Source: Hyaloraphidium curvatum SAG 235-1 (lineage: Eukaryota > Fungi > Monoblepharomycota). From it: a DNA stretch of 64,000 nt. The position numbers were made by a program, and so were the translations under genes. Under the pieces are notes generated by a model. It did no database searches and had not been told where the DNA came from. It was given only the letters and a program-made list of their open reading frames with translations. The stretch spans positions 186,001 to 250,000 of the forward strand of contig JAIVFI010000006.1 in the NCBI GenBank assembly GCA_025558095.1, written 5' to 3'. Position 1 is the first letter of the stretch. Each line of letters starts with the position of its first letter. Of this stretch, positions 1-64,000 are shown piece by piece.

Positions 1-25
1 CGAGCTCGTTGAGGCCGACCGAGCC

Positions 26-1031
26 ATGGGCAAGGACGGCGCGGCGGGCTCGGTTCTGCTGCGGCACTGGGACTCGGACGAAAAGTGTCCCTGCGCGACC
101 TGCCTGGCCGATCTCGGCCATTCTATTCTGCGGCAATTCACGTGGATTATTGCGCTGCGCTTCGTGGTGGGCGGCTTTGCTACCTGGTTGCTGGCGTTCT
201 GGACGCCGCTCGTGACCCTGGGGAGCGCTGTCTGGAGCAGCCCTTGGGCCGTTGCCGGGCTCGTTCTCGTAGTCCACATCGTCACCTTTTATCCACTGAA
301 TGCATTCGCCCGGAACACGCGGTGCTCGGGGGCCATGACGCCCACCCTCCGGCTCCTCCGCCGGGCCGTCGCCGCGAACCTGATGTCCGTGCTGGACGCC
401 TGCCGGGGTACTCCGGGCGCGGATGGAGACTACAGTCGGCATGTTGACTTGATGATCCAGCTCCGGCGTCGGCTCGCCGCTGCAGCGACCGTGAGGCTGT
501 CCGCATTGGAGGATATGTCCCGGATTTGGCTGGTAACGAGCTTGAGCTACGTCGTTTCCATGATAATCGTCGCCGTAAGTGCTTGTCTTCCCCCGCGCGC
601 CGTCCGCACTTCTGATGTGCCCGCAGGCTGTCGGTTCGTGCATCACCGCCGGAAGCATCTCCACCTTTGGCTTCCTCTTTTGCGTCTCCTGCTTCGACAT
701 ATACCTCTCCGCGTACGCCAACGGCCTGGCTTCGGACGCCGGCAAGCTCTACGACGCCGCCCTCGTGCGCCTGCGGGAACGCCGCGCCCGCGATCCCGAG
801 GGCCAGGCCATCGACCACGCGCACGAGCAGCGCATCGTGCGCGTCGAAGGCCTGCTGCGATCGTACCGGGACGTCGCGGGCCTGCAGGCGACCTTCTTTG
901 GGTTCCCGATCACCTTCCGCGTCGTGCGGACGCTCCTCGTGACGACCTTCACCGTGGCGATCGGTCTCTGGAGCCTGCTGCGGAGCGCGGGGCTGACGTT
1001 CACAATCGAGAGCATATGTCCTTCTTGGTGA
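26..1031 (+). CDS. Multi-pass membrane protein of an expanded family (possible 7TM GRL/DUF3537-like); intron 575-626; the true start may lie upstream
   Basis: Several hydrophobic segments. A GTAAGT...CTGAT...CCGCAG intron joins ORF 26 to ORF 579 in frame. The C-terminus ATFFGFPITFRVVRTLLVTTFTVAIGLWSLLRSAG is paralogous to the gene at 63509. Confidence 0.6.
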
Positions 1032-1596
1032 TCTTGCTGCGCCACCGCCAGCCGAAGGTGGACTGCTCTCACATTCATGGACGGCGCTGCACAGCTGTGC
1101 TGTGCGGGGACAGCCAGTGCATGCAGCGGCGCCGTCTGCGAAGGGAAGGCGGACGGGAAGCGTTCATTAGGAGCGAGGCTGCTCTTCTGGACTTTGGAGG
1201 GCAATAGAAAACAGCCAAGTGTTGGGCAGTAGTCTGCCGTGTTCGTACCCGGACCTTTTGTCGCCCTCACTCAGACGGAGGAGCTGGGCCTGTCGCCGAC
1301 GAGGCCCGCGGCGGCTTCTTCGGCGGGCCCTGTCCGTGCTCCCCGCTCCTGCGCCACGCTATGCACGATCCGGCGCGGCGGTGCTGATTTCGTTCGGAAG
1401 CGGATAGACCGCGGAATGCGGTGTTTCGGCCGCCTGGAACCTTCGGCCGCTTTGCCGACCGTTCGGGACGCTGCTGCGCCGCAGTTCCCGAAATCGAGAC
1501 CCTACATAAGCACCCCCTTGGCACCGCACAGCACCACCGCGAGCTCGAATCCAAAGCCACGAACACTCAAATAAAGCCAAAACTCTATCGGCAGCA

Positions 1597-2316
1597 ATGG
1601 CCCGCCTGAGCGCCTTCGCCGCCGCCCTCCTGCTCGCGGCCCTGGCTGCGTCCCTGCTGCCGTCGGCGCACGCCCGCCCGAGTCCCCCCGCGAACTGTCC
1701 CCCCGGCACCGTCAAGTGCCTCAACGGCTTCTGTGCCCAGAACATCTACGCCTGCCAGGGCCTCCGCGCCCGCGGCCTCGCTCCCCCCGTGGTCCCCCGG
1801 TTCGTGGCGCCCGACGCCCACCCCACCGACGAATTCAGGGCCGCCCTCGCCGACACTTGCACCTCCGCCGGCTGGACCCTCTGCCCAAGCAGCTCCATCT
1901 GCTCCCCCAGCGCCGACCTGTGCCCCAGGACCTGCGCCGACCTCGGCTGGAGCACCTGCCAGGACGGCGGCTGCGTGCCTTCGGCCGACCAGTGCCCGGA
2001 GAACTACAGGCCGCCCGTGGATTGCGCCGGCTTCGGCCTCGTCTTCTGCGCCGACGGCACGTGCGCCCCGAACAAGGCCATATGCAGCCTTCCCAAGCCC
2101 GGCAACCTGCCCGAGCCCACGGATGCCCCGATCGCGCTGCCGCCCGCACTCCCCGCCAAGGTCAAGAGGGACGGCGACCCCCGCATCGCGAAGCGCGCTC
2201 CCCCGGGGGTGTTCAATGCCTCGCAGTGCCAGCTTATCGGCGGCCAATGGTGCCCGCTCGTGGGCGGCGCGAACGACCCCGTCTCGTATGCCTGCTTCCC
2301 AAAGTGCCCCAACTGA
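1597..2316 (+). CDS. Secreted cysteine-rich repeat protein
   Basis: Signal peptide MARLSAFAAALLLAALAASLLPSAHA; repeated CxxxGWxxCxxxxCxPSADxCP units; KR dibasic sites. Confidence 0.7.
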   Translation: MARLSAFAAALLLAALAASLLPSAHARPSPPANCPPGTVKCLNGFCAQNIYACQGLRARGLAPPVVPRFVAPDAHPTDEFRAALADTCTSAGWTLCPSSSICSPSADLCPRTCADLGWSTCQDGGCVPSADQCPENYRPPVDCAGFGLVFCADGTCAPNKAICSLPKPGNLPEPTDAPIALPPALPAKVKRDGDPRIAKRAPPGVFNASQCQLIGGQWCPLVGGANDPVSYACFPKCPN

Positions 2317-2519
2317 AGGCTGCCGGATGCGGCGGCACCGGCGCGCAATGTACCCGTCGCTGAATGGTATCCTTTGTTGCTATCCTGGTCGTGTGTGGAG
2401 TCTCCCATGACCAAAAGACAGATGACAAACTCTCGATTGTGCCCTCCAACACTTTACACTAGTTTAGTAGATTACAGGCGACGCACACTGTTGATCCCTT
2501 CACCATCGCCATCCATCTG

Positions 2520-3605
2520 TTAGTAGCTCTCCTGGTAGTACGAATCGTACGTAAAGTCGATGCACTTGGGCCCGCCGGTCTTGCCGACGTGCAGGCAGTG
2601 CACCTCCGGGCTGTAGGGCGTCATGAGCGCATGCAGGGCGCGGCAGGTGGCGGTGTTGGAGTTGGCGCGGTCGAAAGAGCCGTAGGGGATCGAGTTCATG
2701 AAGGCGACGCAGTCGGCAAAGCGTTCGACGGGGGTAGAGCCGACCCATCCGGTGAGGTTCTGGTAGGCTTCGCAGGTGCCGGGGCGGCCGCCTCCAGGGC
2801 CGAAGACAGTGAGGCCGCAGACGCGGTTGATCTGGGCTGCGCGCGCGGCGGGGCTCTTGGGGTCGATCCCGAACCCGAGGTTGGTGAACGTCACGTCGGC
2901 CGAAACGATGGTGTTGTTGGTGTCCGAGAAGGTGAAGAATCCGAAATGGGCTGATCAGATCGAGAGAAACGTGGGAAGCGGTCAGCTTTCCGCCAGGAGC
3001 GTGCGCTCGTGCCTGACCCACTGTAGTTCCTGGGTCCGGTGGCCGTCTGTTGCACTATGTTGACGTGCGCGCCGATGATGCCGTTGCAATCGCAGACCAG
3101 CTTGACGTAATCTGCGCTCTGGAAGTTGCTTCCCGACGCCAGGCCTGCATGAAAGATACTCAGCATCATCCCATCCGATCAACGGGATCAACCCACCGTA
3201 GTAGTATTCCAGCACGCCGGCGCGCGACGGGAAAGAGCCCAAGGGGTTGATCCTCGCACGCGCAAAGGGCGCCCAGACGTCGTCGATGTTGACGGTGCCC
3301 AGGATGACTCCGGTGGGGTCCGTGTAGACGTGGTAGTAGACCTTCTTCACGACCTCCTTGCGTGCCTGCGAGTTGGATGGGCGGGGGTGAAGGAGCGGAG
3401 GTACAACAGCGTCATTGTCAGAGCTTGAACGCGGAACGCGAGACCGCCCGTGCCCTGCACCTACCTCGCAGCTACACCGGTCCTTCTTCTCGTTCTTGTC
3501 GTCCTTGTTGCGGTCGTCATCGGGGTCGGCGCACGCCACCGCGAGGAGCGCAAGGAACGCGAGCGCAAACAGAACAAGCGCACGAAGGGACCCAGCGGCC
3601 GGCAT
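2520..3605 (-). CDS. Secreted multi-exon protein with Cys/His-rich C-terminal domain (fungal secreted family)
   Basis: Signal peptide MPAAGSLRALVLFALAFLALLAVACA. Exons correspond to ORFs 2982..3728, 2891..3169 and 2520..2894. C-terminus CVAFMNSIPYGSFDRANSNTATCRALH...HCLHVGKTGGPKC. Confidence 0.6.
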
Positions 3606-4786
3606 TGTTGTTGGTCGGACGGAGCGAAGCCGGCTCTGGGGGGCGTAGGTGTTCGAGCGGTTGTCGCCGGCCTTTTGTTTGCACCGGCGGTGGCTATTTT
3701 TTCCGCGGACGTGTTCCTCGGCTTCCATGGAACACTTCCCGGAGGGAAGGTGACGTAAACGTCACCCAACTCCGCAACAGACTCACCACGGGCGGCCCGG
3801 GGGTCCGTCGGGCCGAGACAAAGACATCTGTAGTGGAATTCGGACCGAATGGGAGTGGTCCGAGGAGGAAGGAGACAGAACCGACACTTCCGGCGTTCGT
3901 ACGCCACTTTTAAATGTCGCCCAGGGCAGACGTCACAGGGCTGGTGCGCGGAGAACTTCCAATGGACTTCCACATGACCACTGCTCCGCAGCCCGAGGAG
4001 CACGGGCAATTTTGGTGGAGCAAGGGCTGGACGGCGCCCGCCCAAGGCCTTCCTTCCGCATCCGCGGCGGGAACGCGAGCAAACGAACAGCTGCAGCAGT
4101 CTGCAAACAGTGGAGCATTTAGCCCGCACTTTCCAACCCGATGCCGCAGCCGCTGCGAGCCGCTCTTGCTCTTGCCCGCGATTGCTCGGAAGCGTACCAT
4201 GTGCTTTCGAGCATGCCGGCTGGAGGCTACCTCCACGAAAGCACAGAGTCCGGGGAGCCAGCAGATGGGGAGGAGCGGACCAAAGAAACTACACGACAGG
4301 AAGCGAGAAGGGGGAGCGCGGCCTCAGCTAGGGAAACGGTGGCTACGGAAAGCGGACGAGGAGACGAGAATGGGCTGTTCTCGCATCTTTGGGAGGCTCT
4401 CGCGAAATTGACTCTCGGTCTTTGGCGGAAGGCACCGTAAATCTTCGGACGTAGGAATGCGGGGTAACGGTGGCGTATGCTTTTGGCATGGACGTGCTTT
4501 GGTACGGTCGGCGGAAGTGCCGCGAGTTTCTGCCGGCGGAGTCATGGTTGGGCTCGTGGGCAACTGAGCTGCTTTCATCCTTTTCCTATGGTTCTGAGAC
4601 CTCATACTGCTGCCGGATACTTCATTCATTTGGATCTACAGGGTCTCGCTCGGACATGACGAAGGCCGTAGAGCCAGCTCGCAATCTCGACTCCTTCTCC
4701 GTCCTCGCCACGTAGTTCGCCTATGTGAGCCATCCATCCAAAAGCCGCGGCTCTCGAGTTTCCGAACTACGAAATATCGGTCTAGA

Positions 4787-6762
4787 ATGGAAGACTCGGC
4801 GGTTCTGCCTGGCCGGTCTGCGGCGGCTGTTATGTGTTGGAGGCGCCCTTGCCACCGTCCCCCACGAGCACGCGTCAGTCAATCGGCCGGACCGACCGAC
4901 GCCCGAGGCCGGAGAACAGCCGGCAATATGGCTACGGGCGGTCACCTTCGTTCTGCCGCCGATTCGCTGCCGGGTGCACCGGAGGGCGTCGACGCTGCCG
5001 CGACAGCGACTGCCGCAGGCGTCGAACCGGCTACGCTGCCGGACGCAAAACTGGCCGTCGATTTCCCCGTCACGGACGCTACGAACATCAAAATCGAGGA
5101 TAACGTCGCCGGGACGGACCCCTCGCCGTCCGCAAACGCGGATTCCGACAAGGAGACCCTGCCGGACTCGAAAGGGCACATGGAATCCCCCGTCTCGGAC
5201 GTTAAGGACATCAAAATCGAAGACGATGCTGCTGGAATGGACCCCTCCCCTTCGGCAAAGGCGGATGCCCCCAAGGAGGCCGCTCCCGGTGGCGATATTG
5301 GACCCCCGCCAAACGGCGGGCTCGCGGCCTGGCTGCAGGTTCTTTCCAACTTCTTCATCCATTTCTTCGGGGTCGGCTGGTCCAACGCGATCGGTGTCCT
5401 CGTGGCCTTCTACATTCGGACTGGCTACTTCGGACCGAACATCAACCAGACCGCTATCTCGCTCATGGCCGGCGCGGCGCAGTGCATCGGGTTCCTCATC
5501 GGCCCCCTCATCGGCATTATGTCCGACAAATTTGGATACAGACCCATTTCGGCCGCCGGCTCGGCGGTGTTCGGCCTGTGCACGCTCATTGCCGGGTTCT
5601 CCAACGGGAGCTACGCGATGGTCTTTGTGTTCCAAGGGTTCCTGCAGATGCTGGGCTTCATGGCGTGCTGGATTCCGTCAATGGGCGGTGAGTTTTTCTA
5701 TCTTTCAGCTTCCTTGGCCGATGTTGACCTATTCCTACCAGCCGTGGCACAATGGTTTACGACCAGGCGTGGCCTGGCCATCAGCATTGGGGGGGCGGGT
5801 GCAGGGCTCGGCGGCCTTGCCCTGGGCCCGCTGACCAACTATATGCTCAACACCATCGGCTTCCAATGGACCATGATGACGATGGGCCTCGTGCTTGTCG
5901 TCGCTCTTGTTCCCTGCTCCCTAATGATCAAGACCCGGGTGCCTCCCAGGCGCCGCGGGCCGGTCATGGACTGGAGCGCCTTCCGCAGCATGAGCTTCGT
6001 GCTGCTCTTCTGCGGCTGTCTGTTCTGCTACTTTGCCTTCCCATTGCCCCTTTTCTTTCTGCCTACTTACGCGACGCAGAATGGGGTCTCTAGCTCGATG
6101 GCTGCCATCATCCTCGGCGTGACCACGGCTGTCTCCGCCCCGTCGCGGCTCCTTCAGGGCCTTCTAATGGACAGGATCGGTGGCGTGAACGTGTTTGCCA
6201 TGGCATGCGGCGTCGGGAGCATCACCTGCTTCGCTCTTGCGCCATTCGCGAAGAACGTGGGGTTGCTGTTCGTGTTCGCCATTCTCTACGGGTCTACAGC
6301 TGGCTGCTTCATGTCGTGGGTGTTTGCGATGTCGTTGCTCGTGCTGCGGAAGCCGACAAGCTGCCCTGGGTTCCGTCAGGTTCATCCCTGCTTGCACGGC
6401 TCAGATCTTCGGGGTGCAATCGGCGGCATCCAAGCTCGGGCTCATCTACGTATGTCGGACCGCGTGCCGCACTTCAACGGCGCTGATGTTTGGCTGCAGA
6501 TGTCGCTTGCTCTCGGTTCCGTCCTCGGGACCTTCACCGGCGGCCAGATCCTGACCGCCAACACCGTCAAACCCCCCGATGGACCGCCAGTTTCGGACTT
6601 CACGCCTTTCTGGTGAGTGTGGACTGAAAACAGCTTTCGCAAGTAAGCGCTGACCTACTCGACACCAGGATGTTCTGTGGAGCCTGCTGGGCAGTAGGCT
6701 GCCTGTTCTTGATCGGACTCAAGGTGGCCATCAAGGGCTGGAACATCTTCAGCAAAGTTTGA
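4787..6762 (+). CDS. MFS transporter, monocarboxylate porter (MCT/Mch-like) family, multi-exon
   Basis: PPPNGGLAAWLQV (PDGG-type MCT motif), GIMSDKFGYR, QWFTTRRGLAISI, GLLMDRIG, and C-terminal KGWNIFSKV-stop at 6762. The start could be a downstream Met. Confidence 0.85.
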
Positions 6763-6979
6763 GGCTTGGAGAAGGCAGCGCAAAGCAGACAGCAACATGG
6801 GAAAGCAACATGGGAATGTGTCCCGTTGTCGGAAACCGGCTCTGGTCATGGAAGTTAAGAGCACAATCAAGATGGAGTATACATTTGTGAATACACCAGT
6901 GAAGTCGATCGCAAGTCACCACTGCGCCGCCGACGCACGGCCTTGGCTCAGTGCGGGGGCCGAGGAGAGGGTCCGTCGC

Positions 6980-7393
6980 CTAGACCTTGGCGAGCTGCGC
7001 GCCCATAAGCGCATGCAGCTTGTTCACAGCCCGCAGAGGTCGGACCATGACCTTGAAGTCAGTTATCTTGGCCTCGTCGTTCCACGTGACGATATCGACT
7101 CCGTTGACGGTGATCCCGTCGACCATCGCCTGGAACTCGAGCATAGCGCCCTGCTCGTCCACGAGTTCGCGAAGGTACTTGAAGTCCGTTCCCGCCGTTC
7201 CGTGCCCGGCGAGCACGTGGGACGCGGCCCAAAGGTACATGAAGACCTTCTTGCGCCCCTTCTGCGGCGTGTGCACGACGGGAGAGTGGAACACGGCGTC
7301 GTCGGCCAGCATGGCGTTTAGCGCCTCGGGGCTCGGGTTGTGCATGAAGGCGTGCCACGCCTTGACGCCCTCGACGTTGGCGGCGCGGCCCAT
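6980..7393 (-). CDS. SnoaL-like / NTF2-fold protein, intronless, bacterial type
   Basis: LADDAVFHSPVVHTPQKGR...LEFQAMVDGITVNGVDIVTWNDEAKITDFKVMVRPL is typical of the proteobacterial NTF2 family. Confidence 0.85.
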   Translation of the reverse strand: MGRAANVEGVKAWHAFMHNPSPEALNAMLADDAVFHSPVVHTPQKGRKKVFMYLWAASHVLAGHGTAGTDFKYLRELVDEQGAMLEFQAMVDGITVNGVDIVTWNDEAKITDFKVMVRPLRAVNKLHALMGAQLAKV

Positions 7394-7997
7394 CGCGGTT
7401 GCGGAGGTGGCGAGCAGGTTCGGTTCACTCCGTTGAAAAGTTCGACGCGACGGTCAAGCGCGCGTTGGCGAATGAAGGAGGGGCGCGCGACAACCCCGGT
7501 GGAACTCGACGATGGCTTCTGGGAACGGAAATCAGGAAATCAGGTTAGTGTGTGTTTGGGTTGCCGGAGCGCCGCCGCCGCCGAGAGACCAGCAACCGGG
7601 TCTGCCGACGCGACGACGGTACGTGGGAGTTTGCGGACCTCCTATCGGGCGCGTTGCCCGGGCCTGCGCCTGCTTAATGGCGCGGCCTCGTTCGCCTTAG
7701 GGTGCGCTGTTCCAGCGTACGCGGACGAGCGGCGACTGCACAACCTCTACTCCGCCCCCCTGGCATCACGCCAGACCCCATCACCTCGACCTACACGGTC
7801 GCTATCTAGCGACCGGGCCATCCCTCCGTGTCTCCCCGGCGCGAGTGAAGCGAGCGAACCCTCGTCGGGCTCGGGTTAGCAGGTGGAGTTTTCGAAGCAG
7901 CCTCGCGGATCACATCGTGTCTCCCAAGCATAGAACGCGTCGAAGTTCCTTCCATCGGCGCCAAGAGCGCGTCTTTTGCCCTCATCGACACTCCGCG

Positions 7998-9644
7998 ATG
8001 ACCCCCGGCCCGCCGCTCCACCTCGGCATCGACGTCTCGACACAGGGCGTCAAGCTCGTCGCCGTGGACCCCTCCTTCCATCTGGTCAACGAGTCCTCCC
8101 TCTCGTATGACCGCAACCTGCCCTCGTACGGTACCTCCGGTGGCGTACTCCGCCGCGATGGTGGCGTCGTAGTGACACCCAGCGCTCTGTTTGCCGAGGC
8201 GCTCGGGATGCTGCTGGATCGGCTCAAGGACGACGGTTTCCCGTTCGGCGACGTGGTTTCGGTTTCGGGCTGCGGACAGCAGCATGGATCCGTCTATTTG
8301 ACGAAGGGTGGCGTGGAGGGGCTCGCAGCGTTGGATCCGGGCCAAAAGCTCGGCTCCCAGGTCGGGGCCTGGTTTTCGACCAAGGATTCGCCCATATGGA
8401 TGGACTCTTCCACGTCGGACATCTGCCGGCAGCTCGAAGCAGCAGTCGGCGGGAAGGAGGCTCTGTGCTCGCTTACGGGATCGATCGCCTACGAGAGGTT
8501 CACGGGGAATCAGATCCGAAAGCTGGGGCGGGACGATCCGGCTGCGTACCGCGCGACCGAGAGGATATGTCTCGTCAGCTCGTTCGCGGCTTCGCTGTTC
8601 CTGCAGAGCGTGGCGCCGATCGACGCCTCGGACGCCGCGGGGATGAACCTCATGGACATTCGGACGAGGACGTGGGACCCGCGGTGCTTGGATTTTGCCG
8701 ACGCGGACGGCGATGCCGCGCGGCTGGAAGCGAAGCTGGGACCGATCGTGCCCTCGTGCGCCATCCTCGGCGTCGTGGGGCCGTACTTCCGGGAACGCTA
8801 CGGATTTTCGGCGGGCTGCAAGGTCGTCGCCTTCGCGGGCGACAACCCGTCATCGCTCTCGGCGCTGCCGCTCTCGCCGACGGACCTGGTTGTTTCGCTC
8901 GGCACCTCGGACACGGCGTTTCTCGCACTCCGCAAGCTCCCACCCGCACCGATGGTGGAAGCAACCGTGCTAGCTCATCCCGTGGAGCCCGAAGGGTACC
9001 TGGCGATGCTGGTGTACAAGAACGGCTCGTTGGTGCGCGAACGCGTGCGCGACGGGGCGGCGGGCGGATCCTGGGAGACTTTCGAGCGGCTCGTGGCGAG
9101 AACGCCACCCGGATGCGACGGGACGGTGGGGTTCTACTGCCCCGATCCCGAAATCCTGCCCGCGGGCGTGGTGGGGTGGTTCCGTTTCCGTGACGGCGTG
9201 CTCGTCGATGACGGCGACGCCTTCGGAGAGCTGGACCCCCGGGCGTGCGTCGAGTCGCGCTTTCTGGATCTGCGGATGAGGGCGGGCAAGCTGGGCATAA
9301 GGCCGGGAAGGATCGTGGCGGTTGGAGGGGGCAGCAGGAACGCCGCCCTGTTGCAGGTCGCCGCGGACGTGTTCGGAGCCGAGGTATTCAAACCGACGGG
9401 GGGCGGCGAGGCAGCCGCATTTGGTGGTTGCGCGAGGGGGGTATTTGCACTACAGGAAGCGGCTGGCGAGGAGGGAACCGGGACGACGGTGTCGGACAGG
9501 TTCGCGGCGCTGTTTTCGGGGACGGAGCGTGGCCTGGAGCTCGTGTGCCAGCCCGACACGGCGGTGACGGAGGTCTACGAGCGGCAGGTGCTGCCTGCCT
9601 ACGAAAGGGCCGAAACTGAAGTGCGCAGGCTCTGTTCGCGGTAG
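7998..9644 (+). CDS. XKS1: Xylulose kinase (FGGY carbohydrate kinase)
   Basis: LHLGIDVSTQGVK, SGCGQQHGSVY, SPIWMDSST, AYERFTGNQIRK, GDNP, SLGTSDT, YKNGSLVRE, GGGSRN: eukaryotic xylulokinase motifs. Confidence 0.9.
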   Translation: MTPGPPLHLGIDVSTQGVKLVAVDPSFHLVNESSLSYDRNLPSYGTSGGVLRRDGGVVVTPSALFAEALGMLLDRLKDDGFPFGDVVSVSGCGQQHGSVYLTKGGVEGLAALDPGQKLGSQVGAWFSTKDSPIWMDSSTSDICRQLEAAVGGKEALCSLTGSIAYERFTGNQIRKLGRDDPAAYRATERICLVSSFAASLFLQSVAPIDASDAAGMNLMDIRTRTWDPRCLDFADADGDAARLEAKLGPIVPSCAILGVVGPYFRERYGFSAGCKVVAFAGDNPSSLSALPLSPTDLVVSLGTSDTAFLALRKLPPAPMVEATVLAHPVEPEGYLAMLVYKNGSLVRERVRDGAAGGSWETFERLVARTPPGCDGTVGFYCPDPEILPAGVVGWFRFRDGVLVDDGDAFGELDPRACVESRFLDLRMRAGKLGIRPGRIVAVGGGSRNAALLQVAADVFGAEVFKPTGGGEAAAFGGCARGVFALQEAAGEEGTGTTVSDRFAALFSGTERGLELVCQPDTAVTEVYERQVLPAYERAETEVRRLCSR

Positions 9645-9662
9645 TCACGGTGGTGTGCGCCT

Positions 9663-10562
9663 CTATATGTCGAACAGGAGCTCTTTGGCTGTCCTCCAGC
9701 AGACCCATTCGGTATCCTCGTCGCTCAAGAAACCGAAGCCCCGCCGAGCAAAGTCCGCAGACACCTTGTAGCCGTCGCCTCCGAGGCCCGAACCGCCGCC
9801 GATTTGGCCCGTGATCTGGAACGGAGCGTCGCTCTCCCACATGCACCTGTTCGCACCGAACGCCTCGATCACACGACGGAGCATTGGAACGAGGTCCTCG
9901 TAAGTCGGATCGCTGCCTTTCGAATAAAATGCTCCGAGCTTGACGTAGATGTTCCTGTGGACGGCCAGAGCGCAGAGCGCGTCCAGCTCCGCCCCCGACG
10001 CCTCGCCGTCCTTGACACGGATCCGCGCCACATGGTCGATGATCACCCGCGTGTTCGGGAACTCGCGGCACATCCTGTCGATCTCGGGTAGCCCATTCGG
10101 GTCCACCAGGCAGGCCATCGCCTTGCCCGTCCGCGCCGCGGTCGCAAACATGGTCCGGTAGCCCGGCCGGTCGAGCCATCCTTGGGCGGGGGCGACGAAC
10201 TCCTCCGCGGGGCCGGACCACCGCTCGAGCCCGGGGTAGATGCGGAAGGAGGTGATGCCTTTGCTCTTCAGAGCCGCCATCCGTTCCGCCACGTCCGATT
10301 CGGCAAAGTGCACGACGGCCGTCCCCACGAACATGTCCGGGTGCGCGGCGATGGCGTCGGTGATGTACGAGTTATCTTGGCCGTAGTGGATCATCTGGAT
10401 CAGGTTGACGCGCGAGACGCCCGCCCTGCGGCACTGCTCCAGGAGTTGGTCCACGGTGAAAGAGTCGGGCTGCACCGCGCCTTTCCACTCCGGGAGCACG
10501 GGGTACGACTCCTCGTCCGGGGTCCAGACGTGCGAATGCGCGTCGATGAGCTCCTGAACCAT
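9663..10562 (-). CDS. Amidohydrolase_2 family metallohydrolase (sugar-lactonase-like), intronless
   Basis: IDAHSHVW (HxH), IIDHVARI, VKLGAFY, FGANRCMWESDAPF. Confidence 0.85.
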   Translation of the reverse strand: MVQELIDAHSHVWTPDEESYPVLPEWKGAVQPDSFTVDQLLEQCRRAGVSRVNLIQMIHYGQDNSYITDAIAAHPDMFVGTAVVHFAESDVAERMAALKSKGITSFRIYPGLERWSGPAEEFVAPAQGWLDRPGYRTMFATAARTGKAMACLVDPNGLPEIDRMCREFPNTRVIIDHVARIRVKDGEASGAELDALCALAVHRNIYVKLGAFYSKGSDPTYEDLVPMLRRVIEAFGANRCMWESDAPFQITGQIGGGSGLGGDGYKVSADFARRGFGFLSDEDTEWVCWRTAKELLFDI

Positions 10563-10984
10563 GATTGACGCGTTTCTCTTGCTTCGTGCGACAGCAAAGA
10601 CGGGTGCTCGAGAAGCGATGTCTCCCGGCCGCCGCGCCACCCGCAAGTCGACGGTACCAGGAGGCGCGAAGACCCTCAAGCTAATACAGCTCCAGCATTA
10701 TGATCAACCAATGCTCAGTTTCGTCTTCCGTCATCCCAGGCGCGTAGGCGCAGAACCGGACGAACCGCCGCGAATGGGGGCGTTCCTCCGTCGGAGCCGT
10801 CAAAATCGCAGCAGGAACATGCATTGGCCTCCTCTAAGTAGACGTGTGCAATACATTAGCGATCGAAAGAAATGTGCCCCGCGCGGCGGTTCTCCTTGTC
10901 CGAGGGCCGCAGCGCCCTGTCCCGGTCGGCCCTCTCGTACCTGTCAACGTCGAAAAGTCAACCAGAACCACCCGCAAGCGCAAG

Positions 10985-12763
10985 TCAAACGCACCGATCC
11001 GCATCCTTCCCGTACGCTTCCTCCTCCCTCCTCGCCAGCCGCTCCAGCCTTCCCTCCTGCGCCGCGACCCTCCCCTGGAGCTCCTCGAGCTTTTCCGCCG
11101 CCCGCTTGAGGTGGTCGGACATCTGCCCGCAGAGCGCCTTGAGCGCCCTCCTCTCCTCCTTCAGCCTGCCCAGATCCGCTTCCATGCGCCCGCGGACGTC
11201 CCGCAACGCCACGATCTCCCTCTGGAGGGAAACCGCCTCCCCCTCAAGCGAGCGCAGCTCCTCTGCGACCCTCCGCGCGCGCTCCTCCGCCTCGCCGCCC
11301 TCCCGCCCCGATGGGAGGCCGTGCATCAGCGCAAGCAGGATCTTGCACGCCCTATGCAGGTATGTCGGCGAGAACGAGGGCGGGGGCTGCTCCAGCTCCG
11401 GCGGGGGCGACGGATCCGCCGCCTCCACGACCGCCGCCCGGAGCTTCCCCGCGAGGGAAAAGAGGTTCCCCGAAAGGCGCTTCCAGTCCTCCTGCAGCGC
11501 GGCGCGGGCCTGCGCCAGCCCCGCGCCGTCCTCGGGCCCCCGCGGGGCGCGGAGCTGCGCCACGAGGCCGGCCTTTTCCCTGCGCAGGGCATCGATCGTC
11601 CCGCGCTGCTCCTCGACCGTGCGGCGGAGATGGTCCGCCACCGCCGGCCCAGCGGGCTGCGCCTCGGCAGCGCGGAGGCGGGACTCCTGGGCCGAGAGCG
11701 CGGCGAGCAGGTCGCCGACCTCTTTTGCGCGGGCGTTCTTCTCCGCGTCCAGGTGGTCCTGTGCGAGATCGAGCTCGTGGACGGTGCGGCGGAGCTCTTC
11801 ATGCGCGCGGGCGAGGTCATCGTGGGCGCGGGCCAGGTCCGAGCGGGCCTGGGAGAGCTCGTAGAGGGCGGAATCGGGTTCGGGGGGATGGTGTCCGGCG
11901 TGCTCGAGCTCGTCGCGGGCCCGGTCGAGCTCGTGGCGGGTCTGTTCGAGGTCCTCGCGCGTCCTGTCGAGGTCCTCGCGGACCCTGTCGAAGTCGTCCC
12001 TCGTCCTTTCGAGGTCATCTCTGGTCTGCTCCAGCTCGCCGCGCGTCCGCTCCAGCTCGTCCCTGGTCCCCTCCAGCTCGTCCTGGCTGCGGGTAAGCGC
12101 GTCCTGCGCATGACGCAGATCCTCCTTTGCCCCCTGTAGGTCCTCTTTAGACCTCTGGAGCTCATCTCGGAGCGCCTCGGCCTCCCGCTTGGCGGCCTCG
12201 AGCTCGGCCGCCCACTTCCCTTCAGCTTCCCCGTAGTCCCCGTCGTAGAAGAAGCCCTCCTCGGCGTCGTCGAAATAGTCGTCGTCGTCCGACAGATCCA
12301 GCTCCTCGAGCTGCCTGCCCAGCCCCGGCGTTCCCGGCCTAGCGGGCGTTCCCGGCGTCCCAGGCGTGCCCAGGTCCGCCAACCGCTGCCTGCCGGCCGA
12401 GCGTGCGCCGCGAGCGGCCAGTGCGAAAGGAGCAAAGGGAGTGCCCGGCTTGGCGGGCGTGCCTCTGCCGGGAGTGCCGCCGGGCGTGCCGCGCCTGTTT
12501 GGCGTGCCGTTCCGCCGCAGCGCCGTGTCGAAGTCGCGGCGCGCCAGCTTTCCCTTCAGCGACGCGATATCGGCGTCGCGCACGTTGATTTCGTGGCGCA
12601 GCTGCTCGATCACGAGCCGCGCTTTGGGGTCGCCGGGGCCCTCGGGGACGACCACGAGAGAGCGGTCCAGCGCGGCCGACGCGGCGTCCGCGCCCCACCC
12701 GTCGCCGCCGTGCGGCGTCCGCAGGTCGGCCGCCGTGAGCGGAGGGGAGCCGCGGGCGCCCAT
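10985..12763 (-). CDS. Long coiled-coil protein with heptad tandem repeats and GTP(G/A) proline-directed motif cluster
   Basis: ORF 10985..12892 with a likely start at MGARGSPP. It carries DELERTR-type heptads, many TP motifs and an acidic patch. Confidence 0.6.
   Translation of the reverse strand: MGARGSPPLTAADLRTPHGGDGWGADAASAALDRSLVVVPEGPGDPKARLVIEQLRHEINVRDADIASLKGKLARRDFDTALRRNGTPNRRGTPGGTPGRGTPAKPGTPFAPFALAARGARSAGRQRLADLGTPGTPGTPARPGTPGLGRQLEELDLSDDDDYFDDAEEGFFYDGDYGEAEGKWAAELEAAKREAEALRDELQRSKEDLQGAKEDLRHAQDALTRSQDELEGTRDELERTRGELEQTRDDLERTRDDFDRVREDLDRTREDLEQTRHELDRARDELEHAGHHPPEPDSALYELSQARSDLARAHDDLARAHEELRRTVHELDLAQDHLDAEKNARAKEVGDLLAALSAQESRLRAAEAQPAGPAVADHLRRTVEEQRGTIDALRREKAGLVAQLRAPRGPEDGAGLAQARAALQEDWKRLSGNLFSLAGKLRAAVVEAADPSPPPELEQPPPSFSPTYLHRACKILLALMHGLPSGREGGEAEERARRVAEELRSLEGEAVSLQREIVALRDVRGRMEADLGRLKEERRALKALCGQMSDHLKRAAEKLEELQGRVAAQEGRLERLARREEEAYGKDADRCV
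11900..12165 (-). repeat. Degenerate 21-nt coding tandem repeat (heptad D/E-L-E-R-T-R-D)
   Basis: EDLQGAKEDLRHAQDALTRSQDELEGTRDELERTRGELEQTRDDLERTRDDFDRVREDLDRTREDLEQTRHELDRARDELE. Confidence 0.7.
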
Positions 12764-12888
12764 GTTGGGAAAAGCGATTTGGATTCGGGGTGGTTGCGCA
12801 CTGCAAAGCAGGCGGCCGCGGTCCCGACACCGGAGGCGTCCGTCGAATCTGTCCCCTTCTTTTAGCGCCCTGTCTGCCATATCGCCCG

Positions 12889-14508
12889 TCACGACTGCTC
12901 TTCTTCAGCGCCGCCCACCGCCCTCTCCATTGCCCTCTTGGATTCCGCCTCCAGGTCCAACTTGGCCCACAGGTGCACCCCCATCGCCCCCGCGACAATG
13001 TAGAGCGCGGCCGTCAGCCCGATCCACAGCCCTGCGAGGCCCATGTCGAACTTGAACGCTAGCACGAGGGCCAGCGGGAGGCCAAAGGCGTAGTAGGCTG
13101 CCGCGTTGACAGCCGCGCCCATCTCCTGGAGCCCAACGCCGCGCACGACGCCGCCAAAGACGAGCTGCAGGGAGTCGGCGGGTTGGCTGCAACGCTGATC
13201 AGCACCGGAGCAAACAGTGTGGAGGCAAGCGGCGACCCACATGACAGCGGCGGGGATGAGCAGCGCCGAAATCAGCCTTTGGACATCCTTGTCCTCGGCA
13301 TCAAAAAGCCTCCCCCAGAAATCGTCGATCCTCGCAGCAAGCAGCAAGCACGGGTTCACCACGCAGCCGTAAACGAGCCCGAGCACCATCGAAGCCCTTA
13401 TCACCCTCGCCGCGACCCTTGGCCTCCCCGCCCCCAGCGCGTTCCCGACCGCGTTGGCCGACGCGATCGACAGCCCGAACGGGAGCTGGTAGTTGAGCGT
13501 CAGGGTCAGCAGGATCACGCTCTGCGCCGCCAGCGCCGCCGGCGAGATAAGCCCCGCGGCGAGGGCGAGCACCTCGTAGGCCCAGTACTCGCTGCCGAGC
13601 ATGAAGATGCCCGGCACGGCGAGGCGGAGCATTTCGCGCGCACCGCGGGGGGAGAGCACGCGCGGGGAGAACCAGGATCCCCAGGTGTCGCGGCCGATGC
13701 CGAACAGGTAGATGGCGAGGAAGAACAGCAGCGGCTGGATGGCGTAGGTGACAGACAGCGTGAGCGCGGGCCCCACGAACCCCAGCCTTTGGGTCATGAA
13801 CCACGCCAGCGCGACGTGCTGCGGCGTGGAAAACAGCTGCACGGCAAAGTGCACGCGCATCCACCCCAAACTCTGAAGGTACTTCTTCAGCGTCTCGCTG
13901 ACCAGGTTCGGAAACAGCCCCAGCGCGCACGCGAGCACGTAACGTCCGGCCATGGATGCCAGTTCGGGGTCCTGGCCCAGCATTCGGAGCGCGGCGGGGG
14001 TGAGCGTCCACAGCGCGGCGATGGGGAGGGTGAGGAGGAAGGAAAACACGATGCCGCGCTGGAGGAGCACGGAGAGCAGGTGCGGATCGGCCGGCAGGCG
14101 GGGCTTGAGCAGTGCCGTGCGCTCGTCCGTGCCGGCCTCAGGGTCCGCGGCCTCGGTACCGTTGCCGTCCACTACTTCGGCACCCTCCAACGCCCCCACG
14201 GCCTGGCTCATCAGCGTGTCCATGGCCAGCAGCGCGCCCCAGCCGACGTAGAGCCCCGTGCAGTTGAACACCATGATGGCCAGCGTCCCGGAAGCAAGCT
14301 CCTTGGTACCCAGCGTGCCCAGGAAATAGGTGTTGCTGAAAGGCACGGCGACCTGGAGGAGGTAGCCCAGGCTGACGGGAAGGCCGTTCCAGAGCAGGCC
14401 GCCAATGTCGGAAGCGAATCCGCCGACATCGGGGTCAGGTTCTGCCGGAACGCCGCCGGATGTACTTGGATTCGCGTCTGCGGGCTCTTCTATCGTGCCA
14501 GACATATG
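12889..14508 (-). CDS. MATE family efflux transporter (ERC1/SLC47-like)
   Basis: LGTLGTKELASGTLA, AMDTLMSQAVGA, LKKYLQSLG, SEYWAYEVLALAAG, VGNALGAG, GVVRGVGLQ...AYYAFGLP. One short intron near 13180-13220. Confidence 0.9.
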   Translation of the reverse strand, partial: HMSGTIEEPADANPSTSGGVPAEPDPDVGGFASDIGGLLWNGLPVSLGYLLQVAVPFSNTYFLGTLGTKELASGTLAIMVFNCTGLYVGWGALLAMDTLMSQAVGALEGAEVVDGNGTEAADPEAGTDERTALLKPRLPADPHLLSVLLQRGIVFSFLLTLPIAALWTLTPAALRMLGQDPELASMAGRYVLACALGLFPNLVSETLKKYLQSLGWMRVHFAVQLFSTPQHVALAWFMTQRLGFVGPALTLSVTYAIQPLLFFLAIYLFGIGRDTWGSWFSPRVLSPRGAREMLRLAVPGIFMLGSEYWAYEVLALAAGLISPAALAAQSVILLTLTLNYQLPFGLSIASANAVGNALGAGRPRVAARVIRASMVLGLVYGCVVNPCLLLAARIDDFWGRLFDAEDKDVQRLISALLIPAAVMWVAACLHTVCSGADQRCSQPADSLQLVFGGVVRGVGLQEMGAAVNAAAYYAFGLPLALVLAFKFDMGLAGLWIGLTAALYIVAGAMGVHLWAKLDLEAESKRAMERAVGGAEEEQS

Positions 14509-14781
14509 GAACCGACCCGCGTTAGGCGATCGCGGACGACGGGGCTCCGGGGAGACCAACGAGACCGTTCGGCGGCCGATCACAATCGCGATCCCCACCG
14601 GCCACCAAGGGCGATCAGCGCGCCCGATCTCGTGCTCCGTTGACAACGACGAGATGCAATTTGAGCAGACAACTTATCTACACTCTACGAAGTGCGCCCG
14701 AACCGAACCAATAGCATGCAGTGGCCACCGATGTCCGCCCGTGCCGGGTATCCCCTCTTCGCGACGATCCCGACGCGGCGC

Positions 14782-16885
<2,104 letters not shown>

Positions 16886-17110
16886 ACCACGCGCGGACGG
16901 CCGCGGATCCGAGTCTGGGGGCCGGGGGGGTTTCGAGAGAAAATCAACCGTCACGGCGCCGCACCACTCGGGACGCAAGGCCCGCCGGTTCGCGCGGCAC
17001 TCCGATCGCCCGGACGCAGCTGGAGTCAATCTCTCCAAATTTTGCTTCTTTGGACGATGAAGGCCGCGATGCCTAGGAATCTCGCTGGATGCCAGTGAAA
17101 CGGACCGCGG

Positions 17111-18088
17111 ATGTCGTCCGCCGCTCGGCATCTTCTCGCCATAGGAACCGCGGTCGTCCTGATCTTTGCGGTTTTCCAAGTCGGATATTCGTTCGGCTCG
17201 AGACGCTCTGAGGTCCCGGAGGATATCCAGATCGCGCACGATTCGGAGATTCGGCCTCCGCACGCGATTCCCCTATCGGTAGCGGCCTCCGCGGGGCGAG
17301 TTCCCGTCTTCGCGGATCCGTTCGGCACGGATGCCGCAAAGAACCTCTCTGGATTTCGCGATGGCCTCTACGCTGCCGTCGTGAAGGACTTTGAAGGCTG
17401 GAACCGGACCCGTGTTTCCCACGGGGAGTATGCCCTGTTCAAGGAGGTGGTCCGCTGCCCCCCAAACAGGCCGCACAAGCGATACGGCGGCTTTGGCGAC
17501 GGCGGCAAGATCCTCTGCCGGATGCCGGATGCCGCGGCGGCGGGCTGCACCGTCCTGTCGCTGGGCTCCCGGAACGACTTCACCTTCGAGACGGGGATGC
17601 TCGATGCCACGGGGTGCGACGTGGTGACGATGGACTGCTCCCACGATGCACAGTCCCTAGGCCCGCGCCACCAATTCCACAGAGTTTGCGTGGGGACGCC
17701 TGCCGGCGCGACAAAGCTGGACGCCTCGCTGTTCCTGCCCTACGACGAGGCCGTCGCCAAGTACGTCCGCTCCAAGATCGCAGTGCTCAAGATCGACATC
17801 GAGGGCTTCGAAACCCAGCTGCTCTCGTCCCTTCGCCCCGGCTTCCCGAACCTTCCCGAGCAGATCGCGCTGGAGATCCACCTGCTCGGCGACCGGAGCA
17901 AAAAACACGGCTTCGGATGGCCGGTGGTGGCCCACCAGGACCGCTACGACCTCGCACTCTTGTTCATGCACCTCGCCAACCTCGGCTACGCGGCGCATTC
18001 GCGGGAGATGAACCCGCTAGACGGCAGCTGCGCCGAGTACAGCTTTCTCCGGGTCGAGGCCGAAAGTGGTGGCGCTACAGATCGATAA
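17111..18088 (+). CDS. Membrane-anchored methyltransferase-domain protein (Methyltransf_22 / METTL24-like)
   Basis: N-terminal TM anchor; YGGFGDGGKILC, VLSLGSRNDFTFE, LKIDIEGFE, QIALEIH, CAEYSF. Confidence 0.8.
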   Translation: MSSAARHLLAIGTAVVLIFAVFQVGYSFGSRRSEVPEDIQIAHDSEIRPPHAIPLSVAASAGRVPVFADPFGTDAAKNLSGFRDGLYAAVVKDFEGWNRTRVSHGEYALFKEVVRCPPNRPHKRYGGFGDGGKILCRMPDAAAAGCTVLSLGSRNDFTFETGMLDATGCDVVTMDCSHDAQSLGPRHQFHRVCVGTPAGATKLDASLFLPYDEAVAKYVRSKIAVLKIDIEGFETQLLSSLRPGFPNLPEQIALEIHLLGDRSKKHGFGWPVVAHQDRYDLALLFMHLANLGYAAHSREMNPLDGSCAEYSFLRVEAESGGATDR

Positions 18089-18238
18089 TGATATAAGGGT
18101 GGGAGAGCGAGGGATTCGATTGAGTGTGGGCGAAGAGTGAGAGCAGGACTGATCACGCATAGAATTCGAAGAACTTTGTCAATACACACACATTACGAAG
18201 CAAACGGCGCCCAAAAATCATCCACCAAACGCGGCACT

Positions 18239-19853
18239 CTATGCCTCGGCAGCCACATCGGCACCCTCCTCCGCGGGCGCCTCCTCCGCGGGCGCCTCCT
18301 CCGCGGGCGCCTCCACGGTCTCGGCGCCCTCCGCCGCCACCTCGAACTCCACCTCCCCGCCCTGCCCTTCCGCGTTGTACGCCGCCTCGGTCCTCCGGAT
18401 TTCCCAATCGTGCCACCACGAGTCCTTGGTCGCCTTGTGCCCGGGCCCGATCAGGTCCTCCTCCGACACCCCCAGCTCGGCCATCATCTCCTCCCGCAGT
18501 GCGTTCATCCGCTCCGCCGCCTCGTCCTTCCATCCGGGGTTGGCCGCCTCGAACGCCTCCCAGATGGGCCGCTCGGCGGGGTTGACGAGGGAAAAGATCC
18601 ACGGGACCATGGTGTCCACGGTGACGTTGTACCGCTGGTCGCGGAGGATCTTGGAGAGGATGTTGCGGCGCTTGTCCTTGAGGTGGGGGCCCTTGCGGTC
18701 GCCAAAGATGCCGGTGCGGTAGAAGTAGCTGATGGTGAGCGAGTCCTTGTCGCGGAAGGGGCAGAAGAGGATCACGCCTTGGCGGAGGGCCTCGACGCGC
18801 TCCTGCGTCCTGTGGGCAAAGAATCACCACCGTCAGAACGGAAGCGCATCCGACGGCGCACCCCCGAGCCCACCAGTAATCCCTGTCCTTAGGCCCCCTT
18901 GTCCTCTGCACGGCCGTCCCGTCGGCGGCAAAGTCGCTGACGTCCGCCCCCCTCTTGCCCCCGATCTCGCCCTCCACGTCGTTCCGGAAGTCCTTGTTCA
19001 GGGTCGACACCTGCGCGATGCCCTCCATCTCGAGGGTGGCGAAGAAATCGAGGACGCGGTCCCAGTGGTCCTGCGCGATGATGTAGATTTTGTCGTCGAT
19101 CTTGAGCTTGCGCGTGGGGAGGACGAGGGCCTCGCGGCGGGGCCCGGGAGGTCGGCCTGAGGGTGAATACGACGAACAGGTCGTCAAGCTTTGGGAATCG
19201 ACGACGCCTCGGAACCACCCACCCCGCTTCCTCTTGAACGGCTCCTCCGAGTAGCTCGAGAAGCCCGGCTGGGGCGACGTCCACTCCAGGCTGATCTCCT
19301 GCTGCCCGTACTCCTCCCCGCCCTCGGCGTAGGATTCGTCGGCGGGCGAGCCAAAGTCCACGCCGGCGCCGGCGACGGCGTGCTCGACGTCCTGCATGAG
19401 CTGCTCGTCGTCGACAGCGGGCGTCTGGCCCCTGTGGACGGCAAAACGCGGGTCAGACGGTGCGTCAAAAAGCGGGCAGTGCGAGACAAACCTGAGCGCG
19501 CTACGGCCTGCGTCGAGGTCGCTGACGAGCTCGAGCACCCGCGGGTCGGCGATTTCGGGCGCGTGCTCGGCGGTCTCGGCCGCTTCGTGCTCCTCGTGCA
19601 CCTCGTGCACCTCCTCGGCCTCGGGGACTGCCTCGAGCGCCTTCTTCTTCTTCCTGCCGCGCTTGGCGGCCGGCGCGGCCGACTGCGACCCGTCCGAGTC
19701 CTGCACCACGTCCCTGTTCCTCAGCTCCAGCACGTCCTGCTCGCCCTCCTCGGCGGACAGCCCGGCGGCGCGCTCGGCATGCAGCTCGCCCGCCGAGTCA
19801 GCGCCGTCGTCGTGCTTGGCCTTCTTGGCCTTGCGCCCGGCCCTGCCGACCAT
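18239..19853 (-). CDS. Hypothetical nuclear protein, acidic, with an AT-hook formed across an intron
   Basis: NLS-like KRGRKKKK. Splicing from a GTGGGT donor (~19222) to a TCAG acceptor (~19157) gives KRKRGRPPG. The last exon is ORF 18239..18775. Confidence 0.5.
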
Positions 19854-20500
19854 GGACCCCCGGTCAGCGCCGTCCCCCGCGTCCCCGACGCCGCACCCAC
19901 CCCGCGTGCCCGGCATTTTCCACGGGAGCCTCGCCCTCGGCGGGTTCCGCGGCGTGCTTGCGGCTCTGCGGCGGGGAGTGCGTTAGGTTCCACCAACCCT
20001 GGAACCTAGGTTTTCTCCTCCTCCACCCTCGGTTTTCCGCCGGGCCGCGCAGACTCACTTTCTTGGGCGGCATCGCTCGGCCGCGCTGAGACGGACGCCG
20101 GTCGGCGGCCGCGGTCGGCGGGGCGCGGAACGGCGCCGCGCTGTTTGTGTGCCGCGGCGGGCGCGGCTGCGAAGGGCGGAGGGCGAGGGCGCCGGCGGTC
20201 GGCGCGGGGAGCGGTGTTTGTCGGTTCGGCGAGGCGGGCCGCGGGCGGCAGACGCGGGGCGAGGCTGTTCCGCGGTGGATGTCTCGTCTGCGGCTGCGGC
20301 ACTCGGTTGGAGAAACGGTTGGCGGCGGCGAGAGGCGCGGCGGGGAGGCGCGGAAGCCCAGTTCTCCCTTCTCCGTTCCCGAACCTCTGCAACGCCGTTT
20401 TCTGCCCTCCTTTCTACTCTTTCCTTCTCTCTTTGACGTCTACCTTCATTACTGTACTGCTTCTGGGTCTCCAGGCCCTCTCCCTTCTTCCCACGACCGA

Positions 20501-21235
20501 TCATCGCCCGGACGCCCCGTCGGCGCCGGCCCCCATCAAGTGCTCGGGCCTCAGCTCTTCCAGCCCGCCCCAGAGCAGCACGTGTGCCCCCTCCCCGCGG
20601 TCCCTCAGCCTCTCCATCTCCCCCCGGTCCAGCCGCGGATCCGGCACGCCGACGGTCCACATCCCCGCCGCCCGCGCGCTCCTCATCCCGCTCGCCGAAT
20701 CCTCGATCGCCACGCACCGCTCCGGCGGCACGCCCAGCATGTCCGCCGCGCAGAGGTAGATCGCCGGGTCCGGCTTGCCCTTCTTCCCCCTCATCACCGG
20801 ATCCGTCGCGCTCACGAGCACCGGGAACCGGTCAAACACCGGCATCATGTGCTCGTTGCTCTTGACGGCGATCAGCTCCCGGTCCGACGACGTGGCGATC
20901 GCCAGCTTCATTCCCAGCGCCGAACACGCGTCCGCTGCCTCCACCGCCCCTGCGCAGGGTCGCACGTCCCGCAGCGCGGGCAAGAGAATCCGGTCCCTCT
21001 CCGCGATGAATTCCTCCGGCGTCACGCGGCCGCCGAGCAACGCGGAGCACAGCTTGGCGCCTTCCAGCTCGGGGCGGCCGAGCAAATGAATGTGGTGCTC
21101 CTCGAAAGTATAAGGGCGGCTGAAGCCGAGCGAGGCCATGGCCGCCGCGTAGCAGCGGAAGTACACGGGCTCGGAATCGCAGAGGGTGCCATCGAGGTCG
21201 AAAATGGCAGCTAATGGGGGTTCTGGGGGAGGCAT
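20501..21235 (-). CDS. HAD-family phosphatase (HDHD1/PUDP, GS1-like)
   Basis: IFDLDGTLCDSE (motif I), AIATSS (II), GKPDPAIY (III), AIEDSASG (IV). Confidence 0.85.
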   Translation of the reverse strand: MPPPEPPLAAIFDLDGTLCDSEPVYFRCYAAAMASLGFSRPYTFEEHHIHLLGRPELEGAKLCSALLGGRVTPEEFIAERDRILLPALRDVRPCAGAVEAADACSALGMKLAIATSSDRELIAVKSNEHMMPVFDRFPVLVSATDPVMRGKKGKPDPAIYLCAADMLGVPPERCVAIEDSASGMRSARAAGMWTVGVPDPRLDRGEMERLRDRGEGAHVLLWGGLEELRPEHLMGAGADGASGR

Positions 21236-21435
21236 CGCGTGCCGGGAAATGTGCGTTCGCAGTCCGCCAGTCGGGATGCCGGGACCCGGCCAAGTAATGA
21301 CCGTCCGCCCAATCCGCGAGCAGACTCATTGATCGCAAGGTAGATCTTCATTGATCACAAGACAAATCTCAATTGCCTTTGTGCATGTGCCTGGTATTAC
21401 CCAATCATGTGTTACAACCACCGCACTGCAGTATC

Positions 21436-21859
21436 TTACGCTGCCGGCGGCATTTGCCCTTCGTTCGGAGGTCCCGCCACACGGTCTTCTTGATCGCGGT
21501 GCCGCTGACAAGTCGAAAATCCAACCTGGGCAGGATTTTTGCATTGCCTGTCTTCCTTGGTGGTACCCTGACATTTTGGTTTCTCGTCACGGTATGCTGC
21601 TTCAATCACTTCCGCATACGTTGCGGGTTCTTCATTTGTGGATGGTGTCGATCGTGAAGCCCGCTTGGCTTTCCTGGCCCGTGGTTTGGAAGGACCCGCA
21701 GTGGGAAGCAGCACTGCCACCGCATCCGGAACTGGCTGGGGAACATGCTCGGGTTCAGGCTCCTCCGCAGGCAGAGGCTGTTGATCGCGTAAGCCCTGAG
21801 ACTACAGAATCAACCGAATTGAGCTCACATGACTGTTGCAGACTCGCTCAAGCTCGGCA
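21436..21859 (-). pseudogene. 3' part of the glycosyltransferase gene split by the retrotransposon (intron 21778-21828; last exon with C-x9-C-x10-C-x2-H finger)
   Basis: Removing the element and one TSD copy restores ...TLAGQAAELERVCNSH. A GTGAGC...CAACAG 51-nt intron follows, then PLPAEEPEP...CQGTTKEDRQCKNPAQVGFSTCQRH...stop. Confidence 0.75.
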
Positions 21860-21863
21860 GCTT

Positions 21864-22339
21864 TGCGAAGGTACAGGACGTCTGACATTCGGACAAGGGT
21901 ATTTTCATTTTCGGTTCGGAGGCGTGGAGGCGTCGGTCCTCGCGATCGACTCGTGATCGACTCGCGATCGACTCGCGAGTGACTCGCGAGTCACTCGCGA
22001 GCGACTCGCGAGCGACTCGCAAGTGACTCGGCACAGCCACCCTCCTGGGATATATAAAGAGCGGGACATGTAACAGTACAATCTTGATCGCCAGTTGACT
22101 CTACGTGCTCTCCGTGTCGTTCGACCACCGTGCGGAACCCCGCCCGGCCGGATCCTCGTTCTGAGAGCCCTTGGGACGCACCCCGGGAGACATCCCGTAA
22201 CCTCTTTCCCCCGGCTACAGTCAAGTATCTTCAGCGCTGTTCGCTTATTCATATTCAGGGCCTATCCGACCCGAAGAGCCGAGCGGGATTCGCGCGCCGG
22301 GTTAGAGCTTCAGGCCCGGTTCCGACCCGGACCGTCGCA
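21864..22339 (+). repeat. 5' LTR (476 bp)
   Basis: Begins TGCGAAGGTAC and ends GGACCGTCGCA (imperfect terminal inverted repeat). No difference from the 3' LTR seen by eye; identical ORFs in the track at offset 10179. Confidence 0.97.
21939..22058 (+). promoter_or_regulatory. LTR U3 enhancer: ~8.5 x 11-bp CTCGCGA(G/T)NNA units followed by TATATAAA (22051-22058)
   Basis: ctcgcgatcga ctcgtgatcga ctcgcgatcga ctcgcgagtga ctcgcgagtca ctcgcgagcga ctcgcgagcga ctcgcaagtga ctcg; the TATA box lies ~20 bp downstream. Confidence 0.8.
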
Positions 22340-22340
22340 C

Positions 22341-22351
22341 TGGTCCGACCT
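22341..22351 (+). other. Primer-binding site TGGTCCGACCT (candidate tRNA-Tyr primer)
   Basis: Starts 1 nt after the LTR with TGG (complement of CCA). It is complementary to ...AGGTCGGA-CCA, the 3' end of CCGACCT-acceptor-stem tRNA-Tyr as known from plants. Confidence 0.65.
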
Positions 22352-22506
22352 CCGTGATCCTGCTCTCGGGTCTTCGACACCTCGTTCGACTTCAGTTTCG
22401 ACTTCGATAATCCAAAAACAACTTCGCCTGGCACCGGCGCTTGTCGACTGCCACTCTTTTCTGTCAACCGTATTCCGTCAACCAAGTTCATTCCCCTTCG
22501 CCAAAC

Positions 22507-24162
22507 ATGGACCCCGTTCAAGAAGCCGCCCCTCAGCAGGAGGTTCAGCAGCCTCAGGAAGCTAACGATTTGCAGAACAACCCGCAGGCCCAGGCGATTA
22601 TCCAAGCTGCGCAGGCCGCGATCCAGCAAGTCGGCGCCGCCGCCAACGACGTCGCCCAACTCGCCGCCCAGCAAGCCGCCCAGCAAGCCGTCGCCGATCA
22701 GCTTGCCGCTCAGCTCGTGGCGCAACAGACCGCTCAGCAGTTGCCAGCTGCCCAAGTTCAACAGCAAGCCGCCGCCGAGCAGCTTGCAGCGCAGCAGCTC
22801 CAGCAGCTCGCCGCACAGCAGCAGGGTCAGCGGAGCGAGCAAGCCCCGGCTGTCAACGCTGCCGCCGCTGGTCTCCAGCCGCAGCAGTTCGTCGACGCCG
22901 TACGGGCCATCGTTGGCGCTCAGCCGCCGAACGATGGAAGCACCGGCCTCCCCCAGGCGGATCGCCAGGGCGGAGCCGCCAAGCTCCCGGCTCAGCTGCT
23001 GCCTGCTTCTGTTCAGCCCTTCGATCCCGCTACGCAGGACCCGGAAGACTTCTTCCGCGACCTCACTACGGTTCTCACGGCGTTCGGCTCCATCAACAAC
23101 CTCGTCAAGGTCTTCCCGGTCTTCCTTGGGCCTCTGCCGCGCGCAATGTGGCACAACATCACGCCGCAGAACCGCCCTCCGGACTATCCCGCGACGGCCA
23201 CCTATCCTCCGGTGACCCAGAACGATGTGCTTGCCTGGCTACGCTACCACTTCGAGCCCCGCGACGCATCGATGCATTATCGCCGGCACTACAACACGAT
23301 TCAGATGACCAACGATGAGACCCTCGACGCCTTCGTTGCCCGCGTATCCCTGGCCGAGACGCGTTTCCTCTCGCACTGCGGCGATCAGCTTCCTACCAGG
23401 GAAGTGCAAGACAGCGTGTACGGCCAGAACCTGCTCTACGGACTGCGCCCGGAGCTACGCGGGAAGGCGCTGGAGCTCCTCGGGGATCACCTCATCAACC
23501 GCACTTCCGTCACCAAGGTCATCGAGAAGATGCGCACCGTCATGCAAGCATCGGGCCCTGCGCAGCCGCGCGACATCCGTTTCCTGGGCCAGAACTCGAT
23601 TTCGGAGATTCCGGCTCTGGTCGGCCAGCACTCGTCTTCGGGCTCCTCCAAGGCGACCGACAAGGCGACGACGGAAGTGCTGCTGGCTCATACGCAGGCT
23701 CTCACAAAGCTGCTGGAGCCTAAGGGAGAGCGCAGGCCCACCGGTGGACCGCCGGGGGAGTCTGCGTTCCGGCCTCCGCGCCGTTTCGTCCCCTTCCAGT
23801 CTCGTCGGAGCCAGCCGTTGCCGCCTTCGGGGCCGAACAGCGACCTCGTCGAGATCAAGGAGCTCATCACCAAGCTGCTGCCGTCGCCTCGCCATCAGGT
23901 TCAGGCCGCGGAGACCAGGTCGAACCCCCCCGCGAGGCCTCCTCCGATCGATCGGCCCCGCCAGCAGCAGGAGCGCCAGGATCGCCGGCCCTTCACCTCG
24001 GAGTACCGCGACCAGAAGCGCTTCCAGCCTCGCCACTGCCATCTCTGTGGCATGGATGGGCATGCTCAGGACGAGTGCTGGGAGTTGGAGAAGAATGCCA
24101 ACCGCCGCCCACTCAACTGGAAGTCTCGCCTCGGCAACACCCCTTCGATGCCAAAAAACTAG
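22507..24162 (+). CDS. gag: Gag (Q/A-rich N-terminus, capsid, CCHC nucleocapsid knuckle)
   Basis: ATG at 22507 (MDPVQEAAPQQ); capsid-like IQMTNDETLDAFVARV...LLYGLRPEL; knuckle CHLCGMDGHAQDEC. Confidence 0.9.
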   Translation: MDPVQEAAPQQEVQQPQEANDLQNNPQAQAIIQAAQAAIQQVGAAANDVAQLAAQQAAQQAVADQLAAQLVAQQTAQQLPAAQVQQQAAAEQLAAQQLQQLAAQQQGQRSEQAPAVNAAAAGLQPQQFVDAVRAIVGAQPPNDGSTGLPQADRQGGAAKLPAQLLPASVQPFDPATQDPEDFFRDLTTVLTAFGSINNLVKVFPVFLGPLPRAMWHNITPQNRPPDYPATATYPPVTQNDVLAWLRYHFEPRDASMHYRRHYNTIQMTNDETLDAFVARVSLAETRFLSHCGDQLPTREVQDSVYGQNLLYGLRPELRGKALELLGDHLINRTSVTKVIEKMRTVMQASGPAQPRDIRFLGQNSISEIPALVGQHSSSGSSKATDKATTEVLLAHTQALTKLLEPKGERRPTGGPPGESAFRPPRRFVPFQSRRSQPLPPSGPNSDLVEIKELITKLLPSPRHQVQAAETRSNPPARPPPIDRPRQQQERQDRRPFTSEYRDQKRFQPRHCHLCGMDGHAQDECWELEKNANRRPLNWKSRLGNTPSMPKN

Positions 24163-24200
24163 CTTTGCCCTCAGTGCCGCACGGCCATAGGGGGGCAGAG
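24153..24200 (+). other. -1 programmed ribosomal frameshift signal (A AAA AAC plus downstream stem-loop)
   Basis: Gag ends CCA AAA AAC TAG and pol is in the -1 frame. CTTTGCCCTC (24163-24172) can pair with GGGGGCAGAG (24191-24200) using two G-U pairs. Confidence 0.85.
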
Positions 24201-27200
24201 ATCCAAGCTCTTGAACCACATGTGGAACCTCTTCCTGGAACTTCCCCGCTGCCGGACGGCACGGACCCTTCATCTCCTGGCGGATCGCCGGAGTTGTCGG
24301 ATTCCGCGACCGATGAACCGACGGCGGAGGACCACGTTCATCATTGGCCCTTCGGGGGCACGGAGTACATCCTCTTCCTCGAGGCGGAGGCAGCTCGACA
24401 GGCCGCCGTTCGTCAGCAGCGGGAGGCGCTCATGCCGATCGACGAGACCCTGGCCCCGCCGCCGGCAGCGGATTCGGCGTCGCCCGGCTCGGTCGAGGTC
24501 GTGGGAAACGGTGAACCGGCGGCACAGGATGCGGACGCGGGATCAGCGGATGCACCTATGCACGAGGGCCCGACCGTCCGCGCCGTTCCCGGACCTTTCG
24601 AAAGGCCCCCTCCTCCTTCCGCCTACGCACGACCACCGCTGCCTGGCCCTCGGCCTCGCCCGCGGCCACCTGCTCCGGTCGCCCCTCCGCCGGATCGCTG
24701 GACGTGGACTTCGCAAGTGCAGTTCCACTATCAGGCGGCACGCGTTTCGGCATGGGTCAACGGCGTGAATACCCCCGCGGCCCTCGTCGACTCCGGTGCC
24801 TCAGTGGTGGCGGTTCGGTCGTCCTTCTTCTGCCGGATCCACCCGTCGCCACCGATCAAACCATGGACACTCGGCACCCTCAGCACGGCCGCGGCCGGCG
24901 GAACCATGTGGGTCCGCGGAGTTGCTAAGATGGACATCCTGGTCGGGAATCAACACTGCGTCATGGACGTCGCCATCATGGACGGTCTCATGGACGACGT
25001 GATCCTCGGCACCCCTTGGCTCTCCGCCCTACGCGTTCAGATGGACTGGGAGACGCCGGTCCTCTATTTCAAGGACGATCCGGAGGGGGTCGTCGTGCCA
25101 ATGCACATTGTTGCGCGACCGCTCTTCGGATCACACCTGGTCGCCCCGCTCCATTCAACCACCTCCATCACGGTCTACCCCAACGAGGACGTCTCGATCA
25201 CCGCTGAGCTGGCCCCGACGACTCCCTTGGCGACCGTCGTGGAGATGGACTTGACAGGGGTCATCGAGACGCCGAACACTTCGCCGTTCGATCGCCTCTT
25301 CATCATCCCGTCGGCGACGCCCGACAGAGACGGTCGGCTGCCGATTCTCATCCGCAACTACGGGACGACACCGGTCACGATCGGCCCGGGCACCCACCTC
25401 GGCCGCTTCCGCGTGCGGATTCCTGGATTTCTCGCTCCGGAACCGCCCACGTATCTGGCTCCCGCGCAGATCTCGATGCTGGAGCCCGAGCTGCCCCACA
25501 CCGAACCGGCCGAATCCACGCTCACGGTCGAGGAGACCATCGATCTGTTCGCGGTGCCCTCGCCGGGATCGATTGGACCACCTCAGCCTCCCGGCGTGGA
25601 GCCTCCTCCGGTCGAGGCTATCGAGCTCAAGATGGACCAAACGATCCTGAGCGAGGGGGACAAACCTCGTTTCCATAAGCTCTGCGACCGCTACCGGGAC
25701 GTGTTTGGTCCTTGGATCGGCAAGCTGCGCAACCATCGCTTCCGGATCGACACGGGCGACCTCAAGCCGATCCACCAGATGCCGTACCGGACCCCGTTCC
25801 GGCTTCGCGGGGAAATGGACAAGATCATCGACGACCTGCTCGTGCAGGGCGTAGTCGTCCCCTCGCGAAGCCCCTGGGCCACGCCCTGCATCATGGTGCC
25901 AAAAGGGCACGGCTCGGGCGAATGGCGCCTGGTGATCGATTACCGGAAGCTCAACGCCGCCACCAAGCGCGACGTCTACCCGATGAAGAACCCAAGCGAC
26001 ACTCTCGCTCTCCTCAGCGCGGCCAAGGTGTGGAGCGTTTGCGACATCCGCTCCGGCTTTTGGCACGTGGAGGTGGCCGACGAGGACAAGGAAAAGACGG
26101 CCTTCACGACGCACCGCGGTCTCTACCAGTGGGAGCGGATGGCCATGGGCTTTACCAACGCTCCTGCAACCTTTGCTCGGATCATGGACGAGCTCCTCGC
26201 CGGCCTCCAGTGGTACTGCTTGGTGGTCTTCATCGACGACATCATTATCTTCTCGCAGACGGTCGACGAGCACCTCGTGCACCTGGAGCTCCTCTTTGAC
26301 CGACTGCGCGAGGCCGGGATGACTCTGAAGCTGGCCAAATGCAAGTTCTTCCGCCGCGAGGTCAAATACCTCGGGCATTACGTCACCGCCGACGGCCTCA
26401 AGGTCGACCCCGAGAAGACCCGCGCGGTGGACCAGTTCCCCCGCCCAACGACCAAGAAGGAGCTCCAATCGTTTCTCGGCCTCTCCAACTACTATCGCCC
26501 CTTCATTGCCGGCTACGCCAACATTGCCAGCCCGCTCACCCGCCTGACGCAGGACGGCGTCTCGGTCTCTCGGGCCTGGGACGACGCATGCGAGGCCGCC
26601 TTCCGTATGCTAAAGGAACGGCTTACGTCGGCGCCCGTGCTCCGTCGCCCCGACTTTTCCAAGCGCTTCGTCTTGTTCACGGATGCCAGCGATATCGGCC
26701 TCGGCGCGGTGCTCAGCCAGCGGGACTCCGATGGCAAGGAGTACGTCATCGCCTACGCCAGCCGCGCTCTGCAGCCGAACGAGCGCAAGTGGGACACTCG
26801 GGAGCGCGAAGCCCTGGCCGTTGTTTGGGCATGCGAGCATTTCCGGGCGTATTTGATCGGGGACGAGTTTGAGGTGGTCACCGACCATAGCGCCCTCAAA
26901 TGGCTCTTGGAGACCTCCAAGCCGGGCCGCCTACAGCGCTGGATCCTCCGGCTCTCGGACTTCAGGTTCCAGATCATCCATCGCTCGGGCAAAGCGAACT
27001 CCAACGCCGACTTCCTGTCTCGTCAGCTCGTGGCGCCGTCGCCCGACGAGGACGTGCCTATGGGCGACCCCGAGGAAATCTTGGACATCCCTGCCTTTTG
27101 GCCCCCAAACCCTCCCGACCCCTTGCCTTTTTCTTCTTTTTCTGGGGGGGGACGGGCGCCCGGATTCCTCTCCGGGAGTGATCTCGGTCAGACTTCCCGT

Positions 27201-29210
27201 TCTTCGTCAACCCCAGTCACCGAGTCAGACTCGGGACGAGCTACTGCGGGTTCCTCAGTCAATTGTGAATCAATGGAGCGAGTGCTGTCTGGCACGGAGT
27301 TCCCGGCCACGGTTGCCGCAGTGGAGGGAACCCTGTGGAGCGATCCGGGGACCCTGCCCGAGGCTGCGGCACCGGAGACGCAGATCCTCCTGCCGATCCC
27401 AACGACGAACGCACAGGTCGACCCGGCAGACGTGCCTGAGCGAGACCTGGCGTTCCTTCATCCGGCACTGCTTGAGGTGCTACCCGATGTCGGGGGCATC
27501 AGTGCTATTGACCTTGCCGACGTCAGATCCCGGGATGCCCTGCGCAAAGTGCAAGAAGCCGACGTCGAGACCAGCGCGCTGATCCGCTTCGTGCGAGACG
27601 GGGAGCTCCCTCCCAACGTGAATCTGGCCAAATTCTGCAAGAAGTACGGCGAGCAGTACTTCCTCGCTACGGACGGCGTGCTCTGCCGGCGCGATGTACT
27701 CGCGACTGGTACCCGTCGTATCCCGGTCACCCAGCTCGTGATACCGCACGAGCTGAGGGAGGCCTACCTGCAACGTGCGCACGACGATCCCCTGAGCGGG
27801 CACGTCGGGCGACACCGGGCGTACAGCAATCTGCGGCGCCGCGTATATTGGGTCGGCATGGCGCACGACGTTCGCCGCTGGACGCGAGCCTGCCTTACAT
27901 GCATGACCCGGAAGATGCCTTCGGTATCGAACCAGGGCTTACTGAAATCGGTTCCTCTCACAGGTCCCAACGAGGACATCTACATCGACTACATCGGCGA
28001 GATCAATCCGGCCACGCCCCGCGGCAACAAGTACCTTCTCGTCGTCTACGATCCGTTCACTAAATGGGTCGCGGCGTATCCGACTCCGGACCTCTCTGGG
28101 CCGACGACGGCGAAGCTGCTCTATACGCGATGGATTCTCGAGCACGGTCTTCCGAAGCGGATTCACCACGACAACGCCTCGAACCTGGACAACCATTACA
28201 TGGAGTACCTGCTCAAGCTACTCGGCATCAACCGGGGCCTGGTCACGGTTGGGCATCCCAGGGCTTCCCTCGCGGAGCGCCCGAACCGGTGGATCATCGA
28301 CGCCCTGAGCGCAGCGGTCTCCAAGAACTACCAGACATGGGACGAGGACATCGTGGGGGTCATCTTTGCCTTCCGGACCTCCATCCACGCGACGACCGGC
28401 GAAACTCCGTTCTTTCTGATGCATGGTCGGGATGCTCGTATTCCGCTCGACCTACTTTACGACGAGACCGAGATTCGCGAGCCAGTGCACCTGCGGGCCA
28501 GCGACGAGGAGGACAAGAAGACAGAGGATGAGCGCCGGCGGACCTACGTCGTGGAGCTCGTGGCGCAGCTTCGTGCGGCCTACGACCTGGTGGCCGAGAA
28601 GATGGCCGCAGCGGCGGAGACTCGGAACGCCAAGGCCAACGCTACCCGGCTTCCGATTACCTTCCGCCCCGGCGACCTCGTGCTCATCTGGGGACCAGAA
28701 CGACCGCGCAAGGGCGAGCCGGGCAAGTTCGTCTCTCGTTATCTTGGGCCCTACCGCATCGAGGAGTCAGGCCACACCGAGCTCACCTGGAAGTGTAGAC
28801 ACGTCTACGAGACCGACCACGTCACCACTGTGCATGTGGACCGGCTGGCGCGCTACAAGCCTTGGGAGTCGGCCACCTTCAACGCGCGCTCGTGGAACGC
28901 ACGCGCCCCGGAGCTCGCCGCCGGTGAAGAGCTCGATCTCTCGGAACCGGTGAACGAGTTCGAAGAGGAAATCGAGGTCGAGAACGCGCTTGGGAACGAG
29001 CAGGAGTACACCGTCGAGGACATCGTCGGCCACGAGGGCCAGGGTCACGGACTCAAGTTCGAGGTCAAGTGGCGGGGCTTCGCTCGCACGACCAAGCTCC
29101 CTCTGGACATGTTGCACGGCGCCATAGGGATCGTCCGCGCCTATGCCGATCGCGTTGGTCTCCAGCTCCCGACGGGTCTCCCCAGGCGCATGCGGACTCG
29201 GCGTCGCTAG
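24153..29210 (+). CDS. pol: Pol polyprotein: protease, dUTPase-like remnant, reverse transcriptase, RNase H, integrase, chromodomain
   Basis: ALVDSGAS (PR); WRLVIDYRKLN, DIRSGFWHV, FIDDIIIFS (RT); TDASDIGLGAVL, EREALAV, TDHSAL, NADFLSR (RH); HDDPLSGH...CLTC, IDYIG, HDNASN, AERPNR, LGPYRI (IN); EYTVEDIV...FEVKWRGF (chromo). No internal stops. Confidence 0.97.
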   Translation, partial: KKLALPSVPHGHRGAEIQALEPHVEPLPGTSPLPDGTDPSSPGGSPELSDSATDEPTAEDHVHHWPFGGTEYILFLEAEAARQAAVRQQREALMPIDETLAPPPAADSASPGSVEVVGNGEPAAQDADAGSADAPMHEGPTVRAVPGPFERPPPPSAYARPPLPGPRPRPRPPAPVAPPPDRWTWTSQVQFHYQAARVSAWVNGVNTPAALVDSGASVVAVRSSFFCRIHPSPPIKPWTLGTLSTAAAGGTMWVRGVAKMDILVGNQHCVMDVAIMDGLMDDVILGTPWLSALRVQMDWETPVLYFKDDPEGVVVPMHIVARPLFGSHLVAPLHSTTSITVYPNEDVSITAELAPTTPLATVVEMDLTGVIETPNTSPFDRLFIIPSATPDRDGRLPILIRNYGTTPVTIGPGTHLGRFRVRIPGFLAPEPPTYLAPAQISMLEPELPHTEPAESTLTVEETIDLFAVPSPGSIGPPQPPGVEPPPVEAIELKMDQTILSEGDKPRFHKLCDRYRDVFGPWIGKLRNHRFRIDTGDLKPIHQMPYRTPFRLRGEMDKIIDDLLVQGVVVPSRSPWATPCIMVPKGHGSGEWRLVIDYRKLNAATKRDVYPMKNPSDTLALLSAAKVWSVCDIRSGFWHVEVADEDKEKTAFTTHRGLYQWERMAMGFTNAPATFARIMDELLAGLQWYCLVVFIDDIIIFSQTVDEHLVHLELLFDRLREAGMTLKLAKCKFFRREVKYLGHYVTADGLKVDPEKTRAVDQFPRPTTKKELQSFLGLSNYYRPFIAGYANIASPLTRLTQDGVSVSRAWDDACEAAFRMLKERLTSAPVLRRPDFSKRFVLFTDASDIGLGAVLSQRDSDGKEYVIAYASRALQPNERKWDTREREALAVVWACEHFRAYLIGDEFEVVTDHSALKWLLETSKPGRLQRWILRLSDFRFQIIHRSGKANSNADFLSRQLVAPSPDEDVPMGDPEEILDIPAFWPPNPPDPLPFSSFSGGGRAPGFLSGSDLGQTSRSSSTPVTESDSGRATAGSSVNCESMERVLSGTEFPATVAAVEGTLWSDPGTLPEAAAPETQILLPIPTTNAQVDPADVPERDLAFLHPALLEVLPDVGGISAIDLADVRSRDALRKVQEADVETSALIRFVRDGELPPNVNLAKFCKKYGEQYFLATDGVLCRRDVLATGTRRIPVTQLVIPHELREAYLQRAHDDPLSGHVGRHRAYSNLRRRVYWVGMAHDVRRWTRACLTCMTRKMPSVSNQGLLKSVPLTGPNEDIYIDYIGEINPATPRGNKYLLVVYDPFTKWVAAYPTPDLSGPTTAKLLYTRWILEHGLPKRIHHDNASNLDNHYMEYLLKLLGINRGLVTVGHPRASLAERPNRWIIDALSAAVSKNYQTWDEDIVGVIFAFRTSIHATTGETPFFLMHGRDARIPLDLLYDETEIREPVHLRASDEEDKKTEDERRRTYVVELVAQLRAAYDLVAEKMAAAAETRNAKANATRLPITFRPGDLVLIWGPERPRKGEPGKFVSRYLGPYRIEESGHTELTWKCRHVYETDHVTTVHVDRLARYKPWESATFNARSWNARAPELAAGEELDLSEPVNEFEEEIEVENALGNEQEYTVEDIVGHEGQGHGLKFEVKWRGFARTTKLPLDMLHGAIGIVRAYADRVGLQLPTGLPRRMRTRRR
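27131..27156 (+). other. Candidate central polypurine tract (T-rich box + G8)
   Basis: TTCTTCTTTTTCTGGGGGGGGACGGG resembles the 3' PPT context CTTCTTTTGGGTGGGGGCG and lies ~45 bp from the element midpoint (27191). Confidence 0.55.
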
Positions 29211-29280
29211 TAACACCAACGACGTCTATCCGGTCACAGCACTACCATCTCTGTGCTCCGATCCCCGGCTTTTCACTGAC

Positions 29281-30266
29281 TCAAACCCGACGTACTACCT
29301 CGAGCCTATCCTCGACCCCCTCGAACGCCAACTTGTGATACCCGGACTGAAAATGCGTGTTCAGATTGCCCAGGAGGCCCTTAGCCTTGTGCTTTACCAG
29401 ATGGCACCACGGGAACGAGCATACCGCCACTTCGCCCTTGGTGGGGCTCCGGTACAGTTCGCCGGCGTACGTTCCGGCAATCTTCCATCGGAGGAAGGAG
29501 CCTGCCGGCACGGCATCAGGGACCTTCTTCGTCACCCGTTCCGCCTTCAAGCCCCAGACCGGCGACGACTTCTTCATCTGGCACATTCAGTGACGATCAG
29601 CGCTTGTGGGGCGTACTCCCGTCGAGCCGTTCACCTGCGCAATCTGCTCCCGGGCCTCCCCGCGCTGCACCACATGCCCCTCGTCTTTACCTGAAGTTGC
29701 CGTTTGGGCCGTCTGGAAGGCGCTCCCTTGTTCAGTGGCGGCCTCGAAGTCGCCTAAGTGGTCCAGCTCCCAAGAGGGCGCATGAAGCGTGACTGACAGC
29801 ACGGGGACTTCGTCGGCCGCCTCGAGCTCCTCCCTCGAGTCCGCCGCCGACTCGCCCTCGCCGACGGAAGGCGCACCCTTCGACGACATCGCCGGCAGGA
29901 AGACGCCGGAGGTCCGGGTTGCGGCCGCGGCCGCGATCGGGTCGTTGCCTCTGGCCCCGCCAGCCTCGCGCAGCTTGGCGGTCCCGCCGGCCTCGCGCAG
30001 CTCGGCGACGAGCCGACGGAGCACTCGGACCTCGACAACGACGTTCCCAGCCTCTTCGGCCAGCGGCAACATCCCGCGCATGGCGGCCAGACGCACCAGT
30101 TGCAGGAAGCAGTCGACCACGTCGTCCTCCTGGCGCGGCGCTGAGCTCCCGTTCGAGGACCACGCCGCTACGCTCTTACCTTGGTGCACAGCAGGACGTC
30201 GAAGGTCGGCAACCGAACCTCGAACCACGAACTCGGCGGGACGACGTTCGGCAGCTCCGCACTCAT
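29281..30266 (-). CDS. Antisense accessory gene of the retrotransposon, spliced (exons 30266-30180, 30129-29635, 29577-29281; ~292 aa), C-terminal BED-like zinc finger
   Basis: Two phase-0 introns of host-typical size (50 nt GTAAGA...CCAG; 57 nt GTGAAC...CTGAT...CCAG, containing the in-frame stop) give one continuous frame. It ends KKSSPVW...VAVCSFPWC...LGNLNTHFQSGYH. Confidence 0.7.
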
Positions 30267-30406
30267 GACAGGCGCGGAGATCCCCCCAGCTCTTCTGGAC
30301 CCTACGTCGCGATCCCCCGCGAGCGCTTTCGTCGACGCAATGGCGTACGGCCCTCGCTCGCGCCCCGTCCCCCGTGGCGGGGACTGGTGACCCGGTGTGC
30401 GGGCGA

Positions 30407-30566
30407 ACTCGCGGTCGACTCGACTCGCAGTTGACTCGCGGTTGACTCGCGGTTGGCTCGCGGTTGACTCGCAAGTGACTCGCGAGTCACTCGCGAGTCG
30501 CTCGCAAGTCACTCGCGAGCGACTTGCGATGCACTCGCGAGTTGCCTGCGCTTCGCACCATATAAG
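30407..30566. promoter_or_regulatory. Internal (probably bidirectional) promoter: ~12 x 11-bp ACTCGCG(A/G)(G/T)TN array + TATAA (30561-30565)
   Basis: Same unit and similar array-to-TATA spacing (~18-20 bp) as the LTR U3. It lies between the divergent ATGs at 30266 (-) and 30635 (+). Confidence 0.75.
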
Positions 30567-30634
30567 CGGCGGACCATAGGAGGCCGCGGCCGCGGACTAC
30601 GCACCCAACGTCGACCTCGCCGCTACCGTCTCCC

Positions 30635-31900
30635 ATGGCGACCCCCACGACTGCCGGCCACAACCTGCGGCCCCGCCGGCCGCATGTGGCCACGGCGCCG
30701 CCGCCGGCGACTGCGCCCGTCGCTGCGTTGCCTGGCGTCGTACCCCCGGACTATCGGTCGGCGCTTGCCTCCCTCTCGACCCGGCTGGACGACCTCCGGG
30801 CCGACCTCGACGTCAGACACTCCCAGACGACGGCCCACTTGCACAAGGTCGAGCAGGCCGCCTTCTCCGCGGTCATGCCCATCCGCGCAGCCCTCGACGC
30901 ACTCCACCCGGTGCTCAACACCCTCGTCAATGTCGGCAACCTGGAGCAGCACGCTCTTGACCGCGTAACGGCGACGCTCGAGCAGCAAGAGGCCCGCCTG
31001 GACGCCCAGATCCGCCAGCAGCGTGACGAGCTCCAGGTGGTCCTCAGTGGCCGCCACCGCGAACTTGAGTTCGCCGTCACCGCCTTGCGCCGGACCGACG
31101 ACGCTCGTCTCGGTGCCATCGAGACGCAGCTCGACCGGCTTGCGTTGGTGCTCGAGGCTCAACGTCAGAACTTCAACGGCATTCTCCTGGTGGACGAAGC
31201 TACCATCGAGGAGTTGAGGGAGTTCGGCTCTTCCCTCGCCGGGCTGGTTGCTCAGACCGGGACCAACCTCGAAACCACCATCGAGACCGTCGTCGAGACC
31301 AATCTCGCCCGTCACAACAATGGCCCCATGGCGGAGTTTGCGGCCGACCTCAAGAGCGTCCTGGCGGCCCATCTGCAGCGATTTGGGTCGGAGCAGCACA
31401 AGCAGCTCATGCTTTCAGCTCAAGACGACACCACGCTCCTCACGGCCGGCCTGAACGCGCAGCGCGAGCACTTCACCAAGACCGCCGACGAGCAACGGGC
31501 CCTCCTGCGTCGCTTCCTCGGCAATCAAGTGGCTCCCCTGGCGGGGCAAACGACGCCCGCCGTGGTCACCTCCACGCCGGTCGGCCGCGTCAAGGACGAG
31601 GACCTCGTCACCTCCGACGATGAGGCTGGGGATATGCAACCTCCAGCTCCTCGCCCCGAGAGCGTGTCCAGCAGCGACGCCTCCTCCATCGTCTCGCAGG
31701 ACGACGGCCTCTTGGCCGCCCTGTACGACGACATCCCGGCCGCTCCCTACAAGTCGACCATGCCCCCGGTCTACACCCCCTCGGCCGCGGACGGCTCAGC
31801 CGTGCATGCCGCCTTCGCTCTCGGCTTTACCCGCCGGCTCCGCGCCCCGCCGCCGAGCGACGACGAGGCGGACGCCGACGTCGACTTTGAGGACGCCTAA
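30635..31900 (+). CDS. ORF3 of the retrotransposon: 421-aa soluble coiled-coil protein with acidic tail, unknown function
   Basis: Uninterrupted ORF with GC3-rich codons, ATG 70 bp after TATA, long heptad helices, no signal peptide or TM segment. Confidence 0.8.
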   Translation: MATPTTAGHNLRPRRPHVATAPPPATAPVAALPGVVPPDYRSALASLSTRLDDLRADLDVRHSQTTAHLHKVEQAAFSAVMPIRAALDALHPVLNTLVNVGNLEQHALDRVTATLEQQEARLDAQIRQQRDELQVVLSGRHRELEFAVTALRRTDDARLGAIETQLDRLALVLEAQRQNFNGILLVDEATIEELREFGSSLAGLVAQTGTNLETTIETVVETNLARHNNGPMAEFAADLKSVLAAHLQRFGSEQHKQLMLSAQDDTTLLTAGLNAQREHFTKTADEQRALLRRFLGNQVAPLAGQTTPAVVTSTPVGRVKDEDLVTSDDEAGDMQPPAPRPESVSSSDASSIVSQDDGLLAALYDDIPAAPYKSTMPPVYTPSAADGSAVHAAFALGFTRRLRAPPPSDDEADADVDFEDA

Positions 31901-32030
31901 GCCACCCTTCGGCCCTACACTCTCCAACATCTGTTGTCTCCACCTCGGCCTTCAACATCTTCTACTGCAAGCATGACGTCACTCCGCGGAGGATCTTCGA
32001 TTTCGTGGCGCCGAGGGCGGCGCCTTCTTT

Positions 32031-32042
32031 TGGGTGGGGGCG
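32031..32042 (+). other. 3' polypurine tract
   Basis: TTTTGGGTGGGGG-CG immediately before the 3' LTR TG. Confidence 0.8.
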
Positions 32043-32518
32043 TGCGAAGGTACAGGACGTCTGACATTCGGACAAGGGTATTTTCATTTTCGGTTCGGAG
32101 GCGTGGAGGCGTCGGTCCTCGCGATCGACTCGTGATCGACTCGCGATCGACTCGCGAGTGACTCGCGAGTCACTCGCGAGCGACTCGCGAGCGACTCGCA
32201 AGTGACTCGGCACAGCCACCCTCCTGGGATATATAAAGAGCGGGACATGTAACAGTACAATCTTGATCGCCAGTTGACTCTACGTGCTCTCCGTGTCGTT
32301 CGACCACCGTGCGGAACCCCGCCCGGCCGGATCCTCGTTCTGAGAGCCCTTGGGACGCACCCCGGGAGACATCCCGTAACCTCTTTCCCCCGGCTACAGT
32401 CAAGTATCTTCAGCGCTGTTCGCTTATTCATATTCAGGGCCTATCCGACCCGAAGAGCCGAGCGGGATTCGCGCGCCGGGTTAGAGCTTCAGGCCCGGTT
32501 CCGACCCGGACCGTCGCA
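32043..32518 (+). repeat. 3' LTR (476 bp)
   Basis: Direct repeat of 21864-22339, followed by the TSD GCTT. Confidence 0.97.
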
Positions 32519-34257
32519 GCTTGTCCTGCGAGCGTGCTCGATGTTATGTTGAGTTTGCTCCAAACGCGCTCCAGGACCTTCGAATCATGCAGCCTCAATG
32601 ATTCAAACAGTACGTCCCCATCAGCACCGGTTTCCCGGGCCCGCAGCAGCAGCTCCTTGAAAGCCGAGAAGTCCGCGTTGAACCTCTTGTCAAGCTGTTC
32701 CTCTTGGATCTGGTTCTTCGCCTTTGGAACAAGCACAACCAGCTTTTCGAGCAATCTGATCTGCGCTTCGGAAGCGGCATCAATGAATGTCCGATGCTTC
32801 TCCCGTCTGGAAGCCGAAGCACTCCTCAATGCCTTCCCACAGGCGTCAATCTCAAGCAGGAGTGCCAGGCACTTCTCCACAGGTTTAAGAAGCTTGTTCT
32901 CAGCGATTCCAACGGCGCGAAGCTTTATGTACCATAGATAAAGGTCTCGCAATGCGCTCTCCTCCCACTGCTGACGAGGACATACACGCTGCCCATCAAA
33001 ACGCCAGCTCAAAAGCCAGCTTCGCCAATCCTCTAGCGCAGGAAACGGCTCCTTTGCGCGAGCACCGCCTGTGGGGTCATGAAGACGCACAGGAGAGTTC
33101 ACTTTGGCAACTAAACCCCCTGCAGCACCCAGTCGAAAAAGGAAGTCGATGTCCTCGGCACACGTTAGGCCAGGAATGAAGTCCTTGCCACGTGTTAGTC
33201 CCGGACGCAGCAGAAACGCCTTGTAGACGTTGCTTGGCACCTTACGATTGCCTATCCATTCATGACCGGCTGGATGGTTGAAAGCAACTGGCGTCGTGCC
33301 CGGAGCCTTTTGCGATGTCTTGCAGAATCCGATCACAGCAGGCCGTACTCTGACGTTCGTCTCCCGCAGCCGGGCTGCGGCCTCGTCTGCAGTGGCCACC
33401 GCCTGTGCAACAGCATCCACAGCTGAGACCGGTTTCGCAAGCTTCTGCCAGGCACTTCCAGCGAGCTTCAAACCCTTCGACTCGTCCTTGTCGGGAATTC
33501 GGGAGAATGTGCAGTTGTCGTCCAGCATCCAATACTCTCTAGAAATTGTTGAGCACTGGGGTCGCTCGCATCTGAAGCACACCTACTTGAGCAGAACACC
33601 CCTTGGCCCGGAAGGAAGAATACCGTTCACCATGGCCCGGTGCAGTACGAACCGAGCATAGGCAATGCCGCGTCCATCGTGAGGTAGAACAGCGAAGGTC
33701 AAGTTGGGATACGCAGCCGCGTATTCGGCGTATTGAAGAGGCTCGACGACGACCACAGCGATCTGGTCCCGTGCAGTGACTCTAGCGTCCTTGCTGAGCT
33801 CCCGGAGCAAGGGCGCTTGATCGCTCCCAGCACGGCCCGCGCTCGGCACAAAAATTGGGATCCGCTCTGGACTCCTACGAGATCTTATCAAATCGAGAAG
33901 TTCCGCTGCTGCAGCGCCTTTGAATTCAACGATTTCAACCACGGCTTCATGAAGAGCATATGGAAGATTGGATATCGCGACATGGAACACGTCCTGATGT
34001 ACTGTGACCGGGAGTGGCGTGGGTGACAGGGCACCGGAACGCGCTGGATGTTCGCGGGGCTTGCTCGTGGAGTAGTAGCGCTGTTGAAGCGTCGTAGTGG
34101 TGCTGACCATCGAGCGCGTGCGACGCGCCACCGGCTGTTCGGGAGTGGGAGGCCGTGGCGTTTCGGCAGCGGGCACTCTAAGGCCACCGTCCGCGGCCAC
34201 GCCCGGGGGCGCCGCTGCGGCACGCTGGACATCAGACTTCTTCGGCTTCGGAGGCAT
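32519..34257 (-). pseudogene. 5' part of a GREB1-like / TET-JBP-associated (J-base glucosyltransferase-like) glycosyltransferase gene, interrupted by the retrotransposon; intron 33539-33586
   Basis: IPIFVPSAGRA, VVVVEPLQYAEYAAAYP..AVLPHDGRGIAYARF, EYWMLDDN, CAEDIDFLFRL follow the GT-A motif order of this family. A 48-nt GTAGGT...TCTAG intron joins ORFs 33583 and 32434 in frame. Confidence 0.7.
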
Positions 34258-34492
34258 CGTCGGCGTCCCGTCGGAATGGAGGTGCAAAATCTTTGGTAGG
34301 TCGTCGGAGGATGTTCCAAGTGATTGCGGCGAGAGTTCAGGGTCCTGCCGAATCATGCCGCCGACAGTAGGGTCAGTCACGGACCATGGGTGTGCGCATC
34401 ATCATCATCATGTTGAAGACAAAGAAGACCAAGCTATGCAACAGTATCGCGCAACGGAATCGCGGAATCAAAGATCGTGCCCCCGGCACCCC

Positions 34493-37400
34493 TCAAGCCT
34501 CTGCCTCGTCGTTCAGATCCCTCCAGTCCGTATCCTCCACCCCCATCGCTCTCGCCCGTGCCTCGAGCTCCTCCATCTCCTCGTCCTCCTCCTCGTCCTC
34601 CCTCCTCTCCTCGCGGCAGTCGCACTTCGCCGCCTCGAGCATCCGCGCGCCGTGCACTCCGAGCAGCTCCAGGCACCGCGTGGCGGCCTCGCGCCGGGAA
34701 AACTTCTTACTGCGCGCCTTGGCGTGCGCGAGCTCGGCGTCGTGGTGCATCACGCGGCAGATGAAGTGCGTGGGGCTGCTGTCGAGGGTGCGCTCCTCGT
34801 CGACGATGTGCTCGTAACTGGGAAGCAGGATGCATTGAGAGGCCGAGTCCCTCGGTCAAGCGCACCATCGGACGACCCACGTGAACTTGAGCCCCCTGCA
34901 GCGCCTCGCCAGAAGGACCTGCACGACAAGCTGCACCGGGTGCCGCGGCGGCCTCCTCGGATCGATGTTCTTCTCCACCAACGGCAGCATGACCCTCTTG
35001 AACACCCTCTCCACCGCGCGCAGGCTGAACCCCGAGTCCAGGTACACCGCCCCCAGCATCGACTCGACGATGTCGGCCAGCGCCTTGGGCGCCTGCAGCG
35101 ACATCCACCTCAGCTTCGGGTCGGGGGCCAGGTGGCCGTACTGCGGGTCCCTCTTTTCCGGCAGCGGCTCGCGGCGCTCCAGCTGCTCCAGGTCGTCGCA
35201 GTAGTCCCCCACGGCGTGGAGCAGCGCGCCCGAGCCGTGGTCCAGGTGCACGTGCAGGCCGAGGCGGACGCAGAGCATGGCCAGGAAGTTGTTGCAGATG
35301 GCAACCTCGCGGAGAGCGGTGAGCGTGCCGGGGGTGGCGTGGGAAAAGTGCTCGAAGAGGAGCGAGGTGACCATGGTGCTGAGGATGGCGTCGCCGAGGA
35401 ACCTGAGGGGATCGGGTCAAGTCAGCTCAGTGTCCATGGCCTCGACCGATAGCGGACGCACTCGAGGCGCTCGTAGCTCCGGACCATGGTGTCGATGGCG
35501 CTCTCGTGCGTGAGCGCGGAGAGGCAGAGGAGCTTGGACCTGAAGGTGTACCCCAGGATGCTCTCGACCAACGGCACGCGCGAGAGCTTCGGGTGCTGGT
35601 CCGGCGAGTCGAGGTCGTACGGCGCGTCGAGCCCGCACTGCTGCAGCACAAACTCCTCGCTCAGATCCGTGGGCAGGGTCGCCTCGAGGTCGAAGACCCG
35701 GGCGAGGAACCTGTCCGCTCCGGCCTCGTCGCGCAGGTAACATGCTCCGACGACGGCCTCGACAGTGTCGGCCAGCGTCTTGATGGACAGGTTGACCTGC
35801 GTGTCCGCGTCCGGCTTGAGCTTGGGCGGTCTCCACTCCTTCCACTTCAGCGAGCACTTGCCCGCGGCGATCGACGCGGGCCACTGCGGATCCATCTGGA
35901 TGATCTTGCGCCCGAGGAAGGTGTTGGAGACGAGGAAGTTGCGCCTCCGCGTCAGCGATCCCTGCGCGTAGCCCCTGTCCTTGACGAACGTCCGCGTGGT
36001 GGTGAAGAACTTGATGTGGGCGTCGCCGAGGAACTCGAGCCGCTCGAGGTTGGACTCCTTGAGGCCCAGGAGGGAGCTCTTGGCCAGCGTCATGGCGGGA
36101 ACGAGCTCCTCGGGGCACTCGCGGAAGAAGAGCCCGTTTCGGTCGTTGAGCTCCCTCGCGAGCAGGTTGAGCTTGAGGAACTCGATGACCGACGGCACGA
36201 AGAAGGCGAAATCGACCAGTTCCTTCTCGAGCGGGTTGACCTTGAGGTACTGCGGGAAGACATAACGGTCCGACGAACGCTTGGCGCCCGCCATGCCCGG
36301 CTGCGGGAACGGACCGAAGGGCCTCGACGCGCGGTCGGGCTGCAGGTAGTCCAGCTTCCTTGGCAGCCGCTGGGCCAGGTAGACCGACTGGTTCGGGTCG
36401 ATCCTCTCGAGCGGGATGTTGTGCGACTTCATGTAGGCCGAGCAGACGCGCAGGTCGGGCTTGAACGGATCCAGCATCATGTGCGGCGTCAGGCGCTCGC
36501 AGCGGTACCGGTACAGGTACTTTTGCGGGTGCGTGCCGACGGTGTCCTCCAGGATGACGTCGCGGAGGTTCCTCAGGGCCTCGTACTCCATGTCCGACCT
36601 GCCCACGAGCTCCGAGACCAGGATAGGGTTGTTGGCGTATCCGAGGTGCATGCGCATCCTTTCGACGTCGATCCCGTCCCGGTGGTCGCTGGCAATGCAC
36701 ACGAGCAGGATGGCCGGGTCCTCCTGTGCGCTGTACACCGGCCTCGCGGGAACGGCCTCCCCATCGACCTCCATCGGGTCGCTCTGGGCTACGGGCCTCC
36801 GCTTGAGCACCGTGTTCCACACCAGCGCGCTCCACTGCATGAACATGTCGAGCTTCTCGGACGAGATCTCCTCGCTCCGCACGGTCTTGACGGAAAAGGG
36901 CTCCGTGTTCTCGCCGTCGACGAAGAGCGGGATTTTGACCTCGCGAGGGAACGCGTACCGGGTCAGCAAGCCGATGGTCTGCGCAGAGCCCTTCCTCTCG
37001 ATCACGTTCAGGTAGGTCATGTTCGTGCTCCCCGGAACGTGCGACCACGGAGTCGCCTGGGCCCAAAGCTTCGGCACGGCCGGGGCGATGAACCTCTCCT
37101 CTTCCTCCAGCTCCAAGAGGTCCTTGGGATCGGGATCCGGCTTGGGCGGCAGCAGGTTCTCGTCCAGATAGCCCAGATCCCGCAGCACCCTCAGGAGCGA
37201 CATGGCTGCCGCAGCCTTGGCGATGCTCCTGCTCCGGCGCTTGGCGCTGAACCACTGCCTCAAGGCCTCCGGTAGGTTGGTCGACGGAATCCTGACCGAG
37301 CACTCGTGCTCTTGTGCTTCGACAGGCTCGGTTCCGAAGCGGAAGAGCGGCCGAGGACTGTAGTAACGGTCGCCTCCCAAGCGCGCGCAAAAGAGCTCCA

Positions 37401-39394
37401 GACGTGCTACAGCCAGCGACAGCGGCAGGTACGCGCCCGTCTCGGGATTGTGCAAGACATCCGCGGGGTCGTGGAGGATCTGCATGTCGTCCTCGAGGAA
37501 TGGCGTGCCTTCTGCGAGCGACTTGTTGAACACGATCTCCTTGTTCTTCAGGTCGCTCAGCTGCTTGATGTCGTTCTCGTTCGCGTTCTCGGCAAACAAG
37601 AGGTACTGGGACCTCAGATGGCGAGCTCTGCCCCTGGACTGTATGTACGAGATCAGTGTCTTGGGCAGGTCGAATCTGGCGCGGGAGAGGACGGTAAGAA
37701 GACGAGCAGAGAAGCAAGAAGCAACCCGACGAACCGGATGACGAGCTGGCAGGGTTTGATGTCCAATCCTTCCTCAGCGACCGCAGTAGCAACGAGCGTC
37801 GTGATTTCTCCCTTTCGGAACTGTGGAACAATAAGCGGGCGGCAGGCCAAGATTCGCGCACATGCTTGCCTTCCGTATCATCTCGTTCTGAACCCTGTAG
37901 TCCATCGCTTGGCCGCGCGTGTTCTCCTCGAACGCACCGGCCGACCCGTGCCCGACAATGACCCCGACGGAGCTCCCAATCTCCCTTCTCAAGATTGCGG
38001 CAAGCGCCCACGCCGTGGCCCTTCGCTCCACGAAGATGATGCCGCAGTACTCGGGCTGCTGACGCAGCTCGACGAGCTGTTCCATGAGCTTCTGAACCTT
38101 CGGCGAATGTCGCAGGAAGTGAAGCGGCGTGGGCTCCCTCGCCGTCGGGCGAACCGAGTTGATCAGCTCATCCAGGAAAGGCTCGCTGGTTCGATTCCGG
38201 GCATAGTACCTCCTGATCCAGTTCTGGAGCTCCGGGAGCGACTCGCGGAGGTAGATGTCGGCAGCACGCGTCCCGAGGGCGACCATGATCTCGCGTGCAT
38301 CGGCAACAAGCTTGAGGAAGACCTTGGGCGGGTCCTCGACATTCGCGGCGGCGAAGCGCTGGCTGGCCAGATCCGCAGCCGCAATGAGCCGATCAAACAG
38401 AGGGAACGCGACCGACTCGTCGTATTTGTCGAACCAGACTAAGCGTTCCTTCGCGCGGGCCACGAAAGCTGCTATTTCGTTCTCGTCGCAGGTGATGATC
38501 TGGCAGTTGATGGCGCTCTGCAGCTGGCTGTGTTTCGTGTGATGTGCGGATAAGCATGCTGCGTCCAGGTTCGATAGTGTGCACTCACGTCAACCCGACT
38601 TGAATGTCCTGCTTGCCGACGATAGGGCTTGCGGTCATTCCGAAAACCTTCGGCCTCTCCTCGAGGGGCGTGGTGCGGTAATATGTGTCGAAGATCACGT
38701 TGTACGGATGCTTGCGCTTCGCGTGGTGGCATTCGTCCAGGATCAGAAGGGCGATGTCCTGCAAATGCGCGTCAAGAGTTGCCAACGAGTGACTCAGGCC
38801 CGGAACGTACCTTCATGCGAACAAAGCCGCAACTGATGATGTTGAGGAAGATGGCTGCGGTCATGCAGTGCACGTTGGTCTCCTCGAGGTTCGACTTCCA
38901 CCGCGGCCCGTTCCACGAGTCCACGTCCATCTCGCCGCAGTAGCTCTTCACGTGGGTATCGCAGTGGCGCCGGAGCACGTCGCTTTGCTGGAAGACCAGC
39001 GGAACCAGGTTGACGAGGAAGAAGACGAGCTTCGGTGCCGAAGGTTTGCTGCGAGCAATGTCGAGTGTGTGCTTCACCAGCAAACCTGCAGCGAACCAAG
39101 AGTTAGCTGAGTTGTCGGCATTATGGCGCGACGCGCGACCGTACAGCTGATCAACGTCTTGCCTGCTCCGGTAGGCAGCACCGCGACGACGTTGCTTGTT
39201 TTCGCAACCTCAAACACGTTGAGCTGGTACGCCCGAGGGTGAAGCCGAGCCTCTTCCTTGGCAATCACGAGCTTGGGTTGAGCAGGGGGCGCCGTATTCT
39301 CCTTGCTATCGACGTGCATGACCGCAGGAGCCGCGCTTTCCTTGCCGTCGACCTCCATCGGAGCCACGTCCGCGAACCTCTCGCCCAGGGCCAT
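34493..39394 (-). CDS. DCL: Dicer-like endoribonuclease (helicase, Dicer dimerisation domain, PAZ, 2x RNase III, dsRBD), multi-exon
   Basis: PRAYQ...[90 protein letters not shown], terminal dsRBD helix. Confidence 0.95.
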
Positions 39395-39795
39395 CGCCGC
39401 CACACGCCGACCGGAAACTCCCCACCGTAGTAGAGAACCCAATCACATCAACAGTTTCCGACGCGTTCAGGGTTCAGAGACGCTCCGGCACGCCGCAAGC
39501 CGCGGGGGGACAGTGACGCCCCACCGCATCTCAGAAATCTCGGCGCGCGCGCGCTTTATGTTCGGGGCGCGTGAGGGATCAGTCGGCGGTCGGCCGAACG
39601 CGGACCCTGAACGGAGCATCTCGCTCCAGGAGGCAGCTCGCAGGTGGAGAACACCCGTTCTATTTCCTTTTTCTGTGTCAGAGTCGGAGCCAACGGCCAG
39701 CGGCTGCTCCGGCGGCCGCACTGGACAAAGCTTCTCAGTGGACTTGATCTCTTCCCTCTGACCCCTTGAGACGGAACCTTCGTCGCCTTGCTGGT

Positions 39796-40696
39796 ATGGA
39801 GCTTTCCTCTGCAAACGGCCAGACTACGGTGGCGATGCAGCCGGGTGGCGTCGCTGGTGCACCGCGGGCTCTGGACTTCGACGCAAAGGCCCCAGCTCAA
39901 CGTCTAGACTTGAAAGCCGACGGACACCCGGATCCCCATTACATGTCGGGCGCAAAGCATGTCCAAACGCAACTGCTTCGTGGCCCAAACACGAAGCCGA
40001 CAGACACTTGGCGGGAATGGTTGGCCCACGTGTTTGAATCTCAACGATTCCACCTCGCCGTCATCTGCCTGACGATGGTGGATCTCTTGTTCATCGTAAC
40101 GGAGCTCATTATCGAGGTCCTTGCCTCGCACTCGGCATGTCAGCTGGAGTACGAAGAAGGGGAACCCCATGCGCACATCGAATACTCGCCCGGCGTCGAG
40201 ACCGCGCTCAACGTGCTCTTTTGGGCGTCGATCTCGATTCTCGTCACCTTCTGCATCGAACTTTGCCTGAAACTGGTTGTGTTTGGCCCCATGCATTTCA
40301 TCAAGCACCCCTTTGAGCTCTTTGACTTTATCGTTGTCGTGGTTTCGTTGACGTTGGATCTGGTGGGTGTCGCGCTTCGTGGGGGAGGGTCAGGCTTGAC
40401 CGAATTTGTCCATGCAGGTTTTCCACAGCCGCGAGGACGGTGTGGCGATCGAGGTCCTGATCGTCCTCCGTCTCTGGCGTCTCGTGAGAGTGTTCGACGG
40501 TGTGGCTGGGGAGGTGAAGGAGAATGGCGAGCTGCAGGCGCACCGATTCGAGCGAACGATCGAGAAGCTCGAAGCGGAACTTAAGCTGAAGGAGGCCGAA
40601 ATCGAGGAGCTCAAGTCCGGGCGGAAGTCGCACATTTCCGCCGAGAACGGCAACGCGGAGACCGCGGGGACTGGTGGTACGAATGGAAAGTCATAA
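39796..40696 (+). CDS. HVCN1: Voltage-gated proton channel Hv1; intron 40363-40417
   Basis: S1 Asp (LTMVDLLF), S2 F-x-x-E (TFCIELCLKL), S3 FDFIVV, S4 signature LRLWRLVRV (RxWRxxR), C-terminal coiled coil, no pore domain. Confidence 0.9.
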
Positions 40697-40752
40697 GGTT
40701 ACTGGCAGGGTAGCGGCTTCTATGTGTATGTGTCTCAATGTCGTTTCCATCT

Positions 40753-42999
40753 TCATCCTACACCTAGCAAGTGCTTGGCGTGTTCGTACGAGAGAAACGC
40801 CAATCCGGTCGCGGGTGCAACCTTGGAAAGCGAAATGGCAAGGCCTCGATAGAAGCCGCGCAAACCCTCCTTTGCATAAGTCTGCCTGAAGCAATCGCGG
40901 ACGTTCTTGTACTGAGCAGGGAGCGAGGTCGACCCCTGGGCTTGCATCCTGAGTCATGTGGGTGAGCTTACCGCGGTGCAACATCGAAGAGCGCAGCTCA
41001 CCTGACGCGAACGAGCTGAAGTGGGTAAACAAGACTCGCGGCTACGCTCCCGGATATGCAACCGAACGCAAGCACTTGGACCTGTCCAAGAGACGGGTTG
41101 TTGCTGTACCTCTTTCGCCGCTTCCACCACTTCTTCAAAGTCTCAAACACGGCCATGTTGGTGCCCATGAACGGAGCCATGCCCATCGTCGCCGGAATAA
41201 TGCCCCGATAGAATCCCAATAGTCCAGCTTTCACATAAATGTCCTCAACGGCAGCGAGGATCAGCGATCGCGACCCGCCAGCATGACGCGGGTCGACTGG
41301 ATTGGGCAAAGATGCCGTCGAGAAGGCAACGCTTAGCCAGGGTCTGAGTCCACTAACACGAGGTACGACCCCGGCTCCTGTGGCTCGCCAGAGCATTGCG
41401 CCTTGGCGCTGCCAGTCCCGGAGCCCTTCGCCGACCCTCCACCCTCCTAGATCCAACCGCTTGAACAAAGCGCTACCAGGGATATCAACGTGAGTGTCCA
41501 CGAGGCCCAAGGTGCTCTTCGTGATCTTGAGCGAGCTGTCGAACCCTGCCCCGAGTCTTTGCATGCTCTAACGAAAACAACAGAGTTAGAACATTGCAAT
41601 CCCGACGGTGGCATGTCCCACCATGACTCTCATGCGGATGGTCTCGATCGGATACGCGCAAAACTGGCCCAGCGTCCCTGCCGCAGCACCGGAAACAAAC
41701 CGACGGCCGGCAGCATCCAAAAAGGCATCCACCACATCGTCCTCGTCTGGATCAAAGTCGTCCCCAAGTACTTCCTGCTTCATCCTGGTATCCTCCATCA
41801 TTTTGTCCCTCTCGATGAAGTACTCTGTCATCCTCTCCACCACCAAGAAACCAATGGCCGACTCGGGAACGATACGGCAGCAGTTGAGAAAATTGCCTCT
41901 GAAGAACGAAGCTATGCCGCCGTCCCGGAGAATCGTCATTACGGCGCTACGGAAATTGCGAACGACGTGGCGTGCAGCTGGTACGAGTCCTTCGGCACGG
42001 ACGCTGGCAAAGTCAGCGGCCGTCTGCACCATGAAGTAGATCCGCAAACGATCGATGGGAGCCGTCACGGTTCGGGAAAAAGCTCCCGCAAAGGCGCCGG
42101 CAAGAAAGTACCGAAGCTGCTCCTGCTTCAGGGCGTCCTTCTCCAGGCCCCTGTGAAGAGACGTCAGAATCATTTCGCTGCAGTTGCAGACGACTAAATC
42201 ACCATGGAACATGATCAAACTCGATGTTTGACTGATAGACGAACTGGAAAGCTGAGAAGATGTCCGCCAACGAGTAGTCGCGTTCCAAGATAGCTGGAAT
42301 CGTGAGCATGAACCGCCGAAACTCGCGAAAGTCGACGCTGCCGTCATGATTCCGATCCAGTGCCGCAACAAATCGCTCCGCATCGTTCAATCGGAGGCGA
42401 ATTCCCTCCAAAAGGGCAGCCCTCTTTATCTCTGCCGGACTCAGCAGCCCGTCTTTGTTGACGTCGATGGCCTGGTACAGGTCCCAAGCACGCCGTTCCA
42501 TCAGCAGCAGCAGCTTCTTGAACGTCGTGTAATCGATTCTATCGCTCGGTGCCCGCCGTAGTTGAAAGGCGTTCCGGAGCCGACCAAAGAGCCCAGTCCG
42601 CTCCTGGCTCTCCTCTTCCTTCAAGGTTTCCAAGGCTTCCTTTAGATATTGTGCCAGTAGTTCCGCGCTGACGACGTGTACCCGAGATTCTTCGAACCGA
42701 GGAGCAAGAGACGCAATGGCGTCGTCTTCCGGAGTGCCGAAATCCTCGAGACCTCGCAGAGTGAGCAGCAGTCGCCGAACTTCCCATACTTCAAGGAAGC
42801 CGTCGCCGTCGTAGTCCAATTGCTCAAAGACATACTTCATGAATGATTCCCGCAACTTGGGAGTCTCGTGGGCGATCAGCTCGTCAAGGCTCTGTGGCCG
42901 GAAGACCGGCTCGCCATCCTTTGGCGGTGTCCCTGCCGGCTTCCGTGACGCGGGTTTCAAAGGTACGGGAATTGATTCGGTGGCAACCGGTATGTCCAT
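40753..42999 (-). CDS. Ca2+-binding mitochondrial carrier (SAL1/SCaMC-like ATP-Mg/Pi carrier), multi-exon
   Basis: EF-hands DYDGDGFLE, DVNKDGLLS, DRNHDGSVD; carrier motifs TAPIDRLR, YPIETIRMR, YPLQLVR; EGLRGFYRGL. Confidence 0.88.
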
Positions 43000-43260
43000 T
43001 TGCTCCGGGTGTCCAGAAAGGCGCGAGGAGCGAAGGGGACGCGACGCGCTTGGCGCGTTCCGTCGCGGCCGGTGGCAGCGCTGCGGAAGCCAAGTCGGCC
43101 CCGCAAACGACGCAAAACTGTCTCCGAAGAACGTCTGACGGCCGCTTAAGAGCTCGCACGGGAGTCTTGCGGAGCTTCGGGGCGATCTATAAACAGTGCA
43201 CGATCCCCCATCCATCCCTCGGTGACCGATCAGATCTCTATCACAGGCGCTGACCGATCA

Positions 43261-45091
43261 CTACTTCCCGAATCGCCCCGCCCGTTGCCGCCCGCGTTCC
43301 CGAACAAGAATCTCCTTCGCGGCCTTCAAAATGCCAGGCTCCGTCTTGTCAAGCTGATCGAGCATCTTCGTCAGCTGCTGCATCACCGCCGTCAACATCT
43401 CCGCGGCAGACAGGGCGTCGTCGCGGAACGCAAAGGTGCCCTGCACCGGGCAGCAGGCCAAATACAACTCCGAAACTTTGCGGTTCAGCTCATCCAGTAT
43501 TTGCTCTTGGTCTTCCGCCAGGTTTGCGAGCAAAATGTTGTGCTGCTTCTGGGCCGCCGAGAGCATTTCGCGCTGCTTCGCGATCTCGGCGTTGAGGGCG
43601 TCGATCTCCCCCTGACGGTCCTGCTTTTCCTTTTCCCTGAGCCAGAACAATGTTATAATGGATCGTAAGCCCCTGCTGCCGGACTTACGCCTTTTCGCTT
43701 TCCGCGCGCAGCCGGATTTGAAGCTCCGCGACCCTGGCCTCCTCATCCTTGCACTCTTGCTCAAGTTCGGCGTTCCTCTTGTCCATTTTCGCAAACTCAT
43801 GGAGAAGCTGCGATGGCTCCGTGAAGTATGTCGGCACGTCAGCGTCGCCCTCCAAGTCCTGCAGCTTGGCTAGCACCCCTTCCAGATCGAAAGAATCCGG
43901 ATCGTCGATCGATATCTCCGCCAGGGGATCATCGCTCTCTGGAAGGATCGGCACGTTCTCTGCCGACTTCTTGTCGGCCAGAGAAGCAGTGCTTTGGCCC
44001 TTTGGAGTGGCCAGCGCCGCTGACGACCTTCTCCTCGTCGAGATGCTGCCGCGTCGGGACGGAGCCTTTGTGGGCTGCCCTGCTTTCACCTTTCCGCCTC
44101 CGCTTACTCCACCGGCTCCTGGCTGTGCACCGCTGGATGCAATCCGAACCTGCCTGAGGCCACGCGCGATCTTCCTGATGGTGCTCCGCAGGTTTGGTCC
44201 GTTCTCCCTCCCCTGGTTCGAGCCTTCCGCCGCCGCTGCTGCGAGGGCCTCGGCGGCGATCCGCTCCCTCTCCGCCTTGCGCAGCTTCCGCGGGCGGTAG
44301 ACGTGCTCCTCCAGCCACTCCTTTGGCGTCAGCATCTCGAGCAGCTTCCGGCATCGCAGTGAGTCCCGCAGCTGCTCCTCCGACTTGGAAATCTCGGACC
44401 TGACAGCAATGAGAGAAAGCTGGAGCTTCTTGATCTCCTTCGTTTTCGCCAGCTTCAGCCTGGTTTCCTGCTCGGCTCTGGATATCCGGTTGAGTTGAAG
44501 CTTCGGGCTCGTGCGCCGAAGACACCAACTTGCGGAGAGCCTCCATCGCCTTCCGGTCGTTCTCCTCCAAGAACCTATCAAAGTCCACGGCGGACTGCTC
44601 CAGGGCCGTCTCTGCCTTCTTGAGCGAGTCCTCCTCCCTGGCTGCGGCCTCCCTCAGCCGTTGTATCTCCGCCTTCTTGGCATCGAGCGAATACTGCAGC
44701 AGGAACAGCTCCCTCTTCTTCTCGATGACCTCGGCCGGCGACTCGCGGTGTCCCCTGATCCGGTGCTCTTTGCCACCGTGAGGCAAGGAGCGGGCAGGGA
44801 GGGCGGCGACGCACCTCGCATGAGGGCCTCCATCTCGTCGGCTTCCGCCCTCGAGCCACGGCCCTTGCTCTCCAGGTCGGCGCACGAATCGGCAAGCAGC
44901 TCGCGGAAGGTCCGCGGCCGTGTGCGTTTGGAGACCTGCGAGGTCGCCGAGGCGGCGGACGACTCTCCGCGCTGGAGCGGTCGCGGAAGGGCGCCAGGGG
45001 CAGGCTTCGTCCCCGCGGACGGCGCATCGCGTCGCGCCGGGCCGGTCTTTTCTAAATGAATTTCGACAGGTTGCGCGTCCTCCGGTGCCAT
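43261..45091 (-). CDS. CFAP100: Cilia/flagella-associated coiled-coil protein CFAP100 (CCDC37/38 family), multi-exon
   Basis: IEKKRELFLLQYSLDAKKAEI...FDRFLEENDRKAMEAL, AEQETRLK...LTPKEW, PTYFTEPSQLL. Confidence 0.8.
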
Positions 45092-45292
45092 AGCGGCCCG
45101 TGGGCTGCTCGGAATTGAGGCCCAGTTTGTCGGCGCGGGCGATTGACTTCCTCGCGACCTCGCCCTTTACTCCGAGCAAACACGTTCTATTGCTGTACCA
45201 ATCAAGTCTCCGGGGACACGCGGTATGTCGCTGTACAATCTATGTCGAAGCCTGGCCTGCGCGGAAATGTACAAATCTACTACCTGCCCACC

Positions 45293-46539
45293 TCACCAGA
45301 GTACGGCCAGGTCCAGCCCCGGAACCTGGCTCCTCGTCTCGTCCTCGAGCCTCTCCCTCCTCGCGCGCATGTCCCCCTCAGTGCCCGCTTCGCGAACCCT
45401 GGCCCCGATCTCGCCCTCCTCGACAAACGCCTCGGTCGCGTCCCCGACTTCCTTCTCCGCGGCCAGTGCCGCCGCCATCTCCGCAGCCGGCAGCTCGGCG
45501 CGGTCAAAGTGCTCCGCCAGGTGCCTGTTGACCTCCTCGTACCGCTCCCCAATGACCGCGTGGCCCGCGCCGGGGATGATCACCAGCGGCGCGTCCAACA
45601 CGCGCGCGAGGTAGGTGGAGTTGCTCGGCCTGACCAGGTTGTCGACGGTGCCCGTCAGCACGAGCTTGGCCGCGGGCAGGTCACGGATCCGCGCCAGGCG
45701 CGCCTCCGAGACGTGGTGCGTGGCCACGGCCGAGAGCTGCCCCACGGAACCCTGGCGGGTCTGCGGCCGCGTGCGCTTGGCGCGCTCCGTGGAGCGGTAC
45801 ACGATCCAGTCCCGGTTGGTGGCAAAGTCCGCGGGCCCGTCGCGCGCGGTGGGGACCGCGGGCGGTCTCCAGGGTGCGTCGAGCCAGGATTCCGGGTAGA
45901 GCATGGGGAGGCCGCGCTCCAGACGCTCCTCGACCGAGCGCGAGGCAAGGGTGCGGGGCATCATGTACATGGCGTTCAGGGGCGGGAGCGTGCGACCCGC
46001 TGTCCCGACGGACGCGAAACGTTAATCCACGGCCGACGAGCCGTCGACGGATTGCACCCACGCGTCGTCGCCACCAGCGCCACCGACTTGAACACCTTGG
46101 GCGCCAGCAACACCAGCTCCATGGTTATCATCCCGCCCATCGACACTCCGATTACGTGAACCCCGGTTCCGACAGCCACGGGCCCGTTCGGCCCCTGCTC
46201 CGCCCAGCCGAGGTGCTCCAACAGCTCCAGCGCGTCCTGTGCCATCTGACTGGTCTTGTAGTATCCCGGCGGGCTCCCAGACAGGCCCATTCCCCTACGA
46301 AGAGGCCAAAACGACGTTCGGAAGGTCTCAAATTGCCACGACGCCGTCCCGACCCACCGGTTGTCGAAGCAGACGCTAGTCCACGCGTCCCCGGAGAACC
46401 TGTCCGTCTGGTTCTCCCATCCTTGGCACGCGGTCGACAGTCCCATAACCCAGAGTGCGCGGCGCGGGCCGTGCCCGTGGACCTCGTAGTAGATGTCGAC
46501 GGGTTCCCCGCGGGAGCGGCCCACGAGGACGTGCGGCAT
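45293..46539 (-). CDS. Alpha/beta hydrolase, multi-exon
   Basis: IYYEVHGHGP, VCFDNR, QMAQDALELLEHLGW, HVIGVSMGGMI (GxSxG), LTGTVDNLV, GAGH. Confidence 0.85.
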
Positions 46540-47021
46540 CGCTTCCGGCCTGCGGCGGGAGGAACACGCAGAGCGTGGGGAGGACGAGCAGACGGCGTCC
46601 AAGGAAGAGGGAGGGAAGGCTCTTTCGAAGGCCGTGAGGGAAGAAAGCCGTGAGGGAGGTTGCGTATCTCCCGTTAAAGAGACGGTGCCGCCTGTCTCCG
46701 AGAGCGCCGCGGTCCGCGGCGCGGCCGCCGGGGAAACGACGGCGGAGCTTTCGATGCGCTTAAAGGAGCAGACTCGGCAGAGGCGCCCTTCGGCGAGCCG
46801 GCAGTTTGTGGGGGACGGAGTCAAAGGGGAGCCTCAATTTCGCAAGCACGTGAACGTGTCGGCTGGCGAACCGTCCAGCTCCACACGACTTCTCCCGAGA
46901 TAATTGCCCAATTGACGAGGGAAAAGAAATGGGGAGGGAGGGAGGAGAAGGGCCGCATTCGAGCTAGCTTTACCCGTGATCCTCCGACCAGGCGCGAGCT
47001 GACCATCACCACACCCTGCAT

Positions 47022-47942
47022 CTAGACCACGTGTTCCCCCTGCGCCGCCCCGTCTCCCGCCTTGCCCCTCACCAACGCCTCCACTCTGTCGCCCCACGCC
47101 CCGGGCTCGCCCGCCGCCCACAGCGGCCGGAAGTATCGCCCAAACGCCCAGCAAGCCGCGAGCATCCCTAGGACCGAGCCGGCAGCCACATCCAACGGGG
47201 AGTGCCGGTAGTCGATCACGCGCGAGACCGCGATGCACGCGGCCAGCACCGCGGGCGCCAGCGCCACCACCGCCGGTGCAAGGTAAGCTGGCCTCGGGCT
47301 CGAGAACATCCATCCCTTGGCCATCGCGAGGTGCAGCGAGAGGAACCCCAGGCCCGCGAACGACAGCGACGCGTGACCCGAGGGAAAAGCCTTGCGTCCG
47401 TCCTCGACAGTCCCTGACGAACCGGTGCACACGGTGCCGTTGAACATCCGCAGCGGGCCGGGAGGTTGCCCGCCGAAGTTGATGCCGGTAGACGCGATCC
47501 CGCCCGCGAGCGACGAGGCGGCCGCAGGCCAGTTCGGCGCGCAGCGGGAGATGAAGTCCGGGCGGAGGGCACCAACGTACACCTTGAAGGACTCAGTGAG
47601 CAGCACGGTCAGGGAGAGGGCAAAGGCCAGGCCGAGGAGCGCGCTGTGCAGCTCGAGCAGCGAGCGGCGGAGGAGCGCGAGGGCGGAGCAGCACACCACG
47701 GGCACCGCGACGGCGAGCACGTAGAGCAGCCAGTTGGGAAACGTCTCGCTCGACAGCGGGTACGAGATGGCCGCGTCGTCCAGGGAAAACACGCGCTGCG
47801 TGACGGGCGCGAACGCGTTGACGAGCGCCGTGGCGATTAGCAGGGCCACCGGCACGGCCCAGTCCAGCGCATAGCTTCGCACGAGCGCGAGGCACGCGGG
47901 ACGCGGCGGGAAGCGCAGCCAGCGAGCGGCTGGGCTCTCCAT
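47022..47942 (-). CDS. PAP2 lipid phosphate phosphatase (DPP1/LPP1-like)
   Basis: KVYVGALRPDF (C1), FPSGHAS (C2), SRVIDYRHSPLDV (C3); six TM segments. Confidence 0.9.
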   Translation of the reverse strand: MESPAARWLRFPPRPACLALVRSYALDWAVPVALLIATALVNAFAPVTQRVFSLDDAAISYPLSSETFPNWLLYVLAVAVPVVCCSALALLRRSLLELHSALLGLAFALSLTVLLTESFKVYVGALRPDFISRCAPNWPAAASSLAGGIASTGINFGGQPPGPLRMFNGTVCTGSSGTVEDGRKAFPSGHASLSFAGLGFLSLHLAMAKGWMFSSPRPAYLAPAVVALAPAVLAACIAVSRVIDYRHSPLDVAAGSVLGMLAACWAFGRYFRPLWAAGEPGAWGDRVEALVRGKAGDGAAQGEHVV

Positions 47943-48217
47943 TTCCTCCGAAAAGCGCACCGTCAGCGGGTGGAGGGACTTGCGGTGGCCGCGGCCCCAT
48001 CTGAGCACCATCTCTTCTACCTCAAAATGCAGAAGATTGGATTGCATCGTATCAGACGTCGTCCTCCAAATGAAGTCAGGCTCTGCAGCTACAAGCTCGA
48101 TAAAAGGATGGACGCAACAACTTATTGGAAAGGAGAAAGGAGACGACCTATAAGAGTGGCATCCAGTGAGTCGTAGCGACGAAGGAGCGCAAAAGCTTGC
48201 TCACCTCGCCGTCGCCA

Positions 48218-49612
48218 TCAAAGCTTGGGCCTCCTTTTGTGCCACTCCGTGGCTTCCTGGAACGCATGACCGGCCCTGAGCACCGCATCCTCGTCCCACC
48301 ACCGCCCGATGATCTGGAATGCCACCGGATAGCCTTCTTCCGTCGATCCGCCGGGCAGAGTGAGCGACGGCAACCCCGCAAGGTTGATCGGGGCGGTGAA
48401 GATGATTCGGGCCGCGAAAGCCGAGGGGTCCATGGCGGTGGCGCGCACCTCCGCAGCGGTGATGGCGGCCTTGGGATGGACGGGGATGATGAAGAGGTCG
48501 GTGGACTCGAAGACCGCCTCCATGTGACCCTTGAACTCGGCGCGCTTGTGGTTGTACTTGGTCAGATCGCGGGCCGTCACGGTCGCCGAGAAGTCGAGGA
48601 AGCCCTTGATCGAACCGTACTCGGCCGCCCGGGACGGGTAGATGCTCTCGTGGGAGATGGCCAGCTCCGTTGCCGACAGGCCAAGATAGCCCGGGATGAG
48701 GGCTTGGAAGTCGGGCAGCGTGACGTCGACGATCTCGGCGCCGAGCTTGGCAAAGATCTCGAGGGCGCCCTGGATCGCTTCGACCGTGGCTTTGTCGCAG
48801 ATCGCGAGGTAGCGCTTATCCACCCCGATCCTCAGCCCCTTGACACCGCCGCGGAGCGAAGCGAGATAGTCGGGGACCTTCACGTGCGACGCCGTCGGGT
48901 CGGCCGGGTCGGGCCCGGCGAGGATTGCAAGCATGGCCGCCACATCTTCCGCCGAACGCGCGATCGGACCCACGTGGTCCAGGCTGTCTGCAAGCGGAAA
49001 GACGCCCGCGCGCGAGATGCGGCCCCAGGTCGGCTTGATCCCGGTGAGGCCGTTCTGCGCCGAAGGAGCGCGGATCGACCCGCCCGTGTCGCTGCCGAGG
49101 GAACCGTAGCACAGACCCGCGGCCGTGGCCACTCCCGACCCGCTCGATGACACCCCGGTCCAGAGGGAAGGCGACCACGGGTTGATCGGGACGGGGATCT
49201 TTGGGTGGTGCTCGGCGGTGGCGCCTTCGGTGAGCTGCAGCTTGCCGACGATGACGCATCCGGCGGCCTTGAGCCGGGCCACCACGGTAGAGTCCTTATC
49301 GGCCATTGTGTCGCGGCGGAGAGGCATCCCGGCCGCGGTGGGCAGCCCGGCCATGTCGCACAGATCCTTGACGGCCACGGGCACCCCGTGCAGCGGGCCG
49401 CGGAGCTTGCCAGCGGCGATCTCGGCATCCGCGGCGGCGGCGGCGTCGAGCGCGGCGTCGGCAGTCACAAGCTCGAACACATGCAGCGTGGGCTCGAGGC
49501 GGGCGATGCGGTCGAGGGTGGCGCGCACGGCCGCGACAGATGTGGTCTCGCCCGAAGCGATTCGCCGCCCGAGCTCCACGGCGGGGAGGAAAACCAGCGA
49601 GTCGTCTGCCAT
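48218..49612 (-). CDS. Amidase signature family enzyme, intronless, bacterial type
   Basis: GPLHGVPVAVKDL, GVSSSGSG, SLGSDTGGSIRAPS, GIKPTWGRIS. Confidence 0.9.
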   Translation of the reverse strand: MADDSLVFLPAVELGRRIASGETTSVAAVRATLDRIARLEPTLHVFELVTADAALDAAAAADAEIAAGKLRGPLHGVPVAVKDLCDMAGLPTAAGMPLRRDTMADKDSTVVARLKAAGCVIVGKLQLTEGATAEHHPKIPVPINPWSPSLWTGVSSSGSGVATAAGLCYGSLGSDTGGSIRAPSAQNGLTGIKPTWGRISRAGVFPLADSLDHVGPIARSAEDVAAMLAILAGPDPADPTASHVKVPDYLASLRGGVKGLRIGVDKRYLAICDKATVEAIQGALEIFAKLGAEIVDVTLPDFQALIPGYLGLSATELAISHESIYPSRAAEYGSIKGFLDFSATVTARDLTKYNHKRAEFKGHMEAVFESTDLFIIPVHPKAAITAAEVRATAMDPSAFAARIIFTAPINLAGLPSLTLPGGSTEEGYPVAFQIIGRWWDEDAVLRAGHAFQEATEWHKRRPKL

Positions 49613-49762
49613 GCTGTAGTGCCCTCTGCTTGTGGTCGGTTGTATGTTGGACCGGAAAAGGGTGAGCGGGTGTTGCTGATGTGCCGCGCAACTGGCGGCC
49701 AATCCGGCTATAAAGGCGGTGCGACGCCCGCTGTCCCGCCGCACCTCTGCACGCCAGCAAGA

Positions 49763-50862
49763 ATGCTCGAACAGTTCGCTGGCCAAGCCTCGGCCCTGTT
49801 CGCCGGCCTCGGCCTCGGCCCCGCGGGGCCCCTCTTCACCAACCTCTTTGCCTCGCCCGGCGCGCAGTACAGTAGGCCCCACGTGCACGAGCCAGTTGCG
49901 CCCGAGCTCACCTGCTCGGTCCCCGCTCGATCCTCGCCCGGCGCCCGCCCCGCAAGTCCTCAAAATCGGCACCACCGTCGCGGTCCTGCACCAAGTCCAC
50001 CAAATCATCTTCCGCCGGGCCTGGGACGAGAACTGGTGGCCGGAACGCCGAATCCAGCCGGGCAAGGCGCTGCAGGCGGAGCCCACGGGAACGATCAGGG
50101 CCAAGACCCGCACCGAGATCGTCATCGGGAGCTACGTCCTCGTGGGGATGTTCTGGTTGCTTTTCCAGCAGTGGTACCTCGAGTGGGTCGTTGCATCCAG
50201 AATCCCGAGTGCTGGACGCTGACCGCCCATCATCCCGGCCCCAGCGTCAACTCCCCACCGCCCGAGCCACTCACGGCGGTCAAGAAGATCATCCTCGCCA
50301 TTCTGTATTGCGATTTCTTCTACTACTGGTATCATCGCGCAGAGCATGACATTCCCTGGCTATACAGGTGGGCTTCGCTGGGCCTCCCCAACCTCACCTG
50401 CGCAACTTGCATATGCTGAATCTGCCCAATGCAACAGGAATTTCCACAAAAAACATCACCAATTCTACGTCAATTCGCCCGAGGCCGCCGAATGGGACGA
50501 ACTCCAGGTTGTCGCCTTTACCTGCCCCCGTGCCTCCGGTTCTGACTTCCGATCTCTCAAATCAGGAACACGTCATGGTCGGCTTCCTCACCAACGGCCT
50601 CCCCTCGTACCTCGCCGGGATGGATTTCACCACGCATTGGATCTGGGTCGCCATGAACGCCATTCGGCACGAGCACCACCACTCGGGCTTCGATTTTGCC
50701 TGGTACCCCTTCAACCGGCTGCCGATCTTCGCACCCGCGGGATTCCACCACGACCACCACGCCAAGAACGCCGGGAACTACGCCATCTGGACTCGGATCA
50801 TGGATTACGTGTTCGGAACGGATAGGGGAACGGTGTTCAGGGCACTCGACGAGTCCGGGTAA
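49763..50862 (+). CDS. Fatty acid hydroxylase / sterol desaturase superfamily protein, multi-exon
   Basis: His boxes YYWYHRAEH, HKKHH, HHHSG, FHHDHH...GNYA..MDYVFGT; TATAAA at ~49709 upstream. Confidence 0.85.
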
Positions 50863-50902
50863 CAGCAGTCGGCTTGTACTCGAGCACCAACGAACAAAAT
50901 CG

Positions 50903-52822
50903 TTAGAGCACAGACCTGAGCGCCTCGTCCGCCCCTCCCAAACCCCCCACGAACGTCGCCCAAGCCCCACCGTCCACCCCACCCACGATCGGACCGCCCG
51001 CACCTCCCGCAAGCGCCCTCCCCGCGGGCGATTTCCCGATCCCCGACGCAGCGAGGTATCCCGCCGCCTCGGCGGCGCCCTGCAGCGCCGCGTCGCGCGC
51101 CGGCCCCGCGGGCAGCGCGGCAGCGGCGGCGGACAGCAGCGTGCCCGCGCGGAGGCCGGCAACGAGGGCGGGGAGGTAGAGGTCCGCTGGGCACGGGGGT
51201 GGCCGGCACCGGAGCTGTTCCGATGCGAGGGTCGACACGAGGGCGGCGGATTCGAGGGCCGAGAGGACGGGGCCGGAGGCGAAGATCGTGGCGGCGTCGC
51301 CGGGGTGCGGAGCGATGGCCCCCGTGTCGTCGGGGAGCCAGTTCTCGAGCGGGAGGGAGAAGATGGAGATCCATAGGCCGATGACCATGTGCGAAGCCTT
51401 GGCCGAGGGGCAAAAACTGCCGTACAAGGCCACATGCGGCGCCGGATGCCCGTGGGCGAGGGGCCGGCCAATGTCCGGGGGCACAGCCGCCATGGCATCG
51501 GACGCCAGCTGCTCCAGGAGGGCAGCCTGAGCGCGGTAGGTGGCTTGCTCGGAAGAGTCTGCCGCCGGATCCTGGGCTGCCAGTTTCAGCACCGAGATAC
51601 CGGCCGACGCGGCAAAGGCCTTCAGCCGGGTCCGGTGGGAGCGCAGCATCGACAGAAGCAGGGAGAGGGAAGCAATGGAGCCCCTGCGGGAGTAGAGCGC
51701 GCCCGCGAGGTCGGCAACGACAGCGCAACAGCGTTCGGGCGATGCCGGAAACTCCGCAAACGGGCCGAGGTCCACCGTGGTGTGCTTCCAGGGGCCCAGG
51801 GCCGAGCATCGAAGCAACTCGTAGGCCTCCTGAGGCGAGTCCATGTCAAAGTAAATGTCGTTTGCCGGCAGGAACGTCCCGACGGCCGCCCAATCAAGCA
51901 GCAGCGGCCCGTTCCCGTTGTCTTCGGGGCCGTCCTCGGGGTTGGCCCCGCCGTCGCCGTTGCGTCCGGCCCTCAGGTAGTCAAAGTGCGGCTGCACCAT
52001 GGCAAAGAACACCCAGACGCGCGCCCGCATCTCCGACGCGATCCACTCGTTGGCGTCCGCGGGCTCCGCCCCATAGCCGCGCAGCTGTGGCCGCGAGGAT
52101 TGCGGCGAGGTCGGGTCGAGGCAGAGGCGCGCGAGGGCGGGCAGGAACCGAGCGGCCCATTGGAACGAGGCCGCCACATTGCCGCGGGGCAGGCGGTACC
52201 ACAGCAGATGGCACACGGTCTGCAGGGCCTCCAGGTCGCCGATGGCCTGCGGAGCGCCTGGCGCGGCGAAGCCTGCCTCGAGGGCGTCCGACGCGGCGGC
52301 AAACAGGCGGTCTGCGCACGCCTCCCTCTCGCTGATCGGGGTGGGGTCGGCGCCGGCACCGTCGGCATCCGTGCCAACGTCCGCGTCGGCGTCGCCGGCG
52401 TCGCCGTAGTAGAGGCCCACCGCGGCAGCAGCGTAGGCAAGCGCCTTTGGCGGCGCGCTGTAGTGGCGCGACGGGCGGCCGGTCAGCGCGTCCAGGAACG
52501 TGGTGCGGTGGACCAGGAGGAACGAGGGGTACACGCGGCTGAAATAGATGGCCAGCGCTTTCGGCAGCAGCGCGTCCACGGGGGGAGGCGGCGGGGCGGG
52601 TGACGGCCCCGCCGCATCCGCTGCCGCCGCGTCCGCTCCGGCACGCCGTGGGCCACGCAGCCGCCGCGTCACGGCCCCGGCGTCTGCGTCCGCCGCGGGC
52701 TGAACGACGCACGGCACGCCCCGGCGCACGCACCGAGCGCAGCCCCCGGCGGCTGGCGAACAGCGCTTCCGCTGCGTTGCGCACGCCACGCACGCCGTGC
52801 GCACGAGACGCCCGTCGATCAT
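50903..52822 (-). CDS. Zn(II)2Cys6 fungal transcription factor with Fungal_trans domain
   Basis: ACVACATQRKRCSPAAGGCARCVRRGVPC; YFSRVYPSFLLVHRTTF; EMRARVW. The start is uncertain. Confidence 0.85.
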   Translation of the reverse strand: MIDGRLVRTACVACATQRKRCSPAAGGCARCVRRGVPCVVQPAADADAGAVTRRLRGPRRAGADAAAADAAGPSPAPPPPPVDALLPKALAIYFSRVYPSFLLVHRTTFLDALTGRPSRHYSAPPKALAYAAAAVGLYYGDAGDADADVGTDADGAGADPTPISEREACADRLFAAASDALEAGFAAPGAPQAIGDLEALQTVCHLLWYRLPRGNVAASFQWAARFLPALARLCLDPTSPQSSRPQLRGYGAEPADANEWIASEMRARVWVFFAMVQPHFDYLRAGRNGDGGANPEDGPEDNGNGPLLLDWAAVGTFLPANDIYFDMDSPQEAYELLRCSALGPWKHTTVDLGPFAEFPASPERCCAVVADLAGALYSRRGSIASLSLLLSMLRSHRTRLKAFAASAGISVLKLAAQDPAADSSEQATYRAQAALLEQLASDAMAAVPPDIGRPLAHGHPAPHVALYGSFCPSAKASHMVIGLWISIFSLPLENWLPDDTGAIAPHPGDAATIFASGPVLSALESAALVSTLASEQLRCRPPPCPADLYLPALVAGLRAGTLLSAAAAALPAGPARDAALQGAAEAAGYLAASGIGKSPAGRALAGGAGGPIVGGVDGGAWATFVGGLGGADEALRSVL

Positions 52823-53256
52823 TAGCCTGAATCCGACGAGATTGCTGTCTCCTTCGGAACTGGCGCGGAATAATCGCTGGGTAAGGCGGGTCGGTTGGCG
52901 CCTGGTTGGCACGGCATCCAAACAAACCTCGATTTCCGATCTGCCCGCCCTCTCCAGCACGTCTTCGAAGGTCAAAATCACAGATCACAATATTGGCGAT
53001 GTCTACATGTGGCAACGGTGCGGAGGACACCGTTTGCACCGCAACAAGATTGGACTACGGGATGAAAGGAAGCGATCAACCCGACACCTCGATTCCGGTC
53101 CAACAACTAGACTTTCTTCCAGTTTCAAACAACGGTATTGCACATCATCACAATGAATAGTATCTGGTCAAAGTAGCTGTTGGTTTCCGAAACGGAGTGG
53201 GAGAACAAGGCTCGCGGCACACCGAACAAGGCTCCGCAGTACCACGAAACCGCAAT

Positions 53257-53514
53257 TCATCTCGGATCCTTCCAGTAGTTCCACTTCAGCTTCTCCGCAT
53301 CCCTCCCCCCGTTTGCATAGTACACCGCCATCCTGATCACGTACAGGTAGTTCTTCCCCGTCGCGTGGTCCTCGGCGGCGTTGGCAGCGCGGAGCTGCTC
53401 GAACAGGTCTTCCGGGTCCGCGCCCTCGAGCTGCTCGACGGTTTCGATGCCGATGCGGGCGAAATCTTTCTGGAAGGTCCGGCCGATGCCGGGGATGGCC
53501 TTGAGGTCCGTCAT
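53257..53514 (-). CDS. Small helix-hairpin-helix protein, Cdd1/pathogenicity-locus (mitomycin-resistance-like) bacterial family
   Basis: MTDLKAIPGIG...IGIETVEQLEGADPEDLF...YLYVIRMAVYYA...KLKWNYWKD; 85 aa, intronless. Confidence 0.75.
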   Translation of the reverse strand: MTDLKAIPGIGRTFQKDFARIGIETVEQLEGADPEDLFEQLRAANAAEDHATGKNYLYVIRMAVYYANGGRDAEKLKWNYWKDPR

Positions 53515-53879
53515 CGGTCCGCCGTCGACCGCGCGTCCCGCAGCGCGGCCTCCTTCCTCGCGGGTTCTCCTTGAAGGTGCTTTCTTTTCGTCCAAAGGTG
53601 AGCCTCCGGTCCCCTCTTTGCCGGCGTATCGGTGGGTCGTCTCGATCTCAATGAGCCGGGGGAGACGGGGCCTCCGGTCCCAGACGGGCTTGTGCGCGCG
53701 ACGCAGACGGCCCCCTCCGACGGCCTGGGTTCCGGAGTCGGTCCCCCGGGAATGTACTCTATCCGAATTGCTTTCGTAATCAGCGCCGTCCACCGTCGGT
53801 GGCCGTGCGCAGTGCCGCCCACAAGCGTCTGAAGGGACTTCCAATGTTGACTTGATTGCCTCGTTCACTCCACGCCGCC

Positions 53880-54829
53880 ATGACCATCTTCCGCCCCTGT
53901 ATCGACATCCACGCCGGCGTCGTCAAGCAGATCGTCGGCTCCTCCCTGTCCTCGGACCCCTCGGCCCTCAAGGAGAACCACGTCGCGCGGGAACCCCCCG
54001 CGCACTTTGCGACGCTGTACCGCGACAACAACCTCCGCGGGGGCCACGTGATCCGGCTATCGGCGGACGACGCGTCGGATACGGCGGCGAGGGAGGCGTT
54101 GGCGGCGTTTCCGGGCGGGCTGCAGTTCGGCGGGGGTGTGAACGCGGACAATGCGCGTTCGTGGCTGGACGCGGGGGCCGAGAAGGTCATCGTGACGAGC
54201 TGGCTCTTCCCCGGGGCGAAGTTCGACGGGGAGAGGCTGAGGAGGATGGCGGAGGTGGTGGGGAGGGAGGCGCTGGTCGTCGACGTGAGCTGCAAGCGGC
54301 GGCAACAGGGCGGGGATGGGCCGCCGAGGTGGACGGTGGCGACGAACAAGTGGCAGACGCTGGCGGACATGGACGTCGACGAGGGTTGGTTCCCGCCGGT
54401 GCGCCGTGACCGCGGCGGAAGGACCGCTGACGCGCCGTGCCGCGCAAAGAGTCGCTGGCGATGCTCGCGGAGCACTGCTCCGAGTTCCTCGTCCACGCGG
54501 CCGACGTCGAGGGCAAGCAGCAGGGCATCGACGAGGAGCTCGTGGCGTGCCTCGGGAAGTGGATCGCGGGGACAAAGGCCGGGTGCTGCTACGCCGGGGG
54601 CGGCAAGTGTGGGGTTCCCGTCGCGTGGCCGTCCGTTTGATTCTGGCTGACCACTTGATGGCGGACAGCGCTATCGGACCTGGACCTCGTCGCGCGCCTG
54701 TCCAACTGGACCGTGGACCTGACCTTCGGCTCCGCGCTGGACATCTTCGGCGGCAAGGGCGTCACCCTTGCCGACTGCGTCGAATGGAACCAGACCATCG
54801 GCGGCGCGCGCAAGTTCCGCATCCGGTAG
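53880..54829 (+). CDS. HIS6: ProFAR isomerase (histidine biosynthesis), multi-exon
   Basis: [59 protein letters not shown]. Confidence 0.93.
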
Positions 54830-54869
54830 CCCTCTCTCGTGCCATGTACCCCTGCGTGCTCCCCCGGAA

Positions 54870-56005
54870 CTACATCCTCGCCTTCCCGTGCCGCTCCGCC
54901 TCCCTCTCGAACAACGCCCCCGCGTCCTCCAGGCTCCCCACCACCAGATCGAACCCCATCTTCTCGGCATCGGCGTCGTACCCCTTTGCCCCGTCCTCGG
55001 TGGGGCGGAGGAGGTAGACCGTGCGGAGGCCGCAGGCGCGGGCGGCGTGGAGGTCCCAGCGGTCTGCCGATCGGGTTAGCAGGTGAGGTGAGGGGAGAGA
55101 TAGCGGGGCTTACGGGCGGCGACCATGGCGACCTCCTCCGGCTGCACGCCGAGCATCTTGGCCGCGCCGAGGTAGACTGCCCCCGAAAGACGCGGATCAG
55201 CGCCCCGGCCGAACCAGGGAAAAGCAGCCCACCCTTGGGATCCGGCTTGTACGACTGGTACAGCTCCCCGCTCAGCACGGCGTCGAACGCCATCCCCCCG
55301 TGCCGCGCCAGGTCGACCAGCAGCGACACGTTGCCGTTGCTCAGCGTCGCGCAGTACACCGACTTCCTCAGCACCCGCAGGCCCTCCGGGACGTCCTTCC
55401 ACGCGTCCAGGCGGTGCCACGCCAGGTTGAGCCGGACGAGCTCGGCCTCGGTCCACAGGCCGGCGAGGCGGTGCTTGAGGACGAGGGAGTCGAGGATGTC
55501 GCGGTGGGTTTCGTCGATGGTCTTGAAGGGGCGCAGGCCTTTGGCGACCTCGGCGGTCGCTGCGGTGGGGGGCCCGGGATCAGCGCGTCCGCTGTCGGGA
55601 AGGGGAAGGGAAGGTACCGCGGTAGTATTCAGCCCGCCACTCCCTCCTGCATCAGGAAAAACGTAAGCCCAAAGCGCGTTCGCGAATCTAGAAGGGGTAC
55701 CCACGTGAACGCGAGCCAGTCCACGGCGTCGGCCTCTTTCGGGCCCGTCCCGGCCTTGCGCGACGCGGCATCGCGGTCGGCCTGCTTACACTCGCGCTCC
55801 ACCGAGAGTTCCCAGTTCACCAAGGTGCCGAACACGTCGAACGTCAGGCTTTTGCAGGTTTAATGGAAACGGTGGAAAACGGGGGGAAGATTCGGGAGAC
55901 ACGGCCCGGTGAGATCCCGCTCCCCGCGGCATCGCGCGACGCCCACGCCTTGACGCCCCGCAGGGACGCCGGCAAGCGATCCGGCAGCGGCGGCGGCGGT
56001 TTCAT
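54870..56005 (-). CDS. Haloacid dehalogenase type II (HAD), multi-exon, C-terminal ARM (PTS1-like)
   Basis: FDVFGTLVNW, AWHRLDAWKDVPEGL, LSNGN, YKPDP, MVAA; the last exon ends HGKARM-stop. Confidence 0.85.
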
Positions 56006-56146
56006 CGCTCGAAGCCTCGTCCGAAAGGGGTCCGAACGCACGACGGATACGCTAGGCCACCACCAGCCCAAACAATCAACCTTTTCGGTTTCGGTCACCC
56101 GCGTTTGCCGCGACCAACCGTCGACCCGCGCCCGCACCGCAGACCG

Positions 56147-57514
56147 ATGGCGCCGCTCGCCCCCGCGCTCGCCCTCGCGGCGCTGCTGCTCGCCGCCGGC
56201 GCCTCGGCGCAGAACGCGACGACCACCGCGGCGCCGACGACCACCGCCGGGCCGGCGCCGACATCCGTGCCCGAGGTCAACGGGCTGCTCGAGTGGCCGG
56301 TCAACAAGACGCTGCTGTACAACCAGGTGCGTGGCTGACAACGGGCGCCGCGGCCGTGGGGCGCACGGGAGGAGGGCGGAAGGGAAAAGTGGGGGCGGGC
56401 GGCGGTCGGGGAACGGCACCCTGCCCCGCGCCGCCCGCGCCCCCTCCGCGCCGCCGATCGGCTTGTTCGCACTCGCGAGAGTGCCTTTGCGGGGAGCCGA
56501 GGAGGCCGCCCCGGGCGGGCGGAGCGGAAGGGGGCAGGATCACAGTCCCACCGCCGGCCCGTGATCCCGCCCCGCAGACGGCGCAGGGGCCCCGTGCACC
56601 AGCGGGACTGCCTGATTCTCGCTCTGCGGAACATCTTCGACCGATCCCGCGCGCGGATCCGCCCGCCGCTGGCCCCGGATACCCCGAACCGTCGCTAACC
56701 CGCTTCCCCCCACTTCCCTCCCTCCTCCCCCCCCTCGCCCTACCCCAACGCCCCACCCCGCCAGACCGACGACTGCGCCGCGTGGTTCGTCCGCGTCCCC
56801 AGAGGCGAGCAGCTCTCCGCCACCGTGTGCATCTCTGCCGGCTACGCCTTTGCCTGGGTGTACGACCGCGACGAGACCACCCGCGGCACCGACATCCCCA
56901 GCAACGTGACCAGCGAGAGCCTGACGTGCCTGCCGCCGAACGCCAACAAGCCGCCGCTGAACAGGGACATCCGCGGGCGGTGGGCACCGTCCCTCCGGCC
57001 GCGTGCCGGCCGCTGCTGACCCGCGCAATTCCGCGCTTGTAGCGTCTACATCCCCGACGACCCCGGGCCGACGACCCGCCAGCGCTGCTTCACCGAGCAG
57101 ATCCCCAAGGGCTCCGTGTGCCTGAGCTACGACGCGGTGTTCTACATGTACACCTCGCTCAAGTGGACCAACGACACCACGGAGAACGCGGCGGGCAGGC
57201 CGATCCCGCTGACGGACGAGTACTTCAAGGTGCCGCAGGTGCTCAACATCACGGGGAGCACCAACATCGACTGCGGGTCGTGGTGGGCATCCCCTCGCGC
57301 GCGCCGCCGTCCCCCCGCGGTGCTGATCTCTCCCGTCCGAAGGTCCGTCGTCACCACCCGCACCACCTCCGCAGCCACGGCCACAGGCACCGCGACCGGC
57401 AGCGCGACCCCCGTCAGCACCACCTCGCGGCCGAGCGGCGCGGGTGCGCTGCACGCCTGGGCGGCCTTTGTGCAGGCGGCCGTCCTGGCGGTGCTGGCCG
57501 CCATGGCGTTCTAG
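56147..57514 (+). CDS. Secreted, probably GPI-anchored protein, multi-exon
   Basis: Signal peptide MAPLAPALALAALLLAAGASA; Cys-containing core; S/T-rich stalk; PSGAG + hydrophobic tail. Confidence 0.65.
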
Positions 57515-58061
57515 GCTGGAAGTGGGGGGAGAGAGGGCGGAGGAGACGGGTGGATGGTATCTATTTAAGCTAGCCCAGCATAGTCGGATGGTGAATCGGA
57601 GCGGAGCGTCCTCCATCGCATGCCGCAGCGCCCGGCCCGCCGTCCGGCCGCGGCGCACCCCGATCCCAGCCGCACGGCGCGAAGGGCATCAACTGCTCCC
57701 GACATCACCTGCTCCGCCATCGGCGCCCCCAACGGGGACGGCGACCCGCCCGCCCGCCCAGGGCATGGCATCGCTCCCGCCCGCCATGGAGAAATCGGGG
57801 ATCGAGGGGATCGTCCGACCCGCCCGCCCGCCTGCATCGCCCGCATCCCCCCGCGCGCAAAGGGCGGCGGCCGCTCGAGGACCACGGGGCCGAGCCGGGG
57901 GGATTGCATCCACCTGCAGGCGGAGTCCCGCGTGCTGCGATGCGGGCCGGGTGGGTGCGTCACAGGGCGGGCGGACAGCGAAGGAAGGCCGGTACAAAAG
58001 CTCGGGGTCCGAGGACACACCGTGCCCTACGCCACAAACGACACCGTCGTCCAACGCAGCA

Positions 58062-58950
58062 ATGAAGCACCTCGCCGTCCTGCTCCTCGCGATCCTGGCC
58101 GCCGCGGCGGTCGCCGCCAAGTGAGCGGGCCGAGCGGGCGCCGCCGCCGCGCCGGAGCCGACCCGCCCGCCCGCCCCACCAGGCCCGTCGACCAAGCCGC
58201 CCAGGTGATCTTCAAGCGCTCGTGCTCCGAATGCCCCGCCGACACGTTCTGTGGGTTGCGATGGGCGGCGCCCGGCCGGACCGGGGGCTGACGCGTCCCG
58301 GACCTTGCACCACCCTCCCCCCTCCGCCGCCCGCCCGCCCGTCGCCCTCCTCCCGTCCCGCCAGGCGAGCTCTCCACCAAGGACCAGGTTGCTTGCACCG
58401 CCTTCGGCAAGGCCGCCCGCGAGCTGTACCGCCGCTACGACGCCCCCCCCTGCGGCGGCAGCGGCGAGGCGTGCTGCGCGGGCAGCACCTGCAACTCCAA
58501 CTTTGCGTGCGCCTCGGGGACGTGCCAGCCCTGCGGCGGGGAGGACCAGGTGGGTTGCGCGCGTGCCCCCGGAGCGGACCGACGGCCGATCCACGTCCCC
58601 GCATCGCAAGCTCTGCTGCACCGGTTCCGAGCCCCGCAAGTGCGCCACCGGAAACACCTGCTTTTCGGGGTACTGCACCAAATGCGGGACCGGCTCCTCG
58701 CCCTGGTACGTTGCCCAAAGGCCCGCGGTTCGCACCGCGCTGACGATGCACGGTCCCCGGCACGTTTGCCCGCAGCTGCGCCGAGTCCGGGGACAAGCCC
58801 TGCAACGACTACTTCAAGTGCACCGACAACGACCCCGCGCAGGGCGTGTGCATCTCCTGCGGGTCGACCTTCTCGGCGTGCTGCCCGACGGCCCCGCTGT
58901 GCATGGATTCCAACCCGTGCCAGTCGGGGCAGTGCGTGCTGCCGTCGTGA
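58062..58950 (+). CDS. Small secreted Cys-rich protein with tandem CG-x4-CC modules, multi-exon
   Basis: MKHLAVLLLAILAAAAVAAK; spliced product reads ...PPCGGSGEACCAGSTCNSNFACASGTCQPCGGEDQLCCTG...CGSTFSACCPTAPLCMDSNPCQSGQCVLPS-stop. Confidence 0.65.
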
Positions 58951-59189
58951 AGGGGCGCCGATCGGGGGGTTTGCGGGGCGATTATTCGCTTGGGAAGGGT
59001 ATCACTCCATGTAAGCTCGCAGTCGGATCGTTTGCCTCTCGTGCGCTGGCAAGTGGGTATCTATCCATGAGCAAGTTGCAGTCGGATCATAGTCATCAGT
59101 CGTCGGCGAGTCCGTCTAAGTGTCTAGCTCCAGCACCCTCGCGTCGGTTTCTCCCCGTCCTTCCCACCCCGGTCCGCCGCCGCATCCGA

Positions 59190-60110
59190 TCACGCACCGT
59201 CCCACGGCCCGGCCCGCTCGGCGTGGTAGCTCAGCACCTCCGAGTGGCGGGCGCCAAACTGCGCCCCCGCCAGCTCCTTCCCGTAAAACACCTCCCCGGC
59301 CCCGCCGGGCATGCCGACCTCCCCCGCCCTCGCCCATCCCATCTTGACCAGGAGATGCCGCTGCGCGTCGTCCTCCCCGCCCTGCGCGGCCACGGAGGCG
59401 AGCGCGAACGGGAAGCCGCGCCCGCGCATGTCGATCTCCCACGCGTCCAGGAGGCGCGCCAGCACGGCCTGCTGCGGGAACTCGGGCACGCCGAGGGCGG
59501 CGGCGAGGGTGTAGACGAAGGGGATCGAGTCGTACAGGAAGCCGAAGCGGAGGAAGCCCACGGGCTCGACGGAGAGGATGCCGTGCGTGGGGGAGGGCGT
59601 GGTGCGCGGGGGGAGGGCGGCGGGCGGGAGGTCGGCGGGGGGCGGCGGGGAGGGGTCGGTGTTGGGGGTGGCCGAGGCGAGCACGGGGGTGCGGGTCGCC
59701 GAGGGGGGCTCCGAGTCCGTGGGCGAGGCGAGGCCGTCCGCGGCGCGGGCGAGGCCCTCGACGGAGACGGAGGGCATGAAGGTCGGCGTCGGCTGGAGGA
59801 TGGGGCGCGCGGGCTCGTCCGGCGGGGGCCCGGTGGCGGCGACGGGGAGGAGGGTGAACAGGCGCGCGACGAGCACCTCGCCGGCGGCCACCTTCCGCCG
59901 CAGCACGTCCCGCGGCAGCGCGGCGTCGACCGCGGCGAGATAGTCGACGTCCGACTCCGCGGCGTCGCCCACGCGCAGCAGCTGCGTCGGCAGGCTGGTC
60001 GACACCGACGAGCCCGACCGCGGCCGCGGCGAAAAGTCGCCGCCCGCGTCGCCGTTGAGCGCGATCCGGGGCAGCGGCGGCGCGAGCGGCTCGAGCGCCA
60101 TCGGCGGCAT
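59190..60110 (-). CDS. GNAT-like acetyltransferase fold with a Pro-rich insertion
   Basis: LRRKVAAGEVLV...VGFLRFGFLYDSIPFVY...LLDAWEIDMRGRGF...AQRHLLVKMGW...EVFYGKEL. Confidence 0.6.
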   Translation of the reverse strand: MPPMALEPLAPPLPRIALNGDAGGDFSPRPRSGSSVSTSLPTQLLRVGDAAESDVDYLAAVDAALPRDVLRRKVAAGEVLVARLFTLLPVAATGPPPDEPARPILQPTPTFMPSVSVEGLARAADGLASPTDSEPPSATRTPVLASATPNTDPSPPPPADLPPAALPPRTTPSPTHGILSVEPVGFLRFGFLYDSIPFVYTLAAALGVPEFPQQAVLARLLDAWEIDMRGRGFPFALASVAAQGGEDDAQRHLLVKMGWARAGEVGMPGGAGEVFYGKELAGAQFGARHSEVLSYHAERAGPWDGA

Positions 60111-60530
60111 CGTTGCTGAGGGGCGCTGTGGAGGTGGAGAGGGGTGCGATGGTGCGAAGCGGACCGGGCAGGGGTCGGTGGCGAGGCAATATCTGATCGC
60201 GGGCGGCGGCGCCCGGATCAGAGGCACGTGCAGACGCCCCCGCCCCGCCGGAAGGGGCGCCGACCCCGGATCCCGAGTCGGATCGGCCCGTGATTCGCGC
60301 AGCTCGTGATTACCGGGGGCCGACGGGTGGCAGGTGGAATGCCAAGGCAAGCAAGGTACCACCTGATCTCCTCAATCTTCGCGGATGCCAGTTGCACCAG
60401 ATGCGGCCCCCATCTTGACCGAAACCGACCCTTCCCCTTGTCCGCAGCCCTCTTCCGACCCCCCCACCCCGCATCCCTCGCAACCCGCCTCTCCCGCCCA
60501 CCACCACGCACCTCCCCACCCCGGCCCGCC

Positions 60531-61088
60531 TCACTGCGCCCTGAACACGAACCTGAACCCCCTCTCGGTAACCTCCCACTCGACCCCCCTCACGCGCGAC
60601 ACCCCGTACACCAGCGTCCCCGCGCCCGCGAGCACCGCCAAGCCCGCGAGCGCCAGCACCGCGTTGGGCCGGTCCGCGACCAACCTGCCCAGGGCGGCCC
60701 AGAGCGCTTCGGACGGGTGGGAGGGCGCGGGGGGTTGGGAGAGGACGGAGGCGGCGGCGCGGGCGGGGGACAGGACGGCGGAGGGCCCCGCGGTCGAGCG
60801 GTGGGATGCCAGGAGGGCAAGCAGCCCGCCTCCCGCCGCCGAAACCAACCCCGCGGCGGTCCACCCCCCTCCTCCCAGTTCCCTCGTCGCGGCCTCGAGC
60901 GCGCGCTTGTCCGCCCTGAGCTCGACTTCCCGGACGCCGCACGCGCGCGCGGCTGCGATTGCACAAAGAACGTCCGACGCGGTCGGCGGGGCGGGGGAGG
61001 ACCATGCCGCCGCGGGTGGGTGGGCGGCCGTGACGGTCCAGGAGGGGCCGAGGGCGGCGGAGAGCGAGGGTGGCGGGGAAGGGGGCAT
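60531..61088 (-). CDS. Hypothetical small membrane protein
   Basis: ORF from MPPSPPPS with a hydrophobic segment VLALAGLAVLAGAGTLVYGV; no family recognised. Confidence 0.35.
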   Translation of the reverse strand: MPPSPPPSLSAALGPSWTVTAAHPPAAAWSSPAPPTASDVLCAIAAARACGVREVELRADKRALEAATRELGGGGWTAAGLVSAAGGGLLALLASHRSTAGPSAVLSPARAAASVLSQPPAPSHPSEALWAALGRLVADRPNAVLALAGLAVLAGAGTLVYGVSRVRGVEWEVTERGFRFVFRAQ

Positions 61089-61250
61089 CGCGGACCGGGA
61101 GAAACGAGGAGGCGGTGCGGGGGCGGCGGTCCCAGCCCGCGCGAATCGGGGATCCCGCCTCGGTTCCGGTGTACAGATCCGCACAGGGTCATCAGCTCCG
61201 CCGGTTTTGGCGCTGGTAAACGGGATGCGGCACTCCGGCGGCGGAATGGG

Positions 61251-63477
61251 ATGATGCGTCCCGACTATCTGGCGCGCCCCGCGCCGGACGAAGAGGCCGG
61301 CGATGACGGGCTCCCAACAAATCCTGACATTCTATCCATCTTCCATCCTGATTCCGAGGCATCTTGCTCATCCGAACGCAGTTCGTAGTTTGGGTTGGTC
61401 TTTTGCAGTGGCCCGGTCGCGCGGGAACGAGGATCAGTTAGCCTTGTCCCTGCCGAAACCGTGCGGAAAAGTCGAATCACTCCGAGTGGCGCACCCCGCA
61501 CTCCGGACTCTTTCACCTCCCCGAAAACAGGGTACTCACAGACCATTAGGCGGAAGTCGTTCGGCCTGGAATGAAGAACATGTTTGGAATCTCGTTCACC
61601 AGCACAGACTTCTGGCGCCGCAAGCTTGCGGGGAGGACCGAGCTGAAGGTCGTCGACGACGGCATCGTCGGACGGGACTTCGGCATCGGCGATGGCGGTG
61701 CCCGCGCGCTCGCAAAGGCGCTCAAGGGAAACTCCACGCTGGTTCTCCTGGACTTGTCGAAGAAGGGGCTCACCACGCACAACGACAATCCGTTCTTTGC
61801 CCTTTGCCGCACGCTCGCCCACACCATTGGGAATGAAGGTGCCGGTGCGCTTGCAGAGGCGCTGGAGGGAAACTGTACGCTCCGCTATCTGGACTTGGGC
61901 CGCAACGCCATCAACGGTTGGGGCGTTCGAGTGTTCGGAAAGGTGCTGCAAGGGAACACGGTACTGGCCAGCCTGAACCTGGAGAACAACGGCATTGGGG
62001 ACGATGGCGCTTGCTCACTGGCAGAAGGCTTGAGGGTTAATTCTACGCTGAAGCTCCTGAGGCTGACCTTCAATACCATTGGAAACATGGGGGTGCAAGC
62101 GCTGGCAGAGGCCCTGAAACACAACGTGGTGCTCAGTGATCTCAACTTACGCTGGAACAGCTTCGACGTTGAAGGTGTTCTAGCGCTGGCGGACATGCTG
62201 AGAGTGAACTCGACGCTGAGCAATCTGGACCTCAAGATCAATTCCATCGGACGTGACGGAGCTCGCGCGCTCTTGTCGGTTCTGGAGCTCAACCCTTCCG
62301 TGGAGGCGCTGGAACTGAGCTCTGGCACCGGTGATGACCTGCTCGATGATCTGGTGGTGCAGATCCGGCGGTTGGTGGTCGATCCAGGCAGGAAGGAACG
62401 TGCACTACTGGCAAGGGGACGAATGGCCGGCACCACGAACGGAACTCGTCCTGCCAGCGCTGTTGCTTCGCCAGGTTTGAACGTGCTCAATGGCCAGAAC
62501 GTGAGGAGCAGCTACGAAGTCGAACCGAAGCAACTGGTTCGGGGCGAGTTCTTGGGATCTGGAGGCTTTGGCACGGTGTTCGAAGGAACCTACCAGAAAC
62601 ATACGCGCGTCGCGCTGAAGGTGCTCAATGGATCGGACTTGGTGGGCAGTCAGCTGGAAGAAGCGGTTTCGGACTTGGAAAGGGAGATGGCTGTGTGGTC
62701 GCAGCTGCCTTACCATGCCAACGGTAGGGGACCGTACGCCGGTCTTGGTATTCAGGCAACTCGCAACCTGATGTCGCTTTTCGCAGTCTTACCGCTGATG
62801 GGGTGGTGCCGCGAGCCACTTTGCCTTGTGACTACGTTCATGGCACGTGGCACGGCCAAGAACTACCTCAAGTCGCTCCAGCCCCCGTACGAATCGCGAG
62901 CCGTGCACCGGCTGCTTTTCCAGGTTGCCCTCGGGATGAACCACCTGCACTCGAGGCCGACCCCGATCCTGCACCTCGATCTGAAGGGGGACAACATCCT
63001 CGTGGACGAGATCGGCATCGCCAAGGTCGCCGACTTTGGGCTGTCCAAGATCAGGGCCACGGCCTCGCTGCATTCCACGAATCGGGGCGGAGGAACGACT
63101 GTTTTCAAGGCGCCCGAGAGTAAGTGATCATTCCGGGACTGGTTGGATATCTGCTAACCAAGTCGCCGACGCTCGCAGCTTTTGCCAGGCCCAATCCGAA
63201 ACCAGGGACGGCCACGGACGTTTACGCCTTCGGCGTGACCATGTGGGAACTCTTCTCGCTCGGCGAGATACCACTCCTGCGCGAAGCGCGTTTGCTTGGC
63301 CCCGACGCCTTCGGCGAGCGGATAAGGACGGACCCCGGTTTCCGGCCGCAGCGGCCGTACGGCTGCCCCGATGCCACGTGGGGTCTGATGCAGAGGTGCT
63401 GGGCGATGGATGCGGCGGAGAGACCGAGATTCGAGGAAGTGGCGGACGAGCTGAAGGCGATCTTCGAAAGCCTGTAG
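61251..63477 (+). CDS. Cytosolic RI-type LRR + tyrosine-kinase-like (TKL) protein kinase, multi-exon
   Basis: 28-aa repeats IGDxGAxALAEALxxNxTLxxLxL; LGSGGFGTV, VALK, HLDLKGDNIL, DFGLS, APE, DVYAFGVTMWE, CWAMDAAERPRF. The start is uncertain. Confidence 0.88.
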
Positions 63478-63508
63478 TCAGCAAAAAAAGGGCCCAGATT
63501 CGGAAATA

Positions 63509-64000
63509 TCATTCGATCGTGCACCAGCTCTGCATGGTCGCGCGCACCCCCGCGCCCCTGAGGATCCCCACGAGCCCCACGGCGATGGTGACGAGCGTGG
63601 CCGCGATCCCCCTGACGAACCCGAACGTTACTGGGACGCCGAACAGCCTCGCCAGGTTCTCGTCCACAGCCCGCTCGAAACGTTCGAGCACGGCCACCTG
63701 CGCCGCCGCGGCCGTGGAGACGGGCAGCCGGCGGCCGGCGAACGCGAGCCGGATGTCGGCGGCCGCGCGGCCGTACAGCGCGGCGTTCCGGGCGACGATG
63801 CCATTGGCGGTGGCGAAATTGAGAAGGGCGAAGAGAAGCTCGAGGGTATGGAGGGCGAGGGAACCGATGATCCAGGCCGTTGCGCACCCGGAGCCAAACA
63901 TGAAGACGAGCAGCACCACCACCGAGAGTCCGAAAACCGCAGCGTGTGCGAGATTGTAGTCTTGCGAGGCCTTGGCTCTCGCACGCCACTTTGGCGCCAG
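63509..64000 (-). CDS. 3' end of a multi-pass membrane protein paralogous to 26..1031 (runs off the window)
   Basis: ARLFGVPVTFGFVRGIAATLVTIAVGLVGILRGAGVRATMQSWC aligns with ATFFGFPITFRVVRTLLVTTFTVAIGLWSLLRSAGLTFTIESIC. Confidence 0.6.
   Translation of the reverse strand: MAPKWRARAKASQDYNLAHAAVFGLSVVVLLVFMFGSGCATAWIIGSLALHTLELLFALLNFATANGIVARNAALYGRAAADIRLAFAGRRLPVSTAAAAQVAVLERFERAVDENLARLFGVPVTFGFVRGIAATLVTIAVGLVGILRGAGVRATMQSWCTIE

Follow-up and report, generated by a model that had tools for sequence, protein, structure and literature searches.

Accessory genes with their own promoter have been described between pol and the 3' LTR of retrotransposons (PMC7264820). Among the elements of the plant Tat lineage (maize Grande with its gene23, rice RIRE2, and Retand of Silene and others), the excerpted accounts describe for Grande an antisense gene with its own promoter and a nuclear protein product, and for Retand short tandem-repeat arrays between pol and the 3' LTR, with products thought to be DNA-binding (PMC7264820, PMC11963269). 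In the Boty-like Gypsy elements of the fungus Botrytis cinerea, the region between pol and the 3' LTR houses an antisense gene, brtn (Zhao et al., 2011, as reported in excerpts of PMC7264820 and PMC8365987).

The Hyaloraphidium curvatum element described here, identified in a 64-kb window (the whole stretch of DNA that was analysed), likewise has a long region between pol and the 3' LTR with an antisense gene, and it resembles Retand, as excerpted, in having a tandem repeat array in this region (30407-30544). However, no sequence relationship to Grande, RIRE2 or Retand was found, nor any similarity to TRP28 (PF04195) or gene23; the hosts are flowering plants for the latter elements and an early-diverging fungus for the former; and, in contrast to the plant elements as described in the excerpts, the antisense gene of the H. 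curvatum element stands head-to-head with a sense gene. An internal repeat that has the unit of the LTR U3 together with an in-phase TATA box is not described for Grande, RIRE2 or Retand in the excerpted text (PMC7264820, PMC11963269). Boty is similar, being a fungal Ty3/Gypsy element whose extra antisense gene lies past pol and ahead of the 3' LTR; its excerpted descriptions contain no report of a paired sense gene or of a U3-like internal array. An exhaustive search with exon 3 of the H. curvatum antisense gene returned no Botrytis protein, so there is no detectable homology to Boty, and brtn is compared by description. As far as these accounts extend, the closest precedents are the plant Grande and Retand antisense genes and tandem repeats, and Boty brtn. 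An earlier note on this DNA had presented the system as undescribed in a zoosporic fungus, which was overstated, since antisense genes, own promoters, tandem repeats and putative DNA-binding products are all on record in these partial accounts (PMC7264820, PMC11963269, PMC8365987).

The likeness to foamy viruses is one of layout only: besides the LTR promoter, a second, internal one would lie upstream of the accessory genes. It differs in that the H. curvatum internal promoter would be bidirectional, with a tandem array in common with U3. A spliced antisense gene that encodes a protein is a feature in common with deltaretroviruses. In the latter, the gene has its start in the 3' LTR and its product is a bZIP protein, whereas the H. 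curvatum gene starts internally, and neither a bZIP nor another domain was detected in its product. Searches of Pfam and the PDB identified no homologue of a retroviral accessory protein or transactivator among the proteins of the element; the earlier likening to Tas, HBZ and VANC stands as an analogy of layout but not as homology.

Structure of the element

The H. curvatum element at positions 21864-32518 is a Ty3/Gypsy LTR retrotransposon, 10.65 kb in length, that is intact and was inserted recently. The 5' LTR (21864-22339, plus strand) and the 3' LTR (32043-32518, plus strand) are 476 bp each, are 100% identical and have TG..CA ends, and alignment of the borders of both LTRs revealed a 4-bp target-site duplication, GCTT, on both sides of the element (21860-21863 and 32519-32522). 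A candidate primer-binding site (22341-22355, plus strand) has its TGG one base past the LTR, and the 64-kb window contains no tRNA; a polypurine tract (32032-32042, plus strand) adjoins the 3' LTR.

Both gag and pol are uninterrupted. The gag gene (22507-24162, plus strand) encodes a protein with a Q/A-rich N-terminus and one CCHC zinc knuckle near the C-terminus, for which a Pfam search gave no family match. The pol gene (24075-29210, plus strand) shares 88 nt with gag, being in the -1 frame, and its single frame of 1,711 codons encodes protease, RT, RNase H and integrase domains in that order (PF13650, PF00078, PF17917/17919, PF17921 and PF00665). This domain order and the gag knuckle are those of Ty3/Gypsy elements, as are the direct LTRs with TG..CA ends and the short target-site duplication. 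The element had previously been labelled a chromovirus, for which there is a partial match to the Chromo profile (PF00385) near the C-terminus of pol (E 0.003, profile positions 1-27 of 53), although its score of 18 bits lies under the cut-off of 25.1 bits. The interval from the pol stop at 29210 to the 3' LTR is 2,832 bp; the anatomy proposed in the earlier note, with this pol stop, an interval of about 2.8 kb, a sense ORF3 and a spliced antisense gene, was recovered at the same coordinates throughout.

Sense and antisense accessory genes

The sense gene, ORF3 (30635-31900, plus strand), is intronless and encodes 421 aa, starting at the first ATG past the internal TATA box. It corresponds to annotated H. 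curvatum proteins (P0002 and P0001), with P0002 differing by 1 aa, and annotations with at least 99% identity exist at four further H. curvatum loci, at three of them with the same extent of 421 aa. Its codon score is 0.43 bits per codon, scored as coding while held out of training. The protein has a proline-rich N-terminus, long helices (residues 38-300) and a disordered acidic tail (301-421); the structure model is all-helical and soluble-looking, at low confidence (pLDDT 53). ORF3 does not look like an errantivirus-like Env with a signal peptide and a transmembrane segment, since there is no hydrophobic segment (maximum 19-residue hydropathy 1.20).

For the antisense accessory gene (29281-30266, minus strand), the codon statistics and a paralogue support a predicted three-exon model: exon 1 (30266-30180; 29 codons), a 50-nt intron (GT..AG), exon 2 (30129-29635; 165 codons), a 57-nt intron (GT..AG), and exon 3 (29577-29281; 98 codons and the stop). 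Exon 1 is placed by codon statistics and first-ATG position only; from 30560 to 30100, the minus strand has a single ATG, at 30266. Codon scores rank the predicted frame first among six in every exon and turn negative in intron 2 and upstream. One divergent paralogue emerged from an exhaustive search, the H. curvatum protein KAI9034073.1 (P0003; 43% identity). Its match to exon 3 has an E-value of 2e-19 pairwise and 4e-11 across the library, and its match to exon 2, colinear with that to exon 3, an E-value of 0.003. The tblastn alignment runs from exon 2 into exon 3, leaving a gap close in length to intron 2. All four positions of a basic, C-terminal Cys-x4-Cys-x16/18-His-x5-His motif are kept in both proteins, and the C-terminal domain of the antisense protein is basic (exon 3 pI 9.9). 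The gene is absent from the public H. curvatum protein annotation at every copy of the element family.

Annotation at the sister loci and the held-out codon score bear out the earlier claim of a sense ORF3, just as the paralogue alignment across the exon 2/3 junction and the codon scores do for the spliced antisense gene; at the level of sequence, these data establish both as genuine protein-coding genes. They also bear on a reading in which control is exerted by RNA, such that the antisense transcript acts as dsRNA that limits the element and the reading frame is incidental. The antisense gene lies wholly within the genomic transcript, its transcript would pair over its whole length with the 3' part of the genomic RNA and have a 3' end that must reach into pol, and such antisense RNAs are discussed for other retroelements in the excerpted review (PMC7264820). 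However, the frame is conserved as protein relative to the 43%-identical KAI9034073.1, which has the four Cys/His positions too and aligns across the splice junction, and the exons show a coding codon signature, so that we consider this reading very improbable, although the transcript could act as RNA and also yield a protein.

Neither accessory protein could be assigned to a known family. Pfam searches with ORF3 and with the antisense exons (the latter at E-values up to 10) gave nothing beyond a sub-threshold match to baculovirus PEP_C; a PDB sequence search with both proteins gave no significant match, the top one, for the antisense protein, being a C2H2 finger of KLF5 (E 0.42); and fold searches with the low-confidence models of both (pLDDT 43 for the antisense protein) gave no match. 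The Cys/His motif of the antisense protein has no match among Pfam zinc fingers in a comparison with C2H2- and BED-type families. The earlier interpretation, that the element encodes its own DNA-binding regulator and a partner protein, is sustained with respect to architecture but not function, since neither protein matches a DNA-binding or retroviral regulator family. ORF3 has no detectable relatives beyond H. curvatum, and the exhaustive search gave no real homologue of the antisense protein outside this species. Metagenome and viral-contig scans contained no divergent sister element, and the known ORF3 copies are all nearly identical.

That both proteins are orphans confined to H. curvatum would suit passenger cargo, either an existing pair of host genes or two individual ones, captured recently and amplified without a role in the life cycle of the element. 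KAI9034073.1 may be an ordinary host gene, the identity of at least 99% among all ORF3 copies indicates that the association may be young, and gene transduction by retroelements is documented in the excerpted review (PMC7264820). We nonetheless judge such cargo to be rather unlikely, as we do its acquisition by read-through or template switching in one lineage of the element; against it, ORF3 is intact both in at least four full-length annotations elsewhere and in the present copy, and the promoter region and introns considered below are also unfavorable to it.

Repeat arrays and TATA boxes

Tandem Repeats Finder (TRF) identified period-11 arrays in both LTRs (21939-22030 and 32118-32209; 8.4 copies) and in the accessory region (30407-30544; about 11-12 copies). 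The internal and U3 arrays consist of 11-bp units with a common palindromic CTCGCGAG core; in the register table, the CTCGCG core is present in six of the eight units of the U3 array and in seven of the 11 full units of the internal array. A 20-nt pattern that covers two units has 32 matches in the 64-kb window, all within the three arrays, compared with 0.04 in shuffled sequence, which upholds the earlier claim of three arrays with a common unit. The exact octamer CTCGCGAG occurs four times per array and three times in the rest of the window. Overall, the internal array is a quasi-palindrome, with 67-nt arms that are 73% complementary.

On the plus strand of the 10.65-kb element, TATAA occurs only at 22053, 30561 and 32232, in each case directly past an array. 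The LTR TATA box (22051-22058, and 32230-32237 in the 3' LTR) lies two periods past the last array unit, and the internal one (30560-30565, plus strand) one period past it, 74 nt upstream of the ORF3 ATG. The internal array was previously proposed to reproduce the unit and spacing of the U3 array; the unit is the same and the TATA box is in phase, but the distance from the start of the last unit to the TATA box is shorter by one unit (27 nt versus 37 nt in the LTR). The start codons of ORF3 and the antisense gene are separated by 369 bp that contain the internal array, so that the proposed head-to-head layout around an array and TATA box holds for the divergent genes and for the sense side, but the antisense side of the array has no TATA box.

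The palindromic CTCGCGAG core is reminiscent of the vertebrate "CGCG element" TCTCGCGAGA, which in the excerpted account is palindromic and directs bidirectional, methylation-sensitive transcription (PMC6192621). This is an analogy only: the "CGCG element" is described there as a single copy in TATA-less CpG-island promoters of animals, whereas the H. curvatum arrays comprise 8-12 tandem copies with 11-bp spacing and a one-sided TATA box.

An internal array with the unit and period of U3, a TATA box in phase and a short extra likeness to the LTR directly past that TATA box might be what is left, after erosion, of the U3 in an older 3' LTR, behind which ORF3 was placed by read-through or recombination, with any promoter activity a by-product. 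However, similarity to U3 fades beyond the array and TATA box, there is no trace of R or U5 in the 74 nt before ORF3, and the internal array is palindromic and longer than the U3 array; both the relic and this route to it appear decidedly improbable. A relic would, moreover, account for the origin of the region and not for its present function, and is compatible with a second promoter. For passenger cargo, the same region is harder to accommodate: the intergenic promoter region is built from the U3 unit with the TATA box in phase, and a U3 unit between the genes is not expected of a captured host promoter.

A probable divergent two-gene module

We consider it probable that this intact, young Ty3/Gypsy element stably carries a self-contained, divergent two-gene module downstream of pol. 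The internal array and TATA box would form a second, bidirectional promoter that answers to an array-binding factor common with the LTR; because the internal promoter and the LTR would respond to one such factor, the genomic RNA, a 3'-coterminal ORF3 mRNA and the antisense mRNA would be switched on jointly. The accessory genes are predicted to be untranslatable from the genomic RNA, and each would therefore need the internal promoter. During passage through RNA, sense introns would be lost, while antisense introns would be kept because they cannot be removed from the genomic RNA. The sense ORF3 has no intron and the antisense gene has two short ones, the pattern that an RNA intermediate predicts, which favors a history in which the element and its module have moved together; repeated RNA passage of this kind also speaks against passenger cargo. 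Promoter activity, start sites and splicing of the module are predictions from the sequence.

The accessory proteins would most likely serve the expression or replication of the element itself, which is the least supported step of this explanation; if one of them binds nucleic acid, the obvious candidate is the basic Cys-Cys-His-His protein. A more specific proposal is that the antisense product is a new type of Cys-Cys-His-His DNA-binding protein that acts on the CTCGCGAG-core units, with or without ORF3, in a feedback on the LTR and on the accessory genes; we regard this as quite unlikely. In such a loop, the 11-bp units in both LTRs and the internal promoter would be recognized, and any partner would be the acidic-tailed ORF3 with its putative coiled coil; we give such recognition no greater credence.

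Implications

To our knowledge, LTR retrotransposons are usually assumed to be wholly dependent on host factors for their transcription, and 25 years after they became known, the accessory genes of plant elements still have no assigned function. In the H. curvatum element, one repeated motif visibly links the LTR promoter to the accessory genes and to the promoter predicted for them. With a young element present in multiple copies and a small, sequenced genome, the role of the accessory genes is approachable through expression and distribution data. If the feedback loop were true, it would mean that a retrotransposon of an early-diverging fungus encodes a transcription switch, with a logic like that of complex retroviruses. 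The element adds two orphan protein families and is, as far as is known, the first retroelement to be described for the Monoblepharidomycetes.

Element structure and genomic surroundings

The Ty3/Gypsy element occupies window positions 21864–32518 and is bounded by 476-bp LTRs (TG..CA) that are 100% identical to each other, with a 4-bp duplication (GCTT) on either side. A TGG is found one base past the 5′ LTR; the 3′ LTR is directly preceded by a purine tract. Both gag (22507–24162, + strand; one CCHC knuckle) and the pol frame (24075–29210, + strand), which shares 88 nt with gag in the −1 frame, are unbroken, and Pfam matches to protease, reverse transcriptase, RNase H, and integrase follow the Ty3/Gypsy order; for a chromodomain there is no more than a weak, partial hint below the Pfam cut-off (E 0.003). 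No breaks were counted in gag, pol, or the sense accessory gene ORF3, nor in the antisense accessory gene under its splice model. The identical LTRs and intact genes mark the element as a very recent insertion.

The N-terminus of gag (22507–23000, + strand) is a long Q/A-rich low-complexity region, and gag has no match to a Pfam gag family. Two stretches of pol are also without a Pfam match, namely ~224 residues ahead of the protease (24075–24746, + strand) and ~260 residues that separate RNase H from the integrase zinc-binding domain (26961–27740, + strand); both are unusually long for a Ty3/Gypsy pol.

The window has a G+C content of 57–73%, and the host genes flanking the element encode an MFS transporter, an FGGY kinase, MatE, an amidase, a fungal transcription factor, and an LRR kinase. 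Scans of the 64 kb for tRNA genes and Rfam families found nothing. About 1 kb past the 3′ LTR, an ORF (33586–34380, − strand) has a sub-threshold match to PF20691 (TET-associated glycosyltransferase; E 1.3e-5, 25.7 bits vs a cut-off of 27.5), and its large neighbors (32434–33582 and 35417–38011, both − strand) have no Pfam match. These ORFs may hint at a DNA base-modification locus.

Repeat arrays and TATA boxes

Repeat arrays are present in the U3 of both LTRs (8.4 copies each) and between the two accessory genes (30407–30544; ~11–12 copies), and a period of 11 was obtained for them with both Tandem Repeats Finder and a repeat finder. The earlier note had proposed that the element carries an internal copy of the LTR U3 array and TATA box, and this copy is real, far beyond chance: a two-unit pattern has 32 matches in the window against 0.04 in shuffled sequence, and all 32 are inside the three arrays. 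In the 11-nt register, 6 of the 8 U3 units and 7 of the 11 internal ones have the core CTCGCG, and every array contains four copies of the exact palindromic octamer CTCGCGAG. Across the whole element, TATAA is found on the + strand at three positions only (22053, 30561, and 32232); each follows an array and keeps its phase with an offset of at most 1 nt. The claim of U3-like spacing therefore holds for the period and the phase, but not for the distance from the last unit to the TATA box, which is 37 nt in the LTR vs 27 nt internally. Beyond the array and TATA box, the internal region has no alignable similarity to U3. The internal array additionally forms a quasi-palindrome with arms of 67 nt that are 73% complementary.

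All units that depart from the CTCGCG core (in 21939–22030, 30407–30544, and 32118–32209) do so by CpG-to-TpG or CpG-to-CpA transitions, which number two in each LTR array and four in the internal one. Cytosine methylation could have left this footprint, as could plain transition bias.

The sense accessory gene

ORF3 (30635–31900, + strand; 421 aa) begins at the first ATG past the internal TATA box. Its codon-usage score, with ORF3 held out of training, is 0.43 bits per codon, which is the highest of the six frames and at the level of gag and pol. ORF3 has database relatives only among hypothetical proteins of the monoblepharidomycete H. curvatum, in line with the zoosporic fungus assumed in the earlier note: a search of 5.8 billion proteins, in which the 8,000 candidates sharing the most words were scored (so distant relatives could escape), returned only its own 90% cluster, and a metagenome scan gave no match.

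Within H. curvatum there are at least five ORF3-bearing loci. An ORF3 protein of 421 aa that differs from the window copy by one residue has three accessions on one 816-kb scaffold (KAI9025608.1, KAI9025610.1, and KAI9025612.1). The accession numbers of these identical proteins are two apart, which suggests element copies that are adjacent or in tandem, with one other annotated gene between each. A fourth annotated ORF3 model in the public annotation (KAI9000422.1, 411 aa) has N-terminal residues that match the strand complementary to pol, with the remainder corresponding to ORF3. It is therefore a chimeric gene model, and its locus is a rearranged copy of the element, with one putative rearrangement.

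The ORF3 protein has a proline-rich start, long helices at residues 38–300, and an acidic disordered tail (pI 4.05). There was no Pfam match, no PDB sequence match, and no fold match at E ≤ 0.001, the last on an AlphaFold model of low confidence (pLDDT 53). An env function is ruled out by the absence of a hydrophobic segment, and a second gag by the lack of similarity to gag.

The antisense accessory gene

The antisense gene (29281–30266, − strand) is modeled as three exons starting at 30266, the only minus-strand ATG between 30560 and 30100. Its GT..AG introns are of 50 nt (intron 1) and 57 nt (intron 2), either of which would stop translation if retained; the single in-frame stop that separates two long antisense ORFs is within predicted intron 2. 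In all three exons, G+C by codon position on the minus strand is low at position 2 and highest at position 3, as expected of coding sequence, a pattern not seen in the adjoining parts of their open frames. The predicted frame of each exon also has a positive codon-usage score (training set: gag and pol), the highest of the six frames, and intron 2 and the upstream sequence score negative. The score is an imperfect test of coding, with one ORF antisense to ORF3 also reaching 0.17.

Homology evidence comes from KAI9034073.1, a 274-aa H. curvatum hypothetical protein. The exons were searched separately rather than as a joined product, and in an exhaustive HMMER search of 1.84 billion representatives with exon 3 this paralog was the sole real relative (E 4e-11; 43% identity over its residues 164–253); the second match, a bacterial Ig-repeat protein, was rejected as spurious. 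Exon 2 aligns colinearly further up the same protein (E 0.003), and a tblastn alignment of the paralog covers the end of exon 2 and continues into exon 3, with ~17 extra codons on the window side, which is the size of intron 2. Thus, exon 2 (30129–29635) and exon 3 (29577–29281) each combine a coding signature with a match to the paralog, and the predicted exon 2/3 junction is supported because this homology runs across it; the predicted exon 1 (30266–30180) and intron 1 rest on codon statistics and first-ATG position. Protein searches with exon 2 alone returned no match, a profile built from the paralog and exon 3 returned the paralog only, and neither a metagenome scan with the exon 3 alignment nor viral-contig scans found anything. 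An exact look-up found none of the products of the window copy in the protein collection.

The antisense protein and its paralog both retain a Cys-x4-Cys...His-x5-His motif in a basic domain (pI 9.9), which is compatible with a zinc finger; this reading was not confirmed by profiles (no Pfam match for any antisense exon or the paralog), PDB sequence searches (none significant), or the exon 3 AlphaFold model, which is of low confidence (pLDDT 43). Exon 2 also contains a 27-bp unit in 1.9 copies (29956–30007, − strand; 92% identity) that doubles a short peptide in the protein's acidic middle part.

Proposed function of the accessory module

The start codons of the two accessory genes are 369 bp apart, with the array mid-way, and no earlier ATG precedes either of them in its own direction. 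Neither gene would be translatable from genomic RNA, because ORF3 sits behind pol and the antisense gene is on the other strand, so both would require a promoter between them. The pair is most simply read as sharing a bidirectional internal promoter made of the same units as the LTR enhancer, through which one array-binding factor would turn on all three transcripts together. The earlier note had envisaged a self-regulatory system; that the array-binding factor is the element's own Cys/His protein seems to us improbable, the alternative being a host protein.

A nested transposon is ruled out as the source of the module by the absence of flanking terminal repeats. The sense ORF3 has no introns and the antisense gene has two, a pattern that repeated passage through an RNA intermediate would produce and that argues for the module as part of the element, not a newly acquired passenger.

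Published accounts describe antisense accessory genes in the interval from pol to the 3′ LTR as "relatively frequent" among plant elements; in Grande, gene23 has a promoter of its own and its product is nuclear (PMC7264820). Retand elements combine tandem arrays in this interval with antisense genes of this kind, which are putatively DNA-binding (PMC11963269), and the Boty element of Botrytis includes the antisense gene brtn (PMC7264820, PMC8365987). None of the accessory proteins of Grande, Retand, and Boty is detectably homologous to ORF3 or the antisense protein. A vertebrate promoter motif with a CTCGCGAG core is reported to drive bidirectional, methylation-sensitive transcription (PMC6192621); the core it has in common with the H. 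curvatum arrays offers an analogy, not evidence. A literature search found no paper on retroelements of Hyaloraphidium. What appears to be new in this element is the divergent gene pair, the use of an identical repeat unit in the internal and U3 arrays, with an in-phase TATA box, and the host lineage.

Follow-up and report, generated by a model that had tools for sequence, protein, structure and literature searches.

Does the minus strand between pol and the 3' LTR of a fungal retrotransposon carry a spliced protein-coding gene, and what could its product do for the element? An earlier note on a 64-kb stretch of DNA (the window, by which we mean the whole stretch analysed) had proposed such a gene, assigned its product to the BED zinc fingers and suggested that the protein binds the short tandem arrays of the element. 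The DNA comes from Hyaloraphidium curvatum, a member of Monoblepharomycota. Stretches of the window match contigs of the H. curvatum assembly GCA_025558095.1 at 99.6-100% identity. The window has a GC content of about 64%, and a Zn2Cys6/Fungal_trans gene is present amid ordinary host genes. Database searches, alignments and structure prediction were run exon by exon.

The element in the window (element A) is a Ty3/gypsy chromovirus of 10.66 kb. Its two LTRs, of 476 bp each, are identical, and 4 bp of the target are duplicated at its ends. The 5' LTR (21864..22339, plus strand) is bounded by TG..CA and is 100% identical to the 3' LTR (32043..32518, plus strand), and the target-site duplication GCTT flanks the two LTRs at 21860-21863 and 32519-32522. 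A putative primer-binding site (TGGTCCGACC..., 22341..22359, plus strand) begins one base past the LTR and starts with TGG; the window holds no tRNA gene from which the primer could be identified. The gag gene (22507..24162, plus strand) encodes 551 aa with the CCHC knuckle CHLCGMDGHAQDEC. Immediately ahead of its stop is the slippery heptamer A AAA AAC (24153-24159, plus strand), and the pol ORF (24075..29210, plus strand, 1711 codons) is in the -1 frame relative to gag. The domains of pol are protease, RT, RNase H, integrase (H2C2 and core) and a C-terminal chromodomain, whose match is weak (E 0.022, under the Pfam cut-off) yet at the expected position. The identical TG..CA LTRs, the target-site duplication, the gag knuckle, the PR-RT-RH-INT order and the C-terminal chromodomain are those of a Ty3/gypsy chromovirus, and element A is a young, intact and apparently autonomous one.

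In the U3 region, an 11-bp unit with the core ACTCGCG is repeated about 8.5 times in an array (21937..22030, plus strand), and four of the units contain CTCGCGAG. The TATA box TATATAAAG (22051-22059, plus strand) is 20 bp downstream of this array, and the 3' LTR repeats the arrangement (array 32116-32209, TATA 32230-32238). Between pol and the 3' LTR there are two accessory genes, the antisense gene and ORF3, and these two are separated by an internal array built on the same core, again in 11-bp units and about 12 of them (30407..30542, plus strand), followed by a TATA-like box CATATAAGC (30559-30567, plus strand). ORF3 (30635..31900, plus strand) encodes a helical, coiled-coil-like protein of 421 aa with an acidic C-terminus and a PPxY motif; H. 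curvatum database entries annotate such products as hypothetical proteins. A putative polypurine-like tract, GGGTGGGGGCG (32032..32042, plus strand), adjoins the 3' LTR.

The antisense gene occupies 29281-30266 of the minus strand, between the pol stop (29210) and the internal promoter. Exon 1 (30180..30266, minus strand, 87 nt) consists of an ATG and 28 codons, exon 2 (29635..30129, minus strand, 495 nt) of 165 codons, and exon 3 (29281..29577, minus strand, 297 nt) of 98 codons and a stop. Intron 1 (30130..30179, minus strand, 50 nt, GTAAGA..CCAG) and intron 2 (29578..29634, minus strand, 57 nt, GTGAAC..CCAG) are both in phase 0. If retained, intron 1 causes a frame shift and a stop; intron 2 contains a CTGAT branch-like motif and an in-frame TGA. 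The joined product has 29 + 165 + 98 = 292 residues. We reproduced exactly the three-exon model proposed before, including all exon and intron coordinates, the phase-0 introns, the TGA inside intron 2 and the length of 292 aa. The residues quoted as the end of the product (KKSSPVW .. VAVCSFPWCHLVKHKAKGLLGNLNTHFQSGYH) are indeed present, but they are not its end: 17 further residues (KLAFEGVEDRLEVVRRV) follow, which contain the block best conserved with the homologue described below.

ORFs by themselves prove nothing at this locus, since ORFs of 100-300 codons are frequent on all strands of the window's 64% GC DNA. This abundance is what favours the reading that the exons are chance ORFs in GC-rich DNA and that there is no gene, a reading whose probability we consider negligible. 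The GC content at the first, second and third codon positions is 0.55/0.45/0.90 in exon 1, 0.77/0.50/0.82 in exon 2 and 0.59/0.44/0.77 in exon 3; it is thus of the coding type in all three exons and resembles that of host genes, gag, pol and ORF3. When the exon-3 ORF was compared by HMMER with every one of 1.84 billion representative proteins, a single true relative emerged: P0001 (E 3.8e-11), a 274-aa hypothetical protein encoded by a spliced gene of H. curvatum. A second match, to a repetitive bacterial surface protein, was taken as spurious. This exhaustive search found no relatives outside H. curvatum and encountered no protein from the window copy of element A, and exact look-ups of the window ORF3 and of the 101-aa exon-3 ORF found no gene with these products on record. 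In homologue searches the 295-aa ORF that surrounds exon 2 had no match, and P0001 matched itself only. Scans of metagenomes, for which the domain alignment and the pol C-terminus served as queries, and a scan of viral contigs found no relatives either.

The P0001 gene (locus L001, 10001-10966) is located in antisense directly downstream of pol of a sister element, element B. It is followed there by element B's own repeat array, a TATA box and the ORF3 homologue P0003. The gag-pol DNA of the two elements is 89-96% identical up to the pol stop. From the pol stop to the end of ORF3, and across the 5' part of U3, blastn found no alignment between them, and DNA alignment upstream and downstream of the two antisense genes gave two short blocks and otherwise no convincing conservation. 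ORF3, too, differs between A and B. In the public annotation of L001 both accessory genes are called, and gag and pol are not called.

Conservation of the antisense gene was judged on two homologues, from two element lineages. We aligned element A and the L001 homologue globally, exon by exon, and compared each alignment with 500 shuffles. None of the shuffles reached the observed score for exon 3 (z = 16, 0/500) or exon 2 (z = 7.0, 0/500), while exon 1 had no detectable similarity in the same comparison (z = -0.3, 307/500). The pairwise protein conservation is strong (E 2e-19) where the DNA is unalignable, and in tblastx the conserved chain is confined to the minus strand and the predicted frames. 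Exon 3 of A is 42-44% identical to the C-terminus of P0001. The protein conservation, its strand and frame specificity and the coding-like GC3 effectively refute the chance-ORF reading. The copies of element A are identical to one another, and synonymous sites between A and B are saturated at 42% protein identity.

Both intron positions are common to the A and B proteins, and exons 2 and 3 are collinearly homologous. The intron 2 junction is GEAREQIAQ|MKKSS.. in A and GEAQHQIAS|MPSDA.. in B, where the annotated intron of P0001 is at the matching position. The intron 1 position matches provided that B uses the proximal AG (L001 10123, just past CTGAC). The database model of P0001 takes the distal AG and omits 12 codons (GDAVDAFLGLLQ), which align with the start of exon 2 of A (EDDVVDCFLQLV). 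All introns of A and B (4/4) are 50-57 nt long, begin with GT and end with AG, and contain in-frame stops. The earlier note had named splice-site conservation as a check on its model, and the diverged sister element indeed has GT..AG sites at the same protein positions.

It might still be that nothing is spliced at this locus, and that it encodes separate small proteins (one from the exon-2 ORF and a 98-101-aa zinc-motif protein from the exon-3 ATG) or is a pseudogene broken by a stop. An ATG opens exon 3 in both elements, the lengths of intron 2 are multiples of 3 (57 and 51 nt), and a single TGA breaks the frame of A. However, the splice sites, the CTGAT/CTGAC branch-like motifs and the stops are at the same protein positions in DNA that cannot be aligned, and the translations of the introns are not conserved, while the codons flanking intron 2 are. 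Moreover, no in-frame ATG precedes the conserved exon 2 start (DxVDxFLxL) unless exon 1 is spliced on, and thus exon 1 is required though its sequence is not conserved. We regard the absence of splicing as very improbable. Splicing is a prediction, made from conservation and from a single database gene model. The hidden spliced antisense gene inside the LTR retrotransposon was borne out in a diverged sister element, which has it with introns at matching positions, and it is very probably a real, conserved, protein-coding accessory gene.

Sense-strand introns, such as retroviral env introns and those of plant Ogre elements, can persist in retroelements because unspliced RNA gets packaged. The statement that introns persist in a retroelement only when antisense to the genomic RNA was therefore too exclusive. 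The antisense orientation does explain why retention is obligatory in this element: the introns cannot be cut from the sense-strand genomic RNA and are therefore inherited by every copy.

The N-terminus of the protein is short, and its middle part is acidic and probably disordered. A basic domain of about 90 aa, which contains a conserved Cys2-His2 motif, makes up the C-terminus. The exon 2 product is acidic (pI 4.6 in A and 4.4 in B), and its conserved islands are DxVDxFLxL, VxVLxxxxLRRxVxELR, SVGE and GEAxxQIA. The exon 3 product is basic (pI 9.9 in A and 9.4 in B). Between A and B, 41 of its 98 positions are invariant, among them C53, C58, H75 and H81. These four residues make up a conserved CCHH motif (29335..29421, minus strand), which reads C-x4-C-x16-H-x5-H in A and C-x4-C-x18-H-x5-H in B and is followed by the block HKxAFEGV, invariant in both. 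About 45 conserved residues precede the first Cys and are predicted to form two additional beta strands. AlphaFold2, run with the two-sequence alignment, gave models of low confidence (pLDDT 43 for exon 3 of A and 59 for the P0001 domain). Both of these low-confidence models have four beta strands and then a helix bearing the first His, with the two Cys in the beta part and the two His within or after the helix. We think it reasonably likely that this C-terminal domain binds zinc as a CCHH module.

The earlier note had called this domain BED-like, which would make it a true but very divergent BED finger. Some features do resemble a BED finger. The H-x5-H and the N(L/M)NxH stretch ahead of the first His are like the C-terminal half of BED, and the H-x3-5-[HC] pattern of zf-BED is present (HFQSGYH in A, HLKSGEH in B), with a helix there only in the low-confidence models. 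With 16 or 18 residues, the spacer from Cys to His is long and varies, whereas classical C2H2 fingers have a fixed 12. The sequence GTCGCGAC, present in some element B units, is a portion of the published hDREF site that the note quotes. Several results argue against BED. Pfam hmmscan with exon 3, exon 2, the 101-aa ORF and P0001 found no family at E<=10; for exon 3, the 101-aa ORF and P0001, the count of families, zf-BED (PF02892) included, was 0 at both E<=1 and E<=10. Both homologues have C-x4-C (CSFPWC in A, CPFHWC in B), a spacing that the note had given correctly, rather than the C-x2-C knuckle of zf-BED. The S-x-V-W signature is not conserved, as the homologue keeps W alone; the conserved aromatics are W8, W31 and Y42, and W8 is 44 and W31 21 residues ahead of C53, the first Cys. 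The comparison by AlphaFold and Foldseek that had been suggested gave no fold match: with the two models, whose confidence (pLDDT 43 and 59) is too low to judge a fold by, the best E values against PDB were 0.76 and 0.44, no match was found at E<0.4, and no zinc-finger family was among the results. Three PDB sequence searches were empty or insignificant, and the only lead from sequence was the C-x4-C classical finger of KLF5 (E 1.1, not significant). A beta-trefoil match in these searches (E 0.29) was dismissed as noise. The chance that the domain is a BED finger is thus slim.

Classical C2H2 fingers (PF00096) do not fit as a family either, since the spacer of 16 in A and 18 in B differs from their 12 and there is no HMM match, but their Cys and His spacings (C-x2-4-C, H-x3-5-H) agree with the exon-3 motif. 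BED and classical C2H2 fingers alike share with the exon-3 domain the CCHH ligands, the H-x5-H and, at low confidence, the predicted order of beta strands and then a helix. SP/KLF-type C2H2 fingers have C-x4-C with an aromatic at C+2, as the exon-3 domain does, which is a weak lead. Unlike these families, the domain matches no HMM, lacks C-x2-C, has a spacer of 16 or 18 instead of x12 and carries the extra N-terminal residues (about 45). Judged by its sequence pattern, a CCHH motif in a basic domain fits a general C2H2-type zinc finger. The fair description is an orphan, basic, C2H2-like CCHH domain, not to be filed under BED.

The 11-bp units of element A have the constant core ACTCGCG, and 24 of the 25 ACTCGCG sites in the element are inside its three arrays. 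The palindrome CTCGCGAG occurs in only 4/8 LTR units and 4/~12 internal units. Within the window, 12 of its 15 sites are in element A and three in 53 kb of host DNA, against about 4.5 expected by chance over the whole window; the host DNA shows no enrichment of the palindrome. The arrays of element B have a different unit, ACGGCGTCG, with 8/9 sites within its two arrays. ACGGCGTCG is absent from the A arrays and ACTCGCG is absent from the B arrays. In both elements, U3 and the internal promoter each have an array just upstream of the TATA box, with units spaced by roughly one turn of the helix. The two promoters of each lineage thus share a motif private to that lineage, and the two accessory proteins likewise exist in private versions.

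Private motifs combined with private accessory proteins are what we would expect of an element-encoded regulator with its own sites. The antisense protein may be a zinc-dependent DNA-binding regulator, encoded by the element, that recognises the element-specific 11-bp units. The internal array would then be the shared upstream element of two divergent units, with the antisense gene on one side and, on the other, sense ORF3 driven from its TATA box. Units bound upstream of the TATA boxes of the LTR and of the internal promoter would form a self-contained regulatory loop comparable to that of a retroviral transactivator or antisense regulator, and the protein could be an activator or a repressor alike. 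As a whole, regulation of its own element by the antisense gene product through the arrays is the best explanation, and we give it a little less than an even chance of being right. The part of it that concerns direct binding of the arrays by the antisense protein, as suggested by the earlier note, is tentative and less likely than not. It is likewise possible, if doubtful, that the intron-bearing antisense gene encodes the element's own sequence-specific transcription factor and that this factor has diverged together with the arrays of the LTR and of the bidirectional internal promoter between the sister lineages. ORF3 or host factors could also be the array binders, and between the two accessory proteins the basic CCHH protein would seem the better candidate.

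The antisense gene may also be real and its product not bind the arrays, to which host transcription factors or ORF3 would then bind instead. This is a serious possibility, though we place it clearly below an even chance. The product could have any of several other roles, namely RNA binding or chaperoning, suppression of host silencing, targeting or assembly, or inhibition of copy number. CG-rich palindromic boxes are frequent host promoter elements, and no DNA-binding family or fold can be assigned to the product. On the genomic RNA the antisense gene, the internal array, ORF3 and U3 form one continuous stretch, and a single template switch at the end of pol would swap them all. Because this block can be exchanged and inherited as one piece, a joint difference between A and B, which extends to ORF3 as well, is expected; it needs no functional link and proves nothing about binding. 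The co-variation of the arrays and the accessory module is compatible with array binding. On the other hand, the domain is basic and its CCHH motif is conserved, CTCGCGAG is no commoner than chance across 53 kb of host DNA, and each element has one private motif in both promoters, mutually exclusive between A and B, so that two different host factors would be needed.

In plant Ty3/gypsy elements, additional antisense ORFs in the interval from pol to the 3' LTR are widespread and well documented, but of unknown function (PMC7264820, PMC11963269). In Retand elements, which belong to a non-chromovirus lineage (PMC11963269), antisense ORFs code for the TRP28 domain, a putative DNA binder, and internal tandem arrays are found alongside them (PMC7264820, PMC11963269). 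In the sense of PMC7264820 the H. curvatum gene is an aORF-3R, as it is an antisense coding ORF between pol and the 3' LTR, is conserved (in two lineages) and is without host paralogues. It shares with the plant aORF-3R of Retand/Tat the position, the strand and the lack of host paralogues, and also a proposed DNA-binding or regulatory role and family-specific tandem repeats. In contrast to the plant ORFs, it belongs to an early-diverging fungus and a chromovirus lineage, encodes an unrelated protein (no TRP28 or other Pfam match) and has two conserved introns, and its element has promoter-proximal 11-bp arrays in U3 and in an internal promoter. A fungal example is brtn, described as the antisense gene of Boty-like Ty3/gypsy elements in Botrytis cinerea (Zhao et al. 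2011, cited in PMC8365987). Like the H. curvatum gene, brtn is an extra antisense gene of a fungal Ty3/gypsy element, a likeness that we draw by description only. H. curvatum is a monoblepharid and distant from Botrytis, and the exhaustive search had returned no relative from any other organism.

Among retroviruses, foamy viruses have a DNA-binding transactivator, Tas, which acts on the LTR and on an internal promoter driving accessory genes, and HTLV-1 has HBZ, a nuclear regulator with its start in the 3' LTR. A spliced antisense transcript gives rise to HBZ (PMC10186651; HBZ is mentioned in PMC11963269 too). Both are analogies in the way they work only, HBZ as the product of a spliced antisense mRNA of a retroelement, and Tas with the foamy-virus internal promoter as a case of two-promoter regulation. 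The H. curvatum gene has no sequence or domain relationship to either, and it would start at the internal array and not, as HBZ does, in the 3' LTR. The H. curvatum case is thus of the known antisense extra-ORF type, but with an unrelated protein, conserved introns, dual-promoter arrays and an early-diverging fungal host.

A compact young element with two sister lineages, which have nearly the same gag-pol and different accessory proteins and promoter arrays, makes such a case valuable. If the antisense protein does bind the arrays, simple retrotransposons would carry private transcription factors, as complex retroviruses do, and an orphan zinc-binding domain would be added to those that recognise DNA. 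If the transcription factor and the arrays did diverge together, each lineage would have a private regulatory circuit, the retrotransposon counterpart of the transactivators of complex retroviruses. In practice, the H. curvatum element shows that repeat masking conceals real spliced genes.

Four more loci were found via ORF3, and none of them provides an independent antisense gene. One (L002) is a rearranged copy at a contig end, with a partial exon 3 identical to that of the window. The other three (L003-L005) are tandem copies in which 28030-30046 is deleted, and they are without exon 3 and most of exon 2. Since such copies exist, the gene is not needed in cis for their persistence. Other gene models at the retrieved loci imply intron sizes similar to those of the antisense gene; for example, a 200-aa model over 657 nt corresponds to an intron of 54 nt.

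Element B, the sister at locus L001 (7991-17751) of element A, the Ty3/gypsy chromovirus of the window, is a defective copy. Its 5' LTR is truncated so that the last 168 bp remain, its pol is broken up into two ORFs, and its ORF3, the sense accessory gene, is probably frameshifted near the end. Despite these defects, the antisense gene of element B is intact. The divergence between the two elements is mosaic (window 29211-31668 compared with L001). The gag-pol DNA is 89-96% identical up to the pol stop codon; no alignment could be obtained between the two elements for the accessory genes, for the internal array or for the 5' part of U3, and identity over the remainder of the LTR is only about 77-84%. 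This pattern suggests that the 3' block has either been exchanged by recombination or is evolving very fast.

The database model of the antisense homologue in element B (P0001) has a 90-nt intron 1 (L001 10070-10159). Because the model uses a distal acceptor, it drops 12 codons that are conserved with exon 2 in the window. A proximal AG at L001 10123, preceded by CTGAC, gives an intron 1 of 54 nt and retains the conserved sequence. In both elements exon 3 begins with an ATG (window 29575-29577; L001 10604-10606), and thus the zinc-motif domain, the basic part of the product encoded by exon 3, could also be translated separately, from an RNA that is either unspliced or internally initiated. Both elements carry two short blocks, AGGGTCCA and GGGGGATCTC, upstream of the ATG of the antisense gene (window 30277-30303, minus strand; L001 about 9925-9975); the DNA around them is unalignable. 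The blocks may serve this gene as a promoter or initiator element. Exon 2 in the window also holds an imperfect 27-nt tandem duplication (29956-30007, LREAGGTAK/LREAGGARG), which is absent from the homologue.

ORF3 of element A encodes 421 aa on the plus strand (window 30635-31900) and has its own array-plus-TATA promoter. Its counterpart in element B (L001 8378-9640, minus strand) shares 30% identity with it, including an N-terminal LRPRRxHVA motif and a C-terminal TSTPVxRVxDEDLVxSDD .. PYKST..PPxYTP motif, which contains a PPxY motif. ORF3 matched no Pfam family, no transmembrane segment was seen by eye, and the H. curvatum annotation lists its products as hypothetical proteins (P0003-P0005). 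As for gag-pol, a classic slippery heptamer, A AAA AAC, lies directly before the gag stop (window 24151-24162) and pol is read in the -1 frame relative to gag; gag-pol is thus probably made by -1 ribosomal frameshifting.

On JAIVFI010000011.1, at least three tandem units of element A (L003-L005), 11,079 bp apart, share one deletion (window 28030-30046), with loss of the C-terminus of integrase, the chromodomain, exon 3 of the antisense gene and the greater part of its exon 2. These units also carry an LTR variant, 94.6% identical, that is broken by an unexplained stretch of about 1.16 kb, which holds a called 200-aa gene on the minus strand. At the end of JAIVFI010000045.1 (L002), window 29534-27563 is inverted and joined to 30884-32526, followed by another copy. 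L002 is an element A copy that is either rearranged or mis-assembled. The annotated 411-aa model P0004 crosses the junction and is probably chimeric.

In the window, element A interrupts a minus-strand host ORF of 373 codons (21860-21863 and 32519-33582), for which no Pfam family was found. The insertion point lies about 20 codons short of the ORF's end, and joining the flanks of the element restores the ORF.

Follow-up and report, generated by a model that had tools for sequence, protein, structure and literature searches.

What does the interrupted gene on the minus strand of this 64,000-nucleotide stretch of DNA (the whole stretch analyzed, hereafter "the window") encode, and on what would its product act? 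An earlier sequence-only reading had proposed a glycosyltransferase fused to a CCCH finger and split by an insertion. The feature is real and its family-level assignment is correct: judged from its sequence, the encoded protein is a soluble GT-A glycosyltransferase of the TAGT (TET/JBP-associated glycosyltransferase) superfamily.

The gene starts at an ATG at 34257. Exon 1 (33587–34257, minus strand, like all parts of the gene) begins with a low-complexity basic and proline-rich N-terminus, MPPKPKK, just as the earlier reading had it, and then encodes an N-terminal module and the first half of the TAGT domain (PIFVPSAGR, VVEP..Y, RGIAYAR). After a probable 48-nt intron 1 (33539–33586, GTAGGT...TTCTAG), which has GT-AG ends and encloses an in-frame TAG at 33585–33583, exon 2 (32519–33538 up to the insertion) supplies the second half (WMLDDN, YKAFL.R, DFIPGL.CAEDIDF) and an alpha-helical domain that was recognized from homologue alignments and from the model of a homologue. 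Beyond the insertion, the remainder of exon 2 (21829–21863) is followed by a candidate intron 2 (21778–21828), assigned from sequence, which starts GTGAGC, contains a TAG at 21804–21802 and would measure 27, 33 or 51 nt depending on which in-frame acceptor is used. The last exon (21436–21777) encodes a proline-rich linker, a basic patch (KPRARKAKR) and a DUF5763-like C-x9-C-x10-C-x2-H zinc finger (21499–21573), and ends in a TAA stop. By coordinate arithmetic the uninterrupted product would comprise ∼687 to 695 residues, depending on the intron 2 acceptor.

The motif series was found in the order originally described, with PIFVPSAGR at 33858–33832, VVVVEPLQY at 33756–33730, RGIAYAR at 33672–33652, YWMLDDN at 33534–33514 and then DFIPGLTCAEDIDF at 33183–33142. 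Active-site residues are present (R at 33834, DDN at 33522–33514, and EDIDF), the third residue of the central motif being Asn and not the Asp of DDD. A conserved, subfamily-specific N-terminal module at 34101–33958 (TT.Q.RY, then F.V.ISNLPY) comes out in the model, with good confidence, as two strands plus a helix and does not occur in phage TAGTs. The reported lack of a transmembrane or signal stretch is borne out by a top 19-residue Kyte-Doolittle mean of 1.3, and the finger string at 21573–21499 is unique among ∼128,000 six-frame positions of the whole window. Note that the public protein record of the locus (P0001, 364 aa) extends from within the DDN motif into the LTR, and the gene is therefore mis-modelled in databases.

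For family assignment, exons were searched separately, each against profiles. The TAGT profile PF20691 scored 37.3 bits over the genomic locus (gathering cut-off 27.5) and matched exon 1 alone with an E of 9e-6; an unbroken homologue scored 40.9 to 43.6 bits, and no other family was matched. Two PHROG families, 4519 and 842, match the gene, the second of which (beta-glucosyl-HMC-alpha-glucosyltransferase) matches both halves, and a language-model search of the Atlas retrieved TAGT clusters. Structure comparisons used a model of homologue P0002 (residues 135–500, pLDDT 77.6) as a stand-in for the window protein; the full-length P0002 model reached a pLDDT of 37. The top viral fold match was the TAGT of Ralstonia phage phiRSL1 (B2ZYD7; E 5.6e-11), and the top Atlas structure row was likewise a TAGT (TM 0.74 by target). 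General GT2/GT-A enzymes in the PDB matched at E ∼1e-5, far behind the phage TAGTs, so that the best matches are not ordinary GT2 glycan enzymes and the TAGT assignment holds by profile, language-model and structure searches alike. PDB sequence searches gave no match, word-index searches run exon by exon gave the gene's own protein as their sole match, and pattern scans of viral contigs and of bacterial and archaeal genomes, which are insensitive, gave no relative. The window locus is the single PF20691 match in the 31.93-Mb, 55-contig genome; the intact paralogues that had been thought worth seeking were thus not found.

Whether the gene was sound before it was interrupted depends on the TAG at 33585, a stop that the earlier reading does not mention. 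We consider it probable from the sequence that 33586–33539 is an intron: its removal leaves 15 residues in the window protein opposite 16 in P0002, and the homologue on contig L006 is interrupted, two codons from the corresponding place, by a GT-AG intron of 53 nt that shifts the frame. Were the TAG instead a nonsense mutation, the gene would already be decaying and the locus would be a relic with no present function, which we regard as improbable. Such decay would agree with the transcript evidence, in which one probable RNA run yields a 1,525-nt contig of the gene (depth 6.8) that retains the 48-nt intron and is unspliced over the TAG, whereas the contig of the neighboring Dicer-like gene from the same run is spliced and has a depth of 73. 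Plain DNA carry-over is an unlikely source of the unspliced contig, because the adjoining multi-copy LTR is mostly uncovered in that run, and RNA contigs drop minority forms, so that the unspliced contig may hide spliced ones. A relic would also fit the tolerated insertion, the GC3 of 0.59–0.60 (0.72–0.95 for most host frames in the window) and the mild loss of CpG with gain of TpG/CpA in exon 2 and the last exon. However, both in-frame stops lie within GT-AG intron-like stretches, all residues that are invariant in the subfamily are kept, and no frameshift has accumulated over ∼2 kb. GC3 is below that of the neighboring genes at all three finger-bearing loci (window, L005 and L006), and since the copies on L005 and L006 are unbroken, the low value suggests low expression rather than decay peculiar to the window copy.

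The interruption itself is a chromodomain-bearing Ty3/gypsy LTR retrotransposon of 10,655 bp (21864–32518, plus strand) inserted in exon 2. Its parts, all on the plus strand, include gag (22441–24162), pol (24075–29210) and an extra open reading frame (30635–31900), with Pfam matches to reverse transcriptase, RNase H, integrase, protease and chromo domains. The 3' LTR (32043–32518) and its 5' counterpart, each of 476 bp, are 100% identical, and the element is flanked by a 4-bp target duplication (GCTT at 21860–21863 and 32519–32522), across which the gene halves are in frame with each other. A search with 259 bp of the LTR found at least 33 identical copies in the genome, and 4-bp duplications also flank six other paired elements; we therefore attribute the insertion to a very recent burst of the element.

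Several further observations were made on the element. The burst of the family looks to be still ongoing, and tandem and nested copies occur on contigs C2 and C11. LTR length variants step by 11 bp owing to an internal 11-bp repeat, which recurs at 30391–30568. The extra open reading frame (421 aa) is coiled-coil-like, occupies the env position and has no clear Pfam match (PF04513, E 0.0014). Summed contig depth over 32300–32518 in runs X2/X3 exceeds single-copy depth several-hundredfold and is above what the assembled copies would lead one to expect, a depth value that is not a copy number.

The insertion point lies beyond the catalytic and helical domains and before the finger, leaving the catalytic domain whole. 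The present frame continues for 28 codons into the LTR to a stop at 32436–32434, giving a product of ∼590 residues provided that intron 1 is removed by splicing; the last ∼125 residues, finger included, are lost through the retrotransposon. Because it falls after the catalytic domain, the insertion is a truncation and not necessarily a knockout. The LTR-gene junction is spanned by a contig from a DNA run. Diploidy has been reported in the host phylum (PMC9457484).

A full HMMER search of 1.8 billion representatives with the first half of exon 2 returned seven matches, five of them true relatives and none a kinetoplastid protein; P0007 (Macrostomum) was rejected as spurious. The closest relative, P0002, is an 821-aa protein encoded by one intronless open frame on contig L005, and consists of the N-terminal module, the TAGT domain, the helical domain, a basic patch and two C-terminal CCCH fingers. 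Exon 1 is 39% identical to it over 180 aa (E 5e-30), residues 1–167 of the exon 2 piece match it at E 3e-35, and the last exon aligns to its C-terminus (pairwise E 2e-5), with its second finger and the residues upstream matching those of the window. P0003, on L006, likewise ends in one such finger. The proposed fusion of enzyme and finger is therefore real independent of the earlier reconstruction across the insertion, as both homologues are unbroken and finger-ended. P0004, P0005, P0014 and P0015, most of which stem from marine metagenomes, have the signature YK.FLIR...DF.PGL.CAEDIDF and lack the finger. P0002, P0003, P0006 and these four share that signature with a following ..R, the N-terminal module and a W...L..WR helix; they are 30–52% identical to the window protein and have gene neighbors different from those in the window. 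Asn at the third DDD position is a trait of the whole subfamily. A small tree of the exon 2 region places the window protein as sister to P0002 (support 96/97) and splits eight eukaryote-type rows weakly (72/84) from four phage TAGTs.

The homologue contigs look eukaryotic from their sequence, given their introns and their RING, FG-repeat, Tim17-like and ankyrin-MYND neighbors; we take the Tim17-like gene on L006 to point to a fungal contig. By these comparisons the window protein and its homologues make up a small eukaryotic subfamily of TAGTs that has no name as yet and whose domain plan is new. A search for published fungal TAGTs found none; TAGTs were reportedly defined by Iyer et al. in 2013, whose set may include related eukaryotic members. 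Two other genes were seen on such contigs. One, at L218:8034–9203 on a eukaryote-like contig of marine origin, is TAGT-like but distant (PF20691 E 0.007) and lies 6 kb from that contig's first TAGT gene; the other encodes a repeated DUF7028/MBD-like protein at L007:43–813, ∼7 kb from a marine TAGT homologue.

The finger had been likened to the WRC type. Its CX9CX10CX2H spacing is indeed equal, but the Trp-Arg before the second Cys is absent (the residues are Arg-Gln-Cys) and no PF08879 (WRC) match was reported at E 1 in the window pieces. The Trp and Arg of the WRC finger are required for DNA binding (bioRxiv 10.1101/2025.01.03.631214). Judged by its sequence, the finger more closely resembles DUF5763 (PF19067), which it matches below cut-off (E 0.037). 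The PHROG search gave weak matches to the N-terminal end of an HNH nuclease family of phages, a result that would fit nucleic-acid binding and proves nothing. The finger and the basic patch upstream of it are conserved in the finger-bearing homologues, and the basic patches suggest a nuclear location.

If the substrate were a modified pyrimidine, partner enzymes would be expected in the genome. There are 11 matches to PF00145 at or above cut-off (best E 6e-23; DNA and tRNA types pooled), corresponding to about seven C5 cytosine methyltransferase loci. These loci, many for a fungus, are at C12:523184, C12:548189, C4:762134, C4:158154, C1:1431206, C31:108515 and C11:217407. For the TET/JBP partner that had been suggested, a local profile was built from 80 viral TET/JBP proteins. 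Two related phage TET proteins of this set, used as queries, each match a single place in the host genome, on the minus strand at G000:C27:317618–318058, weakly (E 0.013 each) and across the HxD core, within a 547-codon open frame. The suggestion thus gains one weak TET/JBP-like frame, but scans of the genome with PF12851 and PF20515 gave no candidate, and two genome-wide DNA-pattern hunts returned unrelated genes only. Linkage of a TET/JBP gene to the TAGT gene was seen neither in the window nor at 12 homologue loci with the 80-sequence profile. Nearby, a Dicer-like gene (34441–38600) on the same strand ends ∼200 to 250 bp upstream of the TAGT gene; its introns at 34818–34880 and ∼35401–35459 are confirmed by an RNA contig. 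A Dicer-TAGT "defence locus" was rejected, as no homologue locus shares any neighbor with the window.

The reading we prefer, while giving it somewhat less than an even chance, is that of an enzyme that is directed to nucleic acid and puts sugars on hydroxymethyl-pyrimidines of DNA. The donor would be a nucleotide sugar, the DDN motif would bind a divalent metal, EDIDF would sit at the acceptor site, and the basic linker and finger would bring the enzyme to chromatin. Hydroxymethyl-pyrimidines, either 5hmC (after a C5-methyltransferase) or 5hmU, would be made by an unlinked TET/JBP enzyme and capped by the TAGT enzyme, most plausibly on repeats, to give a base-J-like mark, as JGT does for base J. 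The truncated product in this assembly would keep its catalytic core and lose its targeting. In favor of a DNA acceptor are the exclusive matches to the TAGT family, phage TAGTs as nearest folds, the retained motif series, the lack of a membrane anchor, the conserved finger and basic patch with WRC-equal spacing and a weak phage HNH match, and the presence in the genome of several C5-methyltransferase loci with one weak TET/JBP-like frame. The R...DDD...EDY/F (DD(D/N)...ED) series typifies DNA-acting phage GT-A enzymes and JGT (bioRxiv 10.1101/2023.12.21.572611). Against it stand the weakness of that TET match beside blank PF12851 and PF20515 scans, the lack of a linked TET/JBP gene in the window or at the 12 homologue loci, marine homologues without the finger, low-level unspliced RNA and the survival of the strain despite the truncation. 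A further point against it comes from viruses, where ∼65% of GT-containing contigs have no base-modification neighbor (bioRxiv 10.1101/2023.12.21.572611).

Also against a DNA acceptor is GREB1, the only characterized non-kinetoplastid eukaryotic TAGT, which is said to glycosylate protein (PMC7968844). The main rival, unlikely in our estimate, is accordingly an intracellular protein O-glycosyltransferase in the manner of GREB1, whose finger and helical domain would select chromatin- or RNA-bound proteins. A TET gene linked at no locus, marine members that lack the finger and a scattered eukaryotic distribution resembling that of GREB1-like proteins all suit a protein substrate; the nearest structural neighbors, however, are phage TAGTs, and GREB1's own activity in vitro is weak and donor-unspecific (PMC7968844). 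Nor do the diagnostic parts of GREB1 appear. GREB1_C (PF20267) had no match at E 1 in the window pieces or homologues (a genome scan was blank, as was its positive control), and the permuted inactive SF2 helicase and N-terminal Zn domain had no Pfam match, there being no room for them in a protein of 690 to 821 residues. "GREB1-like", as the protein had been called, is thus too specific, and by sequence the subfamily falls outside the GREB1 clade. The non-animal GREB1-like lineages given in PMC7968844 do not include fungi.

Other acceptors, namely RNA bases, an already glycosylated base or invading viral DNA in place of the host chromosome, are improbable to a slightly greater degree than decay of the gene. 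Because PHROG 842 matches both halves, addition of a second sugar comes to mind: the T2/T6 beta-glucosyl-HMC-alpha-glucosyltransferase attaches a second glucose (PMC13216743), but no enzyme that would add the first sugar to DNA came to light in this analysis. The Dicer-like gene directly upstream would also suit such other acceptors, but its adjacency is kept at no homologue locus. CCCH fingers are frequently RNA-binding.

Returning to a DNA acceptor, its widest form can be put forward only as a doubtful proposal: that early-branching fungi and some marine protists use a finger-targeted TAGT and an unlinked TET/JBP enzyme to write a sugar-modified pyrimidine in nuclear DNA, base-J-like and outside euglenozoans, and that a transposon burst here cut the finger off the only copy. 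Among eukaryotes, glycosylated DNA bases (base J) have been described only in kinetoplastids and close relatives (PMC11065753), and fungal TET/JBP transposons lack a glycosyltransferase (2025 survey, PMC12730594); should the enzyme act on DNA, its product would be the first DNA base known to carry a sugar in a fungus. A protein acceptor would instead place a second eukaryotic TAGT lineage beside GREB1 in the service of intracellular glycosylation. With C5 methyltransferases, a TET-like gene and a TAGT together in a fungus that is in culture, hypermodification of fungal DNA can be tested directly, and P0002, the unbroken homologue, lends itself to an assay.

Among known systems, phage TAGTs (phiRSL1 B2ZYD7 and the T2/T6 alpha-glucosyltransferase) give the best profile and fold matches and share with the window protein the GT-A fold and the motif series PIF.P.K/A.GR, VVEP..Y, GI.Y.R, W.LDD and ED.DF. 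In contrast to them, the window gene has introns, an extra N-terminal module, a helical domain and a C-terminal finger, reads DDN for DDD, lies in no operon with TET and methyltransferase genes, and encodes a protein 20–26% identical to theirs. JGT, compared by description, is similar in being eukaryotic, soluble and of the same superfamily, and in that the partner oxidase would be unlinked; fusion to a finger is, to our knowledge, not a feature of JGT. GREB1 and GREB1L resemble the window protein in having a eukaryotic TAGT domain without a membrane anchor, but GREB1 has 1949 residues as compared with ∼690, and the window protein carries a C-terminal finger and neither GREB1_C nor a permuted SF2 helicase.
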